This document shows positions 1 through 64,000 of a stretch of 64,000 nucleotides of DNA, in pieces. Position 1 is the stretch's first letter; the number at the start of each line of letters is the position of its first letter. Where the stretch lies: positions 90,458,001 through 90,522,000 of the forward strand of contig NC_043000.1 in NCBI RefSeq assembly GCF_006345805.1, written 5' to 3'. This stretch comes from Octopus sinensis. Lineage: Eukaryota. The position numbers and the translations under genes were made by a program. Below the pieces are notes generated by a model that worked only from the letters and a program-made list of their open reading frames with translations, made no database searches and was not told the origin of the DNA.

Positions 1-67
1 GTGTGTCTATGCTTTTTGTTTTACTACATTTCAATCTTCTAAAGCATGTTGAGATGCGGTTGATGTA

Positions 68-895
68 CAGGGTGGGGCAGAGAAGACGGATGTTTTTGAA
101 ATTGCTATTACTCAGTGGGAGGGACGTATGTCTGACTGGTACCATTCGGTCTTGGTGTCTCACCACGGCGCTGTGGACGATAGAGCATCGCGTGTTTGCC
201 TACGACTGTTACGACAGTTCAGCGTGAGTTTCGGCGTCACTTCAACATTCACCGAAATCAGGTTGTTCTCACTCGTAACGTTGGGTGAATGTACTCTGTA
301 CACGAGATACACTAATGAATAGGAGACTGGTGGGGGTGCCACGAACGGTACAGACCCCAGAAAATGTGGAACGCGCCAAACAAGTGTTGATATGGAGTCC
401 AAATCGCTCTACTCGGATGCATTTCACTGAACTTGGCATCGGTAATCGATCGATAAGGTGTATTTTGTATGAAGGCCTGTATTTCCACCCGTACAAATTG
501 GTCATTGGGCAACAGTTGAAACCATGGGACTGTGCACAGCGGCTTAACTTCCTCCGTGAGATGGAAGCAGTTTTTGAGGCAAATGTCAACCTCATTTTGT
601 TAACGAGTGATGAAGCTCATTTTTATCTCAATGGTATGGTGAACAAACAGAAGTGTCGTTATTGGGCTCTTGAAAATCCAAGAGAACTGCACGAAAGACT
701 ACTGTACAACACAAAAGTGACGGTCTGGTGTGCTGTTGGAAAAGCTGCCGTCCCTAGTCCTTACTTTTTTGAAGAAAATAATGGAAATGCTGTTACTGTG
801 AATTCCGAGCGTTACATCGAGATGATAAACAACTTCTTTGTGTCTGAATTACGACGAAAACGTATGTTTATTCGACGTGTGTGGTTTCAGCAGGA
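68..895 (+). mobile_element. Tc1/mariner-superfamily element (rosa/DD41D-like), frameshifted and 3'-truncated transposase
   Basis: TA then TIR-like CAGGGTGGGGCAG at 68. Frames read ALWTIEHRVFAYD..TVQREFRRHFNIHRN. ORF 285-956 has RSTR HTH, FHPYKL, SDEAHFYLNGMVNKQKCRYW, VTVWCAVG, PYFFE, VTVNSERY and WFQQD, then breaks off into (TA)n right after the second catalytic D. Confidence 0.85.
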
Positions 896-1596
896 TATAT
901 ATATATATAATGAAGAAATAAATAGGATAATTATTCTCCTTATACAGCACAACTAACTAGCGCTCTAATAGAGCCCCAGCAATATAAACCAAGAAAGAGA
1001 GAACAAATTTCAAAGGTCAGTGTTCATATTCACTCAATATATTTCAAAGCGTCGGAATATTCCACAGCATATATAGGTGCGTTCATATACACAAGATATA
1101 ATATAAAAATGTATACATATATAAGTATATAAATACAAAAATGTACTTGCGACGTTGTATGTCCGTATTAAAATCAGTGACGATACTAAACTATGCTGAT
1201 GGTGAATGTATAGCGGTAATCCAAATAGATGAGAAAGTTGGTATAAAAGGATTTTGAAAGGAATCTTGAGCTGGTGCAAAGACTGAGGGCCGTTTCGAGA
1301 AGATATAGGTTGGTATGGGCGAGTTGATTCCAACCAATAACAATCATCTATATTTCTCTAATCAGAGTTAATCTAAAGGATTTATAAAAGAGTTACTTAA
1401 ATCTTAAAGCTTTTAGCAACATGAGAAATTTAAGAAGTTTTAAAAATCAAATGCTGTGTTGGAACATACTGTTCAGGTGGATGATATAATAAGAGCTAAA
1501 ATTACATGTTTAAATAAATTATGAAGCTATAGATAAGTGTTTTAAGATGAATCCAAATACATAAAGGTTAACTTGGCTAAAACCATATAAACTGAT

Positions 1597-1629
<33 letters not shown>

Positions 1630-2335
1630 TATATATAGGAATAAAAGTAGTTGAAAACGCACTGAGTTAAAATATTTTTTATTATTATAGTTAAAGATTT
1701 AGATGGTTTCACAGTTTACACTGATTTTCAAAAATTTGAAATAGAAAGATGTAGCCTATGTGGCAGCTGTTTTGCTTCTGGCTAGTGTTTGAATCTTGCC
1801 TTATTTTTATAGGGGGTTCATGGCTCAAACTAGTATATGTTTTGAATAGGGTTTGATTATATTTGGAGTGCCTTGATTGTAACGAGACATGCTCACTCAA
1901 CCGTGTCGGCCTTCATTTTAGGCGCAAAATATACTACCACGTGACACTAACGCACGGATGTAGCGGGAAACGTACACAAGGTTCTAAACTTAAGTGTTTG
2001 TAGAGAATGAACACGTGATTATGTCACTTGTTCATTCTCCACAAATACTTAACAGAAAACATTCAGACCATTGATTGTTTAGTACTACCTCTAGACTTGT
2101 TCAGTCAACTGTGACAACCTTAACTTGCGACGTTAAACATTGTCACTTGATACTAACACACGGACGTAGTAGGGAACCTATAAAAATTTCTAAGACTAGT
2201 CATGTGACTATCCTCTACCAGTCAAACCTTATTCAAAACATATACTAATTTGAGCCAAGAACTCCCCTAATAAAAATAGCGCATGCTTCAAACACTAGTC
2301 AGAAGACAGCTGCCGACATAAGCCACGTCTTTCTA

Positions 2336-3583
2336 TCAGGCCATGCCATAAGTTCTGTCCGAATTTTTAATAAAGAAAACAAGCGATCAAATGTTATATT
2401 TAATTGAAATTTAATCATCAATGTACTTTCCTCGATTATCTATGACTTCCTTCCATCCATTTACAAGCTTCTTAATCCCATCAATGTAAAACTCTTTTGG
2501 TTTCAAAGCGAAGTACTCTGAAATGTCAGTTTCGACCTCCTAGCTTGCGAAAGTTATGTCCCCCAAATGATTCTGTAAACTACGAAACAAATGGTAGTCT
2601 GAAGGAGCAAGGTCGGGAGAATTAGGTGAATAAAGAATTTTTCCAACCAAGCTCTTCGATCTTCTTTGATGTGATCTTTGCAGTGTGGGGTCGCGCATTG
2701 TCCTGATGAAGCATCATACCTTTTCGATTCATTAAAGCGGGTCTTTTTTCCTTCAAAGCTTGTTTCAAAAGCTCTAATTACTGACAGTAGACTTGATCAT
2801 TGATTGTTGCATCAGGTGGTAACAATTCGCCAGATAGAGAGAACCTTTTTTTTCCATGAAGTTCCCTTTTTGGTTGTGGTTGAGCTTCTCTTTTACCAAG
2901 CTACTGTTTACGACGTTTAACATTTCGATAGAAGATCCAATTTTCGTCACCAGTCACAAGTCTGTTCAAAAAGGGTGAAATGAGTTTGCGAGAATGGAGA
3001 GAAGAGCAGATGTCAACTCTGGATTTGTGGTTGGTTGCTTTCGGACAATTCATGAGGCACCCATTTTCCAAGTCTAGGAACCTTTCCAAGTTGTTGAAGA
3101 TGACGATGAACAGTTTTATGGTTTGAATTAAGCTTTATTGCCAATTCTTCAACTGATAATGTAGGATTTTCTTCAAGTAATACCTCAAGGAGCTTATCAT
3201 CAAACTCAACTCCTGTTCATTCTTCAACTTCAAGGCTGAAATCTCCACTTTTGAATTTTGCAAACCATCTTTTGCAAGTTCTTTCATTCAAGCATTCTTT
3301 CCCATAAACTGAGTGTATGTTTTGAGTCGCTTCAGCTGCAGTTTCCTTCTTTGTACTCATAAAGCATTATGTGCCTTAAATCTCTTTGGATACTTCCATG
3401 TTAGAAAGGGTTTTAATCAAAGAAATTTTAATTCTATTATTCTGTAAAATAATATTTTATTAGTTTAAATGTACACAAATGCATAAAAATAATTTTAAAA
3501 TTTCATTACACATTCTAAAACACTATTAAATTTCATTCAGTTTTAAAAAGGTAAAATCGGACAGAACTTATGGGATGACCTGA
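2336..3583 (-). mobile_element. Full-length decayed mariner (DD34D-type) transposon
   Basis: TIRs TCAGGCCATGCCATAAGTTCTGTCCGA / TCGGACAGAACTTATGGGATGACCTGA, TA duplication at 2334-5 and 3584-5, length ~1.25 kb. Confidence 0.93.
2411..3399 (-). pseudogene. Mariner transposase pseudogene
   Basis: Minus-strand motifs LVTGDENWIFY, LHQDNARPHTA and SPDLAPSDYHLFRSLQNHL, with multiple stops and frameshifts. Confidence 0.9.
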
Positions 3584-3744
3584 TATTTCAAATTTTTGAA
3601 AAATCAGTATAAACTGTGAAACCGGCGTAATCTTTAAATATAATAATAAAACATATTTTAACTATTCTGAATGCATTTTCAAGTTCTATTTTTCCTATAT
3701 TTCTACCCACGTGGAATAAAATAACTTAATTTTTTTTCTTTCTC

Positions 3745-3882
3745 TTTATATATATATATATATATTGGAGGTTATCATAATTTCTCATATATATGTATAT
3801 ATAAATGCATGCATATATATAATATATAATATATACACGTACTTACATATATATAGATATATATATATAGATATATATATAG

Positions 3883-3913
<31 letters not shown>

Positions 3914-4395
3914 CATACATATATATATATACATAAATATATACATACATATGTACATACACACACACACACACACATATATATATGATGGTTCAAAAAT
4001 ATGCAAAAGATATACAAAAAGACAGAGACAGATGTAAGAACAACAAACAGGATAGAGTAGTTTGACGCTAAGGAAAAATGGAAGAAGTCTTTGACGTTTC
4101 GAGTTTACTCTTCTCCACAGAAAGGATGGAAAGTATATATGCATACATACATACATAAATGCATAAGCACATACATACATACATACATACATACATACAT
4201 ACATACATACATGCATACATACATAAATGCTTAAGCACATATATACATGCATACAAACATACATATATGCATACATATACATGCATACATGCATACATAC
4301 ATACGTGCATACATACATACACACATACATACATACTTATACACATACATACATACACACACAAACATAATACACACACATATTTACATGTATGA
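3745..4395. repeat. (TA)n/(CA)n/(CATA)n microsatellite block
   Basis: Direct reading. Confidence 0.9.
4089..4124 (-). ncRNA. Degenerate minimal hammerhead-like motif (family 2)
   Basis: Minus strand CUUU-CUGUGGA-GAA-GAGU-AA-ACUC-GAAA-CG-UC-AAAG. Flanks resemble the copy at 34262-34470. Confidence 0.4.
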
Positions 4396-4669
4396 AAGTT
4401 TCTGACTGTCAAAGGGGAGGGGGAGGAGGAGAGAAATGAGAGAAGTAACATCACATCGTGTTCTTAAAAATTCTTTCTCATAACAAGTGGTGGTTTGGAG
4501 GATCATCGGTTAAATCTTTGTGAATTAAGGAATGACACTTTGGAAGAGCATTCGTTAACAGATAATGCACTGTCATTCCGTTATTCGAGAATCAGTTTGG
4601 TTCGCATACTTATATACAAAACGACGATTTTTGACAAGAAACATTTTTTTTACAATGGCGACCAAGTTA

Positions 4670-4824
4670 ACTATGACGACGACGGCGGCAACGACGTTGT
4701 TGTTAATGATGACAACGACGACGATGATGATGATGATATTGATGATGATGGCAGTTTTGATGGTGGTGTTGGTGGTTATTGTAATGCTGGTAATGGTCGT
4801 AACGATGATGATCGCCACCATAAC

Positions 4825-4865
<41 letters not shown>

Positions 4866-5563
4866 CGATGATGATGATGAAGATGATGATGATGATAGTG
4901 GTGTTGATGGTATTGATGGTGATCATGAAGACGACGGCGACAACGAATACGACAATGTCGATGACGATGATGATGACGATGAGAAGGAGGGGAGGAAGAA
5001 GTAGACGGTGATGATGTTGTTGTTGTTACTGGTGGTGGTAGTGTAGGCAGTGTTGATGTTAATGTTGTTCTTGGTAATGATGATGTTCATGACGACGATG
5101 ATGATGATGGTGGCGGCGGCGGCGGCGGTGGTGGTGATGGTGGTGGTGGTGGTGAGGGTGGTGATGATGGCAAAACTGGGCGATGATGATGAATGGCATT
5201 GATGAAGATAAAGACTTTAAACATGATGATGCTGATGCTGATGCTGATGAGGATTATGATGATGGTGTGGTGGTGGTGAAAACGATAAAAACGACGTCGA
5301 TGATGATCACAATAATGATGATGATACCATTCGCCGCTGCTTGCGCCGCTTCCACCAACGACGACCACAACGACAATGGTGCTGCTGCTGATGATGAAGA
5401 TGATGAGAGCGAAGACAACGACGATGCTCGGGTCAAGTCAATAATCTTAATTTTAGCGCTGTATCTCACAGTTAAACCTGATATAACGCCTGTCTGCTTG
5501 GTTGTTTATATTCGTAAACCACTCTGCAACTGTGGACACACCGTATTTCTTCTTCTCTTCCTC

Positions 5564-5600
<37 letters not shown>

Positions 5601-6171
5601 CTTCTCCTTCTCCCTTAGCTTCTCCCTTTCCTTTTCTCCTTCCTTTCCATTGTTATAAGATGATGATGTCTGCAGGTTAAAAAGGCTGACGCTAGCGTTT
5701 GACATCAGCTTACATTAGAATCAACATTTAGAAAATTGGTAAATAATATCCCTTGGGGATGGTGGCGGCGGCGGTGGTGGTAGAGTGGCAGCAAGAGGAA
5801 GATGAAGGAAAGAGGAGAGAAGAAGCGAGTGGGCACGTAAACTGGAGATAGTCTTAGTGATGGTGGTGGCGGCGGCGGTGGCGGCGGAGGAGGAGGCAGT
5901 GGTGGCGGTGGCGGAGAAAGAAGAAACAGACAGCTAAGGTATAAGGTTTTATTCTCTTTGACATTGCTTACAGTTATCATCGCCATCATCATCATCGTCA
6001 TCATCGTATTCGTCATAATCATCATCATCATAATCATTACGCTCATAAACCTTCTCCCACATCTCCTTTTCCTTTTCTTCCTTCTCCTTCTTCCTCCTCT
6101 TCCTTCACTTCCTCCTCTTCCATCACTTCCTCCTCTTCCTTCACTTCCTCCTCCTCTTCCTCGTCATCATT

Positions 6172-6214
<43 letters not shown>

Positions 6215-6610
6215 CAACAACCGTTGTCATCACCATCACTGCAACCACCACCACCACCACCACCCTCCTCCTCCTCCTCATCATCATCATTACAACTATC
6301 ACCATCAACAACACCACCATCATCAATACAACCGTTGTCAATGTCGCTACCATCACCACAACCAACAGCAGCATCACCCCCCCACTATCACTACCACCAC
6401 CACTACTACTACTATCATCATCATCATCATCATCATCATTACCACCACCACCAACACCACCACCATCACGGTCGCCGTCGCCGCCACCAATACACCACCA
6501 CCACTACCGCGCCGCCGCCTCCACCGCCTCCACCGCCGCCACCGCCGCCACCGACGGCGTCGTCATCATCATCAGCAGTAGCAGCAGTAGCCGCAGTAGC
6601 AGCAGTAAGA
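4670..6610. repeat. Compound trinucleotide low-complexity region (GAT/GAC/GGT/CAT/CAC/CCT)
   Basis: Direct reading; source of the poly-D/H/P/M ORFs. Confidence 0.9.
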
Positions 6611-7031
6611 ATTATTCTCGTTCTCAATCCGTCGAGGACGTCACAAGGAGACAAAAGCCTGAATGAAGAAAGATATTCTGTTCTTTGACAATGTTGGACA
6701 ACAGTCAAAGGATTAATCCTCCGTGTTATAGAATTGTTAACTCAAGCAGTATATGGTGGATCTCCATCGTTCGACGGTGAGGATTCAGTTGTTCGATCAC
6801 CTGAATTACCTGCTCCTGAATTAACGCGTTAGTGGTTGGTCATTCCACAGATACATATCTTTTGCTATAATAATACTCGTGTTTTTCTCTGTCACAACAT
6901 ATGAATGAGAAAGAAAGGTGTGATAGATCAATAAGGAAGGAAGGGGTGATGACAAACTGGTAGTGGGAGCGTTTCAACTCTGTGTGAGTATATGTGTGTG
7001 TATGCAAAAAGGCGGTATGTGAATGTTTGTA

Positions 7032-7064
<33 letters not shown>

Positions 7065-7356
7065 TTGTGCGTGTGTGTGTTTGTGCGTGTGTGTGTGTGT
7101 GCGTGTGCAATGGAAGTGGAATGGTGAACATTCAATGAGGAAAAGAAAAATCAAACAGCGTTTCAACTCTGTGTGAGTAAATGTGTGATTGTGTGTGCGT
7201 GTACAAGTGGAAGTATGTGAATGTATGTGTGAACCAGCGTCCTTTCAGTAACAAACGATGATCGATATCACATTTCAAAAGACAATCACTAGATAACATT
7301 GACAAGTGTATTAATTTGATTTACCATTCATATTTATGTATAAAACACTACAATTA

Positions 7357-7389
7357 GCCGTCATTTTTGACGGCACGGGGCCAGCTAGT
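7357..7389 (+). mobile_element. Helitron-type 3' terminus
   Basis: Hairpin GCCGTCA-TTTT-TGACGGC (7357-7374), 10-nt spacer, then CTAG|T (7385-7389). 5' end not located. Confidence 0.55.
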
Positions 7390-7451
7390 ACCTTTAATAA
7401 TTCTCAAGAAGAATGAGCTGGACACCAGCTGGAAAAGAATACATCCACCAA

Positions 7452-7626
7452 GGACTTAAAATTATCGACTGGGACTTAATATCATCATCTGGGACTTAAT
7501 AACACAGTCTTAGACTTAAGAGCATCTCCTGGGACGTAATAGCGCCGCCAATCGGGGTTTAATAGCATCAAGTGTGACTTAATACGGCAATTGAAAACAT
7601 CCGTTGCGACTTAATAACACCACCTA
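7452..7626 (+). repeat. Degenerate ~20-bp tandem array with GGACTTAAT core
   Basis: About 8 units, e.g. GGGACTTAATATCATCATCT, GGGACTTAATAACACAGTCT, TAGACTTAAGAGCATCTCCT, GGGACGTAATAGCGCCGCCA. Confidence 0.75.
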
Positions 7627-7884
7627 ATTAGTAACCAAATCTGCCACAAAGCACACTCTAGAAAGTTTATACGAAAGTACACATTTGACAACGTATTTCC
7701 CCGGATGGAACTTCCTCTTATTTTTGTAAAAGGACGACTCGATCAAGTTAAACGACAACTACAGCAGCAATATCGAACAGTAGAAGAACAACAGCATCAG
7801 CAGTGACCACCACCACCACCACTATCGATGCATTTGGAGAAAAAAAAGCATGAAAAGAAAAAGAACATGAAGACAGTATCATCA

Positions 7885-8803
7885 TAGTTGATACCAGCCT
7901 GCTTGAAACCGCTCTTGATTCTGTGCTACAAATCCTTGTCTTAAAGGAATCTAATGTAAAACTTTGCATCAAAATTTCATGTTAATTTATGTTCCAAACA
8001 ACAGCTTCAGAATGCCATGATATTTTACTAAATTCTTCATTATTTTAAAAATTAATTGAAACAAAGGTGTATTTCAACAGAAACATGGTAACAAAAATGG
8101 TTAAAATGATCTAATTAAAACCTTACATGAAAATGTTGTTTTAATTTACGTTCTAAACATCAGCCGAAGAGTGCCAAAATCATTTAAATAAATTCTCAAT
8201 TTTTTGAAAATTAGCCGGAACAAAGTCAATAAAATTTAACAGAAATATGGTAACAAAGAGGTTAAAGTGATCTAAATTAAAACTTTCCTACAAAATGTCA
8301 TGTTAATTTATGTTCCAAACACTAATGCGTGCCAAAATTAAATAAATTCTTCATTATTTTCAAAACTAGCAATATCGCCCGGCGTTGCTCGGGTTTGTTT
8401 CGACTCTTTAGAATTGGAATTTTGCATTATGTAGCTTGTTATTCTCTTTAAGTGAACATTTTTCTGGTTGAAGTACACCGAAAATGGCGACGCAGCAATC
8501 AAAAAATCGTAAAGAAAAGAACCTTTTTGATGTAAATAGTTTTTGGTGTTAACATGGTCTGATTTGAATTTTATCTTCTAAGGAATGAAGAGCAAGTCTT
8601 CTTCTATCATACTCTCAATTTTGGTCAACTTGCGCCGCAGGGTCTTGGAGGAGATAGTGTTAGTTGAAGGCTACCAAACCTGCCACACACAGACAACTTC
8701 AGCTTTATATATATAGATAGATTAGTAAAAACATAGGTAGTGTATTTCAACAGAAATATGGTAACAAAGGGATTAAAGTGATCTATGGTAGCAAAAGGTT
8801 TAA
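7885..8803. repeat. ~160-bp tandem repeat (3 units), each unit ending near a TTAA-type terminus
   Basis: Units start TCTAA..AAAAC at ~7950, 8110 and 8271 and contain CAACAGAAATATGGTAACAAA..GGTTAA. Confidence 0.75.
8366..8721 (-). mobile_element. Non-autonomous Helitron
   Basis: Minus strand begins TCTATCTATATATATAAAG and ends with hairpin CCCGAGCAACGCCGGG + CGATATTG + CTAG. Inserted between A and T of the third 160-bp unit (CAAAA|TTAG) with no TSD. Confidence 0.75.
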
Positions 8804-8994
8804 CTCACCTGGCGCTGACCTCGCCGATAGAAGTACCGACAGCTGTTTATTGTTTCTTATTTTTTTCACCCTACGATTTGCATTTAGTAAGGGATAATGA
8901 TTCCTGTGATTCCTAAGATGATCTAAGAATTATATAACTGTAGACAGAATAATGGTCTGATAATTATTTGGCTGTCAGCCAATCAAAAGATAGC

Positions 8995-10125
8995 CTTAAT
9001 TGGTACTTAATTTATCGACTCCAAAAGGATGAAACGCAAACTTGACCTCGGCGGAATTTGAACGTAAAGCCGGAAGAAATGCTGCAAAGTATTTTGTCCG
9101 ATTGCTAACGAATCTGCCATCTTGCTGCCTTGGTAATAGTTTCAAATTTTGGCACAAAGCCAACAATTTCGGGGGAGGGTGTAGTCGATTACATCAACCC
9201 CAGTGCTTGAAGAGTACTTAATTTATCGACTCCAAAAGATGAAAAGCAAACTTGACCTCGGCGAAATTTGAACTCAGAACGTGAAGCAGGAAGAAATTCC
9301 ACGAAGTATTTTGTCCGTTGTGCTAACGAATCTGCCACCTTGCCGCCTTAATAATATTGGGTTGTCAGGAAAGTTCGTGTCGATTTATAGTAGCTTACCT
9401 TTCGACTTATTTTAGAACATGGTTGAGTCCATAAAGTAGGATTTGACTACACCTCCATTTAGAGCACATTTTAAGCTATCTTTTCGTGGAAGAAGGTTTA
9501 TGTTCCTATAACATGTGTTAATTTTGTAACCCTTTAAAATGGAAGATGAGAAAGTTCATTTTCGGCACTTGATGCTTTGGGAACCAGACAAAAATTGCTG
9601 CAGCTTGGCTGGGATGTGTTACCACACCCTCCATATTCATCAGATATTGCTCTTTCGGATTTCCACTTATTCAGGTCTCTGCAGAATTGTCTTAGTAGTG
9701 AAAATTTTAATTCCCTGGATGATGCAAAAAAATACCTTGATGAATTCTTTGCCATGAAACCAACTCAATTCTGGGAAGAGGGTATTTTCAAGTTAAAGAA
9801 AAGATGGAGACGCATTGTGCAACAAAATGGTTCATATTTGGTTGATTAAGAATGTAATGGCAAGTATTTATTGATCTAATTATTTCCTTTAAAAATCGGC
9901 ACGAACTTTCCGGGCAACTCAATAGTTTCAAATTTTGGCACAAAGCCAGCAATTTCGCGAGAAGGAACTAGTTAATTACTACTACTCCTGTAATCAAGTG
10001 GTTCTTATTTCACCGACTTCGAAAGGATAGGATGGGATGGGAAACACAGTCGACCTCGGCGGAATTTGAACTCAGAATATAAAGACGGGCGAAATGCGGC
10101 TGAGCATTTTTTCTGGCGTCACCTT
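8995..10125 (-). mobile_element. Three head-to-tail copies of tRNA-derived SINE family A (array interrupted by a mariner)
   Basis: Shared core TTTATCGAC..AAAGGATGAAA..GACCTCGGCGGAATTTGAACTCAGAA. Minus strand carries A-box-like GAGCTGGCAGAATCG and B-box GAGTTCAAATTCC. Confidence 0.85.
9357..9922 (+). mobile_element. Internally deleted mariner retaining the transposase C-terminus
   Basis: TIRs TTGGGTTGTCAGGAAAGTTCGTGTCGATTT / AAATCGGCACGAACTTTCCGGGCAACTCAA with TA TSD. MEDEKVHFRHLML is joined to LLQLGWDVLPHPPYSSDIALSDFHLFRSLQN. Confidence 0.92.
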
Positions 10126-10269
10126 GAAAAACAGGCTAACAGGTTAGACTAACAACAAATATAATAAATGGATAGACACAAATACGTGGGAAGATCTTTT
10201 ATTTTTTGTTATCTTCTTAAGGTCCAACACCACCAGTAATGCAGTATAATGCTTTCTCGATCACTATAT

Positions 10270-10476
10270 GTCCAGACAAACAGACCAGACAAACACAAAC
10301 ATACACAAACACACACGGACACATACAAACACAGACACACAAAGATACGTGCACACACATATGCTCTCTTTCTCTCCCTCTCTCCCTCCCCCATTCTCTG
10401 TCCGTTCTTTCTTCGTCTCTTTCACACATTATGCGCGCGCACCCCTACACATACCAGTGTGTGTATGGTGTGTATG

Positions 10477-10528
<52 letters not shown>

Positions 10529-10689
10529 GTCTGTATGCGTATATATTATATATATATATCAACAAATCTCTAAAAACACAAACGCACAAGCATACACATA
10601 TACCCAAACGTATATAGTCAAGCGTATAGTATGTATATATAGTATGTATGTATGTATGTATGTATGTATGTAGTATGTATGTATGTATG

Positions 10690-10767
<78 letters not shown>

Positions 10768-11150
10768 TAAAAGTAAACGCACACACAATATATATATATA
10801 TATATGCAAATAAATATATATATAAAACATAATTACATTCATATACATATATACAAACATACATATATACACACACACGGACACGTGCGCATACGCACAC
10901 ATGTATGCAAACCCATCAAATAGACAATCTCTGTTATACACTACAACACATTTGCCAGAAGAAAGCAGTTACGGAAGAAAATGGTAGACTATGATTTTAT
11001 ATTGCCCGTCTTCCTCCCCCATCCCCTCCCTCTCTCTCTCAGCCCTTCCCCTCTTTCTCTCTCTCTCTCCCTCCTTCCCTCTTTCGTTCCCTCTCTCTCT
11101 CTCTCTAACTCTCTCTCTGCTTCTGTCTATCTCTTTCTCTCTTCTGGCTC
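10270..11150. repeat. (CA)/(TA)/(TATG)/(CT) microsatellite block
   Basis: Direct reading. Confidence 0.9.
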
Positions 11151-11521
11151 TTTGGATGTCTTCCTTCTGGCGATATTTCAATACATTTCATTATGCCAGT
11201 TATCGACGGACCACAAATAAAACTAACTGCTCAAGATTTACTTTTTTTTTCCGTGTTTTTTTTTCTTTTAAATAAACTCTCAGTATATACTGACATTTAA
11301 AGTTTTTTTTTTCTTTCCCCTTCTACGTCTTCGTTTTTCACCTCCTTTCCTCAACACATTACTTACACATAGCACCACAATCTTTATCACCGCCACCGGA
11401 CTCCCAATACTTCCACCGCCGCCTTCACAACCACATTTACCGCCTCCTTCAGCACAGCCTTCATTGCAGCCGCCTCCACTTTCATCGACGCTACTACATC
11501 CATCACTACATCCACCCCCGG

Positions 11522-11697
11522 TTCTTCTTCTTCTTCTTCTTCTTCTTCTTCTTCTTCTTCTTCTTCTTCTTCTTCTTCTTCTTCTTCTTCTTCTTCTTCT
11601 TCTTCTTCTTCTTCTTCTTCTTCTTCTTCTTCTCTTCTTCTTCTTCTTCTTCTTCTTCTTCTTCTTCTTCTTCTTCTACTTTCTTTTCTTCCTCCTT

Positions 11698-11750
<53 letters not shown>

Positions 11751-11896
11751 CCTTTGTACTAAAGGTGCAAGGCCTGATATTTGGGGGTAGGAGGATAGTT
11801 GATTACATCGACCCCAGTACTCAACTGGTACTTAATTTATCGACACCGAAAGGATGAAAGGCATCCTTTCATCATGGATTTCATTTGTTTTACAGC

Positions 11897-11957
<61 letters not shown>

Positions 11958-11970
11958 AATAATAATAATG

Positions 11971-12022
<52 letters not shown>

Positions 12023-12036
12023 TGATGATGATGATA
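11522..12036. repeat. (CTT)n, (AAT)n, (TTA)n and (GAT)n tracts with a SINE-A fragment at 11751-11870
   Basis: Direct reading. Confidence 0.9.
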
Positions 12037-12079
12037 TTCTCACCTGAACCACAAACTTACGTGGAGACAAAGCAGAACA

Positions 12080-12305
12080 AAAAAAAAGAAGAGTAACGAA
12101 GATGAATACAATGGAAAAAATATGTCCTGGCAGTTTGCGAGAGAGGTAAAGTGGAATACAGACGCCGATGGCAAGTGGCACTGACTCAGGAAGAGTGACT
12201 TAAAACCAGACACAGACTCACTCATCTGTGCTGCGCAGGAACATACACTCAAAACAAATTACACCAAATGCAGAATTGACAACACATCAGAAAGAAACAA
12301 GCGGA
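12080..12305 (+). mobile_element. R4/Dong-like non-LTR retrotransposon fragment (post-RT region)
   Basis: From 12122: MSWQFAREVKWNTDADGKWH*LRKSDLKPDTDSLICAAQEHTLKTNYTKCRID, resembling the R4/Dong motif WL..GDLK.ETE.LI.AAQEQAL.TN. Confidence 0.7.
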
Positions 12306-12519
12306 AGTTACTTGACGGTTGTTTTCAGCACTTAAACGTAACCCAGCAGCATTAGTTCTAAGATCTGGTGGAAAGATGTGAGCTGGCATGATATGACCTT
12401 CGTTCTCACCACCCTTAAAACCATCACACTTGCTGGAAACGTAGTGTGCGTCATTTTGTGGACATCAGAAGGATCTGTACATAACCTACTGGCTCGAAAT
12501 TTTTCTTAGATGAAACAAT

Positions 12520-13620
12520 GAAGGAAATTGTTGTATACAGTGCTCAGGAGCACTATAACTATGAAAAAAAAAAAAAAGGCCACCAGGTGTACTGTTGGCG
12601 GATTTCAGGAAGTATGGAAGTTTTGAAGGATGTAGCGTCTCGACAGCTAACAACTAATGCGGGTAATTTATTCCATGCAATTCTGAGCGTGAAAAAATGT
12701 TTCCAAAAGTCATAGGTGCTGTGTTATTTTTTGATTTTATTAGCATATCTGCGAGTGTTTGTCATATGGAATTCAAAACGGTGTCCAATGTTGTTGGAAA
12801 GATGGTGGATAATTTTCTGAGTGTCTACCAAGTCAGTTGTCGGAATTCTGATCTTCCGTGTACCCATGCCTAGGGAAGCAAGACGTTCAGAGTATTGTAG
12901 ATGTCTGACGGCGGGTATTCGTTTTGTTGCACACGTCTGAACTGTTTACAGGAGATTTATATGTTGTGCAAGATAGGGGTTCCAGACTGGTAATGCAAAT
13001 TCCAAGTGTCGTATATACAATTGTCGTATACAATTTTAAATAGATAGTTGGAGAGCGGCTGACAAAGGTCTTCCTGAATATGTTAGCACCTCCTCAGCCT
13101 TCTTGACAATCTTACAGATGTGGCTTGTCTAACGTAGATCGTTGTTTACAATAATGCCCAGATCACATCCGCTGAGATTGGTGTTGCTGAAGGAGTATGT
13201 AAAGGCTAGACTTTTCCTCCCAAAATGCATGGTGATGCACTTGTCCAAAGCTAGCTTTAATTGCCCGTCAGAGATCCATTGCAGGTCTGATTGCAGGAAA
13301 GATCTATAGCGCATAGGATCTGTTCTTTTTATTTCGAGATACAGCTTGATGCCATCTGAATATTTCAGTACTGTAGCATTCCTCAAGTTGGCATCTATAT
13401 CATTAATATATGCAACGAATATAGTCATAGTGTGTTCGTTAGAACTTTCAACCTTGCTATTTAATCGCTTGGCATGGATCAAACAGTTTCCCTGTCTTTG
13501 CAGACCTGAATTGTCTTCCCTCCTCATTACATTGTCCTCATGCATATCGGTTCTGATAGCTCACTCCAACACCTGAAGTTCTTTGACGGTGATCATCATT
13601 GATTTTCCGGGATCATCATC
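12520..13620 (-). mobile_element. CR1-clade LINE 3' part (RT C-half and thumb), decayed
   Basis: ORF 13129-13545 has FVAYINDI..LKYSDGIKLY (FADD equivalent), LQSDL, KCITMHFGRK and DLGIIVNNDL. Downstream frames read LEFALPVWNPY, YSERLASLG and FFTLRIAWNKLP. Confidence 0.85.
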
Positions 13621-14437
13621 ATCGATAATGTTTTGAACCTTATAGTCGCTCTTATAGAGTTCGCTTAGTCTCCTATATACGGAGCATAAAATAGACAAGC
13701 TGGCTATGGTGGGAATGCTTTTGATTATAAATGTTCGCTGTTAGATTTAACCAGAGTTTAAACAAGAAGACAGCAAGAAGAAGAAGAAGAAGAAGAAGAG
13801 AAGAAGAAGAAGAAGAAGAAGAAGAAGAGAAGAAGACAGCAAGAAGAAGAAGTAGAAGAAGAAGAAGAAGAAGAAGAACAACAACAACAACGGAATCCAA
13901 ATCAATAACAACCGAGACAGCGAAGCGTGGCATCCATGTGGTTGCTGGAACCACTAAAGATAACAGTCAAATCTCCTTCGATTCACGCGATTTTGAATTT
14001 GAGAAAAATGAAAATACACTGGATAATGTACATGTAGATACACGTAAAAGACGAGATAGTCGGTATGAAAGGTATGGCCGGATCAGCTCTGACCTCGGGT
14101 TAAAAACAACAACAAAAACAGCAATATCAACGACAAGATAGCATTGCCATTATTGTTTAGACCTATGTTATGTATGGCGGCGAAGACCATTGATGAAGTA
14201 GTTCTTGCCATGACTAGCTTGATCGAGAACACCAAGACTGCCCTCTCGAACGATATACTATCTAGTTTCATCACCATGACTACGATCACTAGTTGATGAC
14301 GATGATAGCGATGACGATAACGACAACGACGTCAACGAGGTCAACGACGACGATGACGACGGCGACCACCACCACCATCACAACGACGACGACGACATCG
14401 ACCACGACGACGACCACCACCATCACAAAAACAACAA

Positions 14438-14472
<35 letters not shown>

Positions 14473-14799
14473 GCAGCAGCAACAACAACAACAACAACAA
14501 CAACAACAAAGCAGCAGTAGCAGTAGCAAGAACAACAGTATAAACATCACATCATTAACAATACCGCATATAAATCTCTATCGATCAGAAATCGATCAAG
14601 AAAATTTAGTTGAACAAAATGGAAAGGATAATAACTATATCGATATCAGCCGTCTTAAAGAGAAGGCGCTTATGTTTGTGTTTATATAAGTCATATGTGC
14701 ATATACGTACATACATAAATACATACATAAATACATACATACATACATACATACATACATACACACATACATACATGCGGAAGACTGTGTATGAATATG

Positions 14800-15441
14800 T
14801 AAGTAGCAAGGGCATGCGTTTGCAATCCAGGAACAGGACATATCAACCAAGTACCTGATGCACAAAAGGGATTGAGATGCAGGAAAAACAGAAAACTGTG
14901 ACAACCGATGCAGACTTTGTGAAGTTATCACTGAAGACATCACCCACATCATATGCAGTTGTCCGAAATAGTAAACACGGTATTATCTACCGATGAGACA
15001 TGATGTTGCCAGGATACTGCATAAGGAGATCCGCTGGAAGGGTAACATTAAGACCAAAGAAATAAAAATCCACAGTATGGTGGAAGCCATAGCTACTCAT
15101 AATATAAAGGAGTACTGACAAAATCTCCCAGTGGAAAAACATCAATAAAATATAAAATGTGACAACCGATGCATACTTTGTGGAGTTCATACTGAAGATA
15201 TCACGCACATCATAAGCAGTTGTCCGAAAATGTCATCACGATGAGACATAATGTTGTAGCCCATGATGTAGCTAGGACAATTATTGGGATCCTGGGATAT
15301 GTAACACACTGTTTAAATACCAATCTTGAGAAATTAGGCTTCTCAAAAGCAGAAAGGAGAAAGCTAATTCGAGGACTACAGATCCAGTCCATCACTGGAA
15401 CTGTAAAAATCTGTAAAATTTTCCAGAAGTTTATCATTTAA
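14800..15441 (+). mobile_element. R4/Dong-like LINE fragments: duplicated CCHC knuckle plus C-terminus of the REL endonuclease domain
   Basis: AFAIQEQDISTKY..CRLCEVITEDITHIICSCPK..MRHDVA at 14815-15010, a second knuckle copy at 15158-15232, then IIGILGYVTHCL..LQIQSITGTVKICKIFQKF. Confidence 0.8.
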
Positions 15442-15466
15442 ATATATATGAACATGTCTAGATATA

Positions 15467-16721
15467 GTTCTATATTTAAGAGACCTATAGTAAATCGTAG
15501 AGGTTCAGCATGTCATCCACTGAGCCGCTTCCTTGTGGATATAATCAGTCCATTAGCAGGAAAGTCAACATCGAAATGTTGACCTTCTGTGTAGAAACTA
15601 CCTACTTCAGTATGGACACTGATATATATCGACAAGAGGAGGGTTTAGCTATGGGTTCGCCATTATCACCAGTAATAGCCAATATATACATGGAATACTT
15701 TGAAAATTTGGCTTTAGGATCAACACCACTAAAACCAACACTATGAATACGATATGTTGATGACACCTTTATACTCTGGCCCCACCAGGAAGATGTCCAA
15801 GTGCTGTTAGATCATGTGAACTCAATAAAGCCATCCATACAGTTCACAATGGAAAAAAGAAAAAGACAATCAGCTGGCATTCCTAGACGTATTAATAACA
15901 CGCAACAAGTATGGATTCAGGACATTCGTATACCGCAAGCCGATCTTTACTGGAAGATACCTCAACTTCAATTCCCACCATCCATACAGTGTAAAAAGAG
16001 GGATTGCTCAGTGCCTAAGAAACACCGTGCAAAGAATATAAGTAGCGATCGTGATACACACCACAAAGAAATGATCAAGCTTAATAACGATCTGTTAAGT
16101 AATAACTACCCCCAAACTATACTATCCGCTCCAATTAAGAAGAAGAGAGAGGATGAGGCCAATAAAATTTCCACAGTCTGTCTACCCTGTGTGAAAGGCC
16201 TCTCCGAAAAGATACAAAAGATATGCGGCCCATATGACATCAGGATAGTATTCAAGAGTAATACAACACTTCCCAAATGTCTCCTTCGATTAAAACCACC
16301 AATAGAAGAGAATATGACCAAAGACTGCGTGTACTCCATCGCATGCAACTGTGTTAGGTTATAGAAAGGCGAAACATGCCGCCCCCTCAAAATAAGGGTA
16401 GACGAACTTCGCAAATCTGTGACATGAGGATATATTGATAAATCGTGTATAGCTGATCATATATGGAAAAATGGAGACCACGTCCCCCTGTGGGATGAAG
16501 TTAAAATAATAGAGAACACCACTGGAAAATAAGAAAACTAAAAGAAGCAGCACATATGCTAGGACACAACAACCTCTTAAGCAGACCGAGTGCAGATATG
16601 AGCAGCATATGGGAACCGGTATTAAGGAAGGATAGGAAAATATTAGATTTATAAGCCCTAAAATTCACTCATAATTGTTCACGGGCATATGGCGTAGAGC
16701 GCGGGGTACTAACCCCAAGAT
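15467..16721 (+). mobile_element. Penelope-like retroelement (RT + GIY-YIG endonuclease), 5'-truncated and decayed
   Basis: RPIVNRRGS, TYFS..YRQEEGLAMGSPLSPVIANIYMEYFE, RYVDDTF, IQFTMEK, AFLDV, VYRKP..TGRYLNFNSHHP, and GIY-YIG-like VYSIACNC...KGETCRPLKIRV. Confidence 0.92.
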
Positions 16722-17182
16722 GTCTTAAAAATCGTTTCAGAGGCCTTAGTCTCGGGAACATCCATAACTAGAAACTGAAGTTGGAGGTAAGCAAGTGCGT
16801 GCTCCTCGTAGAAAATCCAGCTCCAAAAAAAAAAAAAAAAGCCTCATGATAGCAAAGGAGAGTGGGCATCAGCTAGCCAGCTCAAACGTTGGAGTGGGCT
16901 GCACTTGCCTACCTCGGTTGCTATGGTATTGAGGTAGATCCGCCCGCCCCCGTTAACGGGGACAAACCCCGGATTTAAAACCCTGGATGATGATGATTAT
17001 CATTGTTACTATTATTTATATTATCATTGTTCTTGTTGCTGCTGTAGTTGTATTCTAATACATTATAAAGTGATTTGGAGACTTTGTTCTAGTTTGTGTT
17101 TTCATTTGTTCTAAGGAACAAACACAATCGAAAACGTATTTATTTATCTAGCCTTCCGTCTGTCAATCAACCAATCAATGAG

Positions 17183-19730
<2,548 letters not shown>

Positions 19731-20091
19731 ATGTAATATGAATGAAAATATGTATTTGAAATTCACGTTCTTTTAAAATTTCAACGGAAACAACAAATGA
19801 TAGAACTCATTGAAAAAAGACTTTACAAGTGTATAGTTTAAATATTTAAGCAAAAAATTGACGATCTGTTACATATACATGCATAAATACATACATACAC
19901 ACGAATCAGGGGCAGCTGAAGAAGGGGAATGTTCCTTGTGTTGTATATCTTGTTCTTCGTTTTTCGTTGTTTGGAAAAGTCCGTTTCCATGTTTTTGTTT
20001 TTATGTTTTCGTTTCTCGTTGTGTTCTACGTTTTTTTGGTGTCCTGTGCCTATATATGCATGTATATATACATGTAGATGTAGGTATGTAC

Positions 20092-20122
<31 letters not shown>

Positions 20123-20589
20123 CATATGTTTTATTTATTAATTTGTTAATATAATATATATATATATATGCATCTTTCCAATCAGTTTCGTGCACTGGGT
20201 ACCTATTAGAACCGGATGTTAGGTAACAGCGCTGTTAAGTAATGCTGTATTCTCTTCAGATATGGCAGGTATGAAAAAAATATGGCGACTACTGTGTGTT
20301 ACTGGAGGTTATGAATTCATACCCGATTTGTGAGTGCTCTGGAAAAACAGGAGAGAAACCCATGGGAGACGAACTGGGCAAGAGTTCTATCAAGATTTAT
20401 GCAAAGTCTCTGAGACGTTGTAAGGATGAAAGAGTTTTTCGAAAATATTTGTCGGTGGAGATAGGGGTTGGTATTTTTGTAGGTTTGGAATGTAATGTAG
20501 GGGTTTTTTATGTATAGATTTTTTGGAGGAGAGAGGATGGTAGATGAGCAGATGCCCATGTTTGGGTGCATATGTGTCTGTATGTTCGT

Positions 20590-21165
20590 TTACTCTTTTA
20601 CTCTTTTACTTGTTTCAGACATTTGACTGCGGCCATGCTAGAGCACCGCCTTTAGTCGAGCAAATCGACCCCAGGACTTATTCTTTGTAAGCCTAGTACT
20701 TATTCTATCATTCTCTTTTACCGAACCGCTAAGTGACGGACACACACACACATACACACACATATACAGATACATATATATACTAATACATATACACACA
20801 CATATATATATATATATACATAAATATATATATATATAGATATATATATATATATATATACTTATATTATTATATATATGTTATGTTATGTATAAATGTA
20901 TGTGTGTGTATTTGTGTGAGTGTAGTATAGATGTGTAAATTATATGTGCGTGCGTGTGTTTGCATAGGTGTCCGCTCCTTCCATCGCTTGAAACCTGTGT
21001 TGGTTTGTTTGTAACCCCGTAACGTAGCGTAGCGGTTCGGTAAAAGACGTCTACAAAGTACGAGATTTAAAAAAAAACAAATACTAGGGTCCATTTGTTC
21101 GACTACAACCCTTCAAAACAGTGTCCCAGCATGGCTGCAGTTCAATGACTGAAGCAGGTGGAAAA
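20590..21165. mobile_element. Two oppositely oriented 3' halves of SINE family B joined through a (CA)/(TA)/(TG) tract
   Basis: 20590-20740 is the reverse complement of 55750-55895; 20985-21165 matches it on the plus strand. Confidence 0.75.
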
Positions 21166-21330
21166 GCATAGGTTCTGAGGATGCTTATTGTCCAAGAGTA
21201 GACAATCGGAGGAGATTTCAAGAATATGTAGTAGTTACTTAGGTATTATCGCAGTTTTGAGCCGATTCTTGTCGTCAATAACGAAATTGTTTAATCTCAT
21301 ATCATAAGAATACAAAACATTCTGTGATTA

Positions 21331-21430
21331 NNNNNNNNNNNNNNNNNNNNNNNNNNNNNNNNNNNNNNNNNNNNNNNNNNNNNNNNNNNNNNNNNNNNNN
21401 NNNNNNNNNNNNNNNNNNNNNNNNNNNNNN
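21331..21430. other. Assembly gap (100 N)
   Basis: Run of N. Confidence 1.
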
Positions 21431-22139
21431 AAATAAAGTACCAGTTACGCACTGGTGTCGATGTAATCGACTTAAAACCTTTGTCTGTCCTTGTTTGTCC
21501 CCTCTATGTTTAGCCTCTTGTGGGCAATAAAGAAATATATATATGCAAGTGCAACATGCATTTAAATGTAGTTTAAAAGCAACTATGGCTGAATGGTTAA
21601 GAATTTCTCCTTTTCATTCATGAGGCTTTGAGCTCAAATTCGTTTCATAGCATTTTCAGCTAGTGATTATTTTATCATAGTTTCTGCTCCACCCAGGTCC
21701 GATGAGTAAGATTGGAAAGACAGAAACTGTGGAAGCCCGCCAGATGGATTGTACTTGTAATTCAAAGGAAGAGCAGAATAAGCCGATGTTTATTCTGTTC
21801 ATGAATTATGTGAAGCTTACAGGTCTCTGTGGATTACTCAGTCACTTACTTGCTAATTCAATGAATACATAATTCAGCTGATCGAACAACTGAATACTCA
21901 TCGTCAAAATCGACGAAGATCCATTTACTTGTTATGGCCAAGATCGAGTATTACCTTTTAATTTACAGGCACATTTCACCCGACAGGCTTCTGTACAGTT
22001 TCCGTCAATCCACTTTTATGAAGTACGAGCAAAACGCTCCTCGTCTAATGGACGGTGCTGAGTTGTCAAACATTTAAACCAAATTTTCTCAAAACACCGG
22101 CTGTCAAGGAAGGTGAAGCAAACCCAAGTATAAAGACAC

Positions 22140-22305
22140 ACGATCACATGTATATATATGACGGGATTCCACACAGTTTCCATCTACCAATTTCACTCAC
22201 AAAACACTTGTCGACCTGGGGTTATAGTTGAAGCCTTCGGCCAAGGTGCCGTGCAATGGGGCTGAACCCGAAACTACGTCATTACAAAGCGAGCTCCTTT
22301 ACCTC
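22140..22305 (-). mobile_element. SINE family B 5' half
   Basis: Reverse complement resembles 28430-28595 (GGGTTCAGCCCCATTGCACGGCACCTTGG..TTGGTAGATGGAAACTG). Confidence 0.7.
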
Positions 22306-23391
22306 AAGCCATTTATATTATTGACACATATTTTATCGCCCATAACTAAATACAACATCAACATTATATTCGGAACGAGAACCCATAAAGTAGAAACTTA
22401 AAATTACAATGCTTTCAGTTTGGTACTAGAGAGAATCAACAACGTCCATAAGCTATAAGCCATGGAAATATTATCACATTTCTACGCAGAGCCTGTCAGT
22501 CTATATTCTTATATGTACTTGGATATTATGTGAATATGTCTGCAGAGAAGTGTTGTGTTTAGAGTCTGTGTTTTGTTTATGCCCGTGTTTATGTATATGT
22601 ATGCATATGTATGTGTTTGCATAATTGTGTATATGTATATATATATGTGTGTTTATGTGTATATGTATGTGCACATATGTGTGTGTATCTTTGTGCGTGT
22701 TCAAGTAAGGAAGAATTAGTTGGCAGTAGATCCCCAAATCATCGGATATTAATGAGCAATTAGTTGCCAAACGAGATCAGAAGTTAGATTTTAATTTCTG
22801 CTATTTGTCGATATCAACTTTACAGAGACGATGAACAGTTTTGCAACAAATCAATGGCTATATTTATTACAGTCTATTACTCTAAATCTCCTAGAATGCC
22901 AAATAAGCAAACGCCTTTTTGGTCAAGCCAGCAAGGGAGTCTTAACATGATCACTCGAACTGCTAATACTTGCAGCTAAATCCTTCTCAAATCATAACCT
23001 GCTGTCTTATAATAATCCCTAAAACAAAAGAGCGTACGTATTAGGTATTGTGGTCGTAGATTAAAAAAGATAGGATGAAGGAGGATTTTGACCATAGGTT
23101 TGTTCAGTTATGAGTAATTTGGGGCTAAACAAAAATTACAGCAACTTCCTTTCGAAGTATCCAGTCTGATGATCGAGAATGGGAAATTCAAATTACATTT
23201 AAGCCCCATCCCTTCTTCCATCTGTTCATCTTCTTCGCCTACTATTTCTGGTAGTGGGGTAGAATCCTCAGGTACCTCCTTCATAAGGTCCTATCAGTAG
23301 CAACTGTCTTTAGACTTTGCGGATGGCTTCTCAAGCGTGACCAACTAAGACTATGACAATATCCTATATTTAAGATGCTAGATACAATTAT

Positions 23392-23626
23392 TATTCGTAT
23401 CACATTCATTTTCCTGTTACGATCGTTTCAGTAACAAATGGGTTAGATAATTCATATAACGTCTTGGAATCAATATTAACAATGATTATGTAATATCGTG
23501 CGATATTGAATGGAAGCCAATTCTGTCAACTCATCACTACCTTGGAAACGGTGCAATGTTAAACGATTTATCTAACCCATCTGTTATTGAAACAGCCACA
23601 ACAGGATAATAAATGTGATACCAATA
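23392..23626. mobile_element. MITE-like fold-back with ~70-bp imperfect TIRs
   Basis: TATTCGTATCACATTCATTTTCCTGTT..ATGGGTTAGATAA vs TTATCTAACCCAT..AACAGGATAATAAATGTGATACCAATA. Confidence 0.7.
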
Positions 23627-24317
23627 TCTTCAGCTGTTTTATTCATTTTATGTTATAATCCTCTGTTAATGTAAATCTCTTGGATTTTAAATTTGTGTGG
23701 AATACTTTGTTTCATTGGGTCGTTTCCTCTTTCATACAACCTTTTAGCCAGGATTCGTACAAGTATTGGTTGAGGTATTCTTCTGGATTTTATGCATCCT
23801 CCATCATATATATCTATATATATATATATACACATACATACATACATACATACATACATACATACATACATACATAAATATAAATAAATATATATAATAT
23901 ATATATATATATATAATACACATTTAATATATTATTTATATACACATGATCTGAGTATCCGAGGGTAGGAAGTTTGTAAACATCAAGCAGTAAGCGTCAG
24001 GTACAGAGAAAAAAAAAGTGGGCAGTATACAATAAGACATAATAAAAATTTATTAGCATAAACTTACACACTTCTTCGCAACTGATAGTTTCTAGATAGC
24101 TCACTGTTAGCAATTAATGTTGCTAAAAATGCGAATAAAATTCCCAATGTGTGTGTTTGTGTGTGTGTATGAGTGGGATAGTGAATAAAATTGTATGGAT
24201 GTTTACATACGCTATTTCTCTAAACGTGTTTTGGGAAGCAAGCCCCTTCCGACACAGCACAGGCCTGCCTGTATATATATATATATATTATTATATATAT
24301 ATTAGTATATATATATA

Positions 24318-24514
24318 CGAGGGTGTGTTGAAAAGTTCCTGGATTTAAAAGCTTGTAGAAGGTCCAGACTTCCGAGTTCTTTTACAGGGCTTAGAAAAAC
24401 TGAAGGGCCACTGTGTGTGAATCTGAGAGGGAAACATGTTGATTAAAGTCATAATTAACTGATCCTTCTGTATTTTCTTTTACCCAAAGCCAGGCTCTTT
24501 TCATCCTCTTCTCG
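24318..24514. mobile_element. Mariner-type MITE (~200 bp)
   Basis: TA-CGAGGGTGTGTTGAAAAGTTCCTGG ... CCAGGCTCTTTTCATCCTCTTCTCG-TA. Confidence 0.7.
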
Positions 24515-24721
24515 TACACACTCACACGCACACATATATGTTACATATATGCATCTTTCTTTCACACACACACACATACATATATACATACACACACATG
24601 TCAGCTGAGTTCGCGCGGAGAATGACTACGAAAGTATTATCAAAAGAAGAAGAAAAAAGAAAAAAAAGAAAAGAAACGGTGAGAGAACTTTGTTTAACCG
24701 TAGTTTAAGTTTGTAACAGAA

Positions 24722-24765
24722 TTACTTCCTGAATTTTCATCTATTCCACCAAGATGGCGGCGCTT
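24722..24765. promoter_or_regulatory. Candidate regulatory cluster: ETS-like ACTTCCTG and full YY1-type CAAGATGGCGGC
   Basis: Motifs read directly in non-microsatellite sequence; function is inferred. Confidence 0.3.
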
Positions 24766-25330
24766 CTGTTTTGTCTGTAGCAATAATTTCATTTTGTTTA
24801 AGAGGATTAGTTGACGCCAGTTTTCTCTCTGGAGCAAAAGGAATATATTTCTTCTTATAGGATTTCGTATATCGTTCTTTCAAGCATAAGACTTAATCCT
24901 TTTTACTAGGAAAATTTATGGTTTTAGGTCAGCGGTCAAATAATTTATATTCGTAAATTGTTTTGTTAATTGATCGAAAAGAAAAGAAGCAAAGAAGAAA
25001 AAGAAAAGAAAAGGAAAAAGAAGGAAACAACACGGCGTTGTTTTGTGTAATAATGTATGAGAGAGAAAAGAGAGCTGACTTCTTGAAACAATCAATATGT
25101 TAAGTTCTGTATTGATTTTGCAACATTATATAAGTAACTAGTATACGCGTGCCATCAGAAACGATGGCTATTTTAGTTCAGCTTCGTTTTAGATCCAATT
25201 TGAGTTCCACTTTCAGATTCTTTCAAAGAATTATCCTTATAGTTTACAATATTTTATCTTTTCAGTGATTTTCCTTCGTGTTGTGACTCGTTAATCTGCG
25301 ATTTCTTTCAACCATTATAGAGCAACGTGA

Positions 25331-25960
25331 AGGTTGCGAGCTGGCAGAATCGTTAACGCTTCGGATGAAATGCTTAGCGGAATATTCTATACGTTCTAAG
25401 TTCAAATTCCTCCGATATCGACTTTGCATTTTACCCCTCTGGGGTGGAAAAAATATATAGTATCAATCAAAATACTGGAGTCGATGTAATCGACTAGTCC
25501 CCTTCTTACCAAATTGTTGACCTTGTGCCTAAATTAGACAGCATCATAACAAAGAAGCATAAACGAGGTGAATGAGGAGCATCGGAGAAAATGTTTTGCA
25601 ATATTTCTTCCGGTTCTTTACGTTCTGAGTTCAATTCAAGCCAAAGTCAAGTTTGGTTTACATACTTTCGGAGTTGATAAAATTATATACCAATCAAGTA
25701 TTGGGGTGGAAAGTACCGACAAAAATCTTTCCCTTTAAAACAGCAGGTTTGTGCCTTAAAAGAGAAACCATTATAATGAGAGATACGTAAAGTCGTTGAG
25801 CAGGGGGTATTGTACCAACATCAAAGTTTTGGCTCTTTATGTTCTGAGTTCTATTCCCATCAATGCCAACTTTTCTTCTGACGTCAATAAAATAAAGTGC
25901 CAGTCAAGTACTGAGATAGATGGCGATCCCTCCTCTCTAAATAGATATCTTTATGCCTAA
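25331..25960 (+). mobile_element. Three diverged tandem SINE-A copies
   Basis: GCGAGCTGGCAGAATCGTT..CGTTCT(A/G)AGTTCAAATTCC repeated three times with increasing decay. Confidence 0.7.
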
Positions 25961-26477
25961 ATCAGGGAAAGGTTTTTTTAAACTCATACTTCTATGATCG
26001 ATGAAGCACCGAGCTGTGGTATGACTAAATTTTTCATCCTCTGCAATGTGTGAGCTTCTGCCTTTCTTAGAAACACGAAATTTTGTGAAATGGTTATGCT
26101 ATGAAGAAATGATCTAATACAACACTTTTTTTTTTTTAAGAACAAGAAGAAGGATTTTAGATTAAATATGATAGTACTTGAAACAAACCAAATATACACA
26201 GAGTAAACAAATACAGCTTCGATTCCAGTACACTAGCGCTGTTAGGAAATATCATAAACATATCATTTCCCATATATAAGCACACACATGCGCGCGCACA
26301 CACACACACATAATAGACACACCCACACACATGACTCGCATTAAACTCCTGACTCGTATTATTATCAAACTGAGAGTATAACTACGGTCCTCCTGTAGCA
26401 TTTACATAGCCTTACCTGCCACCTTGGGGCTTCTGGATACCAATACCTCCCATATATATATACACACACATATATAT

Positions 26478-27324
26478 ACTAAATGAATAACTATTCGAAA
26501 ATATTTATATAGATATTATTATTAATTATTATCATTAGTAAAAGGAATAATAACAACAATAATATAGGTGGCCAGAAAGCAAAAGCCGATATATGGCAAA
26601 TCCAAAATTTTATAATTAATTTATGATCATAATATGGCACACGTGATGCCGGCATTGTTGTGAAAATCAGAGTAAAAAAATCATCTGAGAAAACCACCAA
26701 TCACAGGTAAAATAACAAGCACAATAGAAACCGGACTCCGAGCAAAGAAATTAACGTAACCATCTCGGCAGAAAGCCGTAGAATGAAGAAATAGATATCC
26801 CTAGATCAATTGTAGTGGTTGGTGGGTTTTTTTGAGGATTTTTTACTCTGATTTTCACGCAAATGCTAGTACCACGTGTGCCCTATTATAATTATAGATT
26901 AATTATTAAATTTTGGATTTGCCATTTATCGGAAGTTGCTTGTTGGCCACCTATATTGTTGTTATTATTATTAATTTTACTAATGATAGTAATCAATAAT
27001 AATGTCTATATGAATATTTTCGAATATCTATTCATTTAGTAATTTAATATACTGACACGGTTTTTGAATTTGGCGCTAGCTTTGCAACGGTTACCAGCAC
27101 AGCGAATCGAGGAAAGTTTTTAACCCTAGCTATGTAGTGAGACCTGGCGATGAGAGTTTAGGGAGGTAAATTCTCAAAATTTGAAATCAAATTATCCAGG
27201 GATATCTATTTTCTCATTCTACGGCTTTCTGCCGAGATGGTTAAGATAATTTCTTTGCTCGAAGCACGATTTCTATTTTCGACTCTGATTTTCACAACAA
27301 TGCTGGAAACGAGTGTGGCCTATT

Positions 27325-27325
<1 letters not shown>
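26478..27325. repeat. Compound inverted repeat A-B-A'-x-B'-a' (Penelope pLTR-like architecture)
   Basis: A 26478-26705 vs A' 26815-27040; B 26724-26806 vs B' 27192-27277; partial A' again at 27283-27325. Confidence 0.8.
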
Positions 27326-27380
<55 letters not shown>

Positions 27381-27435
27381 ATATATATATATAGTATATA
27401 ATTATAATATATATATATTTGAATAAAATATTTGA

Positions 27436-27569
27436 AGCGGAAGTTTCAAAAACCACAAATTCTACGATAAATACACACACGAGTTATGTAGGCCTATTGT
27501 TTAAAATATTCATAGCATTGCTCGTGTGTGTATTTATCGTAGTATTGGTGGTTTTTGAAGCTTTCGCTT
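27436..27569. repeat. ~50-bp imperfect hairpin next to (TA)n
   Basis: CTACGATAAATACACACACGAG ... CTCGTGTGTGTATTTATCGTAG plus flanking pairing. Confidence 0.8.
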
Positions 27570-27691
27570 TCTTCTTTGGCAAGTGGTATTTTTACCCTTC
27601 TTTTATTCAAATATTTCATATTATACCTGTTTAGGTAGAAGTCTTGCTAGCCACATCATTATTACTAGTTTTAACAGTAATAATGCTTCTT

Positions 27692-27692
27692 A

Positions 27693-27779
<87 letters not shown>

Positions 27780-27839
27780 TATCTATCTATCTACTCCTAT
27801 CTATCTATCTATCTATCTATCTGTCTGTCTGTCTGTCTG

Positions 27840-27930
<91 letters not shown>
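27692..27930. repeat. (TCTA)n/(TCTG)n microsatellite
   Basis: Direct reading. Confidence 0.95.
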
Positions 27931-27931
<1 letters not shown>

Positions 27932-28429
27932 TATAACTTAGGGCATCTGCGAGATACCGCCATGCTGAAAATAGCAGCCAGGATCTGACTCTAAAACCAC
28001 ATTAAGTGTTCATATAGCACAATACCTTTGAAGGTTTTTAGTTCCATGTTGGCCACTTGATAAGATCGTTGTTTAATTTAAATTAACGATCTTATCCTTA
28101 TATATATATATATGTATCTTTTAACTATTATAGAGCATCGTAAAGGTAGCGAGCTGGCAGAATCGTTGACGCGTGGGTTGAAATGCTTAGCGGAATTTTT
28201 TCTAGTTCTATACGTTCTAAGTTCAAGATCAGAGAAATTCAGCATGGCACAGAGTGTGACAATGCTTGCCCTTTCAAATACAGTGGCTTGAGTGCATCTT
28301 GAAATAAAGTGTCTTGAACAAGGATGCAAAACGCCGCCAGTAACCGAACTCACAGCCTTACGATCGTGAGCCGAATACGGTAACCACTAAGCCACGCGTC
28401 TTCACTGCATGCATGCATATATATATATA

Positions 28430-28590
28430 AGCGTTGGCGTGGTTGTGTGGTAAGAAGCTTGCTTTCCCAATCGCATGGTTCCGGGTTCATTCCCACTGCG
28501 TGGTACCTTGACCGAGCGTCTTCTACTATAGTCTCGGGCCGACCCCAGCTTTGGGAGTGGATTTGGTAGATGGAAACTGAAAGAAGCCCG

Positions 28591-28659
<69 letters not shown>

Positions 28660-28888
28660 ATGTGTTTATGTGTGTGAGTGTCTGTGTTTGTCTTCCCCCC
28701 ATCACTTGACAACCGATGCTGGTGCGTTTACGTCCCCGTAACTTAGCTAGGCAAAAGAGACTGATAAAATAAGTACAAGGCTTACAAAGAATAATTCTTT
28801 GGGTTGATTTCTTCGACTAAAACCCTTTAAGGCGGTGCTCTAGTATGGCCACAGTTAAATTATTGAAGCAAGTAAAAGAATAAAAGAA
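28430..28888 (+). mobile_element. Full-length tRNA-derived SINE family B with internal (TA)/(TG) tract
   Basis: A-box TGGTTGTGTGG, B-box-like GGTTCATTCCC, CORE-like body, conserved 3' half ending AAGTAAAAGAATAAAAGA. Colinear with 55520-55895. Confidence 0.85.
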
Positions 28889-28984
28889 TCCATCCATCCA
28901 TCCACCCACCCATCCATCCACCAGTCCATCCATCCATCCATCCATCCATCCATCCATGCCTCTGTTATAGAATACATTTATAAA

Positions 28985-29460
28985 CACCAACTCTAGGAAT
29001 ACTGGTGGAATATTCCCATCAAAACTTCAATCAAATGTAAACATAACAGGCTGGATATTGTTGTTTGAGACAGAGGAGCAAAGGTATGTACCATCATAGA
29101 GGTCAGCTGCCCTGCAGATATAAATATCTCTTTGAAAATATCCATGGACAATTGCTACGAAACCTCCAGCTTCTATATCCAGACAATGAATTCATATTCA
29201 TACCAATAATAATTGGAGCACTAGGTTTTGTTAGTAAATGCTTAAAGGAGAATCTGGGTAAACTGGGATTTTCAGAAAGAGAAATCGACCGGCTAATTCC
29301 GACATTACAACTGCAATCGGTGAGTGGAACAGTAAAAATATGCAAGACTTTTCTCAAGTTCCAAATGTGAATTTGTCTGTGTTAACTACATCCCAAAGAT
29401 AGAACCTTCTATCTCTGTTGGAAACCGGCTGCCTCCTCAGTGGAAGATTTATAATAATTA
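28985..29460 (+). mobile_element. R4/Dong-like LINE 3' end with PD-(D/E)xK REL endonuclease
   Basis: [40 protein letters not shown], then FIPIIIGALGFVSKCL..LQLQSVSGTVKICKTFLKFQM*. Paralogous to 15280-15441. Confidence 0.85.
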
Positions 29461-29989
29461 AAAAATTGAAGAGACGTACATACATGTGTACCTATATATG
29501 AGGGTAGTCACTTGTAGTTCGGAAAAGACAGCTCCTCAATTTCTTGCTTAATGTTCATCTTGTATGTATTAGTGTATGTGGAATGTTTGTGCTGTACATT
29601 ATCTCCCTGCTTCCATCAAATCAACATTGGCTGAACAGGTGCGCGGTGTACCACACATCAGGTATCGAAGTGACTGCAGCGTGAGATGAAGTGTTCGGCT
29701 CAAGAAGACAACGTACCATCCAATCCATGAAATGAAACTACGATCTCGCAATCGCAAGAGTAACATTCTAACCATTTGACTATGCGCCCTCCCACCCCAC
29801 CACACGCACGCACACACAACACACATACACATACACACTGATGAAAATATACAGTAGTATGAATAAATGGATAGACAGATAGAGAGATACCCGGACATGC
29901 ATAAAGAGAGAAAAAGACGGAGTGGTCATGAAAAGAGTGTCGGAGAGAAAAATGATTATACACCTGTACGTGTCTGTATCTGTATATGA

Positions 29990-30844
29990 GAGTGTTTTAT
30001 ATGTATGTATGTAACTATGTTTATATCTATTATGTGCGTATGCCCGTGTCTTTATGTATGTATAAGTATATATGAATAAATATGTGTATCCCACTGGCTA
30101 CATATGTGTGTATGCTTGCATGCATGCAATCTATATGTTTGTATTTATATGTGCGTACGTCTCTCTCTATACGTACATACATACACACACCACACACACA
30201 CACATACACACACACACACACATATATATATATATCTGTATGTCTATATGTCTGTATCTATATATGTATGTATCTGCATCCACACACACATACATCTACA
30301 CACAAACACATATATGTCTATAACAATACGTGTGCGAATCTTTATACATATATGTATGTACATGTGTGTATGTCTGTCTGTATATATTTGAAAATGTATA
30401 TATAAATATATATATACTTGTGTGTGTGTGTGTGTGAATGTACATGTATGTGGATGTATGTATGTGCATATATATATTTGTGTATTCCTCTATCTGTATA
30501 TGCAACTATCTCTGTTTCTATCTGTATATGTCTCTATGTCTATTATCTATATACGCGTGCGCATATCTGTACCTACATATGTTACCTCCAAAGATCTCCA
30601 TTGAAACACTGACAAAAAGTAAAAAAAAACAAAAACAAAAAACAAAACAAAAAACAAAAGTAAAAACAAAAACAAAACAAAAAACATCATTTAGGAAAAT
30701 TTTTCGTTTCTTTTCTGTACGAAAAATTTTCGAAGACAAGCAAAACCTGGTGTAACTTTTTGTACAGACCTAAACTAGTAATTTTCGCTCAGTTTCGGTT
30801 TCAGCAGTACATTGTAGTTTTTCCATTTGCCATACATACATACA

Positions 30845-30876
<32 letters not shown>

Positions 30877-30906
30877 CTCACATATATATATGCGTATATG
30901 TATGTG

Positions 30907-30943
<37 letters not shown>

Positions 30944-31380
30944 TGTGTGTGGTGTGTGTGTATATGTATGTGTGTGTGAGTGTGTATGTAATGTTTTCTT
31001 ACCCTTTAACGTAGCCATATTAACATTGTTCACCTTCTTTGTTAATTTGTGTTGTCATCCCTTCAGAACATTAAGTTCGGTGGGGAGGGAAAAAAAATTA
31101 AAAAGAAATATATAGTAAAAAAACACCACAAAAATAAAACAAGCTTAAAAATATTTTCTTTGCACACTTAACCATACACACACACACACACACACATATA
31201 TAACTCATGAGTGCATGTGTTACACACACACACATACACACACACACATACACACACCTATGTATATATACATACATCTATATATTATATATACATATAA
31301 TACACACATATATGTAACGTACATAAAAGTAATAAATATATATGTATATATAAATGCATAGCATACCTATACATACATCC

Positions 31381-31434
<54 letters not shown>

Positions 31435-31678
31435 GTGCTTACAGACATATAGGAGTATGTGTGTGTGTGTCTGAATGCATTACACTCTTGTAATGACAAA
31501 TTATTAAAGCATGCCGTTGTAATACACACACACACACATACATACATGTATACATGTTAAATGTATATGCATACGTAAGCACTCGTAAACACTCACACTC
31601 ACAAACACATAACAAGAACGTGCACAATCACACAAAGACACCCACATATACACACAGAGATATACATACATACATAAG

Positions 31679-31709
<31 letters not shown>

Positions 31710-31760
31710 GTGTGTGTATCCGTAGATATATGCATAGGCGTATGTGTGTGTTTGCATTAT
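29990..31760. repeat. Mixed (TA)/(CA)/(CATA) microsatellite region
   Basis: Direct reading; includes an imperfect duplication of CTCTT(G/A)TAATGACA.ATTATTAAAGCATG at ~31485 and ~31763. Confidence 0.85.
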
Positions 31761-32589
31761 TCTCTTATAATGACAGACTATTAAAGCATGGCATTCCATT
31801 ACAAAACAGTATGATTTGGGTAATTTTTTTTTGTTTTTTTAATAGAATTAGACTTATCTCAAAACTACAAGACTCTGCTATAATTTAATGTTAAGGTTTC
31901 TATAGAATCCATTATTTATTTACTACACTTTTTACTTCACATTTATTTAAAATCTTTATTCGATTCCTTCCTTTATACATTTATTTCGGAAGAAGTTAAG
32001 TTTCAGCTGGGAAAAAAATAACTATTGGGATAGCTTCTCAGAGTATACTCTAAGGCTCAATAAAGGAGTTGTAGAGCTACCGTGCAAGACGGAACAAGAT
32101 GGAACTATAATATTATGGTACCTGGAAAATGTGAAAGGGTGTGACTTAGTGGTTAGGAGCGTTGCACTATCAATCTCAAGATTGTGGTTTCGCTTATTGG
32201 ATGGGGTACTGCATTCTGTTCTCGAGCAAAAATACTGAGGCGTCGAGATGGCAAAATCGTTATCGCGCCCTATAATATGCTTAGCGGCCTTTCATCCGAC
32301 TTTACGTTCTGAGTTCGAATGCTACTGAGAACGACATTTCTTGTTATCCTTCGGGGACGTTGAAATAAATACCAGTTGAGCACTGGAGTCAATGTATTTG
32401 ACTCTCTCACATCCCACATAATTTCAGGTCTTGAGAATATTGTAGAAACGCTATTGTAATAATTGAATCTACGAAACCTGGTCGGTAAAATGGTTGTATT
32501 TCAATAACCTTCACCCATAAAGATAATATCCAGTTCAATCCTGATATTGTTTCGTAAAATCTCATTTTATATATTTTCATTTTGTACTT

Positions 32590-32774
32590 TTGTTTCATTT
32601 ATTGGACTGCAACGGTGCTGGGGCACCACTTTGAAGTATTTTAGCCGAATGAATTGACTTATTTTCAAAAATCTAGGATATATTCCGTCGGGCTCTTGCC
32701 AAACTGCAAAATTACGTGGACAAAACAAACCAGTACCGATTGTCAAATAGTGAGTCAAAATAAAATGCGCGTGC

Positions 32775-32863
<89 letters not shown>

Positions 32864-33030
32864 ACACACACACACGTATGGGACGGGCTTTCATACAGCT
32901 TCCCTGTACCAAATGCACGCACAAAGCATTGATCATCCTGGGGCTATAGTAGAAGACACTTGTCCCAGGTGCCGCGCAGTAGGACTGAGCCCGAAACCGC
33001 GTGACTACAAAGCGAGCTTCTTAACCACAT
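32590..33030 (-). mobile_element. SINE family B copy with internal (CA)n
   Basis: Reverse complement of the 28430 and 55520 copies. Confidence 0.75.
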
Positions 33031-34352
33031 ATATGTGTAAAAATTACGGTGCTCTTGTTGTCCAGCCGATGATCAGCTCTGATCGTGAAACTATTGATTG
33101 AATGCATTCCTGTCGTGAACATTCGATTTGTCTTATTTATTTTTTCTCTCAGATGTATTAAATTGAAAGGTTTCTTTATGGAAATACACACGAATGAAAA
33201 TCCACAAATAATATTTATCCCCCCCTCTCTCTCTCTCTCTGTCACACACACACACTTTTCCTATTTTAAGTGGGAAGTAGATTTCACCGTTATCTTTTGC
33301 ATATCGAAGACCAAGCAGAGGTGCTCTCCCACTCACAGTGTGAAATTTCACTTTCTAATAAAAACACGAGGAAAAAGCGACAGATGTTCACGTCCTTTAG
33401 AAGCTTAATCCTGGCAGCCTGTCAATAGTTTTTGTTTTAGTTTTGCTGTTCATATTCTCTCTAAACACCTCAAAATTAATCCTGTCAGCGAAATTTTCTT
33501 TCGTTAAGGAAAAATTCAAATTTCTTCTATTGAAACTAATGAGAAATATTTTACTTGTTTGCCTGAATTTGCAACAAATATTAACCAAGTTTCTTTCAAA
33601 ATCACACCCAGTCTCTTTAAAGAAAACGGACATTTTGGATAATATGACTTACATTAACACATTTTCCACGTACTCTGTTAATGGTTTAGCAAAATTTAAT
33701 GCGCCATAAAAAATTACTTATAACTGATTGATCACCATTAAAATAACTACTTCTACTTAAGTCATTTCATCAATAAACTATGGAATGTGAGTCCAACATT
33801 TTGACCGAGATGATTCGCACATAGAATAAATGTTTTTTAAAAGTGTCTTTAAAATTTAGAACAATGAAAACATGTATCTATCGCCTAAGAACCTCCTTTA
33901 TCCCTAGTACATATCTTTTATCCTTTATCACTTACCTTTTACTCGTTTAAGTCAACAGACTGCGGCCATACTGGGGCACCACCTTGAAGAGTTTTGGCAA
34001 AACAAATAGACCCCAACAATCATGCTTTTTTTTTAAATTTCAAGACTGGCGACTTAATCTATCGATATTTTTTGGCGAGCTGCTAAGGTACGGGGGACGT
34101 ATACAAATGAAAAACGGTTACTAAGCCATAACGGGTGGGGGGACGTAGGAACTCAGACAATGATTCAGCCAAACAAACATGTACTTATGTATATATATAT
34201 ATATATAATATATATATTATATATATATATATAATATATATAATATATATAATATATATATAGGGAGAGTTTACGAAAAAAATAAAAGACGAAGACAGGT
34301 GGTGTACAAAACAAACGGATGTATTAGTATAACGCTCAGGAATAGAAAAAGT

Positions 34353-34388
34353 CTTTTACGTTTCGAGCCTACGCTCTTCTACAGAAAG
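34353..34388 (-). ncRNA. Minimal type-I hammerhead-like motif with U at core position 6 (family 2)
   Basis: CUUU-CUGUAGA-A-GAGC-GUAG-GCUC-GAAA-CG-UA-AAAG; stems I and II pair perfectly. Confidence 0.6.
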
Positions 34389-34464
34389 GGACACAGAAAA
34401 ACCAAAGAGAGAAACAAGGAGAGAAAAAAAATATGTGCAGTGGCTAACGATCTATCATGGCGAC

Positions 34465-34545
<81 letters not shown>

Positions 34546-35094
34546 CTGTGTGTATGTATATATATATATATATGTATGTATACCGGTTGCGGGGCACTGC
34601 TCTAGGGCATACTATGTTAAACTTTTCAGCATTAACACAAATTCTTTATCCTTTATCTTGCATACATATATACGCGCATACATGTATGCATACATGCGTG
34701 CATACATACCATGCATTCATACATACATACATGCATCCATACATATTTGCATGCATACATACATGCACACACATACATACATGTATACATACATGCATAC
34801 ATACTTGCGTGCATACGTACATATATACATACATACATGCATGCATACATACATGCACACGCATACATACATGTATACATACTTGCATACATATATACGC
34901 GCATACATGTATACATACATGCATACATACATGAATGTATACATACATCACTACTTAGCCTGATGTCGTTACATTCCGATGAATGAAAAAGCCTTGTTCT
35001 TGCGTTAGAAACCGATCTCCCTGTATTGAAGAAATATATAGCCAAACACATGCATCACACATACACACACACACACACACGCACACACACAGAG

Positions 35095-35420
35095 TAAAAA
35101 ACCCCTTTCGGTCATGAATGACCGTGAGATTGCACCTAGAAGGTTACCCTCCGAGGCACAAGTCCAAGCAAAGTTGTTTATGGAAGACCAGCAGTCGCCC
35201 ACACATACCAGCCTCCCCTCTCTATGCCACCGATGTTGTCTAAGGGAAAGGCTAAAGCCAACACAGCTTGGTACATGTGACGTCACAATTCATTTCTACA
35301 ACTGAGTGAACTGGAGCAATGTGAAATAAAGTGTCTTGTTCAGTAACGCAACGCATAGCCCGGTCCAGGAATCGAACTCCCTACTTTGATTGTGAGACCG
35401 ACACTAACTACTGAATCATG
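35095..35420 (-). mobile_element. tRNA-derived CORE-like SINE family D
   Basis: Minus strand GGCGCATGATTCAGTAGTTAG..GAGTTCGATTCCTGGACCGGG..GAACAAGACACTTTATTTCAC. Related pieces at 29600-29790 and 45870-46015. Confidence 0.7.
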
Positions 35421-35424
35421 CGCC

Positions 35425-35491
<67 letters not shown>

Positions 35492-36199
35492 GTATTTCAA
35501 AGTGTGTATACGTGTGCGCATGTGTTACTCAGTGTGTCTCTGGCGGTCTGCGTACATTCACACTTGCTTTTACTCTGGTTAGTTTGTCTTGCATAAATAT
35601 TTCTTTCAATTACAATAAGGAAACGGTATGTCCGAATTAGAACAAATAATCTGCGAGACGGCAGGATGGAAGAGAAAAAAAAATGGTAAAGAGATTCTTG
35701 TGAGGTTCGCTTGAAGATATAGAATCGGTCAATGCTTTATTAATTTATTGGTTTAAGGGTCACAGGTTGGGGATTGCAATCGCCTTTTCGTTCGCATGGC
35801 TCGATAAATTCTGAACTCTTTCAACCGTAAGAAATCATCTTATGCATACATACATACATACACACACACATACATACATACATACATACATACATACATA
35901 CATACATACATACATACGAACATACATACATACATACATACATACATTCATACATACATACATACATATATGGGTGCATATATGAACACAAATATGTGTG
36001 TATGTGTGTGTGTATACACATTTATATATAGATATGTGTGTATGTATGTAACGGTGTGTGGAACAAAGTAAATACTAGCTACGGTAAAGAGACGTCGAAA
36101 ACCGAAAACGATAACAAAACAAAAGAGGCAATGGTCATGTATATATATATATATATAGACACATACACTTATACATTATATACAATATATACATATGTA

Positions 36200-36456
36200 T
36201 TAGGTTGGTGCATATTAATTGCGGCTTTTTTCAATAAATTTTATGAAAAAAAAACAAACAAACAATAATAACATTTCACAAAAATATCTTTAAATGATTA
36301 TTCCGGAGCATTTTCACCATCTACCTCAATTACTGCTTCCCATTTGCTTGGCAGCCGGCCGGATTACCCATTTAAAGATGTTTTTGTTAAATGTTCGTAT
36401 TGATTTTGTTGAATAAAATTTATTGAAAAAAGCCGCAATAATTATGCACCAACCTA

Positions 36457-36457
<1 letters not shown>
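36200..36457. mobile_element. Mariner MITE with Hsmar1/MADE1-like TIRs
   Basis: TA-TTAGGTTGGTGCATATTAATTGCGGCTTTTTTCAATAAA ... TTTATTGAAAAAAGCCGCAATAATTATGCACCAACCTAA-TA. Confidence 0.9.
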
Positions 36458-36487
<30 letters not shown>

Positions 36488-37169
36488 TATATATATATAT
36501 ATATACATTCGTCTAAAACAAATTGTCCAAGGCGGTGCCCCAGCATGGTAGTATTCCAATGACTGAAACATGCATAAGCTAAAAGATGCCGAGAAAATCT
36601 CTTGTAGTTACGCTCTCTCGCGTATGTGTGGAAATAGCACGTGTATTTAATTTTCTTTTCCATATTAAAAACGTCACTATATATAGCTTATTGCCATGAA
36701 ATATATGTTAAAGACTAAATGAATCAAAGTAACCCACTGTTTCACATTTACCGTTTCATCCAATTTTTTGAACCTCAAAAGGAATTGTCGCACTCGATCC
36801 ATGCTGAGTCTTATACTCCTATATATTAGCATACTTCATTCTCTCTTCCTTTCTGCGTTCCTGGAGGATTATAAATGGTTAGTGCTTGCTTTGCGACCGA
36901 AAAACGCAATGTAATACACAATCCACAAAATCATGTTATTCCAGGTGCAATATACTCATAATTGGCTTCAATATCTGTTTTTCCATCAATCCGGTGAGCT
37001 GGCAGAAACGAAACCGCGATCCTACGACCGCGAGTCCGCTGCCCTAACCACTAGGCCATTGCGCCTCCACATATGTATGTAAATATATGTGTTATATATT
37101 GTATGTATATATATATATATAAATTTTTTTCCCTCTGTCTTCCCTTCTCTGGATCTTTCCTTCTCCTAT

Positions 37170-37204
37170 GTTTCCGACGAAGATCTCCGCTCGAAACGTT
37201 AAAC
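37170..37204 (+). ncRNA. Degenerate minimal hammerhead-like motif (family 2 relative)
   Basis: GUUU-CCGACGA-A-GAUC-UCC-GCUC-GAAA-CG-UU-AAAC, followed by TTCCTGAGCG..TAATAC as in the 34262-34470 copy. Confidence 0.5.
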
Positions 37205-37333
37205 CCTCCTTCTTTCCTTCTTTCCTGAGCGTCCAATAATACGATATTTGTTCCACGTCCTCGCGTTGTTGTTTTTTTGTGCCTTCTTGTTTGGATTAAC
37301 TTTATATATCTATATATATATCCATGTATATAA

Positions 37334-37414
<81 letters not shown>

Positions 37415-37707
37415 TCAGAGTGGGAGAGAAAAATAAGGACTGCAAGAAAGAAAGTTACAGAAATGAATACAGGTTTAATCAAACAGAAAGAGAAAATGGT
37501 ACTTTAAGTGGTGTGTGTAAGTGTGCGTACGCGCGCGCGTGTATGTGTGTGTATGTGCATGTATATGCTTTGTGCATGCATATGCTTTTCGATGGAAGAG
37601 GAGGGAGATTTAAAAGAATAGAGTGAGTGAGAGAGCGAGAGAGAGGAAGAGAGAAAGAAATAGAAAGGGAGAGAGAGAAAGAGAGAAAGAAATAGAAAGG
37701 GAGAGAG

Positions 37708-37738
<31 letters not shown>

Positions 37739-38537
37739 GAGGGAGAGAGAGAGATAGATAGAGATAGAGAGAACTGAGAAAGTGGTTGTGAGAGGATGAT
37801 TAACAATGATAGAGCTAGAGCCACATAGTTTGATAGATAGATAAATAGATAGATTGATAAAGCAAGAGAGAGAAAGAGTGAGGGAGAAGAAGAGAGAGAA
37901 AGAGTAGGGAGAGAGGTATGTATGTTTTAAAAAGGTTGGTAGAGAGTTGATAGTCTGCCCCGAATAATTTTAAGCGAGGATGTAGGTTCGCGTGTGTCTT
38001 TGGCATGTCAGAACGGTTCCCTATGCCAATCTTTCATTAGCGACTCCCAGAAACTCACCATTATAATAATTACCTTGATTTAAACTCAACCTGCAAACAC
38101 GCACACTCATACCTAAATGTAAAAACAAAATACAAAAAAACAAAAAAAAGAACAAATGGATCTCCGTTGGTCTCGACGATGACTTCAATTGTTTGATCAA
38201 GTGAATTACCTTGCTTATTGAATTTGTGTGTAAGTGGTTGAATATTCCGACAGATATCTCTACCCTTGATATAATCGTTTAACAGAATCTGAGTGACACA
38301 GTGTGCGTGACATAGGTCAGACCTTTGAATTATGGGGGCCATTCGCATGACGGTTTTCCATAAAGTTTCCGTTTATCCATTTTCCCTCTATCTATATAAA
38401 GGTATATATACACATATGCACGTATAAACATGCATACACACACATGCATATATAATATATATTATATATATATATATCAAGGCTAATTGCGCAGTATTCG
38501 GTGTTATAACACAGGACATGCTCGATGAACTTTATAA

Positions 38538-38586
<49 letters not shown>

Positions 38587-38963
38587 GTAAATTATTCGGT
38601 AGCCATGTATTTGTGACAATTATTCCGTAGCCATGTAAAAATTCCGAGTTTCGGATGTCGGGGTCGAAATCCACGCCGCCATCTCTTCAGTTATCCAGTC
38701 ATAGGGAAAAATGCTATAAAAATGACCGTTAAACAAAGGGAAATTACTGTGTGATTGACCGTTATTAAGACAAAAGAGCTATTTGAATGAGCGCTAAGTG
38801 AGGGGAGGGAGTAAAAGTAAGGGGATAAAAAAGTTCATAGTATTCGCGTAAGCGCGCATGTCCATACATACACATGCGCGCCCGCACATCCCCGTACATA
38901 CGCCTAAAAGTATACACTCATCCACCCTCACTTGAAACACACATTCTCATCTGCACCATTCGC

Positions 38964-39017
<54 letters not shown>

Positions 39018-39041
39018 ATTCCACTCATACACATACGTACC

Positions 39042-39545
39042 AAAAAAGTTCATACACACGTCTATATACGCACAAGCACAAGAAAATACAGGGCAATAGT
39101 ACAGAAAAAAGGCGTAAGGGAGTATAAAAAATAAGCAATAAGAGTGAAACACGTCTATATACGCACATACCCGTATGCACACAAACACAAACATGCGTCT
39201 ATATACGCGCATACCCGCACACGTCTATATACGCACACACACACGCGCTCAAAGAAAGTTGATTCACACGTCTATATGCACATACACAAGAAAAAACAAA
39301 GTTAAAGGCAAAAATACAGGAAAATGTGTAAAAAAACAATGAGTAAAACACGTCTATATACGCACATACTCGCATGTACGCACACACACACACATCTATA
39401 TACGCACATACCCGCACACACGCACACAACCACACGCGCGCACAAAGGATTCCATATACACGTCTATATACGCACAGGGAAAAATGCAGGGTGGAAGGTA
39501 GAATACAGAAAAATTATGTGTGAAAAATATATAAGCAATAAGATA
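39042..39545 (+). repeat. Higher-order tandem repeat (~200 bp x3) built on the 15-mer CACGTCTATATACGC
   Basis: Eight copies of the 15-mer (~39057, 39149, 39194, 39219, 39267, 39349, 39391, 39459). Confidence 0.8.
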
Positions 39546-40039
39546 TTGGGTTTATAGGTTTATAATGCCTCCTTCTTCTTCTTCTTCTTCTTCTTCTTCT
39601 TCTTCTTCTTCTTCTTCTTCTTCTTCTCCTCCTCCTTCTTGTTCTTGTTCTTGTTCTTTTTCTTCTTCTTCTTCTTCTCCTCCTCCTCCTCCTCCTTCTT
39701 CTTCTTCTTCTTCTTCTTCTTCTTCTTCTTCTTCTTCTTCTTCTTCTTCCGATGACAGCTTCGCTGGCCGATGATGGCTTTGCTGACCGAAACTTCGAAA
39801 TCACTGTCAATAATATTCTTGTTTTAAAAAAAGAAGAATGAATTTACATTCTTGAAACGCATAGAGTAACATTTCAGATTAATGTAAAAACTGAACATAA
39901 AAACAAGCAGTAATATATGTTTGTCTGTGCTCCGTACACTGGTGCCACGAGACGATGCTCGGTGTGCGCTGCAGTCTCATCTGAATACTAGGTGTGCCGC
40001 CGAAGTATACCGAAAGTGAAAAAAAAGTTGCGGAGAACT

Positions 40040-40077
<38 letters not shown>

Positions 40078-40156
40078 AACACGCGCGCGCGCACGCATAC
40101 ACAGAGATACATGTATGTATAGATGTAAGTATGCATATGTGTGTGTGTGTGTGTGT

Positions 40157-40195
<39 letters not shown>

Positions 40196-42127
40196 TAAGA
40201 AACTGTGAGTGTATACGAATAGATGATGTGTATGTGTCATTTATTATGTGGGTTTCCCTGTAAAATTGTAAAGTTGTATGTTTGTATACTAATGTAATGG
40301 TATGTACCCGCATGTAGCACTTTTATATGGATGCATATATGCATGTATGTTGTATGTATATGAATTTGCATGTATACACGTGTGTATGTATGTACGCATG
40401 CGTACGGACATGCATGCATGTGTATATGCAAAAAATACTTCGTCTTTAATGCCACATCTATAATTCTCCCTGTCTCTCCTTCTCTCTCTCTCTACACACA
40501 CACATACATACACGCATACACACACGCGTACACAAAAACAGATCCATACATACATACACACATACACATATTCGTAACGACATACAGAAAGAGGAGACGT
40601 GCAAGAACGCGCACGCAACCACGTTTTCCCTGCGAAGGAACATCATTTCACTTGGTTGTAATTTCGGTCATAATGAAAAGGAAATAATGAAACAAACAAA
40701 AGTAGCAACAAAAAGAAGAAAAAAAGAAAAAAAAGAAAAAAGAAAAAAACCCACAACACAATTTAATCAAATATAAATAAAACAAATATAAAAAAAATAT
40801 TGAAGTTGAACTTAATTTATTTTCTCCACATTTTTCACATCGATTCATTCTGCCCTGTCCTAACACAACCATCACCGCTACCATTACCACTATTACCACA
40901 ACTGTCCGCACTCCACTACTACCAGCACCACCACCTATTCTAACAGCAGAAGCACCACCACTACTACCTCCACCACCACCACCACCACCAACCACCACCA
41001 CCACCACCACCACCACCTCCACCACCACCAGCAGCAGCAGCAGCAGCAGCAATAGCAGAAATACTAACTGCAAATGCAACAACAGCATTTCCAGCAAAAG
41101 CAGGGACACCAGCAAACTGCATGATGTCATACGATCTGTTAGAGATAGCAGCTAAATTGTCCTCATGTCATTACACCCTCATTTCTTACAAATGAAACAC
41201 AATGAACCATAAATATACAAAGAAAAAATATTAGGATGTGCAAGGTTGATTGTCTTTGACCGTACGGTCTGATTGAACAGGACTGACTTGAGCTTTTGCA
41301 GTGCAACAGGCTAATGTAAAGTCTTTAAGATCTTTGATTTGATGTTCTTGCTAGGATCTCTTAGAACATGCACCCCAAATAAAAAGGCAAAACAAAACAC
41401 GTGATGGTTATGACTTGAATGTTTTGGGTGGATGGTCGTGATAGGTAGGCAATCTTTTCCAGTGGCTGGAAGGTAGGTTGTCTTTTCCTGGCTGACAAAT
41501 ACCAGACCTGTCCCATTGAATTATTACTAAATTTTACTCCTTAATCTGTATCTGGATTTAATGGAAAAAGCGAGTTAACAGAAGAAATTGAACCCTGTAG
41601 TACAAGCCTAAAAAGAATATGTTAAATTTGAAGCAATAATTTATAATGACTTCCTATACTGATAACAAGGGCAAATTAGAAAACAGAAACAAAAACAAAA
41701 CAAATAAAAAAACAGAAAGGAAAAAGAAACAAGACAAAATAGACAGGAAAGTAGAAAGATGTAAAAGATAGTAAAACGGCCATTTTATAAAATACAGTGA
41801 AACTGTTGTAGTTGTTGGAAGAACGGTCGCCCAAATTGTTACCCTTTGCAGAAGCAGAGAATAACAGTTTTCGAATTAAAAATTTTTTAAAAAGGTCTTG
41901 AAATCAGTTTTCAAAGAAAGAACGTTAGTTCATGGAAGACGTTATTCCAAAATAACAAATGTCTTGGAGTGAACGAAAAAATAAACAGATTTATATGAAA
42001 TAATAGAACTTCAAAAGGGGAATTGTGGAAAAACCAAAACAGAATTAATCCAAATATCAAAATGAAAAGTAATACACGACAATAGGTAGGGGATACAGAT
42101 TTAGAGCACACTAATAAATAAGAGATA

Positions 42128-42442
42128 AAACGATAAACGTCGCCCTTTTTCAAGCCTAGCCAGGCTCATGGGCCCGGTTTCCCGGTTTCTGTGGCATATG
42201 TGTTCCCCCCAACTGGACTGGATGCCAGTCCATCGCAGCGTTACTCAAGAAACAGGAAGAGAGAGTGAGAGAAAGTTGTGGCGAAAGAGTACAACAGGGC
42301 TCACCACCACCCCTGCCGGAGCCTCGTGGAGCTTTTTTAGGTGTTTCGCTCAATAAACACACACAACGCCCGGTCTGGGAATCGAAACCACGATCCTCCG
42401 ACCGCAAGTCCGCTGCCCTAACCACTGGGCCATTGCGCCTCC
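42128..42442 (-). mobile_element. Full-length tRNA-derived SINE family C with 15-bp TSD
   Basis: Head GGAGGCGCAATGGCCCAGTGGTTAGGGCAGCGGAC..GGTTTCGATTCCC. TSD AATAAATA(A/C)GAGATA at 42113-42127 and 42443-42457. Confidence 0.9.
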
Positions 42443-43289
42443 AATAAATACGAGATACAGGAATAAAAATGCTATAGAGTATGTTATGGGAGATATATGA
42501 ACGGTGAAAACAGCTCACAGACTAAAACATCCTGAAACTGGACACGACAACCATCACTATTTAATTTTGATGAGAAAGAAGAAAACATCAATAAGGCATT
42601 TAAGAAAAATATTTAATATTCTAATTTAATACCAGAAACGACAGTAAAATGACTCATTGTTAAAGATAAAAATCATTCTAACCTTAAAACTAAAAAAAAA
42701 CTAAAAAAAAAAAACAGAAGAAGCAGAAAGGAAAAAAGACCTTTGGTAAAAAATGCCTAAACAAGCGCCTATCTACACTAAGAAACATTCTTGTTGAACT
42801 TTCAATAAAGAATAAATTTACACTTATTAGAAAATAAAATGTGTTCTTTGGTAAAGGAGTAGAAAAAATATGAAAATTTTTCCATGATTTAAACCAGCGA
42901 CAGGTCAACAAAACGATAATTGAAAATTGCAGGAAAAGAGTAAGGAATTTGAGAATGGTATGGAAACGTTAACTTCGTATAAATTTGAACTATCAAGAAT
43001 TGCTTAATATCAATAACAGTGAAAGCTAATGAAATGTCCTGAAGCCACAATATTAAGTAAATAATTCATGAGATACTAGACAAATGGTATACGTTATGTT
43101 ATATATTTATATAAACATTATAATATTGATTTCTAAGTAAACCTAGTTCTCACCTAACTACCACACACTGAGAAAATCAGATGAGTTTGAAAATATCCCT
43201 AGTAACATCAAACTAATGAGAAGGAGATCAAGTCTCCGATGTTGTCTGTAATAATTTTAGAATATAACCCGATATTGATGAGTGGGTTT

Positions 43290-43589
43290 AAGTCGAAGTG
43301 AGGCAATTTGGCGCAGCTGCTTGAACGCAGATAATTTGGCATGAGAACAGTAAAGGTGGTGCCTATAATAATTGGTGCGTAGGGAACAGTAAGCAAATAT
43401 ATAGACAAATAGCTGAAGGAGATTGAAATAGAATGCCCGGTAGAGCTCCTGCGGCAAGCTTGTCTCTTAGGGACAGCAGGGATTATCAGAAGGGTTCTAA
43501 GCTCTTGAAAGACTGCTGAAAACTTGTGGATACCTAAGGTTACTCGCATAAATCCTACCAGGAATAAGACCGAACCTGAGCCAAACTAA

Positions 43590-43652
<63 letters not shown>
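43290..43652 (+). mobile_element. R4/Dong-like LINE 3' end terminating in (TAA)n
   Basis: MRTVKVVPIIIGA*GTVSKYIDK*LKEIEIECPVELLRQACLLGTAGIIRRVLSS*, short 3' UTR, then (TAA)n at 43590-43652. Confidence 0.85.
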
Positions 43653-43654
<2 letters not shown>

Positions 43655-43655
<1 letters not shown>

Positions 43656-44430
43656 TTTACTTTGGCACACGACATAAGATTTTGGTGGAAGGGGCTATTC
43701 GATTATATTGACTCCAGTGTTCAAGTGATAATTATTTTACCCATCCCGAAAAGATGAAAGATAAAGACGAACTTGGCAAATAAAGTATAAGCATCACCCT
43801 GAGGCGGCTGTAACTGAGCGAGAAAATGTAACGATTTTTTCTACATAACTTTATTTGCTTTTGCAAATGAACAATCTGGTGCGTTTAGCTTAATGGCCTT
43901 TCAATGTATTTAGTGAATTTCTTTGCTCTAGGTTTCAGGAAGGCACTCAACAGGAAATGGAAACAAAATTGAAAAAAATTTTCATTATAATAATGATGGT
44001 GGTGATGATGATGATGATAATGATTTCTTACATAACAGAAGGTATCAAATTTTGGGGAGCCACTTGACTACTTTGACCTCTGCATTTAAATTGTCTTTAT
44101 GTTATCAAGTCGGGAAGAATGAAATGCAAAAGTCGACTACGGTGGGATATCAGAACATAAGAGTTGTAGCTTAAGCCAAGCATTTTGTCTGACGCTTTAA
44201 CGATTCTTCCAATCCACAGGCTTTTGCTAATCTAAATAATCCTTTCTACTATAGGCATGTTGTCTGAAATTTTGTGAGAGGACGGCTAGTTGATTACTAC
44301 ATCGACCCTAGTTCTCGACTGTTACTTATTTTATCGACCCTAAGAGGATGAAAGGAAAAGTCGACCTCGGCGGAACCCAAACTCAGAACGTAAAGGCGGC
44401 GTGTTAACGTGTCTGCCTGCTTGCCGCCTA
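43655..44430 (-). mobile_element. Three diverged SINE-A copies
   Basis: Core GATGAAAG..AAAGTCGACCTCGGCGGAA..AACTCAGAAC. Confidence 0.7.
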
Positions 44431-44823
44431 TTTGCTGATCTAAACAATGATAAGGACGATGACTTCCCACTGTCAGCTCGAACATTGTCATCTACAGTAG
44501 CATCAAGGAAGACGCTACGCGGTCACTCTACACCTAAAAATAACAACCAAATCTCTCTCAAATAATGCCTTTAACAGAAGAAATACTAAAAATGTGACTC
44601 TATTCATGATGTGTTTTCGAGTACTCCGAAAACGTAATTTTTGATATGTAAAACGATAAAGTCACGCCTGGAAGGCCTTTGATCACAATTTTGTTTGATT
44701 ATGGTCCCCTTGGGGGTTAAACAACAACATCAACATTGTTCTATATTTAAGTGATGAGAAATTATGTGCATTATTTACATTATTTACATTCGACGGATAT
44801 TTGTCCTCATCTTTTTTGTTGTT

Positions 44824-44869
44824 ACCACAACGTTTCGGCTGATATACCCTCCAGCCTTCTTCAGGTGTC
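44824..44869 (-). ncRNA. Minimal type-I hammerhead ribozyme motif (family 1)
   Basis: GACAC-CUGAAGA-A-GGCUG-10nt-CAGCC-GAAA-CG-UU-GUGGU; one mismatch in stem I. Confidence 0.7.
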
Positions 44870-45158
44870 TTGGGGAAATTTCGGACCTGGATTCTCATTC
44901 CTAGGGTATTTTTCGATATAATAATAATAATAATAATAATAATTATTATTATTGTTATTATTATTATTGTTATTATTATTATTGTTATTATTATTATTGT
45001 TGAGGCCACTGCTTGGCATCGTCCTCGGAATCTTGGGCTTAGTAGACCGCACTCTTAACCCAAAGATTCCGATTTCGATTTCAAACAACAACAACAACAA
45101 CAACAACAATATCGAAAAATACCTTAGGAATGAGAACCCAGGTTCGAAATTTCCCCAG

Positions 45159-45204
45159 GACACCTGAAGAAGGCTGGAGGGTATATCAGCCGAAACGTTG
45201 TGTT
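45159..45204 (+). ncRNA. Minimal type-I hammerhead ribozyme motif (family 1)
   Basis: GACAC-CUGAAGA-A-GGCUG-GAGGGUAUAU-CAGCC-GAAA-CG-UU-GUGUU: canonical CUGANGA/GAAA/UH core with paired stems I and II. Confidence 0.8.
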
Positions 45205-46439
45205 AACAAGATGAGGGCAAATAACCGTCGAATGTAAATAATGTAAATAATGAACACCAACATCATAATCATTTCTAACAATTACCGAAACTCCATCCAA
45301 TTTTGAGACAAAGGTGCAATCGACCACAATACTTGGTCATTACCGAACCCTTAAGGATGAAATTTAAAGTTGACTTCTAGTTGGATCTAAACTCAGAACT
45401 AAAGAGATTTAACAAAGTACCACAAGTCCGACACTTTAACAATTTTACAATCTTGAATACAATAGTAATATTAACAATTTTCCTACAGGTACAAGGTCAA
45501 AAATTATACGCAAAGAGAAAAGGTCGATCATATTGATCCCGGTATTTGTGTGGTAGTTTATTTTATTGACCAAATAAGGACGAAATGCGAAGATGAACCC
45601 TATGGGTTTCGAACTCAGAACACGTTGTTCAGACTAGTGCTCTATCAATTGTATCATGTACTACTCTTAATATGATGGTAATAAAAAATCTTAGCCGTCA
45701 CTCGCAAGAGCGTAAGTCTTAGTATAGTAACTTGTACCACTTTTGCGCTAATTGTTTTAGATATCTTTGTAGTTGAGGGCAGGTATAGACACCCTCTTAA
45801 TCATTTCATTCTTGACTCAAAGGGACACGAGTATATTATAGCTGGAGGAAGATTGAAAGCTATATCAGCACGTAATTATTTTCAGCTGAGTAAACAAGGG
45901 TAACACGAAATGAAGAGCCTTGTTCAAGGACACAAAGTGCAATCCGGTCCTAGAATTGAATCTATGACCTTGCGATCACGAGCTCAACTGCTTAATCTCT
46001 ACACCACGCACCTTCACATACGAGTATGACGGTATTAAGAAAAATAATAATTATTATCATAACCAACACAACCTTCCTCTCCATAATAACAACAATAATA
46101 ACGCTTAATGCAAATAGAAATTTATTTATTTATTTATTTGTATTTTCTATTCACTACTGCACTCTGCGTCTTGGTCGGAGTATTCATCGAATTTTCGAGA
46201 TCGCTGATTTACACAGAGGCTGTGAACTACATCCGTATAGACGGAACTTCTTTTTTTACGACAAACCCCCAACCATCCTTGCCTCTCTCCATAAAAAACA
46301 AAACCAAAAACATCAACAACTATAAATTAACAAAAAAACTCCTTAAACATTTATATACACCAAATAGCAAAACAAAAAAAAACTCTGCCTAAACCAAATG
46401 TGATGTTATGGCGGTATGTGTGAAGGACAGCGAGATGTT

Positions 46440-46545
46440 TCAGCCATTTAGATGCGTCTCTTAACTTCCGGTGTATAGGAGAAGCCATTACAAAGCAATA
46501 TGCACTTGCTTTTATTGGCTCCTACCGCCACATTCCCGCCCAAAG
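46440..46545 (-). promoter_or_regulatory. Candidate Pol II promoter motif cluster
   Basis: On the minus strand, in order: TTTGGGCGGGAA (GC-box/E2F-like, 46533-46544), CCAAT (46514-18), ACCGGAAGT (ETS, 46464-72), AAATGGCTG (YY1-like, 46441-49). Confidence 0.4.
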
Positions 46546-46633
46546 ACTTGCTCTTAGTCTTCTAATCGTTCAGTATTCATGTCAACTTGATTGTCATATG
46601 AAACCATGATAATGGCTTCATAATGATGTGTAC

Positions 46634-46637
<4 letters not shown>

Positions 46638-46693
<56 letters not shown>

Positions 46694-46756
46694 AGAAAGA
46701 GAGAAAGAGAGAAAGAGAGAGAGGCAGAGAAAGTGGGAAAGGAGAGAGAGTGTTTG

Positions 46757-46796
<40 letters not shown>

Positions 46797-46990
46797 AGAG
46801 TGAGATACAGAGAATGATAGAGCGTGGGAGAGTCAGAGAAAAGGAGAAACGGTTGTGTGTGTATGTGTGTGAGAAAGAGAGAGAGAAATGGTCTGAGAGG
46901 GAGAAAGGGAGAGAGAGATGGAGAGAGGGAGTGAGAGATAGGGAGAGAAGGAGAGAGAGAGAGGAGGAAAGAAACAGAATGAGAAATAAT

Positions 46991-47034
<44 letters not shown>

Positions 47035-47210
47035 GAGAGAGAGAGAACTGTTGTGTGAGGAAGTGAGGAAGAATGTTAGAAGTGAGAACTGAAAAGGGTG
47101 AAAAAGGATAATGTAAGAGATAGATAAATAGATGAATTGAGAAAGTGAAAAAAGGGAAGGGATAAGAAGAGAGGATAAGAGAGAGAGTGAAGAGAAGCAG
47201 TGATAGGGAG
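46638..47210. repeat. (GA)n/(TG)n purine-rich tract
   Basis: Direct reading. Confidence 0.9.
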
Positions 47211-47479
47211 AGTATCACATGGTGTACAAACGGAAGCATGTGCACAAATGTGTGCTCACCCAGTCACATTCATAAAACCGACGCACACATCAGACGTACG
47301 CAAGTACATATATGCATAACAGAAGGTATACGTATACTCTTGTGTCTGAGCAGTGCCTGAGTTGGAAGACAAAGTAATTTCAAGGCCAAGACTACTGACT
47401 TTCAACTGGTAAAGTCCTTCTTGATGGGAAAATGATTCGCCGGGTTATATGACTTACTTCTATAAACAAGTAGAAGTAA

Positions 47480-48240
47480 TTCTTTCTACTATAAACACAA
47501 GGTCTGAAATGTTTTGGTAGGTGAGGGGGGGTTCAATTACATCGACCCCAGTGCATAACTGGTAGTTATTTCTTCGACCCCGAAAAGATGAAAGGTAAAG
47601 TTGACCGCGGCGGAATTTGAACTCAAAACATAAAGATTAACGAAATGCCGCTAAGCATTTCGCCCGGTGTGCTAACGATTCTGCCTGCTCACCGCCTTAT
47701 AAACAAGCAGTAATGATATAATAGGTCTGGTAGGGGCCATGACGCGCCACCACCACCACGAAGAAGAAGAAGAAGCAATAATACTATGACATAGGTGGCG
47801 GGCTGGCAGAATCGTTGGCACACCGTGCAAAATACTTAGCAGCATTTCGTCTGTCTTTACGTTCTGCGTTCAAATTCCGCCGAGGTCGACATTGCCTTTC
47901 AACCTTCTCGGATTCGCTAGAACCATTGAACCATTGAACTCTGTGGATCGATGTAATCGATTAATTTACCACCTTTTAAAAATTGCTTGCCTTGTGCCAA
48001 AATTTGAAACTATTATTATTATTAAGGTGGTGAGCTGGCAGAATCGTTAGCACACCGGGTAAAATGCATAGCGACATTTCGCCCGTGTTTATGTTCTGAG
48101 TTCAGATTTCTCCGAGGTCGACTTTGCCTTTCATTTTTTTCGGGATCATTAAAATAAGTACCAGTTGAGCACTGGGAATCGGTATAATCGACTTACACCC
48201 TCCCCAGAACTTGTTGGCCTTGTGCCAAAATTTGAAACGA
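47480..48240. mobile_element. SINE-A cluster: one minus copy (47480-47698) head-to-head with two tandem plus copies (47793-48010, 48024-48240)
   Basis: GGTGG(C/T)G(G/A)GCTGGCAGAATCGTT heads and TTGTGCCAAAATTTGAAAC tails. Confidence 0.88.
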
Positions 48241-48433
48241 ATAATACTATGACATCTACAAGTGATGTGTTGGCTTTAAGTATTAGGCTTATTTTCTATC
48301 CAAGAAAGTTCACTGCAATTAACTGCTGCCTTATTCAGCGAAAATATATTTTCCCCTTTATCTGTTTAAGGCCACGATGAACTGAATATAATATGTACAG
48401 GTGTAGTAGGCAGCAGAGAGGGGAGGTAATTAA

Positions 48434-48531
48434 CTGACTACAACGCACTTATAACTGACCACAATGCCCTGACCACAACGCACTTATAACTGACCACAAT
48501 GCACTGACCACAACACACTGACCACAACACA
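48434..48531 (+). repeat. 14-bp minisatellite CTGACCACAA(C/T)GCA, six copies
   Basis: Units at 48434, 48455, 48469, 48490, 48504 and 48518, two followed by CTTATAA. Confidence 0.9.
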
Positions 48532-48654
48532 CTTTTTGCCCTATTGGTAGAGGTGATGCGTATGCATCATTAGACATGGTCTCCTTATTTTTGCTGATTT
48601 GATTCAAGTTAGAATATCAGTTAAGTTGCTATTATTTCTGTTTATTTTTGTGTT

Positions 48655-48960
48655 TTAAAGTAGAGCAGCGGTCAATGATACACTTTCTGTAAATAAAATG
48701 TACCAGGGGGCTAAAATACACAAAGTCTTTCAGCAAAGGCTGTTTGCATATGAATTGAAAAATTCAACGCTGGTTGTACAAGTGTCATGCATTAGGAACA
48801 GCCAGGTGGGGAGGGGGAGTCGACGATGTCCCAAATGAATCTGTGACATACCTAACTTTACTGAACAGACAGATAACTATAATTGATTGATGAAGCGGCA
48901 AATATGTAAATTAGTCATGGTTCTGGCAATGAAATCCTCCGTAACGGATTTGGCTATGGT
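48655..48960 (+). pseudogene. Highly decayed mariner transposase N-terminal fragment
   Basis: EQRSMIHFL.., IEKFNAGCTSV..EQPG.., ITI..DEAA..ISHGSGNEILRNGFG across several frames. Confidence 0.5.
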
Positions 48961-49078
48961 TAAACGACAAGTTTAATTGGTGTTTTATGTTCGAACCTTC
49001 AGGACAGTGACTGGAGGAAGATCACATTTTGTAATGTCACTGTAACTAATTTTCCTTGCAATAAGGAAGGGGTCGGAG

Positions 49079-49192
49079 TTCCACTTATTTCTTATTTTTA
49101 TTTTCCTAAAGTTTTCGTTGCGTCAAGACTATTGAAAAGGTTGCAAGACGCAACGAAAACTTTAGGAAAATAAAAATAAGAAATAAGTGGAA
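49079..49192. repeat. Perfect 46-bp inverted repeat with 22-nt spacer
   Basis: 49079-49124 is the exact reverse complement of 49147-49192. Confidence 0.95.
49129..49165 (+). ncRNA. Hammerhead-like motif with U3:A8 core covariation (family 3)
   Basis: CUA-UUGAAAA-G-GUUGC-AAGAC-GCAAC-GAAA-AC-UU-UAG. Confidence 0.55.
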
Positions 49193-49494
49193 ATTTTACC
49201 GGTGAGTGTGTTACATTATAAGGCACAAAAATAAAATGACTCTTCCCAGACACAACAGAATATGCTTCAACACGCGAACCAAATCCAAAGACAAAAAGTG
49301 TTTATGGTTTCATTTAAAAGCAATTTGGAAGTTATTACTCCCCAAGAAAACATATAGCTCCATCCACTGCACAATTGGAATTTCGGTCGAATTAGGTCCT
49401 ATCAGCTTCGGTTGTGTTACAAAGTCTCCATCCAACACAATTTGTTAAGTATACTTAATTAATTATTTTGGGTAATGTTTAACATGGCTTCTTA

Positions 49495-50555
49495 TTAGGC
49501 ACAAGAACAGCAATTTTGAGGAGTCGAGGCTAGTTAAAACCATCGATCCCAGTACTTGACTGATACTATAATTTACAAACTCTGGAGGGAGGAAACTGGA
49601 AAGTGACTCCAGCGGAAATTGAACTCAAAGGATTTTGTTTCACATGTAAAGAATACGAGTGGTATGACAGCAATATCGAAATGACGGCCTTCAAATTGTT
49701 AAACTCACGAGTTCTGTCTGGGAAGACAACCTACAACGAATTTTAGAGCAAAATTTGCAATTTTCTTTTTAAATCTATATACGTTTAAACAATAGAACCT
49801 TACTATCATTTGTGTCACATCCTAGAAACTTCATTCAAAAGAAGAAAAAAAACCGAACGTTTCACTTACAATAATCCCAAAAGAGAAGTTGCTAGAAGAA
49901 ATACTACAAGGCATTTTCTGACGGTTTAACGATTCTGCAAGTTTGCCACTTTAAGTAATTCTTTCTACTATAGGCACAAGGCCTGGGGGAGCGGAGCTAG
50001 TCAATTTCAAGGATACCCAGTTCTGGACTGGTACTTCTTTTAGCGGCCTCAAAAAGATGAAAGGCAAAGTCGACTTCGGTGACATTTGAACTCAGAACGT
50101 AAGGAACGGGATAAATGCCGCTAAGTATTTTGTTCGATGCGATAACGATTCTGAGCCCATTACATCGACCCCGTATGATGAAAGACAAAATCGACCACGA
50201 TGGTATTTGAAATCATAGCCTATATATTTCTAAAATAGTATCTCCCTACCTACCAACATTTTGTGTCACGTTCCAGAAATTTTATTTAAAAAAAAGCAGT
50301 AACGATTGTGCCAGCTCGATGCTCTATTTAAATGAAGTTTTGGTTTCAATTTTTGGCACAAGTCCAGCAATTTCAGGGTTGGGTGAAGTCGAATTCACCG
50401 ACCCCAGCGATCAACTGGTACTTATTTTATCGACGCCGAAAGGATGAAAGGCAAAGTCAACCTCGGCGGAAGTTGAACTCAAAACGTAAAACTCGCCAAA
50501 TGTCGCTAAGCATTTTGGCCGGCGTGCTAACGATTCTGTCATCTTGCCGCCTTAA
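49495..50555 (-). mobile_element. Cluster of SINE-A copies and fragments
   Basis: Core motif repeated at least four times. Confidence 0.75.
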
Positions 50556-51482
50556 GCTGAAATATGGAGACATAAAAATATAATTTTGTTCACAAACAAA
50601 TGCCCTGAGGTATCATAGAAATGATGATGAGTGAAAGGATGTATGAGTAAGTTGTTTTCATTAATTATGGTCTTATACGTGGATAGTTACTAAGAAAATA
50701 AATATGGAACCCACTTTATTGATGGGCCTCGTATACTGAAAAGGATTATATTTTGAAGAGAACGGCATTAAACGAGTAAGCTGTTTTTCATATAATTATA
50801 TTCAGTACCGAATCCTATGAAAATTCCACGAGTTTCGCTAATATGGAATTAATTAATTTATAGACTCCATGGTGTGTTACATAATAAGTCCCCTTTGTAG
50901 TAATGCAAAGCTATTACTATTGTGGCGGTAAGAGCGGGTTGGCAGAAAGTGAAGAACATTGATGTAAATATGTCTTGCTGTATTATGAACCATAATTCTT
51001 ACATATTAAGTTTAAAACCCGTCAAGTTCACATCTACATTTCAATCTGACTGAAATAAATTGTAGCCACAATACTCTTTACCTTATAAAAATCAACAATG
51101 AACTTAGTAATTAAATATATCTTGTGTAAGACGTATGCCTCTGGTGAGTATTGTTAGCTGAAGCGATTCTGCTGCATAAATCCTCCGTGACTTCGGTAAG
51201 TCTTCGGCGTGTAAGATGATCCCATTTCTATTTGAGTTTAATTATCATAGAGTAAGAAGTACCTAAGATATTCAACTATCAATTCATTGCTGCTGGGTTC
51301 TTTTATACTAGAAGCGTACTAATATGTTTATCAGGTATTTTGAGAATGCGATGAAGAGAAGTTATCTTTTAAATTCCTTATGACGCATGAGCGACATTTT
51401 GAATGCAGTCTTTAAAAAGAAAATGAAACACTATTTGCGTTTAGGCAAAAATAAATACTTATTTAGAAACGAATATATATAT

Positions 51483-51715
51483 TTCTTTCTTTACTACCCA
51501 CAAGGGGCTAAACACAGAGGGGACAAACAAGGACAGACAAACGGATTAAGTCGATTACATCGACCCCAGTGTGTAACTGGTACTTAATTTATCGACCCCG
51601 AAAGGATGAAAGGCAAAGTCGACCTCGGCAGAATTTGAACTCAGAACGTAACGGCAGACGAAATACGGCTACGCATTTCGCCCGGCGTGCTACCGTTTTT
51701 GCCAGCTCGCCGCCT
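51483..51715 (-). mobile_element. Well-preserved SINE-A copy with long tail variant
   Basis: Full head to tail; the tail matches 21431-21535 (TTTGTCTGTCCTTGTTTGTCCCCTCT). Confidence 0.9.
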
Positions 51716-53915
51716 GCACACAAATATATCTTAAAAAGCTTATTTTAAAAAAATGTGGTTAAAAAATGGGTCTTCATGGTAAAAATCAGTACAAGATGGT
51801 AGTATTTCTTTGCTGGTTTAGGTTCTGAGTGATTTCAAGATGGAGGCCCCAAGTCATGCAACTACTTGAACAAATAATTAGTGAATTGAGTAGGTAACTA
51901 TGAGACTAGGGTCATATCTGCCTCTACTTTACTGTACCATTAAAGCAGTAAACAATTCAGAAAGTAGTGAAAAATTAGTCTGACTTCAGTCAGGAATTGA
52001 ACCACAAACATTCGGCACTTCGAAGTTGTTGTTAAGCAAGTATCAAATTCGGTTGTTTTTGTACCTGTGCCAACTCGAACGCTCTGTTATTAATTAGTCG
52101 TGACTAAATCCTTCAGTCTACACAGGGTTTCATTTTCAGATATGCTTCAGCCCTCGCATGCTTTCGCTTCTGCAGTGTTTGATATCAATTCCATTTTCAA
52201 CCCATCTGGAATATTTCATTATTTGTTTATTAAAAAGAAGCAAACAAAAGGAATAATACAAAAGGAAAAGAAGAAAAACAAAGAGCGACGAAATTTAAGA
52301 TTTTTCTTCTCTTTTATTTTCATCTCATTCCAGTATATAGTAACTTTATATTTATTTTTTTTTAATTATTTAACTTATTTCTCCTCTTTCTTTATAATAA
52401 GCCATTGTCTTCTTAAAAGTCCATTATCTGATAATAAACATGAAAAAAATATATATTTATATTCTTTTGTAAAATATTTCAATTTTTTTTCTGCGGCTAC
52501 AAAGGTCACCTAGATCATGAAATATTGTTTACAGTCAAATATAAGAAGATAGAAGAAAAATAATAAAAAAAAAGGGAAAAGAAAAGAAGGAAGGGAAACG
52601 AATAGGAAAATGGACGAAAAATGTAGGAATTTTGATGTTTTTGGTTATTTGTTCATTGTGTGTACCTTGATGCTTCCTGAATTTTAAAATAATAGTGAGC
52701 TTAAACAATGTTGTGTTAAATATTTATTGCACCCGACGGCTTGAGGATAGCAGAATCGGTTGGAAGACCGGAAAATATGCTATGCAGTGGTACGTTGTTA
52801 CTTACCTCCATGTTCTGAGTTCAAATCCCACGTAGAATGATTTCGACTTCTATCCTTCCGGGGATGGTAAAACAAGGATCAGTTTAGAACTGACGATGTT
52901 TATTTCAATAAACAATAACTTCTATCAAAATTTGCCTACATGTACCAATGTTCGAAATGAAATATTTATGGCTTAAATGTGAACAACTACTTTTCTGCTG
53001 CTTCTATGATTTGTGAAGCCTTCAGATTAACCCTGATGTATGAGACGTATGATTAAAGGCTTTCCAACTGTGACCACTCCGTTTTAATTATCGGTATGCT
53101 GAGTTCAACTTCCTTCAAAATTGACTTTACTTCAGGAAATAAATATCAGGTATGTAAGGGATTGGTTCAGTCACTCGACTTTTCCTCTTAAAATATGGCG
53201 GACACTGCTATTATTGTTCAACTACGGTAGTAGTTGAATAGTATACTTAAGGCCGCAATTTACTCACACGCAGCATTTTTCAGAGCTTGTTATTAATTCA
53301 GTCCTTAACCAAATTGAAAACTGTTAACATTTTTGAAGAGAGCTGGCTCTTAGCTATATTTTGGCTTAAAAAATTGAGATTTGATCCAGTAGAAAAAGTT
53401 TACAACAAATTTTGTAGTAACGTCGCAGGAGAGGAAGAGACACCACCAATCAAATTTAGATCTAAATAACTTGTTTATTTTAAAAGCAAAATATATTTAT
53501 CTTAGCTTCAATGAAGAAAGCATTAAAAATTTTATAGTTTAGGTCCCATGCAACAAAACTTTGTAGCAAAAACGTTGTGAGGTAAAATATGAAAAAAATA
53601 CAAGGTAAAAAATTGGGTTTAATTATAATTAACTTTTTCTATTTTAAAAACAAACTGTATTTTAATTAAGCTTAAATGATAGAGCTGGATTCAAGAAATT
53701 TCATGGTATCAATCTCATGCAATGAAGTTTTAAAAGAAAAAAAAGTTGAGTGCTTGTTTCTCAAATTTGAGGGTGATAGTATAGTTCTATAAAGGGACTT
53801 TTATATATGCCACCGGCGTCATTGAGGTAAGGAAAAAACTATCAGCGACACTGATAATTGACACATTTGACACATTATTAATTAGCATAATAGCATAGCC
53901 TGGGAAAAACATGGA

Positions 53916-54748
53916 TTACATGGAAAAATGCGAACAAGAGAAATAATATTCTTAACGTTATAAACCTAGAAAATTACAGGACAAGTTATTACATCTGGTA
54001 AAGTACAGAACAAGAAATCTTTTACTTAAAATATTGCAGCTGAGGATAAAATTTGAGTATTAAAAATTATTTGATTTTGATTTACAAAGTAACATAATTA
54101 AAAAAGGTTCCATCATTTTGTTAAAATATTGGCACACTAGAATACGTTAAAAAATGAGAGCCAGAAATACTAACGTAGCTAAAGTTTTAAGCAAAGTAGA
54201 ATAGTATATATGGTAGGCAAATTCATTATGTAAAAAAATAGGCATTGGCTCGAGACAAAAGATGTGAAGACTTGGCAATAACTCAAGCAAATTTTTCTGT
54301 GAATTTGTTGTTATAGGTAGATTTTACTGTAATATATAACTATTTTTTGTATTATTCTATTTATTGTACCAACTAATTAGGGACTACTATTATTTTCTAT
54401 AACCTATCTTCAAATTTCTGATTATTAATTAATAATTAAAAAAATGAATTTTGTTGAAGTGAAAAACACATTTTGACTTATTTTTTTTTATTTGAAATAA
54501 CAAATAGTAATAACAAATAGAAGTAATAACTTGTAATAAATTTTTTAGTTTTAATAAAAGCTAATATTTTCTAAATCTAAATATTTTATCCTTAGATGCA
54601 ATATTTTAAGTAAAAATTCTCTTGTTCTGTACTTTACCAGATGTAATAAATTGTCTTGAACTTTTTTAAGTGTAGTAACTTGTCCTGTAATTTTCCAGGT
54701 ATATAATGTTAAGAATAATATTTCTCTTGCTCGCATTTTCCCTTGTAG
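53916..54748. mobile_element. Non-autonomous DNA element / fold-back with ~150-bp TIRs
   Basis: GAAAAATGCGAACAAGAGAAATA..TTACATCTGGTAAAGTACAGAACAAGA (53920-54070) vs its reverse complement at 54560-54745. AT-rich non-coding interior. Confidence 0.8.
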
Positions 54749-55519
54749 TAACAAAAGATCATCGTCATCGTCATCATCATCATCAGTATAATAAAGGCGG
54801 AGAGCTTTATTATACTGATAGCGCGTCTCACAAAATTCTCAGCGACTCTTCACGCCATGAGTTCAAAACCTATCGAGGTCAGCTTTGACTGCCCTCATTT
54901 CGGGGTCGATAAAATATAGTGCCATCGAATGCTAGGGTTGATATATGTAGGGACATATTTCTTGTTTTTACTCTGTTTGGGGTACTTTAATATCCCAAAC
55001 AAACATTTGAATATGGCGATCGGTGCAGAATTCACTCATGATAAGCAAATGCATCTCTTAAATCAGATCGCTGCATCCCAACACAGCTGTGTTAATCAGA
55101 ATTTTAACAAAGAAAACGACAATACTTACGCTAATTTGAAAATAATGAGCAACTTTTCAGCATGAATCTTCTAACAAAGAAAAGGACGACGAGACAAATA
55201 CGTGACTAAGACAAATGATTCTCTACCCGACACTTTTACCAAATATCGAGAGAGTAGGAAAGTAACTTATTACTGCTTTTCAAACGAAAGAGAAAATTTT
55301 GAAATGCCATCAAAAGAGTATTTGAAGAAACCTTGGTGGATGTCTGAAACGATATAGTTTCTATCGACGATCGATCTTTTGTTTCATCTTCAAACTGGAA
55401 ATATTCAGCAGAATACGTTAGTCATTGGCATTGGCATATAACGCCGACTCTTGGCTTCTGGTCATTTTGTGAAACTGTTGAAGCAGATGGTGAGGGTCAA
55501 GGTATCCAAAAATTATATA

Positions 55520-55895
55520 GGTGCAGGAGTGGCTGTGTGGTAAGTAGATTGCTTACCAACCACATGATTTCGGGTTCAGTCCCACTGCGTGGCACCTTGG
55601 GCAAAGACTTGTGAGTGGATTTGGTAGACGGAAACTGAAAGAAGCCCGTCGTATATATGTACATATATGTAAGTATGTGTGTGTATTTATGTGTTTGTGT
55701 TTGTTCCCCCAACATCGCTTGACAACCGATGCTGGTGTGTTTACGTTCCCGTAACTTAGCAGTTCGGCAAAAGTGGCCGATAGAATAAGTACTAGGCTTA
55801 CGAAGAATAAGTCCTGGGGTCGATTTGCTCGACTAAAGGCGGTGCTCCAGCATGGCCACAGTCAAATGACTGAAACAAGTAAACGAGTAAAAGTG
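55520..55895 (+). mobile_element. Full-length SINE family B
   Basis: GGAGTGGCTGTGTGGTAAG..GGGTTCAGTCCCACTGCGTGGCACCTTGGGCAA..AAGGCGGTGCTCCAGCATGGCC. Confidence 0.9.
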
Positions 55896-56254
55896 AGAGT
55901 GTAAAGAGGTCAGGATGTGTCTATATAGATTATACAAGTCTGCATGACACTAAAAAATACCTTCTGATGCTGTGCTCGCTCCATCGTGAGCACAGAAAGA
56001 AAAGTCATGAGAACTATTGTGAAGGGCAGAAGACCTAGCTACAATACATGTATCAATAAAGACCACTTGAAAGCTTTCTGACCAGAGCATATAAAAGACA
56101 GAGAAGAGCAGAACAATAGGCACAGGAGCAACAATAACATATCATAGAAACTAATGTGAATTACTGGTAGCAGGTCTGAAAATTTGGTGTCTTTTACTTA
56201 TTCTATAAATAGTTATTTTCATATAAGAGTATAGATTAGTATTTCATTATAAGA

Positions 56255-56978
56255 AAGGGCGGTGGACTGAAAGAATCGTTAGCGCGTTGTGCAAAATACC
56301 TAGGTGCATTTCGTATAGCTCTTTACGTTCTGAGTTCAAATCCCATCGAAATTAACTTTCACCGTCTCCCATTCAGGATTGATAAAATAAAGTGCCAGTA
56401 ACGTACTGGGGTCAGTGTAACTGACTAACCACCTACCCCTAAAAAAACTGCTGGATTTATGTCAAGATTTGACATTATTAAAGTGGTGAAAGCGGTGGGT
56501 TGGCAAAATCGACAGCGTGGAAAAATTAACTTGTGATTTTTAGTTATGTCCTTTTATATTCTGATTTCAAATCCCATTGAAGCCGAGACTTTGATTTTCA
56601 TTGTTCCGGTTTGATTAAATAAAACATTAATCATGAGTTTTATCAATATGTGTTATATCTGTTTCTAAAAATGTAGCCTGATGACACTCGTAGACTGGAG
56701 CGATAAAGTATCGATCCAGATGTCTTTTATATTTAAATGTCGTTCCAGGTAACGAACCGTTTTATTTGAAAAGCATCTAAGGAAAATATGCATTACAATG
56801 GATATTGGTTTCAACTTTTGGCACAATGTTCGTGAGACGGGGTAAGTTGATTATCCGCCCCAAGAAGGATGAAAAACAAAGTCAACTTCGATGGAATTTG
56901 AACTCAGAACGTAAAGACTGACGAAATGCCGCTAAGCATTTTGCTCAGGCTGCTAATGATTCTGCTAGCTCGCCGCCT
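56255..56978. mobile_element. SINE-A copies (plus 56255-56470, minus 56805-56978)
   Basis: Core motif on opposite strands. Confidence 0.75.
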
Positions 56979-57778
56979 CTCTCATAAGAATGGATATTAA
57001 CAATTACTGAAACTTTTTCAGTAATAAGTACCGACTCCATTACTTCCTCTTGCGCCTCATCTTTATTGCCTTCTTTCTATTTCTCATCCTTCTTTGTCTA
57101 TCATTCTTTCTCTCTATGTTGTGTGTCTTGGATGTTTCTTTACTCATTGCCTACCACGAAGCCTAGTATGTGTATTCATCCTGCACCTATTATGTTAACT
57201 CTCTCGGTAGCTTTCTTTTAGTTTCTTTCTCCCTCCCTCCATCCTCTCTCTCTGTATATGATGTATAAAGGGCGACTGGAGAAATCAGCCAACTAGCCAG
57301 CCAACCAACCAACCGACCTGCATACATACAGGCTATTATTAAATGGAGATTTATCTGCCTTGACTTTCCAATAACAAATAATATGACTTTAAAATACACA
57401 TTCTGACATAGAATATTTTGACTCATTCTCATCTTCCAGCATCTTGTTGATTAATGCAGCAAAAACAGCGGGAGCAGCCATTTTGAAATACGGATTATGA
57501 AAGATTGGAAGTGACAATTTCAATAAACTGCTGTCTACTGGAAGACAAAGCAAAAATACATAAGAGACAGACAGTCTCTTCAAATATGAATAAAAATGTG
57601 CTAAATAGAAATAAAATTCGTTTATTGACTCTTATTTCTACAAGGAGATTCGTCTTTGTCCATCGTAGTGTAGGGAAAATTGATACGAGATGGAAGAAAG
57701 TCTCAAACACATTTACATGCGCACGGATTCACACACACACGCACTAATTTATGCATAAAGCAAATCAGAGATAATGAA

Positions 57779-57852
<74 letters not shown>

Positions 57853-57895
57853 ATCTATCTATCTATCTCTCTCTATATCTATATATGTATATGTA

Positions 57896-57978
<83 letters not shown>

Positions 57979-57980
57979 AT
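57779..57980. repeat. (TCTA)n microsatellite
   Basis: Direct reading. Confidence 0.95.
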
Positions 57981-58254
57981 AGACAGAAAAGGATGAAGGA
58001 GAAGGAAGAGAAGGAAGAATGAAGCAAGGAAGAGAGATGCAAGAGAAAGAAACCACATGTATTGCGGTACACAGCAGATATAGTTTGAATGTTATGCCCG
58101 AAAAATAGAGAAAATAGAGGAAGGTGGTGTATATGTATGTATGTGCTTATACATACATACATACATACATACATACATACACACATACATATGCATATAT
58201 GTACCAATCCATCCATTTATCCATACCTAAATGCACACTTATATTCATATATTC

Positions 58255-58466
58255 TTTTCTACTCTAGGCAGAAAGCCAGAAATTTTTGAGGAGGAGGCCA
58301 GTCGATTAGATCGACCCCAGTATGGAACTGGTACTTTAATTTATCGATCCCGGAAGGATGAAAGGCAAATCGACCTCAGCGGAATTTGAACTCAGAACAT
58401 AAAGACAGACGAAATACTACTAAGTATTTCGCCCGGTGTGCTAACGTTTCAGCCAGCTCGCGGCCG
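58255..58466 (-). mobile_element. SINE-A copy
   Basis: Core motif GGATGAAAGGCAAATCGACCTCAGCGGAATTTGAACTCAGAAC. Confidence 0.85.
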
Positions 58467-58783
58467 TTTGCGAAACGGGCGTAGTCCTATGGAAATCACG
58501 TGTTTGAATAAATACTGTATATTCACCTCTCACACCTCTTGAATGTATGGTTTTATATATACATCATATGATAGTTTTTTTTTATATAATAGTTAAAATT
58601 TTTTTTTGTAAATATAAAATTAACCAGTGTGGTTGGATTAAGCGTTGTTGCAAGGGCCATATGTTTGATAACCCTGTAACAGATAAAAAGCAACCTCCGA
58701 ACTGCTGCAAACAACGAACTTAGAAGCAGTGGAAATTAACTTAATGCACATGACTTAGAAAAACAAAACAAAAAGAAAGGAAG

Positions 58784-58824
<41 letters not shown>

Positions 58825-59459
58825 GAACTGCATTCCAAACTTTGTTTAAGTGCGAACTCACAAGTCAGGTACTGCGAGGTGAGAGCCGAAAAGAAGACAG
58901 AACGACATTTTATCTATTTGGACAATCGAATTCCTGCCTCTGTTCCATCTAATAATTCTTAGATACTACAGCGTCTTAAAATTGTATAAGATACAGAGAC
59001 TCCAGAGTGTTTGTAAAACGTTAGAGAGCGCTGGGAATGTCTAAATTATGACCATTCAATAAATTGTTGCTTGTCGGACGCTATTTACTCATATTTAACC
59101 AACAGCTACACATGAAGATGGGTCACACGAGAGCCACAAATCATTCCCTTTTAGCCGAGGAACCCCCTAGCATCGACTGTACTTTAAGAGGCGGCAACAT
59201 ATATGAATCAATGCAAAAGACTGCAGAAGAATTTTCTCCAAATTCAGTTGTGATTCCTTTGCCTCCAAATCGCTATTACGTTTAATGAGCTGTAAAGTGG
59301 CAAGGATCTAAATTTACTGTTATCCAAGGAATAACATGTGTAGTGGTAGACTTTTGGCAAGAGAGAGTTCGTTCTTAATTCACTCGTTGAAGCCGTAGCG
59401 GTTGTAGATCTTTTATCAACAACCCCGGAAACACAATAGGCTTCAGTAACAAACTACAG

Positions 59460-59676
59460 ATATATACACGTACATATGCACACACATAAATACACACACA
59501 AATGTGCAAATGCAAACATATAAGCATATATCATTCATATATACACACACATACATAGTTACATTCACAAATGTAAACACGCATGCGTAAATGCTTACAT
59601 ACATTATCTATATATTTACCTCTCTCTCTACAGACACACACACACACGTACATATATATATATATATTTATATATA

Positions 59677-59718
<42 letters not shown>

Positions 59719-59871
59719 GTGTATAACCATATATATATGTATATATATACACATATGTGTATAAATATATATATATGTATGCATACATACATACATACAT
59801 ACACGCACACACACATATATATATGTGCGTGTGTGTGTATATATATATATGCATATATATGTGTGTGTGTG

Positions 59872-59919
<48 letters not shown>

Positions 59920-60014
59920 AATATATGTATATATATATATACACACACATATATATATATATATATACACATACATACACTGATATACGTACATGTGTAT
60001 AGATTGCATATGTA

Positions 60015-60057
<43 letters not shown>

Positions 60058-60091
60058 GTGTGTGTGTGTATATACATATATATATATATAT

Positions 60092-60140
<49 letters not shown>

Positions 60141-60613
60141 CTGAATATATGTAAATGCATGCATATAAAACTATATATTCATATATATACATATACACAT
60201 ACCACACATAAGCACACAGCCAGCCATATACCCATACGTACGTACGTACATCCATATATACAAATGCATATCTGCTTCCCTCTGCCTCTGTACATGTGAG
60301 CTCGCGCTCGCGTATGCGTTTGTATATGTCTTGTTGCTCGAGTATATGTTTCTCATCGTTGCCTTATTTCTATTGTTCCCTGTATCTAGGCATCGATCGT
60401 TGTCAGTTAATGTGTTGTAGGGTTTGATTGATAGCTAGACACAGAGTGACAGTGAAATAGACAGACCTAAGAGACATACTCAAGTCATTGACGCTTTGCT
60501 GAGAACGTATTTTCTTAAGATGGACGTATTTTAGCAGTTGGATGGAGGGATGGTGGTGCAAAAACTGGTGTAGAGAGCAACGTATTATGAGCAGCTGTGA
60601 ATTCGTATGTTAC

Positions 60614-60648
<35 letters not shown>

Positions 60649-60739
60649 GTAAAGGTTGAGAGTTTCGTAAATACGTATATCCGTATATATATATCAATAC
60701 ATGCATGTGGTGTACACACACACGCGCGCGCATATATAT

Positions 60740-60780
<41 letters not shown>

Positions 60781-60902
60781 TGCATGTGTGTGTCTGTGTG
60801 TGTCGGTGTGAGTGTGTGTGTGCTATACGCTTACCGAGATGCCATTTAGGTTGATTGAATTCTGAGTATACAATTGTGAGACGATAGATCTGCGCTTGCG
60901 TC

Positions 60903-60957
<55 letters not shown>

Positions 60958-61085
60958 ATATATATATATTAAATTAGAGATAAAACCACTATTAGGCAAA
61001 TCAAACAATGAAAAACTTAAGCCAATACATAAAATTAATTAATTTATATTATTTTAAATATATATTAAAAGTTTAATAAAAGATA

Positions 61086-61141
<56 letters not shown>

Positions 61142-61170
61142 ATGTATGTATGTATATGTATGTATGTATG

Positions 61171-61203
<33 letters not shown>

Positions 61204-61328
61204 GTATATATGTATGTATGTATGTGAGTATATATATATATATATATAACGGGAAGCTTTATGAAAATAAACAAAAGACGAAGGCAGGTGGAAGACAAAC
61301 GAACAATTGTATTAGTATGGCGCTCAGG

Positions 61329-61366
<38 letters not shown>

Positions 61367-61376
61367 TATATATATA

Positions 61377-61415
<39 letters not shown>
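59460..61415. repeat. (TA)/(TG)/(TATG) microsatellite clusters
   Basis: Direct reading. Confidence 0.85.
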
Positions 61416-61416
<1 letters not shown>

Positions 61417-61718
61417 TGGAGGCGCAATGGCCCAGTGGTTAGGGCAGCGGAATCACAGTTGTAGAATCGCGGTTTCGATTCCTAGATCGGGCGTTGTGAG
61501 TGTTTATTGAGCGAAAACGCCTAAAGCTGTACGAGGCTCCGGCAGGGGGGAGTGGCGATCCTTGCTGTACTCTTTCGCCACAAATTTCCCTCACTCTTTC
61601 TTCTGTTGGCCTGTTCGCTTAGGCAGCGGGGTGGCGTCATTTGAAGGCTAAAACAACGCGAAGCGCATTGTGATCGGCGATGTGTAGCAACATCTGATAG
61701 CCTAGTTGGTCACGGTGT
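61417..61718 (+). mobile_element. SINE family C, alternative 3' tail
   Basis: Same head and body as 42128-42442 up to CTCACTCT, then a different tail. Confidence 0.85.
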
Positions 61719-61982
61719 TGGGGGGACAAATATAGGGTTAAAGAATAAAAAAAGTACTGGGGTCAACTTTACTGATTGAAACAAGTAAGACAATATGAAA
61801 GAGTATAATTTTTGAAATACTAATTACCTTGCCGTTCCGTTTTATCTTCAAGAGCTTCTGAGCGGTTTCTGCAATTTCTGTCTGTTTATTTTCCCTTATT
61901 ATTGAAGAGACCTGTTCAGAGAAATAAGTGATGGCGTCGTTTTCAGAACCATTCGATTACATAAATGAACTTCTCAATTATT

Positions 61983-62506
61983 TTGGGTTGTCCGGAAAGT
62001 TTGTGCCGATTTTTAAAGGAAAGAAAAAGGTCAATAAATACTTGCCATTACCCAAGATTTTCCAGGTGCTCATGAACGACGGATTTTGATAGGTTGAGGC
62101 TTTCTGCCAATTCGCAATGTGGGTTATTCTCAATTAATAACTTGATTTGGTTATCATCTGTAGTGGATGGTCTGCCTGATCGCTCTTTATCAATAAGGCT
62201 ACAATCTCCAGCTCGGAACCTTGCGAACCACTTCTGTACAGTTCTTCATCACTGTAAACCGCGCATGTTTTTTCGGTTGCTTGTGAGGCATTTTTCCCTT
62301 TACGGAAAAAGAAAAGCATCAAGTGCCGAAAATGAACTTTCTTATCTTCCAATTTAAAGTGTTAAAGAACTAACACGAAAAGATAGCTTAAACTGTGCTC
62401 TAAATGGAGTTGTAGTCAAATCCTATTTTATGAACTCAAACATGTTCTAAAATAAGTCGAAACGTAAAGCTACTATAAATCGGCACGAACTTTCCCGACA
62501 ACCCAA
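61983..62506 (-). mobile_element. Internally deleted mariner retaining the transposase N-terminus (same family as 9357-9922)
   Basis: Same TIRs; MEDKKVHFRHLMLFFFRKGKNASQATEKTCAVY. Confidence 0.92.
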
Positions 62507-62724
62507 TACATCAGGTTGCCGAAGCAAAAACTTCTTTTCTTTCGTTCATATTTTGTCGCCACCTGATGGATACGAACGGTGAAAGAGTTGGCTACTTTTT
62601 GGATTTAAACTCAAGAAAATAGGAAGAAGGCACATTTTATTATTTCTGTGAACAGTTTGCCATGAAAAGATTATTAACTGTTTATTTATTTTTTTTCATA
62701 AATTACGGCAACAGCAACATCAAG

Positions 62725-62890
62725 TGGAGGCGCAATGGCCCAGTGGTTAGGGCAGCGTACTCGATTCCCAGACCGGGCATTGTGAGTGTTTATTGAGCAA
62801 AAACACCTAAGCTCCACGAGGCTCCGGCGGGGGAGGGTGGTGAACCCCGCTGTACTCTTTCACCACAACTTTCCCTCTTTCTTCCTACTT
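62725..62890 (+). mobile_element. SINE family C with a deletion in the head
   Basis: TGGAGGCGCAATGGCCCAGTGGTTAGGGCAGCG..TCGATTCCCAGACCGGGC. Confidence 0.85.
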
Positions 62891-63176
62891 CTGTCACAAA
62901 GCAGAAGAACCATGATGTAACCCACTATGGTGTGGTAAACTTTCAGACCCTAGTCTAGATTGCGAATCCTCTGTACCCCAGGATGGTTCAGCTCTCCACC
63001 CGTTAAAAGCCACCGTTTACGGAATGAGGATAAAAACATAGCTTTCGCGCCCGTGTAACCGCAGGTCTATCGCGTGTGGTTGGTGGATCTTCAAGTTGCC
63101 ACACGCATTCTTAGTAGCTTAGTGTAGGCTCGAATTAGAGATTATTCTTTGTGGCTAATGGCGTGAGTCCTGATTG

Positions 63177-63400
63177 GAAGAAGAAGAAGAAGAAGAAGAA
63201 GAAGAAGAAGAAGAAGAAGAAGACATCAACATCATGATCTGCAGTGCGCTGTCATCGATGTCATCGTCGTCGTTGTCATTATCATCATGATCGTTATCAC
63301 CCTTATTGTCTTCGTTTTCGTGGTCATCATCATCATCATCATCATTGTCATCATTACCGTCGTCGTCGTCGTCGTCCTCATCACCAACACCACCACCACC

Positions 63401-63450
<50 letters not shown>

Positions 63451-64000
63451 TGTCATCGTTGTCGTCATCTCTTGGCTGTAAAGTCGAATAACGATTTTTT
63501 TTCAATAAAAACAAATGACAAAAACGTTAAAACTGCTACGAAGAAAAAAAACCCAAAGAAAAAAATATGTATATAAATAAACAGAAACCAAAAAGTAAAA
63601 GAGAAAAAAGAAAAAGAAAAAAGAAACAACAATGAAAAACAAATAAACGATAACAATCTTTTCCTCCTCCTTTCACCACCACAACACATTCTTACTCACC
63701 CACACCACCACCACCACCACCGAAAAAAACACCCCCCCTTACCGCCCCCCCCAAAAAACAAGGAACTGAAGCCAACTAACACACATAACAAATATTGGTC
63801 TTGAATGGAATGGAATAACTAATTCTCTGGTATGTTTATTGGTAAGACGCACCGTAACTGTTTGCTAATTAATACCACAATTGCTACCATTAGCAGCAGC
63901 AGAAACAGTAGTAGTAGTAGTAGTAATAGTAGCAATAGTAGTAGTAGTTGTAGTGGTGGTGGTAGTAATAGTAGTAGTTACTACTTCTAGTCGTAGTAAT
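63177..64000. repeat. (GAA)/(CAT)/(CAC)/(TAG) trinucleotide tracts
   Basis: Direct reading. Confidence 0.85.

Follow-up and report, generated by a model that had tools for sequence, protein, structure and literature searches.

PAc of Anolis carolinensis and Penelope of D. virilis are Penelope-like elements (PLEs) in which a reverse transcriptase (RT) is followed by a GIY-YIG-type endonuclease (EN), the pseudo-LTR includes the start of the open reading frame (ORF), the tail is one-sided, and copies are 5'-truncated with an inverted partner; in both, a hammerhead overlaps the first codons (PMC11167929, PMC2377424). According to the accessible text on PAc, its ORF starts at the hammerhead and holds the tail inside this start, and its protein needs the first 172 bases of the ORF, with priming occurring internally at the tail (PMC11167929). 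An inverted truncated partner together with a one-sided tail of 30-40 bp is typical of such elements (PMC8557442), and the only Penelope promoter tested, that of D. virilis, is TATA-less, with initiator and DPE motifs like those of Drosophila LINE promoters (PMC2377424). The layout and overlapping hammerhead of PAc and Penelope have their counterparts, as judged from domain order and alignment, at the locus described here.

Small-RNA-derived promoters and hammerheads have also been described in other repeats. The schistosome repeats Sm-alpha and Sj-alpha carry a tRNA-related polymerase III promoter followed by a hammerhead, with the promoter near the 3' end of the cleaved units, hence tandems are needed (PMC6765202, PMC2770079). 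The TRIMp3 elements Helenus, Ajax and Cassandra hold a small-RNA-derived promoter in their terminal repeat, which has been proposed to arise by SINE insertion (PMC10886601). In animal non-LTR retrozymes, the repeats carry type I hammerheads and are either derived from PLE pseudo-LTRs or mobilised by them (PMC7229834, 10.64898/2026.07.22.740005), and the minimal form of the type I hammerhead needs a dimer (PMC4209133). Octopus repeats with tRNA-derived heads are likewise known, namely the SINEs OK, OR1 and OR2 (Ohshima and Okada 1994, as cited in PMC4758252 and PMC4824008). The present locus resembles each of these in part, through a tRNA-like head, a candidate promoter within a terminal repeat, or a predicted type I hammerhead.

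Two insertions were analysed within a window of 64,000 nucleotides (64 kb) from Octopus sinensis, which is the whole stretch of DNA under study: a decayed RT/GIY-YIG copy, hereafter the relic, and a two-armed insertion at 44738-45252, hereafter the module. Both hold parts of a tRNA-like head (Table 1). Our best explanation, to which we assign a probability of roughly 0.55, is that a tRNA-like head captured in the pseudo-LTR would drive polymerase III transcription of the element. The architecture beneath this reading, in which RT-EN, head and module belong to one element, is regarded as highly probable in itself.

Table 1. Features of the relic, the module and their flanks within the 64 kb window
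Feature	Coordinates	Strand	Evidence or remark
3' end of older, unrelated high-copy repeat (LINE-like ORF end and UTR), host of the insertion	15271..15465	+	Open frame ends at 15441
Putative inverted end of element tail, adjoining 5'-truncated RT	15467..15483	-	14/14 (18/20) identical to module terminus 44735-44754
Decayed Penelope/Poseidon-type RT and GIY-YIG-type ORF	15481..16654	+	Stop TAA 16652-16654; 5'-truncated, several frameshifts and stops
Spacer of 28 bases, stop codon to head	16655..16682	+	Common to other copies (loose ends behind 16670)
5' half of tRNA-like head (A box, anticodon-arm region)	16683..16721	+	21/25 to module head; loose ends behind 16670, 16697 and 16721
Unrelated low-copy sequence in place of the remaining pseudo-LTR in the relic copy	16722..16985	+	RNA reads, DNA depth
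Possible target-site duplication, left copy (partner 45253-45270)	44720..44737	+	14/18 identical; low complexity
Tail of ~31 bases, left arm only	44738..44768	-	Arm alignment and ends
Putative ORF start of the element itself, with a frame open across hammerhead and tail	44738..44898	-	ATG at 44898; 19/46 to P0008
Minimal type I hammerhead motif, left arm	44824..44869	-	Core, 6-pair helix II, palindromic helix III region
(AAT)n-type microsatellite separating head from ORF start	44918..45002	-	Sequence
tRNA-like head, left arm, from D loop to 3' end, with decayed B box	45000..45062	-	21/25 to 16697-16721; 23/30 to RNA loose end behind 16721
3' part of head, right arm	45056..45082	+	19/30 to RNA loose end behind 16721; ~7-base overlap with left arm at inversion point
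(AAC)n microsatellite, right arm	45084..45109	+	Sequence
ORF start, right arm, without tail	45130..45252	+	ATG at 45130; frame shifted by 7-base deletion
Minimal type I hammerhead motif, right arm	45159..45204	+	Predicted cut behind 45199, codon 24 of ORF

Alignment of the relic with tblastn matched residues 126-156 and 221-578 of protein P0002 at 59-77% identity, colinear through the C-terminal domain. Pfam searches returned an RVT_1 match (E 7.9e-9) and no GIY-YIG match in the relic itself, and its relatives P0097 and P0092 carried PF01541 or a GIY-YIG name. A PLE-type RT followed by a C-terminal GIY-YIG in one ORF, the arrangement of EN+ Penelope-like elements, is the composition of the relic, and its proposed assignment to the Penelope/Poseidon clade is based on this domain order and on the PAc-like layout. 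Approximately 64 codons were absent from the relic at 15573, and loose ends before this position supplied the missing RT part in other copies. For DNA contigs and for RNA reads alike, depth over the relic climbed steeply towards the 3' end, which is the pattern that 5' truncation predicts. By its sequence the relic is a 5'-truncated, internally deleted copy of a Penelope/Poseidon-type RT-GIY-YIG element; no target duplication was found around it.

Public sequencing runs, comprising DNA from organisms A, B and C and RNA from organism C, were aligned on 15400-16800 of the window. The preliminary description had proposed a tRNA-like segment directly downstream of the GIY-YIG region, and the identity that it reported between 16697-16721 and the reverse complement of 45030-45054 (21/25) was confirmed; among 630 window tiles of this 25-mer comparison, only the segment's own tile reached 21/25, an overlapping neighbour reached 19/25, and all others were at or below 17/25. 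Its A box also stood, with the position of the box (TGGCGTAG) corrected to 16690-16697, and it must be added that 8 bases were deleted behind 16697 and that the whole B box was gone from the relic. Continuation of other RT copies into the segment was likewise borne out, as they entered the head in 4/4 runs, and the outcome that would have refuted the description, other copies without the segment, did not occur for the head. Loose ends behind 16670 passed the spacer into the head, ending TGGCGTAGTG, in 90, 100 and 77 contigs and 244 reads (agreement 0.71-0.83), and a further ~380 RNA reads aligned through 16695, relative to a depth of 644 at 16669. In the organism C RNA run, among the 24 loose-end rows listed out of 2262, 204 reads behind 16697 carried the 8 bases absent from the relic copy, and 161 reads behind 16721 ran into GAGTTCAATTCC, a canonical B box, for which the best match in the window was the module head (23/30). 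As the reads departing at 16721 enter the B box and match the module head, the head belongs to the family and it is the relic copy that was cut at this point.

The sequence beyond the cut was followed by 7 RNA reads at 16761-62, as opposed to the 161 departing at 16721, and DNA depth over 16763-16800, the last bin covered, fell to 170-454. This segment is repeat-like on the forward strand, with an A run and an ATG/ATT microsatellite at its end, and its first 80 bases were low-copy in the runs.

The three loose-end strings were numbered by eye as tRNAs. On this numbering the spacing is standard from the A box through an anticodon-type loop of 7 bases and a variable region of 5 bases to the T loop; box positions were kept and several stem pairs were broken. 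By this spacing the head possesses A and B boxes as in a tRNA. A motif of this spacing with a free anticodon retrieved 34 viral-contig loci, 31 of which were tRNA genes of mixed type, a result that is partly circular in that the motif includes that of the T loop. Scored against these 31 tRNAs, a set drawn from viral contigs and not from the host, the head gave its best scores with Met and Ile, not Arg; a likeness to eukaryotic tRNA-Arg(ACG) is conceivable. ARAGORN detected no tRNA in the head fragments of the window. The head is likely that of a SINE captured into the pseudo-LTR, whereby a simple tRNA-derived SINE with an AAT tail would have inserted into the UTR of a master element, the route put forward for TRIMp3 (PMC10886601).

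The module was found to be an inverted pair of arms, 90% identical over 155 bases and overlapping by ~7 bases inside the head, with each arm reading head, microsatellite and hammerhead. An inverted partner and a one-sided tail of the 30-40 bp type were thus seen here, and 5' truncation in the depth over the relic, as in Penelope-like elements. The possible target-site duplication at its flanks has a level of identity (14/18) that was reached at 40 of 63,922 window positions. Both arms hold a hammerhead core, a 6-pair helix II with an extra 5' base and a palindromic helix III region, and were the only two descriptor matches in 64 kb. In the right arm, helix I (5 pairs) and helix II (6 pairs) appeared in the minimum free energy fold, and the palindrome duplex was estimated at -4.1 kcal/mol. 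The pseudo-LTR is hence predicted to contain a type I hammerhead ribozyme of the minimal, dimer-requiring form. Local Rfam scans of the window's fragments detected neither hammerhead nor tRNA, and Rfam on the whole window was dominated by microsatellite matches among the 150 of 336 rows listed. Collections of metagenomes, prokaryote genomes and viruses contained no match to the hammerhead core pattern. Nine metagenome loci, at 30-55% identity over the best segment, contained no tRNA (9/9) and no useful Rfam match in the six scanned (6/6), and are too distant to inform.

Several further observations were made around the module. At the inversion point (45000-45082) the D-loop and anticodon-arm regions of the head are self-complementary, sharing ~7 bases in a hairpin of about -30 kcal/mol, a possible trace of the strand folding back while it was reverse-transcribed. 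A second B-box-like word (GGTTCGAAATTTCC) occurs on the forward strand of the right arm at 45141-45154, in the first ORF codons and just 5' of the hammerhead. Decayed copies of another SINE-like repeat with a T-loop-like word, distinct from the head, lie at 44270-44400, 45490-45620, 45850-45990, 25624 and 25843.

The left-arm frame from the ATG at 44898 matched residues 15-59 of the full-length protein P0008 (847 residues) at 19/46 positions with a pairwise E of 5e-4, the only match under E 1 among 127 proteins; part of this likeness arises because both encode a hammerhead in frame. In a sister family (P0155-P0304) the same hammerhead-coding start was observed, often as short tandem repeats of ~42 codons (for example in P0155, P0156 and P0167), like ORF-start-only retrozyme arrays. 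Two peptides of this sister family join the module to element proteins: in P0194 a single peptide passes from RT residues (17/18 to P0002) straight into the module, and in P0165 the module is joined to antisense endonuclease. The module had been regarded as an element apart from an autonomous partner, a view that was not upheld, since its frame is open through hammerhead and tail and homologous to the N-terminus of a full-length relative. It appears instead to be the element's own pseudo-LTR, consisting of UTR and ORF start as in Anolis PAc, rather than a separate non-coding partner.

An exhaustive search with the module peptide returned 359 matches, and the 150 listed were short spurious gene calls, 128 of them with sister-family marks. 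None of the 150 listed peptides matched the head (0/150), and the upstream peptides of the sister family were, by eye, unlike it, which suggests a different UTR in that family; capture of the head is for this reason likely to be lineage-specific. The search yielded no full-length family protein, only a host gene model, P0154 (LOC115224785 isoform X2) of Octopus sinensis. This model matches 44898-44790 on the reverse strand and starts with the first 36 codons of the element ORF (32/36 identical to the module peptide), then continues into unrelated host sequence, which suggests that the pseudo-LTR has been taken up as its first exon. By eye, P0154 is a cysteine-rich membrane protein.

We infer an internal promoter in the pseudo-LTR from the intact boxes of the head and its position, and the element likely brings its own RNA polymerase III switch; given the architecture, use of the head as a promoter is judged fairly probable. 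Polymerase III would start at the head and run through the T4-free module into flanking DNA or the ORF of the next tandem unit. As has been demonstrated for Anolis PAc, the element protein would attach to the ORF start and begin priming internally in the RNA, at the tail. The resulting insertions would be 5'-truncated with an inverted partner and one-sided tail, which would explain both the 14-mer at 15467 and the palindrome at 44738-45252. Each truncated copy that kept the head would then be a ready-made SINE-like template.

No T4 run was present in either arm of the module or in the 1241 bases of the relic sense strand, and 1/204 window tiles was free of T4. The deficit in the relic had a P of 0.05 against a mononucleotide null, 0.20 against a dinucleotide null, 0.11 with the relic's own codons and 0.001 with window composition. 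It carries little weight because the composition controls (P 0.05-0.20) leave little signal; the neighbouring LINE-like stretch was also T4-poor (1 in 652). The module of the window is ORF-less but truncated inside the head, and the aligned reference contained only 39 head bases; no place with many molecule starts was found in the RNA run over that reference.

A recently captured SINE would keep its boxes even if they were not used. It is possible, if clearly less probable than the reading preferred here, that the same architecture carries the head as a passenger, a SINE remnant fixed in the master copy, with polymerase II transcription from the pseudo-LTR or from host promoters. The LINE-like, TATA-less promoter of D. 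virilis Penelope (PMC2377424) would fit this alternative, as would Kojima's argument that elements transcribed by polymerase III need autonomous partners that rely on polymerase II (PMC10886601). It also draws on the RNA reads, which fell on both strands about equally, on the host gene model, which starts at the module ATG and suggests a spliced polymerase II RNA through the module, and on the sister-family peptides, whose suggested different UTR would mean that the clade as a whole can do without the head. As polymerase III transcripts carry no cap, translation of the ORF from them would be unexplained. Against a passenger, the majority sequence keeps its boxes whilst the stems are broken, the sense strand lacks a T4 run, and most of the non-coding DNA is occupied by the head, so that a further promoter would have little space.

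The preliminary description had claimed a layout of RT-EN, tRNA-like head, microsatellite, hammerhead and tail. The first part of this order, from the ORF end through the head to the B box, was observed directly in other copies (4/4 runs for the head); the join of head to hammerhead rests on one two-armed insertion, on the homology of the module to the N-terminus of P0008 and on the fused peptide P0194. ORF, head and module would thereby form one unit, in which the pseudo-LTR would consist of 28 bases, a head of ~74 bases, the AAT repeat, ~20 bases and the first 50-odd ORF codons with hammerhead and tail. The head would sit in sense ~180 bases upstream of the ATG. Beyond the 28 bases, the head, the repeat and the ~20 bases, the element contains little non-coding DNA.

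It could be argued that the head and AAT repeat constitute a free SINE that became placed independently behind the ORF and before the hammerhead module of another Penelope family, such that the two loci belong to different elements. The complete chain is not covered by any single record, there being no contig or read from ORF to hammerhead among the four runs, the contigs of which are short, and P0008, whose N-terminal likeness is in part due to the in-frame hammerhead, is only 43-74% identical to the relic. This alternative is nonetheless very improbable, as the RNA reads that extend beyond the ORF end almost all pass into the head at one common position, both arms hold head, repeat and hammerhead in one order, the tail end is found at the RT junction, RT and module are fused in P0194, and a tile search did not find the head elsewhere in the 64 kb.

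The tail end at the RT junction was the remaining element of the preliminary description, which had held the relic to be bracketed by both ends of the module. The identity of 15467-15480 to 44738-44751 (14/14) was verified, and extended to 18/20 over 15464-15483. It was the only complex 14-mer of the module present elsewhere in the window; shuffled modules gave 0.25 such matches per window, and taken alone the 14-mer is weak and unremarkable evidence. The chance of a match of this type within 30 bases is ~5e-4 by an i.i.d. estimate. What makes it credible is its position between the break of the host repeat at 15465 (4/4 runs) and the start of the RT frame at 15481, together with its being the extreme end of the module, hence the 14-mer is best regarded, from this arrangement, as the inverted tail of the element. 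Least likely of all is that it is a chance match beside a real head link, with the relic not bracketed, since although 152/1000 shuffles gave at least one match somewhere in the window and the four runs gave no loose-end row specific to the 15467 junction, the match exactly fills the gap described, begins at the terminal base of the module, and has no other 18/20 counterpart to its 20-mer in the window.

The repeat that hosts the insertion, possibly of the Dong/R4 type, had no Pfam match and its peptide no informative Atlas match. Its depth was very high, with loose ends behind 15465 in 199, 207 and 192 contigs and 99 reads across the four runs. Assignment of the 14-mer to the UTR of this repeat was rejected, as other copies of the repeat diverge at 15465; its continuation past this point was not found elsewhere in the window (best 16/22). 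Upstream of the ORF end of the host repeat, a segment of ~110 bases was seen by eye to be duplicated on the forward strand within 14850-15270 (near 14898 and 15159).

A stronger version of the polymerase III reading is doubtful at present. On this version, an autonomous retrotransposon that encodes its own protein would have a single promoter, a polymerase III promoter captured from a tRNA-derived source; tandems would be read through a T4-free ORF, and each solo pseudo-LTR would be a self-transcribing SINE moved by the same enzyme. If true, the element would be the link that is lacking between Penelope elements and hammerhead SINEs of the Sm-alpha kind, and many unclassified octopus SINEs could derive from it. 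Very few cases inform on the transcription of Penelope-like elements, and the hammerhead repeats with tRNA heads described to date have been only non-coding, with no parent demonstrated. A head in the terminal repeat of a coding element would show concretely how a Penelope element could give rise to a SINE, and provides a small candidate promoter in an abundant, transcribed family that is present in runs from three organisms. There may also be consequences for the annotation of SINE repeats in octopus, where 893/900 recently active SINE families of O. vulgaris are unclassified (PMC13282606).

In the literature searched, as far as its accessible text extends, no report was found of a coding Penelope element whose pseudo-LTR contains a tRNA-like head; the layout could already be on record in Repbase, Dfam, subscription papers or supplements, which lie outside this scope. 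The name 'Chuyu', reportedly used for PLE-linked SINEs, was not found in the same texts. What would be new here is a tRNA-like head within the terminal repeat of a coding Penelope element, the closest precedents (Sm-alpha and TRIMp3) being non-coding.

Comparison with the described systems supports this distinction. PAc and Penelope share the coding layout, but here a tRNA-like head bearing A and B boxes makes up most of the UTR together with a microsatellite, whereas the accessible description of PAc does not contain the word 'tRNA' (PMC11167929) and the Penelope promoter is LINE-like with a DPE. Octopus OR1 or OR2 is listed as a CORE-SINE (PMC4758252, PMC4824008), whereas the head here passes directly into a microsatellite with no room for a CORE domain; these were compared by description only, and a shared head is possible. 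Retrozymes consist of tandem non-coding units, each with a type I hammerhead, and the module is not of this kind, as it is an inverted pair on opposite strands that includes a coding start; the accessible text of the 2026 retrozyme preprint mentions neither 'tRNA' nor 'promoter' (10.64898/2026.07.22.740005). The TRIMp3 elements belong to the LTR class and are non-autonomous, and their autonomous partners are expected not to share the repeat (PMC10886601), the opposite of the present case. Sm-alpha and Sj-alpha are non-coding with a canonical hammerhead, and no autonomous element with the same head has been reported for them in the accessible accounts (PMC6765202, PMC2770079), whereas the head described here would lie within the repeat of the coding element itself.

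What the first reader, a model, noticed from the sequence alone, without database searches (positions are those of the whole stretch)
44738..45252. Penelope-linked module: tRNA-like Pol III head + microsatellite + hammerhead ribozyme, present as a head-to-head palindrome
Seen: each arm reads outward from ~45050 as a tRNA-like segment (B-box relics GATTTCGATTTC and GAGGACGATGCC, implying GAGTTCGATTCC), then (AAC/AAT)n, then a canonical-core hammerhead (CUGAAGA..GGCUG/CAGCC..GAAA-CG-UU, stem I GACAC/GUGUU), then a tail, which on the minus arm runs on to CTTAAATATAGAAC. Known: Penelope-like elements carry minimal type-I hammerheads in their pLTRs and often leave inverted termini, and Schistosoma Sm-alpha repeats combine a Pol III promoter with a hammerhead. 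Inference: this ~330-nt unit could be a self-promoting, self-cleaving non-autonomous element (SINE/retrozyme hybrid) mobilised by the local Penelope family.
Basis: partly seen in the sequence, partly recalled or inferred. Interest (0 to 1): 0.85.

Follow-up and report, generated by a model that had tools for sequence, protein, structure and literature searches.

The report
Penelope retroelement with a tRNA promoter
This palindrome is a broken, head-to-head copy of the end repeat of a protein-coding Penelope jumping gene; that repeat contains a tRNA-derived segment that likely served as an RNA polymerase III promoter, possibly for the whole gene, which would be an unusual way for a self-mobilising element to be transcribed.

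Summary
The palindrome, tRNA-like segment, microsatellite and minimal hammerhead are real, but this is not an independent SINE or retrozyme. It is the pseudo-LTR (pLTR) of an autonomous Penelope/Poseidon-type element of about 2.7 kb with thousands of copies. The order is: ORF stop, 29 nt, tRNA-Arg(ACG)-derived head with A/B boxes, (AAT)n, ATG. The hammerhead and tail are the first ~55 codons of the ORF. Inversion and one-sided tail are ordinary Penelope features (59 of 93 insertions inverted; 38 of 42 pairs long/short). The unusual part is the built-in tRNA head. 5' ends pile up at its start (41 of 93 and 32 of 89 insertions, about 3 expected). The sense strand has no fixed TTTT run over 2.7 kb, whereas 64 of 65 related ORFs and a second in-genome family have them. 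Best reading: Pol III transcripts starting at the head were the templates, possibly including the full ORF. This is inferred: RNA-seq was uninformative, no separate SINE lineage was found, and cut-site ends did not replicate. This locus itself has lost the A box and is a dead copy.

The parts
44738..45060 (-). Left arm: 5'-truncated pLTR copy with the long 3' end (tail included)
   Evidence: blastn to natural copy L038, 83% and 92%
45001..45060 (-). tRNA-Arg(ACG)-derived head, positions 17-76; A box lost; B box mutated (45026..45015)
44918..45000 (-). (AAT/AAC)n microsatellite, switching to the opposite orientation at about 44943
44896..44898 (-). ORF start codon of the Penelope protein; the frame is open to the end of the arm (53 codons)
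   Evidence: same N-terminus 43% identical to P0001 in copy L232
44824..44869 (-). Minimal type-I hammerhead, stem I with one mismatch; cut predicted after 44829
44738..44770 (-). About 33-nt Penelope 'tail', present on this arm only
   Evidence: long/short asymmetry in 38 of 42 pairs
45056..45252 (+). Right arm: more truncated pLTR copy with the short 3' end (may run to 45256)
   Evidence: 81% including deletions
45056..45083 (+). Head fragment from about position 36, with mutated B box 45071-45082; shares a 5-nt microhomology (TAACC) with the left arm at the junction
   Evidence: sequence
45084..45109 (+). (AAC)n microsatellite
45130..45132 (+). ORF start codon; a 7-nt deletion after the hammerhead shifts the frame
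45159..45204 (+). Minimal type-I hammerhead (ORF nt 30-75), palindromic ACGU in place of stem III; cut predicted 3' of 45199
15574..16721 (+). Second copy of the same family in the window: 5'-truncated, broken RT-endonuclease ORF ending at stop 16652-16654, then the spacer and the tRNA head from 16683 (partly deleted)
   Evidence: 91% to L057 over 1085 nt

Best explanation
[quoted passage not shown] Steps. (1, shown) The element reads: ORF stop, 29-nt spacer, tRNA head, linker, (AAT)n, ~20 nt, ATG, hammerhead in codons 10-25, and two preferred 3' ends at about ORF nt 120-140 and 157-165. (2, inferred) Pol III starts 7 to 0 nt before the head and, meeting no TTTT, reads on into the ORF. (3, inferred from the anole element PAc) The protein binds the start of the ORF in the RNA, cuts AT-rich DNA on both strands and starts reverse transcription internally at the two sites. 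Starting in the first repeat gives the ~330-nt 'SINE-like' copy; starting in the downstream repeat gives ORF-bearing copies. (4, inferred) Two cDNAs, one from each start site, or a cDNA and its fold-back, join head to head through short homologies, often a small hairpin at the head's 5' end. This gives a palindrome with one long and one short arm. (5, inferred) The hammerhead is a dimer-type or protein-assisted ribozyme that is not needed to make these copies. The family looks inactive now (median 94% identity to the column majority).
For: Identity as pLTR: 30 of 30 loci from an ORF-end query continue into the head (the query included the first ~20 nt of the head, so this set is biased). Unbiased: 10 of 30 loci from an RT-protein query run through the stop into the head, 3 end at or before the stop, and 17 show no ORF end in the stretch. 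L191 is a full-length copy with both repeats. RVT_1 hit, E 1.6e-8. Copy L232 is open for 140 codons from the ATG through hammerhead and tail, 43% identical to the N-terminus of P0001. Penelope signatures: 59 of 93 insertions inverted; 38 of 42 two-armed insertions have one long and one short end, as PMC11167929 and PMC8557442 describe. Template start: 5' ends within -10..+8 of the head in 41 of 93 insertions (41 of the 56 that reach it; 3.1 expected) and in 32 of 89 of a second sample (32 of 46; 2.8 expected; at least 3 loci shared between samples). Of the 41, 29 lie at -8 to +1, beyond the 3' arm of the hairpin where a stalled RT would stop. The 4 of 30 ORF-start copies whose 5' repeat reaches the head all stop or fold back there. 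In 7 matches among 136 head starts the head is joined to internal ORF sequence; 3 of these are joins from ORF nt ~360-470 to position -6/-7, as expected from template jumps off an RNA 5' end. Terminator absence: 40 T4+ runs in 84 kb of ORF copies against 175 expected, none at a shared site (at most 4 of about 40 copies); 0 in the majority columns over 2,719 positions. Only 1 of 65 related ORFs has none (15 of 80 loci dropped as under 1.2 kb), and 5 of 5 copies of a second Penelope-like family in this genome have 4-7 at lower T content. Between stop and hammerhead, 18 of 19 relatives have T4 runs and 0 of 19 an A/B box (19 of 48 loci with an ORF end gave a hammerhead).
Against: There is no direct RNA evidence: three unstranded RNA runs show depth that follows copy number and no starts at the head or ends at the cut. 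A hairpin sits exactly at the pile-up, and 30 of 83 head starts are fold-backs, so structure contributes. The T4 deficit is one family: codon shuffles expect only about 4 runs in the ORF (P about 0.02, my sum). G4 runs are absent too, though that is common in relatives (23 of 65), and the one T4-free relative, L298, has no tRNA head. Eleven of 93 insertions run on into the ORF, and L215 joins an ORF end to an ORF start, so read-through templates also existed. How an uncapped Pol III RNA would be translated is unexplained, and hammerhead cleavage would remove the start codon. The A/B-box pattern found only 2 of 4 own copies used as positive controls.
Confidence: 0.68

Rival explanations
1. An ordinary Pol II-transcribed Penelope element that carries a passively inherited tRNA-derived insertion in its repeat. 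The 5' pile-up comes from the hairpin at the head (RT stall, cDNA snap-back or annealing) or from a Pol II start that happens to lie there.
For: Hairpin at -13..+10; many fold-back junctions; the known Penelope promoter is internal and LINE-like with Inr/DPE (PMC2377424, passages); a capped RNA solves translation; the RNA lay shows nothing specific.
Against: Most ends lie past the hairpin's 3' arm, often at -2 or +1 with no palindromic extension. It does not explain the loss of TTTT in ORF and repeat, nor intact A and B boxes while the tRNA's acceptor and T stems have decayed.
Confidence: 0.22
2. One reading: the ~330-nt unit became an independent non-autonomous SINE/retrozyme, with solo copies acting as masters and mobilised in trans by the Penelope protein.
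For: Short copies outnumber ORF-linked ones (45 against 11 among the 56 reaching the head). A solo copy starting at the head keeps its promoter, has no terminator and holds both RT start sites. Bipartite copies joining the ORF's first 360-620 nt to a pLTR exist.
Against: Of the variant columns tested between 33 ORF-linked and 80 short arms, only two differ nominally (p 0.005 and 0.023, uncorrected), both at CpG sites; the non-CpG polymorphisms are shared. No tandem monomers. In PAc the template needs ORF sequence to +172, beyond the RT start sites (PMC11167929), which solo copies would lack. Some solo-master activity cannot be excluded.
Confidence: 0.1

Closest known systems
Penelope/Poseidon clade Penelope-like elements (PAc of Anolis; Penelope of D. 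virilis)
   Same: Single RT plus C-terminal endonuclease ORF, pLTRs, inverted 5'-truncated copies, 30-40-nt one-sided tail, minimal hammerhead overlapping the ORF start, two internal RT start sites (PMC11167929, PMC8557442, PMC4209133).
   Different: The repeat holds a tRNA-derived A/B-box head in place of the T-rich stretch seen in 18 of 19 relatives; the sense strand lacks TTTT; no sign of a 5' intron, as the frame is open from the ATG.
Schistosoma Sm-alpha / Sj-alpha SINE-like repeats
   Same: Pol III-type promoter followed by a type-I hammerhead (PMC6765202, passages).
   Different: Those are non-coding, often tandem, and are released by ribozyme cleavage. Here the unit is part of a coding element, solo or inverted, with no cut-site ends. 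It shows the kind of parent from which such repeats could arise (inference).
TRIMp3 elements (Helenus, Ajax, Cassandra)
   Same: A small-RNA-derived Pol III promoter captured inside a terminal repeat, with boxes kept and cloverleaf lost (PMC10886601).
   Different: Those are non-autonomous true-LTR elements under 1 kb with PBS, PPT and TSDs; this is a Penelope-like element with its own ORF.
Non-LTR (animal) retrozymes
   Same: Type-I hammerhead related to Penelope pLTRs (bioRxiv 10.64898/2026.07.22.740005).
   Different: Defined by tandem repeats with a hammerhead in each unit; not seen here. That text has no occurrence of tRNA, Pol III or promoter.
RTE-1_DAn and relatives
   Same: Autonomous LINEs noted in one sentence to hold a tRNA-like sequence (PMC5786205, passage).
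   Different: A different class; position and function of that sequence were not given in what I saw. It is a partial precedent that lowers the novelty.

Membership tests
Penelope-like element, Penelope/Poseidon type | Penelope-type reverse transcriptase in a single ORF | tested here: met
   RVT_1 E 1.6e-8; 111 homologues, best 53%, most with the same three Pfam domains
Penelope-like element, Penelope/Poseidon type | C-terminal GIY-YIG endonuclease | tested here: inconclusive
   Motifs seen by eye in L048 (the motif assignment is recalled); Pfam gave no hit for it; 4 of 111 homologues list PF01541
Penelope-like element, Penelope/Poseidon type | Direct or inverted pLTRs and 5' truncation | tested here: met
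   L191; 59 of 93 inverted
Penelope-like element, Penelope/Poseidon type | 30-40-nt tail on one end | tested here: met
   38 of 42 pairs long/short
Penelope-like element, Penelope/Poseidon type | Minimal type-I hammerhead in the pLTR | tested here: met
Penelope-like element, Penelope/Poseidon type | Clade placement by RT phylogeny | not tested
   No tree with named reference elements. The Cys-rich linker seen in the second family is absent here; the Poseidon and Neptune labels are recalled.
tRNA-derived SINE (SINE2) | tRNA-derived head with A and B boxes | tested here: met
   46 of 73 to own tRNA-Arg(ACG); boxes in majority columns; lost at this locus
tRNA-derived SINE (SINE2) | Independent non-autonomous lineage, separate from the partner element | tested here: not met
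   The unit is the partner's own repeat; no diagnostic non-CpG variants in 33 versus 80 arms (small sample)
tRNA-derived SINE (SINE2) | Transcription by Pol III | tested here: inconclusive
   Indirect support; RNA lay uninformative
Non-LTR retrozyme / Sm-alpha type | Head-to-tail tandem monomers, each with a hammerhead | tested here: not met
   0 of 24 loci with a detected core have a second same-strand core
Non-LTR retrozyme / Sm-alpha type | Self-cleavage and circular RNA | not testable with these tools
   Proxy only: 3 of 109 arms began at the cut site in one set, 0 of 115 in the position-ordered set
TRIMp3 (Helenus) | Non-coding element under 1 kb with true LTRs, PBS and PPT | tested here: not met
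   The element codes for its own RT

The most novel reading that the evidence does not exclude
An autonomous, protein-coding retrotransposon that swapped its Pol II promoter for a captured tRNA promoter and purged every Pol III terminator from a 2.7-kb unit, so that Pol III made the full-length RNA used as template and perhaps as uncapped mRNA. It would be a living intermediate between Penelope elements and Pol III/hammerhead SINE-like repeats.
Probability: 0.4. Interest if true: 0.87.

Novelty: new variant of a known kind. Interest (0 to 1): 0.68.

Why it matters
The usual division is that autonomous non-LTR elements use Pol II and SINEs use Pol III (stated in PMC10886601 and PMC5786205). A coding Penelope element with a tRNA promoter and no TTTT would break that division and make two questions testable: whether Pol III can supply a long translated RNA in an animal, and how Pol III/hammerhead repeats such as Sm-alpha arise from Penelope repeats. 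It also explains how an element makes mostly short 'SINE-like' copies without a separate SINE: internal RT initiation in the first repeat. For annotation, thousands of apparent tRNA-SINEs in this genome are pieces of one Penelope family.

Tried and rejected
Rfam and ARAGORN: no hammerhead or tRNA call; the miRNA, CRISPR and intron hits at E 0.4-10 are chance. Folding single arms: z -0.8 to -1.4, not significant by itself. Phe codon bias (TTT 0.33) as a sign of T-run avoidance: rejected, because the control family shows the same (11/25). In-vivo hammerhead cleavage from copy 5' ends: 3 of 109 in a mixed set, 0 of 115 in the position-ordered set, so not supported. Loop orientation against long/short arm in fold-backs: too few to tell. 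A progenitor SINE with the same head and another body: none among 367 hits in 1.45 Mb of held sequence, which is enriched for this family. tRNA heads in relatives: none after the ORF in 19 loci with a hammerhead; the one tRNA hit among 12 loci scanned (L309) lies about 490 nt before the ORF match and was not followed up. Sequencing runs: no RNA holder listed. The lay of three RNA runs of organism B (about 6% of each read, unstranded) and one contig set is uninformative on promoter use. Earlier scan findings: three look-ups, nothing. PMC5785218 is not held.

Full report
Observation. The window lies in a 2.72-Gb genome. I take the host to be an octopus from the recalled look of its abundant SINEs; no call tested this. 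The inverted arms, B-box relics, microsatellites, hammerhead and one-sided tail are at the stated places. The arms are unequal: the minus arm starts at head position 17 and the plus arm at about 36, and they meet at a 5-nt microhomology. Neither keeps the A box. Rfam and ARAGORN call nothing here. The hammerhead is supported by covariation with 11 related elements: 8 of 9 pairs change on both sides and 90.5% of cells pair.

The unit is a terminal repeat. Exact 29-33-nt patterns from the head, hammerhead and post-hammerhead part match 1,022, 2,593 and 3,032 places; with copies about 6% from the column majority the true number is probably in the tens of thousands (rough inference). Two of the first 30 loci had a reading frame ending 29 nt before the head. 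A query at that junction gave 30 of 30 loci with the same order (biased, as the query held the head's start). An RT-protein query gave 10 of 30 loci running through the stop into the head. L191 is a degenerate full-length copy of about 2.7 kb with both repeats, and the window holds another broken copy at 15574-16721. The ORF starts about 20 nt after the microsatellite. Copy L232 is open for 140 codons through hammerhead and tail and matches the N-terminus of an intact relative, P0001, at 43%. This parallels PAc, whose ORF starts within the hammerhead and whose RT starts internally at two sites that define the tail (PMC11167929).

The palindrome is ordinary. Among 93 insertions taken in chromosome order, 59 carry an inverted piece, and 38 of 42 two-armed ones have one long and one short 3' end, as this locus does. 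Inverted truncated copies and a 30-40-nt tail are listed as typical of the group (PMC8557442).

The head is the unusual part. It is colinear with the genome's own tRNA-Arg(ACG), 46 of 73 with no gaps; against 42 other distinct tRNA genes of a few types from this genome the best score was 41, against 43 for Arg(ACG) with the same head copy. The A and B boxes are intact in the majority columns while the acceptor and T stems are not. Of 30 head matches in chromosome order, 26 continue into the hammerhead part and the rest show the same linker. None of 19 relatives with a hammerhead has such boxes, and 18 of them have TTTT runs in that stretch.

Evidence that the head was the start of the template. 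5' ends fall within -10..+8 in 41 of the 56 insertions that reach the head, and in 32 of 46 in a second sample chosen 3' of the hammerhead; about 3 were expected in each. Eleven and 13 run on into the ORF. Most ends lie at -8 to +1, past the hairpin arm that would stall an RT. Junctions are fold-backs (30), joins to inverted pieces (17), joins to flank or other sequence (24) or ORF-linked (12), of 83. All 4 of 30 ORF-start copies that reach the head stop or fold back there; one other (L215) joins an ORF end to an ORF start. Three head starts at -6/-7 are joined to the early ORF, like template jumps.

Terminators. The sense strand has no shared TTTT site in 87 ORF segments or in 2,719 majority columns. 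Related ORFs average 3.1 per kb at matched T content, and 1 of 65 has none. A second Penelope-like family in the same genome has 4-7 per ORF in 5 of 5 copies, as shuffles predict. The effect is modest for a single family: about 4 expected from codon shuffles. G4 runs are absent as well, but so they are in 23 of 65 relatives.

Results against. Three RNA runs are unstranded, follow copy number and show no starts or ends at head or cut site; this fits host read-through of an old family and neither supports nor excludes past Pol III use. Short and ORF-linked arms share their non-CpG variants, so no separate SINE lineage is evident. A hint of 5' ends at the ribozyme cut (3 of 109) did not replicate (0 of 115), in line with PAc, where uncut RNA is the main template. 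Translation of an uncapped RNA is unexplained; protein may have come from Pol II read-through while Pol III supplied templates.

Literature. Ten searches showed no paper, by listing or in the passages I read, on a Penelope element with a tRNA-derived promoter. What I saw: PMC11167929, parts 1-2 of 4; PMC4209133, part 1 of 4; PMC10886601, part 1 of 6 and passages; bioRxiv 10.64898/2026.07.22.740005, part 1 of 5 and a term search, its supplements not seen; PMC13282606, passages and a supplement search; passages only of PMC8557442, PMC6765202, PMC2377424, PMC5786205, PMC4758252, PMC8967140 and PMC3531059. Ohshima and Okada 1994, Ferbeyre 1998 and Lunse 2017 were seen only as citations. Repbase and Dfam could not be searched, so the family may already be catalogued. 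PMC5786205 mentions a tRNA-like sequence in the LINE RTE-1_DAn, a partial precedent.

Verdict. The locus is a dead fragment with a routine Penelope shape. The family behind it is a new variant: a coding Penelope element with a tRNA-type promoter built into its repeat. That it is a pLTR is near certain (about 0.97); that Pol III supplied most templates is likely (0.68); that Pol III made the full-length RNA is open (0.4). Interest 0.68.

Noticed in passing
L440-L444 (e.g. G000:C12:27289261-27294159): A second, young Penelope-like family with a Cys-rich linker: open frames of 603-784 aa, copies 93-98% alike, L443 with identical 471-nt terminal repeats. Downstream of the L440 ORF is a hammerhead-like motif with a UUGAAAA core, like the U3-A8 variant of PMC4209133.
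   Followed up: partly
G000:C2:3121910-3162208: Tandem array of tRNA-Arg(ACG) genes, 95 of the 100 listed matches, mostly at about 206-nt spacing.
   Followed up: partly
L233, L235, L239, L242, L243, L246, L247: Bipartite copies in which the first ~360-620 nt of the element are joined directly to a terminal repeat; template jumps or internally deleted derivatives.
   Followed up: partly
window 44720-44732 and 45253-45265: 13-nt near-repeat (12 of 13 identical) flanking the palindrome; a possible target-site duplication in an (AAC)n-like tract, but the right boundary is ambiguous.
   Followed up: no
window 49079-49192: Perfect 46-nt inverted repeat with a 22-nt spacer, MITE-like.
   Followed up: no
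window 43690-43777, 44284-44429, 47524-47697, 47779-48154: Dispersed copies of an abundant short repeat family, 60-82% alike, some in inverted pairs; recalled as a CORE-type SINE.
   Followed up: no
L224, L225, L226/L248: One insertion present nearly identically on C1 and two unplaced contigs, probably redundant assembly; such duplicates slightly inflate counts.
   Followed up: no
L298: The only related ORF without TTTT (1,893 nt, 48% identity); its repeat is T-rich and has no tRNA head.
   Followed up: partly

What the first reader, a model, noticed from the sequence alone, without database searches (positions are those of the whole stretch)
49079..49300. Hammerhead variant with U3:A8 core inside a perfect 46-bp hairpin
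Seen: CUA-UUGAAAA-G-GUUGC-AAGAC-GCAAC-GAAA-AC-UU-UAG has the same spacing as the family-1 motif but UUGAAAA replaces CUGANGA. Known: positions 3 and 8 form a tertiary pair, and U3:A8 is a compensatory, tolerated variant. A double change that preserves the pair is less likely from neutral decay. The upstream perfect inverted copy looks like a recent Penelope-type 5' inversion and would sequester the 3' half of the ribozyme. Standard CUGANGA searches would miss it.
Basis: partly seen in the sequence, partly recalled or inferred. Interest (0 to 1): 0.7.

Follow-up and report, generated by a model that had tools for sequence, protein, structure and literature searches.

The report
Decayed hammerhead ribozyme inside a hairpin
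A short stretch matches an already published variant of the hammerhead self-cutting RNA and is likely a decayed leftover of a Penelope-type mobile element, predicted to be locked inactive by a perfect inverted duplication, so it is ordinary rather than new.

Summary
49079-49124 and 49147-49192 are perfect 46-nt inverted arms. 49129-49165 fits the published minimal-hammerhead descriptor with a U3:A8 core; no match this good arose in 1845 simulated windows. U3:A8 is not new: it is reported in natural hammerheads (PMC3088659) and in about 1,300 Schistosoma minimal hammerheads (PMC4209133). One relative was found, as a translated antisense frame (P0001). It keeps U3, A8 and stem II, changes loop II, and has lost A15.1, so U3:A8 looks inherited rather than a fresh compensatory change. 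Against function here: positions 15.2/16.2 are A/C, so helix III cannot dimerise; stem I has 3 bp; the hairpin is predicted to abolish the fold. No Penelope RT or endonuclease was found nearby, no target-site duplication, and no second copy in the window. The head-to-head inversion fits Penelope self-priming, but host snap-back repair gives the same geometry. Verdict: likely an inactive remnant of a Penelope-type minimal hammerhead; Penelope membership not shown; low interest.

The parts
49079..49124 (-). Inverted copy (left arm) of 49147-49192; carries the 3' strand of stem II, the GAAA box, the cleavage triplet and the A-rich flank in antisense
   Evidence: I4, 46 nt, 100%
49121..49124 (+). 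Junction bases CGTC, complementary to GACG 49147-49150; candidate fold-back primer of 2-4 nt
   Evidence: junction print; P0001 residues 107-108 are compatible with these bases being native to the repeat (G 49122, T 49123 and A 49125 fixed by codons; 49121 and 49124 undetermined)
49129..49165 (+). Minimal type I hammerhead-like motif with U3:A8 core; predicted cut site after 49162
   Evidence: descriptor read in PMC4209133 Fig. S7
49159..49160 (+). Positions 15.2/16.2 = A/C, not complementary; no helix III self-duplex predicted
   Evidence: (AACU no duplex, family-1 ACGU -1.7 kcal/mol)
49147..49192 (+). Right arm of the inverted repeat, native orientation of the repeat
   Evidence: P0001 similarity runs through and beyond it
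49193..49226 (+). 34-nt one-sided extension shared strongly with P0001 (0 forced substitutions over 49182-49226); possible Penelope 'tail'
49227..49292 (+). Weaker continuation of similarity to P0001; blurs the tail boundary
   Evidence: 7 forced substitutions in 30 nt over 49227-49256, null fraction 0.0003, range chosen after viewing; 0 of 150 null alignments reach the score

Best explanation
49129-49165 matches the published minimal hammerhead descriptor with a U3:A8 core and is likely the decayed ribozyme of a 5'-truncated Penelope-type repeat copy, predicted to be inactive because a perfect inverted duplicate of its 3' half out-competes the fold. Steps: (1) shown: motif, arms and spacing. 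(2) Shown indirectly: a related sequence exists elsewhere over about 49121-49292 and keeps U3, A8, A9 and stem II. (3) Inferred: in the parent element the motif lay in the pseudo-LTR and would have cut as a dimer or with protein help, as described for other metazoan Penelope hammerheads. (4) Inferred: the antisense strand ending near 49121 folded back, its terminal bases pairing at 49147-49150 over a 22-nt loop, and was extended about 42 nt to 49192, which gave the left arm; I put Penelope self-priming during insertion slightly ahead of later host repair (about 55:45). (5) Predicted: any sense transcript that includes the arm forms the 46-bp hairpin, and even without it the A/C at 15.2/16.2 removes the dimer helix.
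For: Descriptor match including two features outside the descriptor that PMC4209133 lists as typical (extra nucleotide after A9; G10.1-C11.1) and an A-rich 3' flank as in its consensus. 0 equally good matches in 1845 simulated windows. Without the arm (49125-49192) stems I and II are predicted at about 0.83 and 1.0. P0001: two linked frames, E 8e-13 against the window; forced changes fall 2 of 4 determinable positions in loop II, 0 of 7 in stem II, 1 of 4 in stem I (partner still pairs), 1 of 11 in the core. The same window holds a canonical minimal-hammerhead pair in head-to-head layout. Head-to-head inversions with junction palindromes and a 31-bp one-sided tail are described for Penelope elements (PMC3846280; PMC8557442); here the strong similarity runs 34 nt past one arm.
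Against: 15.2/16.2 are A/C, whereas 40 of the 41 two-nucleotide motifs in Fig. S3 of PMC4209133 are complementary (my hand count of 56 machine-read rows, 15 with a longer helix III set aside). The only relative has A15.1 changed to U, a core position. Loop versus structured positions is not significant (Fisher p 0.10). Similarity continues to about 49292, past the supposed tail end. No RT or GIY-YIG match in 47201-50502 or in nearer frames; no direct repeat of 7 nt or more between 49039-49078 and 49193-49500; no second copy in the window. Only one relative in four protein searches, which is few for a repeat family.
Confidence: 0.6

Rival explanations
1. The hammerhead likeness is accidental: an unrelated low-copy repeat or conserved non-coding stretch carries a 5-bp hairpin between A-rich runs, and a repair event made the inversion.
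For: The U3:A8 core is A/T-rich and is the commonest chance class (26 loose hits in 1845 windows). Helix III is not palindromic, the relative lacks A15.1, and the best-kept stretch (49182-49226) lies outside the motif and spans a splice-donor-like CG/GTGAGT at 49200-49207.
Against: 0 of 1845 simulated windows give a match of this quality; the extra nucleotide and G10.1-C11.1 are present; 0 of 7 determinable stem II positions change in the relative.
Confidence: 0.2
2. The motif is a real hammerhead remnant, but the inverted arm was made later by host snap-back (synthesis-dependent microhomology) repair at a break, not by Penelope integration. This overlaps the best explanation and differs only in step 4.
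For: Snap-back priming at short inverted repeats turns an insertion into part of a longer inverted repeat (PMC5728401 passages). The arms are 46 of 46 identical while the family-1 arms are 140 of 155. The native upstream sequence of the relative is not found in the left flank (best 7 forced substitutions in 24 nt) and no target-site duplication is seen, which fits a deletion junction.
Against: Most insertions in that study were under 15 bp; this one is about 42 nt. The arm stops 34 nt short of the drop in similarity, the length of a Penelope tail.
Confidence: 0.3
3. The inverted arm is a library or assembly fold-back artefact; the motif stands free in the real genome.
For: Perfect identity over 46 nt with a short loop is also what fold-back chimeras look like (general knowledge); the window has a 100-N gap at 21331-21430, so it comes from a scaffolded assembly.
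Against: Sequence on both sides is unique in the window and does not keep mirroring; similar inversions are real in Penelope biology. Reads were not available.
Confidence: 0.1
4. It is a working ribozyme switch: the hairpin holds it off, and transcripts that start inside the 22-nt spacer or just before it fold and cleave.
For: Stems I and II are predicted to form when the RNA starts at 49121-49125 (0.50-0.83 and 0.98-1.0); U3:A8 ribozymes are active (PMC3088659); a Penelope hammerhead cleaved only with its protein (PMC11167929).
Against: No dimer helix; single minimal motifs showed no cleavage in vitro (PMC4209133); the relative has lost A15.1; no tandem partner in the window; nothing points to a start site in the spacer.
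Confidence: 0.06

Closest known systems
Minimal type I hammerheads (min-HHR) of metazoan Penelope-like elements, U3:A8 families Sm3 and Sm4 of Schistosoma mansoni (Cervera and De la Pena 2014, PMC4209133)
   Same: UUGANAA core (the Fig. S3 row S. mansoni(4), tied to a Cercyon element, has the same UUGAAAA), extra nucleotide before stem II, G10.1-C11.1, GAAANNUH, 3-bp stem I, A/U-rich 3' flank, occurrence as a lone motif.
   Different: 15.2/16.2 are A/C rather than complementary; no linked ORF found; the 3' half is duplicated in antisense directly upstream; only one relative known here.
Natural U3-A8 hammerheads (Perreault et al. 2011, PMC3088659)
   Same: The C3-G8 pair covaries to U3-A8 in several natural examples and was already known to be active in vitro.
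   Different: The candidate has no real helix III and no tested activity.
Inverted pseudo-LTR structures of Penelope elements (Arkhipova et al. 2013, PMC3846280; PMC8557442)
   Same: Head-to-head 5'-truncated inverted copy next to the direct copy, short complementarity at the junction, possible 30-40-nt extension on one side.
   Different: The arm is only 46 nt (pLTRs there are about 180-220 bp), no target-site duplication or ORF was found, and similarity to the relative does not stop cleanly at the tail.
Snap-back SD-MMEJ repair junctions (PMC5728401)
   Same: Fold-back priming at a short inverted repeat gives a longer inverted repeat at a junction.
   Different: The insertion is longer than most reported there; the original left partner is unknown, so the closing microhomology cannot be tested.
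Family-1 minimal hammerhead pair in this window (44833-44864 minus, 45164-45195 plus)
   Same: Same spacing and head-to-head inverted layout.
   Different: Canonical C3:G8 core, palindromic ACGU helix III, both arms hold the whole motif, arms 90% identical; no sequence similarity to the candidate.

Membership tests
Penelope-type minimal hammerhead (PMC4209133) | First core box CUGANGA, or the published U3:A8 variant | tested here: met
   UUGAAAA 49132-49138; variant described and printed
Penelope-type minimal hammerhead (PMC4209133) | Stem I 3-7 bp, stem II 3-7 bp, loop 2 of 3-10 nt, second box GAAANNUH | tested here: met
   3 bp, 5 bp, 5 nt, GAAAACUU (descriptor)
Penelope-type minimal hammerhead (PMC4209133) | Extra nucleotide between 9 and 10.1; G10.1-C11.1 pair | tested here: met
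   G 49139; G 49140-C 49154
Penelope-type minimal hammerhead (PMC4209133) | Palindromic 15.2/16.2 allowing a dimer helix III (typical trait, not part of the descriptor) | tested here: not met
   A/C; no duplex predicted. 40 of 41 two-nucleotide published rows are complementary (hand count). The relative may have A/U or A/C (undetermined). It is therefore filed as a damaged, not an intact, example.
Penelope-type minimal hammerhead (PMC4209133) | Multi-copy family with compensatory changes in stems | tested here: inconclusive
   One relative, read through codons only; one pair-keeping change in stem I; Fisher p 0.10
Penelope-type minimal hammerhead (PMC4209133) | Self-cleavage after position 17 as dimer or with extended helix III | not testable with these tools
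   Needs an in vitro assay
Rfam hammerhead families | Covariance-model match | tested here: inconclusive
   No hammerhead family among 6 matches at E up to 10 for 49121-49300, but the canonical family-1 motif is missed too (4 matches, none a hammerhead); 0 matches at gathering score in the window
Penelope-like element | Linked ORF with PLE reverse transcriptase and GIY-YIG endonuclease | tested here: inconclusive
   No Pfam family at E 0.05 in six read-through frames of 47201-50502 and no PDB match for one frame; the same scan also missed a mariner-like remnant, so sensitivity is low. Lone truncated copies often lack the ORF. Not filed as a member.
Penelope-like element | Adjacent inverted 5'-truncated copy, head-to-head | tested here: met
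   Geometry; not specific to Penelope
Penelope-like element | 30-40-bp tail on one of the inverted ends | tested here: inconclusive
   Strong similarity ends 34 nt past the arm but weaker similarity runs on to about 49292
Penelope-like element | Target-site duplication (often, not always, present) | tested here: not met
   No exact direct repeat of 7 nt or more between 49039-49078 and 49193-49500
Snap-back SD-MMEJ junction | Pre-existing inverted primer repeat at the inner junction | tested here: inconclusive
   2 bases fixed and up to 4 compatible from the relative; rests on two matching residues
Snap-back SD-MMEJ junction | Microhomology with the other break end | not testable with these tools
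   The unrearranged allele is not available

The most novel reading that the evidence does not exclude
An undescribed, probably cephalopod, Penelope family carries U3:A8 minimal hammerheads, and its inverted pseudo-LTRs arise by fold-back priming inside the ribozyme's own loop II and stem II. This locus would then be a base-resolved snapshot of that step, and each such insertion would silence its own ribozyme and yield a perfect hairpin RNA.
Probability: 0.12. Interest if true: 0.5.

Novelty: new member of a known kind. Interest (0 to 1): 0.2.

Why it matters
If the best explanation holds it matters little: one more damaged minimal hammerhead of a published variant. My searches for octopus or cephalopod together with hammerhead ribozyme listed no paper on a U3:A8 family in cephalopods, so a family consensus would extend the known range modestly; the library lacks most subscription journals, and Repbase and Dfam were not searched. 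The part with some value is the junction. How Penelope elements make head-to-head inversions is still inferred (self-priming, PMC3846280), and a family with many such junctions would let that model be tested at base resolution.

Tried and rejected
Second copy in the window: none by blastn, nhmmer, a 27-nt pattern with 3 mismatches (1 match, itself) or a profile back-translated from P0001 (its residue 92-108 profile ranked the true locus only fifth at E 0.78, so that test is weak). The 16-of-17 match at 50872 as a downstream pLTR: rejected, 23 of 58 random windows scored 30 or more against 30.5. The 16-of-17 match at 9655: part of a mariner-like coding remnant, unrelated (label recalled). Rfam: only microRNA hairpin matches below gathering score among the 150 of 381 rows listed; short-region scans uninformative. 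Bacterial and archaeal genomes: 0 matches to a 28-nt pattern. Protein searches: 1 hit, then only P0001 itself, then no candidate for the frame 49206-49445; searches covered near lengths only. Pfam: no match better than E 0.04 for 15 short frames and E 0.12 for 13 sequences; 0 families for 9 read-through frames, which were 9 of the 33 planned, so most of 41-47 kb and 50.5-57.7 kb stayed unscanned. ESM Atlas: no usable hit for 48659-48835; the frame that runs through the motif stayed unchecked there. A conserved coding exon at 49121-49201: disfavoured, since the two matched blocks are out of frame with each other. Helitron 3' end: rejected, hairpin is followed by TTAG rather than CTRR (rule recalled) and similarity continues past it. 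Supplement file S1 of PMC8557442 held none of three 17-18-nt probes. Paper searches for U3A8 (0 papers), U3-A8 (1 paper) and a SINE motif (0 papers). No eukaryotic genome collection was on hand; metagenome and viral contigs were not searched; bioRxiv supplements were not seen and could hold relevant consensus sequences.

Full report
What is there. The window is repeat-rich DNA: interspersed self-matches cover 44% and tandem repeats 17%, and a 100-N gap lies at 21331-21430. The dominant short repeat around the finding resembles an octopus SINE; that label is recalled, and a paper search for one of its motifs found nothing. The inverted repeat is as described: 49079-49124 and 49147-49192, 46 of 46 complementary, 22 nt apart, -70.2 kcal/mol with 0 of 200 shuffles as stable. 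The motif spans 49129-49165: stem I CUA/UAG, core UUGAAAA, one extra G, stem II GUUGC/GCAAC around AAGAC, GAAA, A/C at 15.2/16.2, U16.1, U17. The cut would fall after 49162.

Is it more than chance? I re-coded the minimal-hammerhead descriptor printed in Fig. S7 of PMC4209133 for six 3:8 core types. The real window gives three hits: the canonical pair at 44864(-) and 45164(+), and the candidate. The loose U3:A8 form gave 7 hits in 300 shuffled windows and 26 in 1845 Markov windows; none of the 1845 gave a match as good as the candidate for any of four pair-keeping cores. The criteria for 'as good as' were set from the candidate, and the nulls do not model repeats, so this is strong but not decisive.

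Is U3:A8 new? No. Perreault et al. (PMC3088659; abstract and section 8 read) report C3-G8 covarying to U3-A8 in several natural hammerheads and note earlier proof of activity. Cervera and De la Pena (PMC4209133; parts 1-3 of 4 of the text and the whole supplementary PDF read as machine text, figures not seen) found U3-A8 with a Cercyon Penelope element, about 1,300 hits in S. mansoni, mostly lone motifs; their row S. mansoni(4) has the same UUGAAAA core. They list four typical traits beyond the descriptor. The candidate has the extra nucleotide and G10.1-C11.1, cannot be tested for family covariation, and fails the palindromic 15.2/16.2. By my hand count 40 of the 41 rows with a two-nucleotide spacer are complementary there (56 rows, 15 with a longer helix III set aside).

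A relative. The window has no second copy. A protein search with an antisense frame returned one hit, P0001, an unnamed 116-residue translation. It matches the minus strand in two linked frames (E 8e-13 against the window). Residues 74-88 need 0 substitutions over 49182-49226, and residues 92-108 need 7 over 49121-49171; none of 20,000 random positions did as well in either case. Weaker similarity continues to about 49292 (0 of 150 nulls). Upstream of 49121 it does not match the left arm (10 substitutions in 24 nt, null fraction 0.07) or the left flank. So the right-hand sequence is the native repeat and the left arm is the added piece. Codon constraints fix U3, A8 and A9 in the relative. Forced changes: 2 of 4 determinable positions in loop II, 0 of 7 in stem II, 1 of 4 in stem I (C to U opposite A or G, still pairing), 1 of 11 in the core (A15.1 to U); loop against structured positions gives p 0.10. 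This leans towards a structured RNA but is one comparison seen only through codons, and the A15.1 change counts against function in that copy. Three further searches found no other relative.

Would it cleave? Without the arm, stems I and II are predicted at about 0.83 and 1.0; once the RNA starts at 49110 or earlier both are 0.000; the hammerhead fold costs about 63 kcal/mol against the hairpin (-7.3 versus -70.2). AACU gives no self-duplex while family-1 ACGU does. Single minimal motifs did not cleave in vitro, and an anole Penelope hammerhead cleaved only with its protein and was not needed for insertion in vitro (PMC11167929; passages and part 2 of section 3 read). The folding test has limits: family 1 also fails to fold in one local context (stem II about 0.05 for 45150-45230). 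Activity at this locus is unlikely.

How did the inversion arise? The two copies face head to head. The last bases of the left arm (49121-49124) are complementary to 49147-49150 by construction, and the relative suggests that at least two of them were there before (this rests on two matching residues). A fold-back of the antisense strand over a 22-nt loop, extended about 42 nt, gives the structure. Arkhipova et al. (PMC3846280; passages and Discussion read) infer self-priming on an antisense template for Penelope inversions and describe a 31-bp tail on one inverted end; PMC8557442 (passages) says the same of a 30-40-bp tail. Strong similarity to P0001 ends 34 nt past the right arm, which fits, but the weaker run to 49292 does not give a clean end. 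Host snap-back repair (PMC5728401, passages) predicts the same geometry, with most insertions under 15 bp there. A fold-back artefact cannot be excluded without reads.

Link to Penelope. Not shown. Pfam found nothing in six read-through frames of 47201-50502, and nothing convincing in nearer frames; PDB gave no match for one frame. The same Pfam scan missed a mariner-like remnant at 9343-9942, so these blanks are weak. A short stretch at about 48567-48590 recalls a Penelope RT motif (recalled, unsupported by any search). No target-site duplication of 7 nt or more was found. Rfam misses both this motif and family 1. Penelope families are active in Octopus vulgaris (PMC13282606, passages) and 235 hammerhead 1 matches are reported in giant squid (PMC6962438, passages), which matters only if the recalled host label is right. 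Also seen as passages only: PMC7151607 and bioRxiv 10.64898/2026.07.22.740005; neither changed the verdict.

Verdict. It is built like a Penelope-type minimal hammerhead and is most likely a damaged, sequestered remnant of one (0.6). It meets the published descriptor, fails the palindrome trait, and is not filed as part of a Penelope element. The U3:A8 core and the inverted layout are both in print. Interest 0.2. The boldest reading left open, an undescribed family whose inversions are primed inside the ribozyme, has probability about 0.12.

Noticed in passing
window 44764-44919 (-) and 45108-45256 (+), approximate: Head-to-head pair of a canonical minimal hammerhead repeat (family 1): CUGAAGA core, ACGU helix III, arms 140 of 155 identical, separated by (AAT)n/(ATT)n and (AAC)n runs. 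A cleaner Penelope-type example than the finding itself.
   Followed up: partly
window 14900-15499 (+): Decayed 3' end of a non-LTR retrotransposon: Pfam zf-RVT E 3.5e-6 with two stretches.
   Followed up: partly
window 43266-43586 (+): Broken frame that recalls the C-terminal end of R4/Dong-type non-LTR elements (label recalled); no Pfam match.
   Followed up: partly
window 9343-9942 (+): Mariner-like transposase remnant (motif recalled) between two SINE copies; Pfam gave 0 families.
   Followed up: partly
window 48659-48838 (+): 59-codon open frame with a pyrimidine tract and AG upstream and a donor-like CAG/GT at 48803-48807; exon-like; no Pfam or Atlas hit.
   Followed up: partly
window 48567-48590 (+): Eight residues that recall motif A of Penelope reverse transcriptases (recalled); not supported by Pfam or PDB.
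   Followed up: partly
window 49200-49207 (+): Splice-donor-like CG/GTGAGT in the middle of the stretch best conserved with P0001.
   Followed up: no
window 49432-49471: Imperfect 40-nt palindrome centred on AAGTATACTT, at the end of the unique stretch.
   Followed up: no
window 47533-50556: Many direct and inverted copies, about 65-90% alike, of one SINE-like family; recalled as an octopus SINE, not confirmed.
   Followed up: partly
window 48419-48534: Small tandem array of 14- and 21-nt units (D4 and D11) at the outer edge of the left flank.
   Followed up: no
window 11698-12020: (AAT)n and (ATT)n arrays in inverted arrangement around a SINE fragment; they give the other long perfect inverted repeats of the window.
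   Followed up: yes
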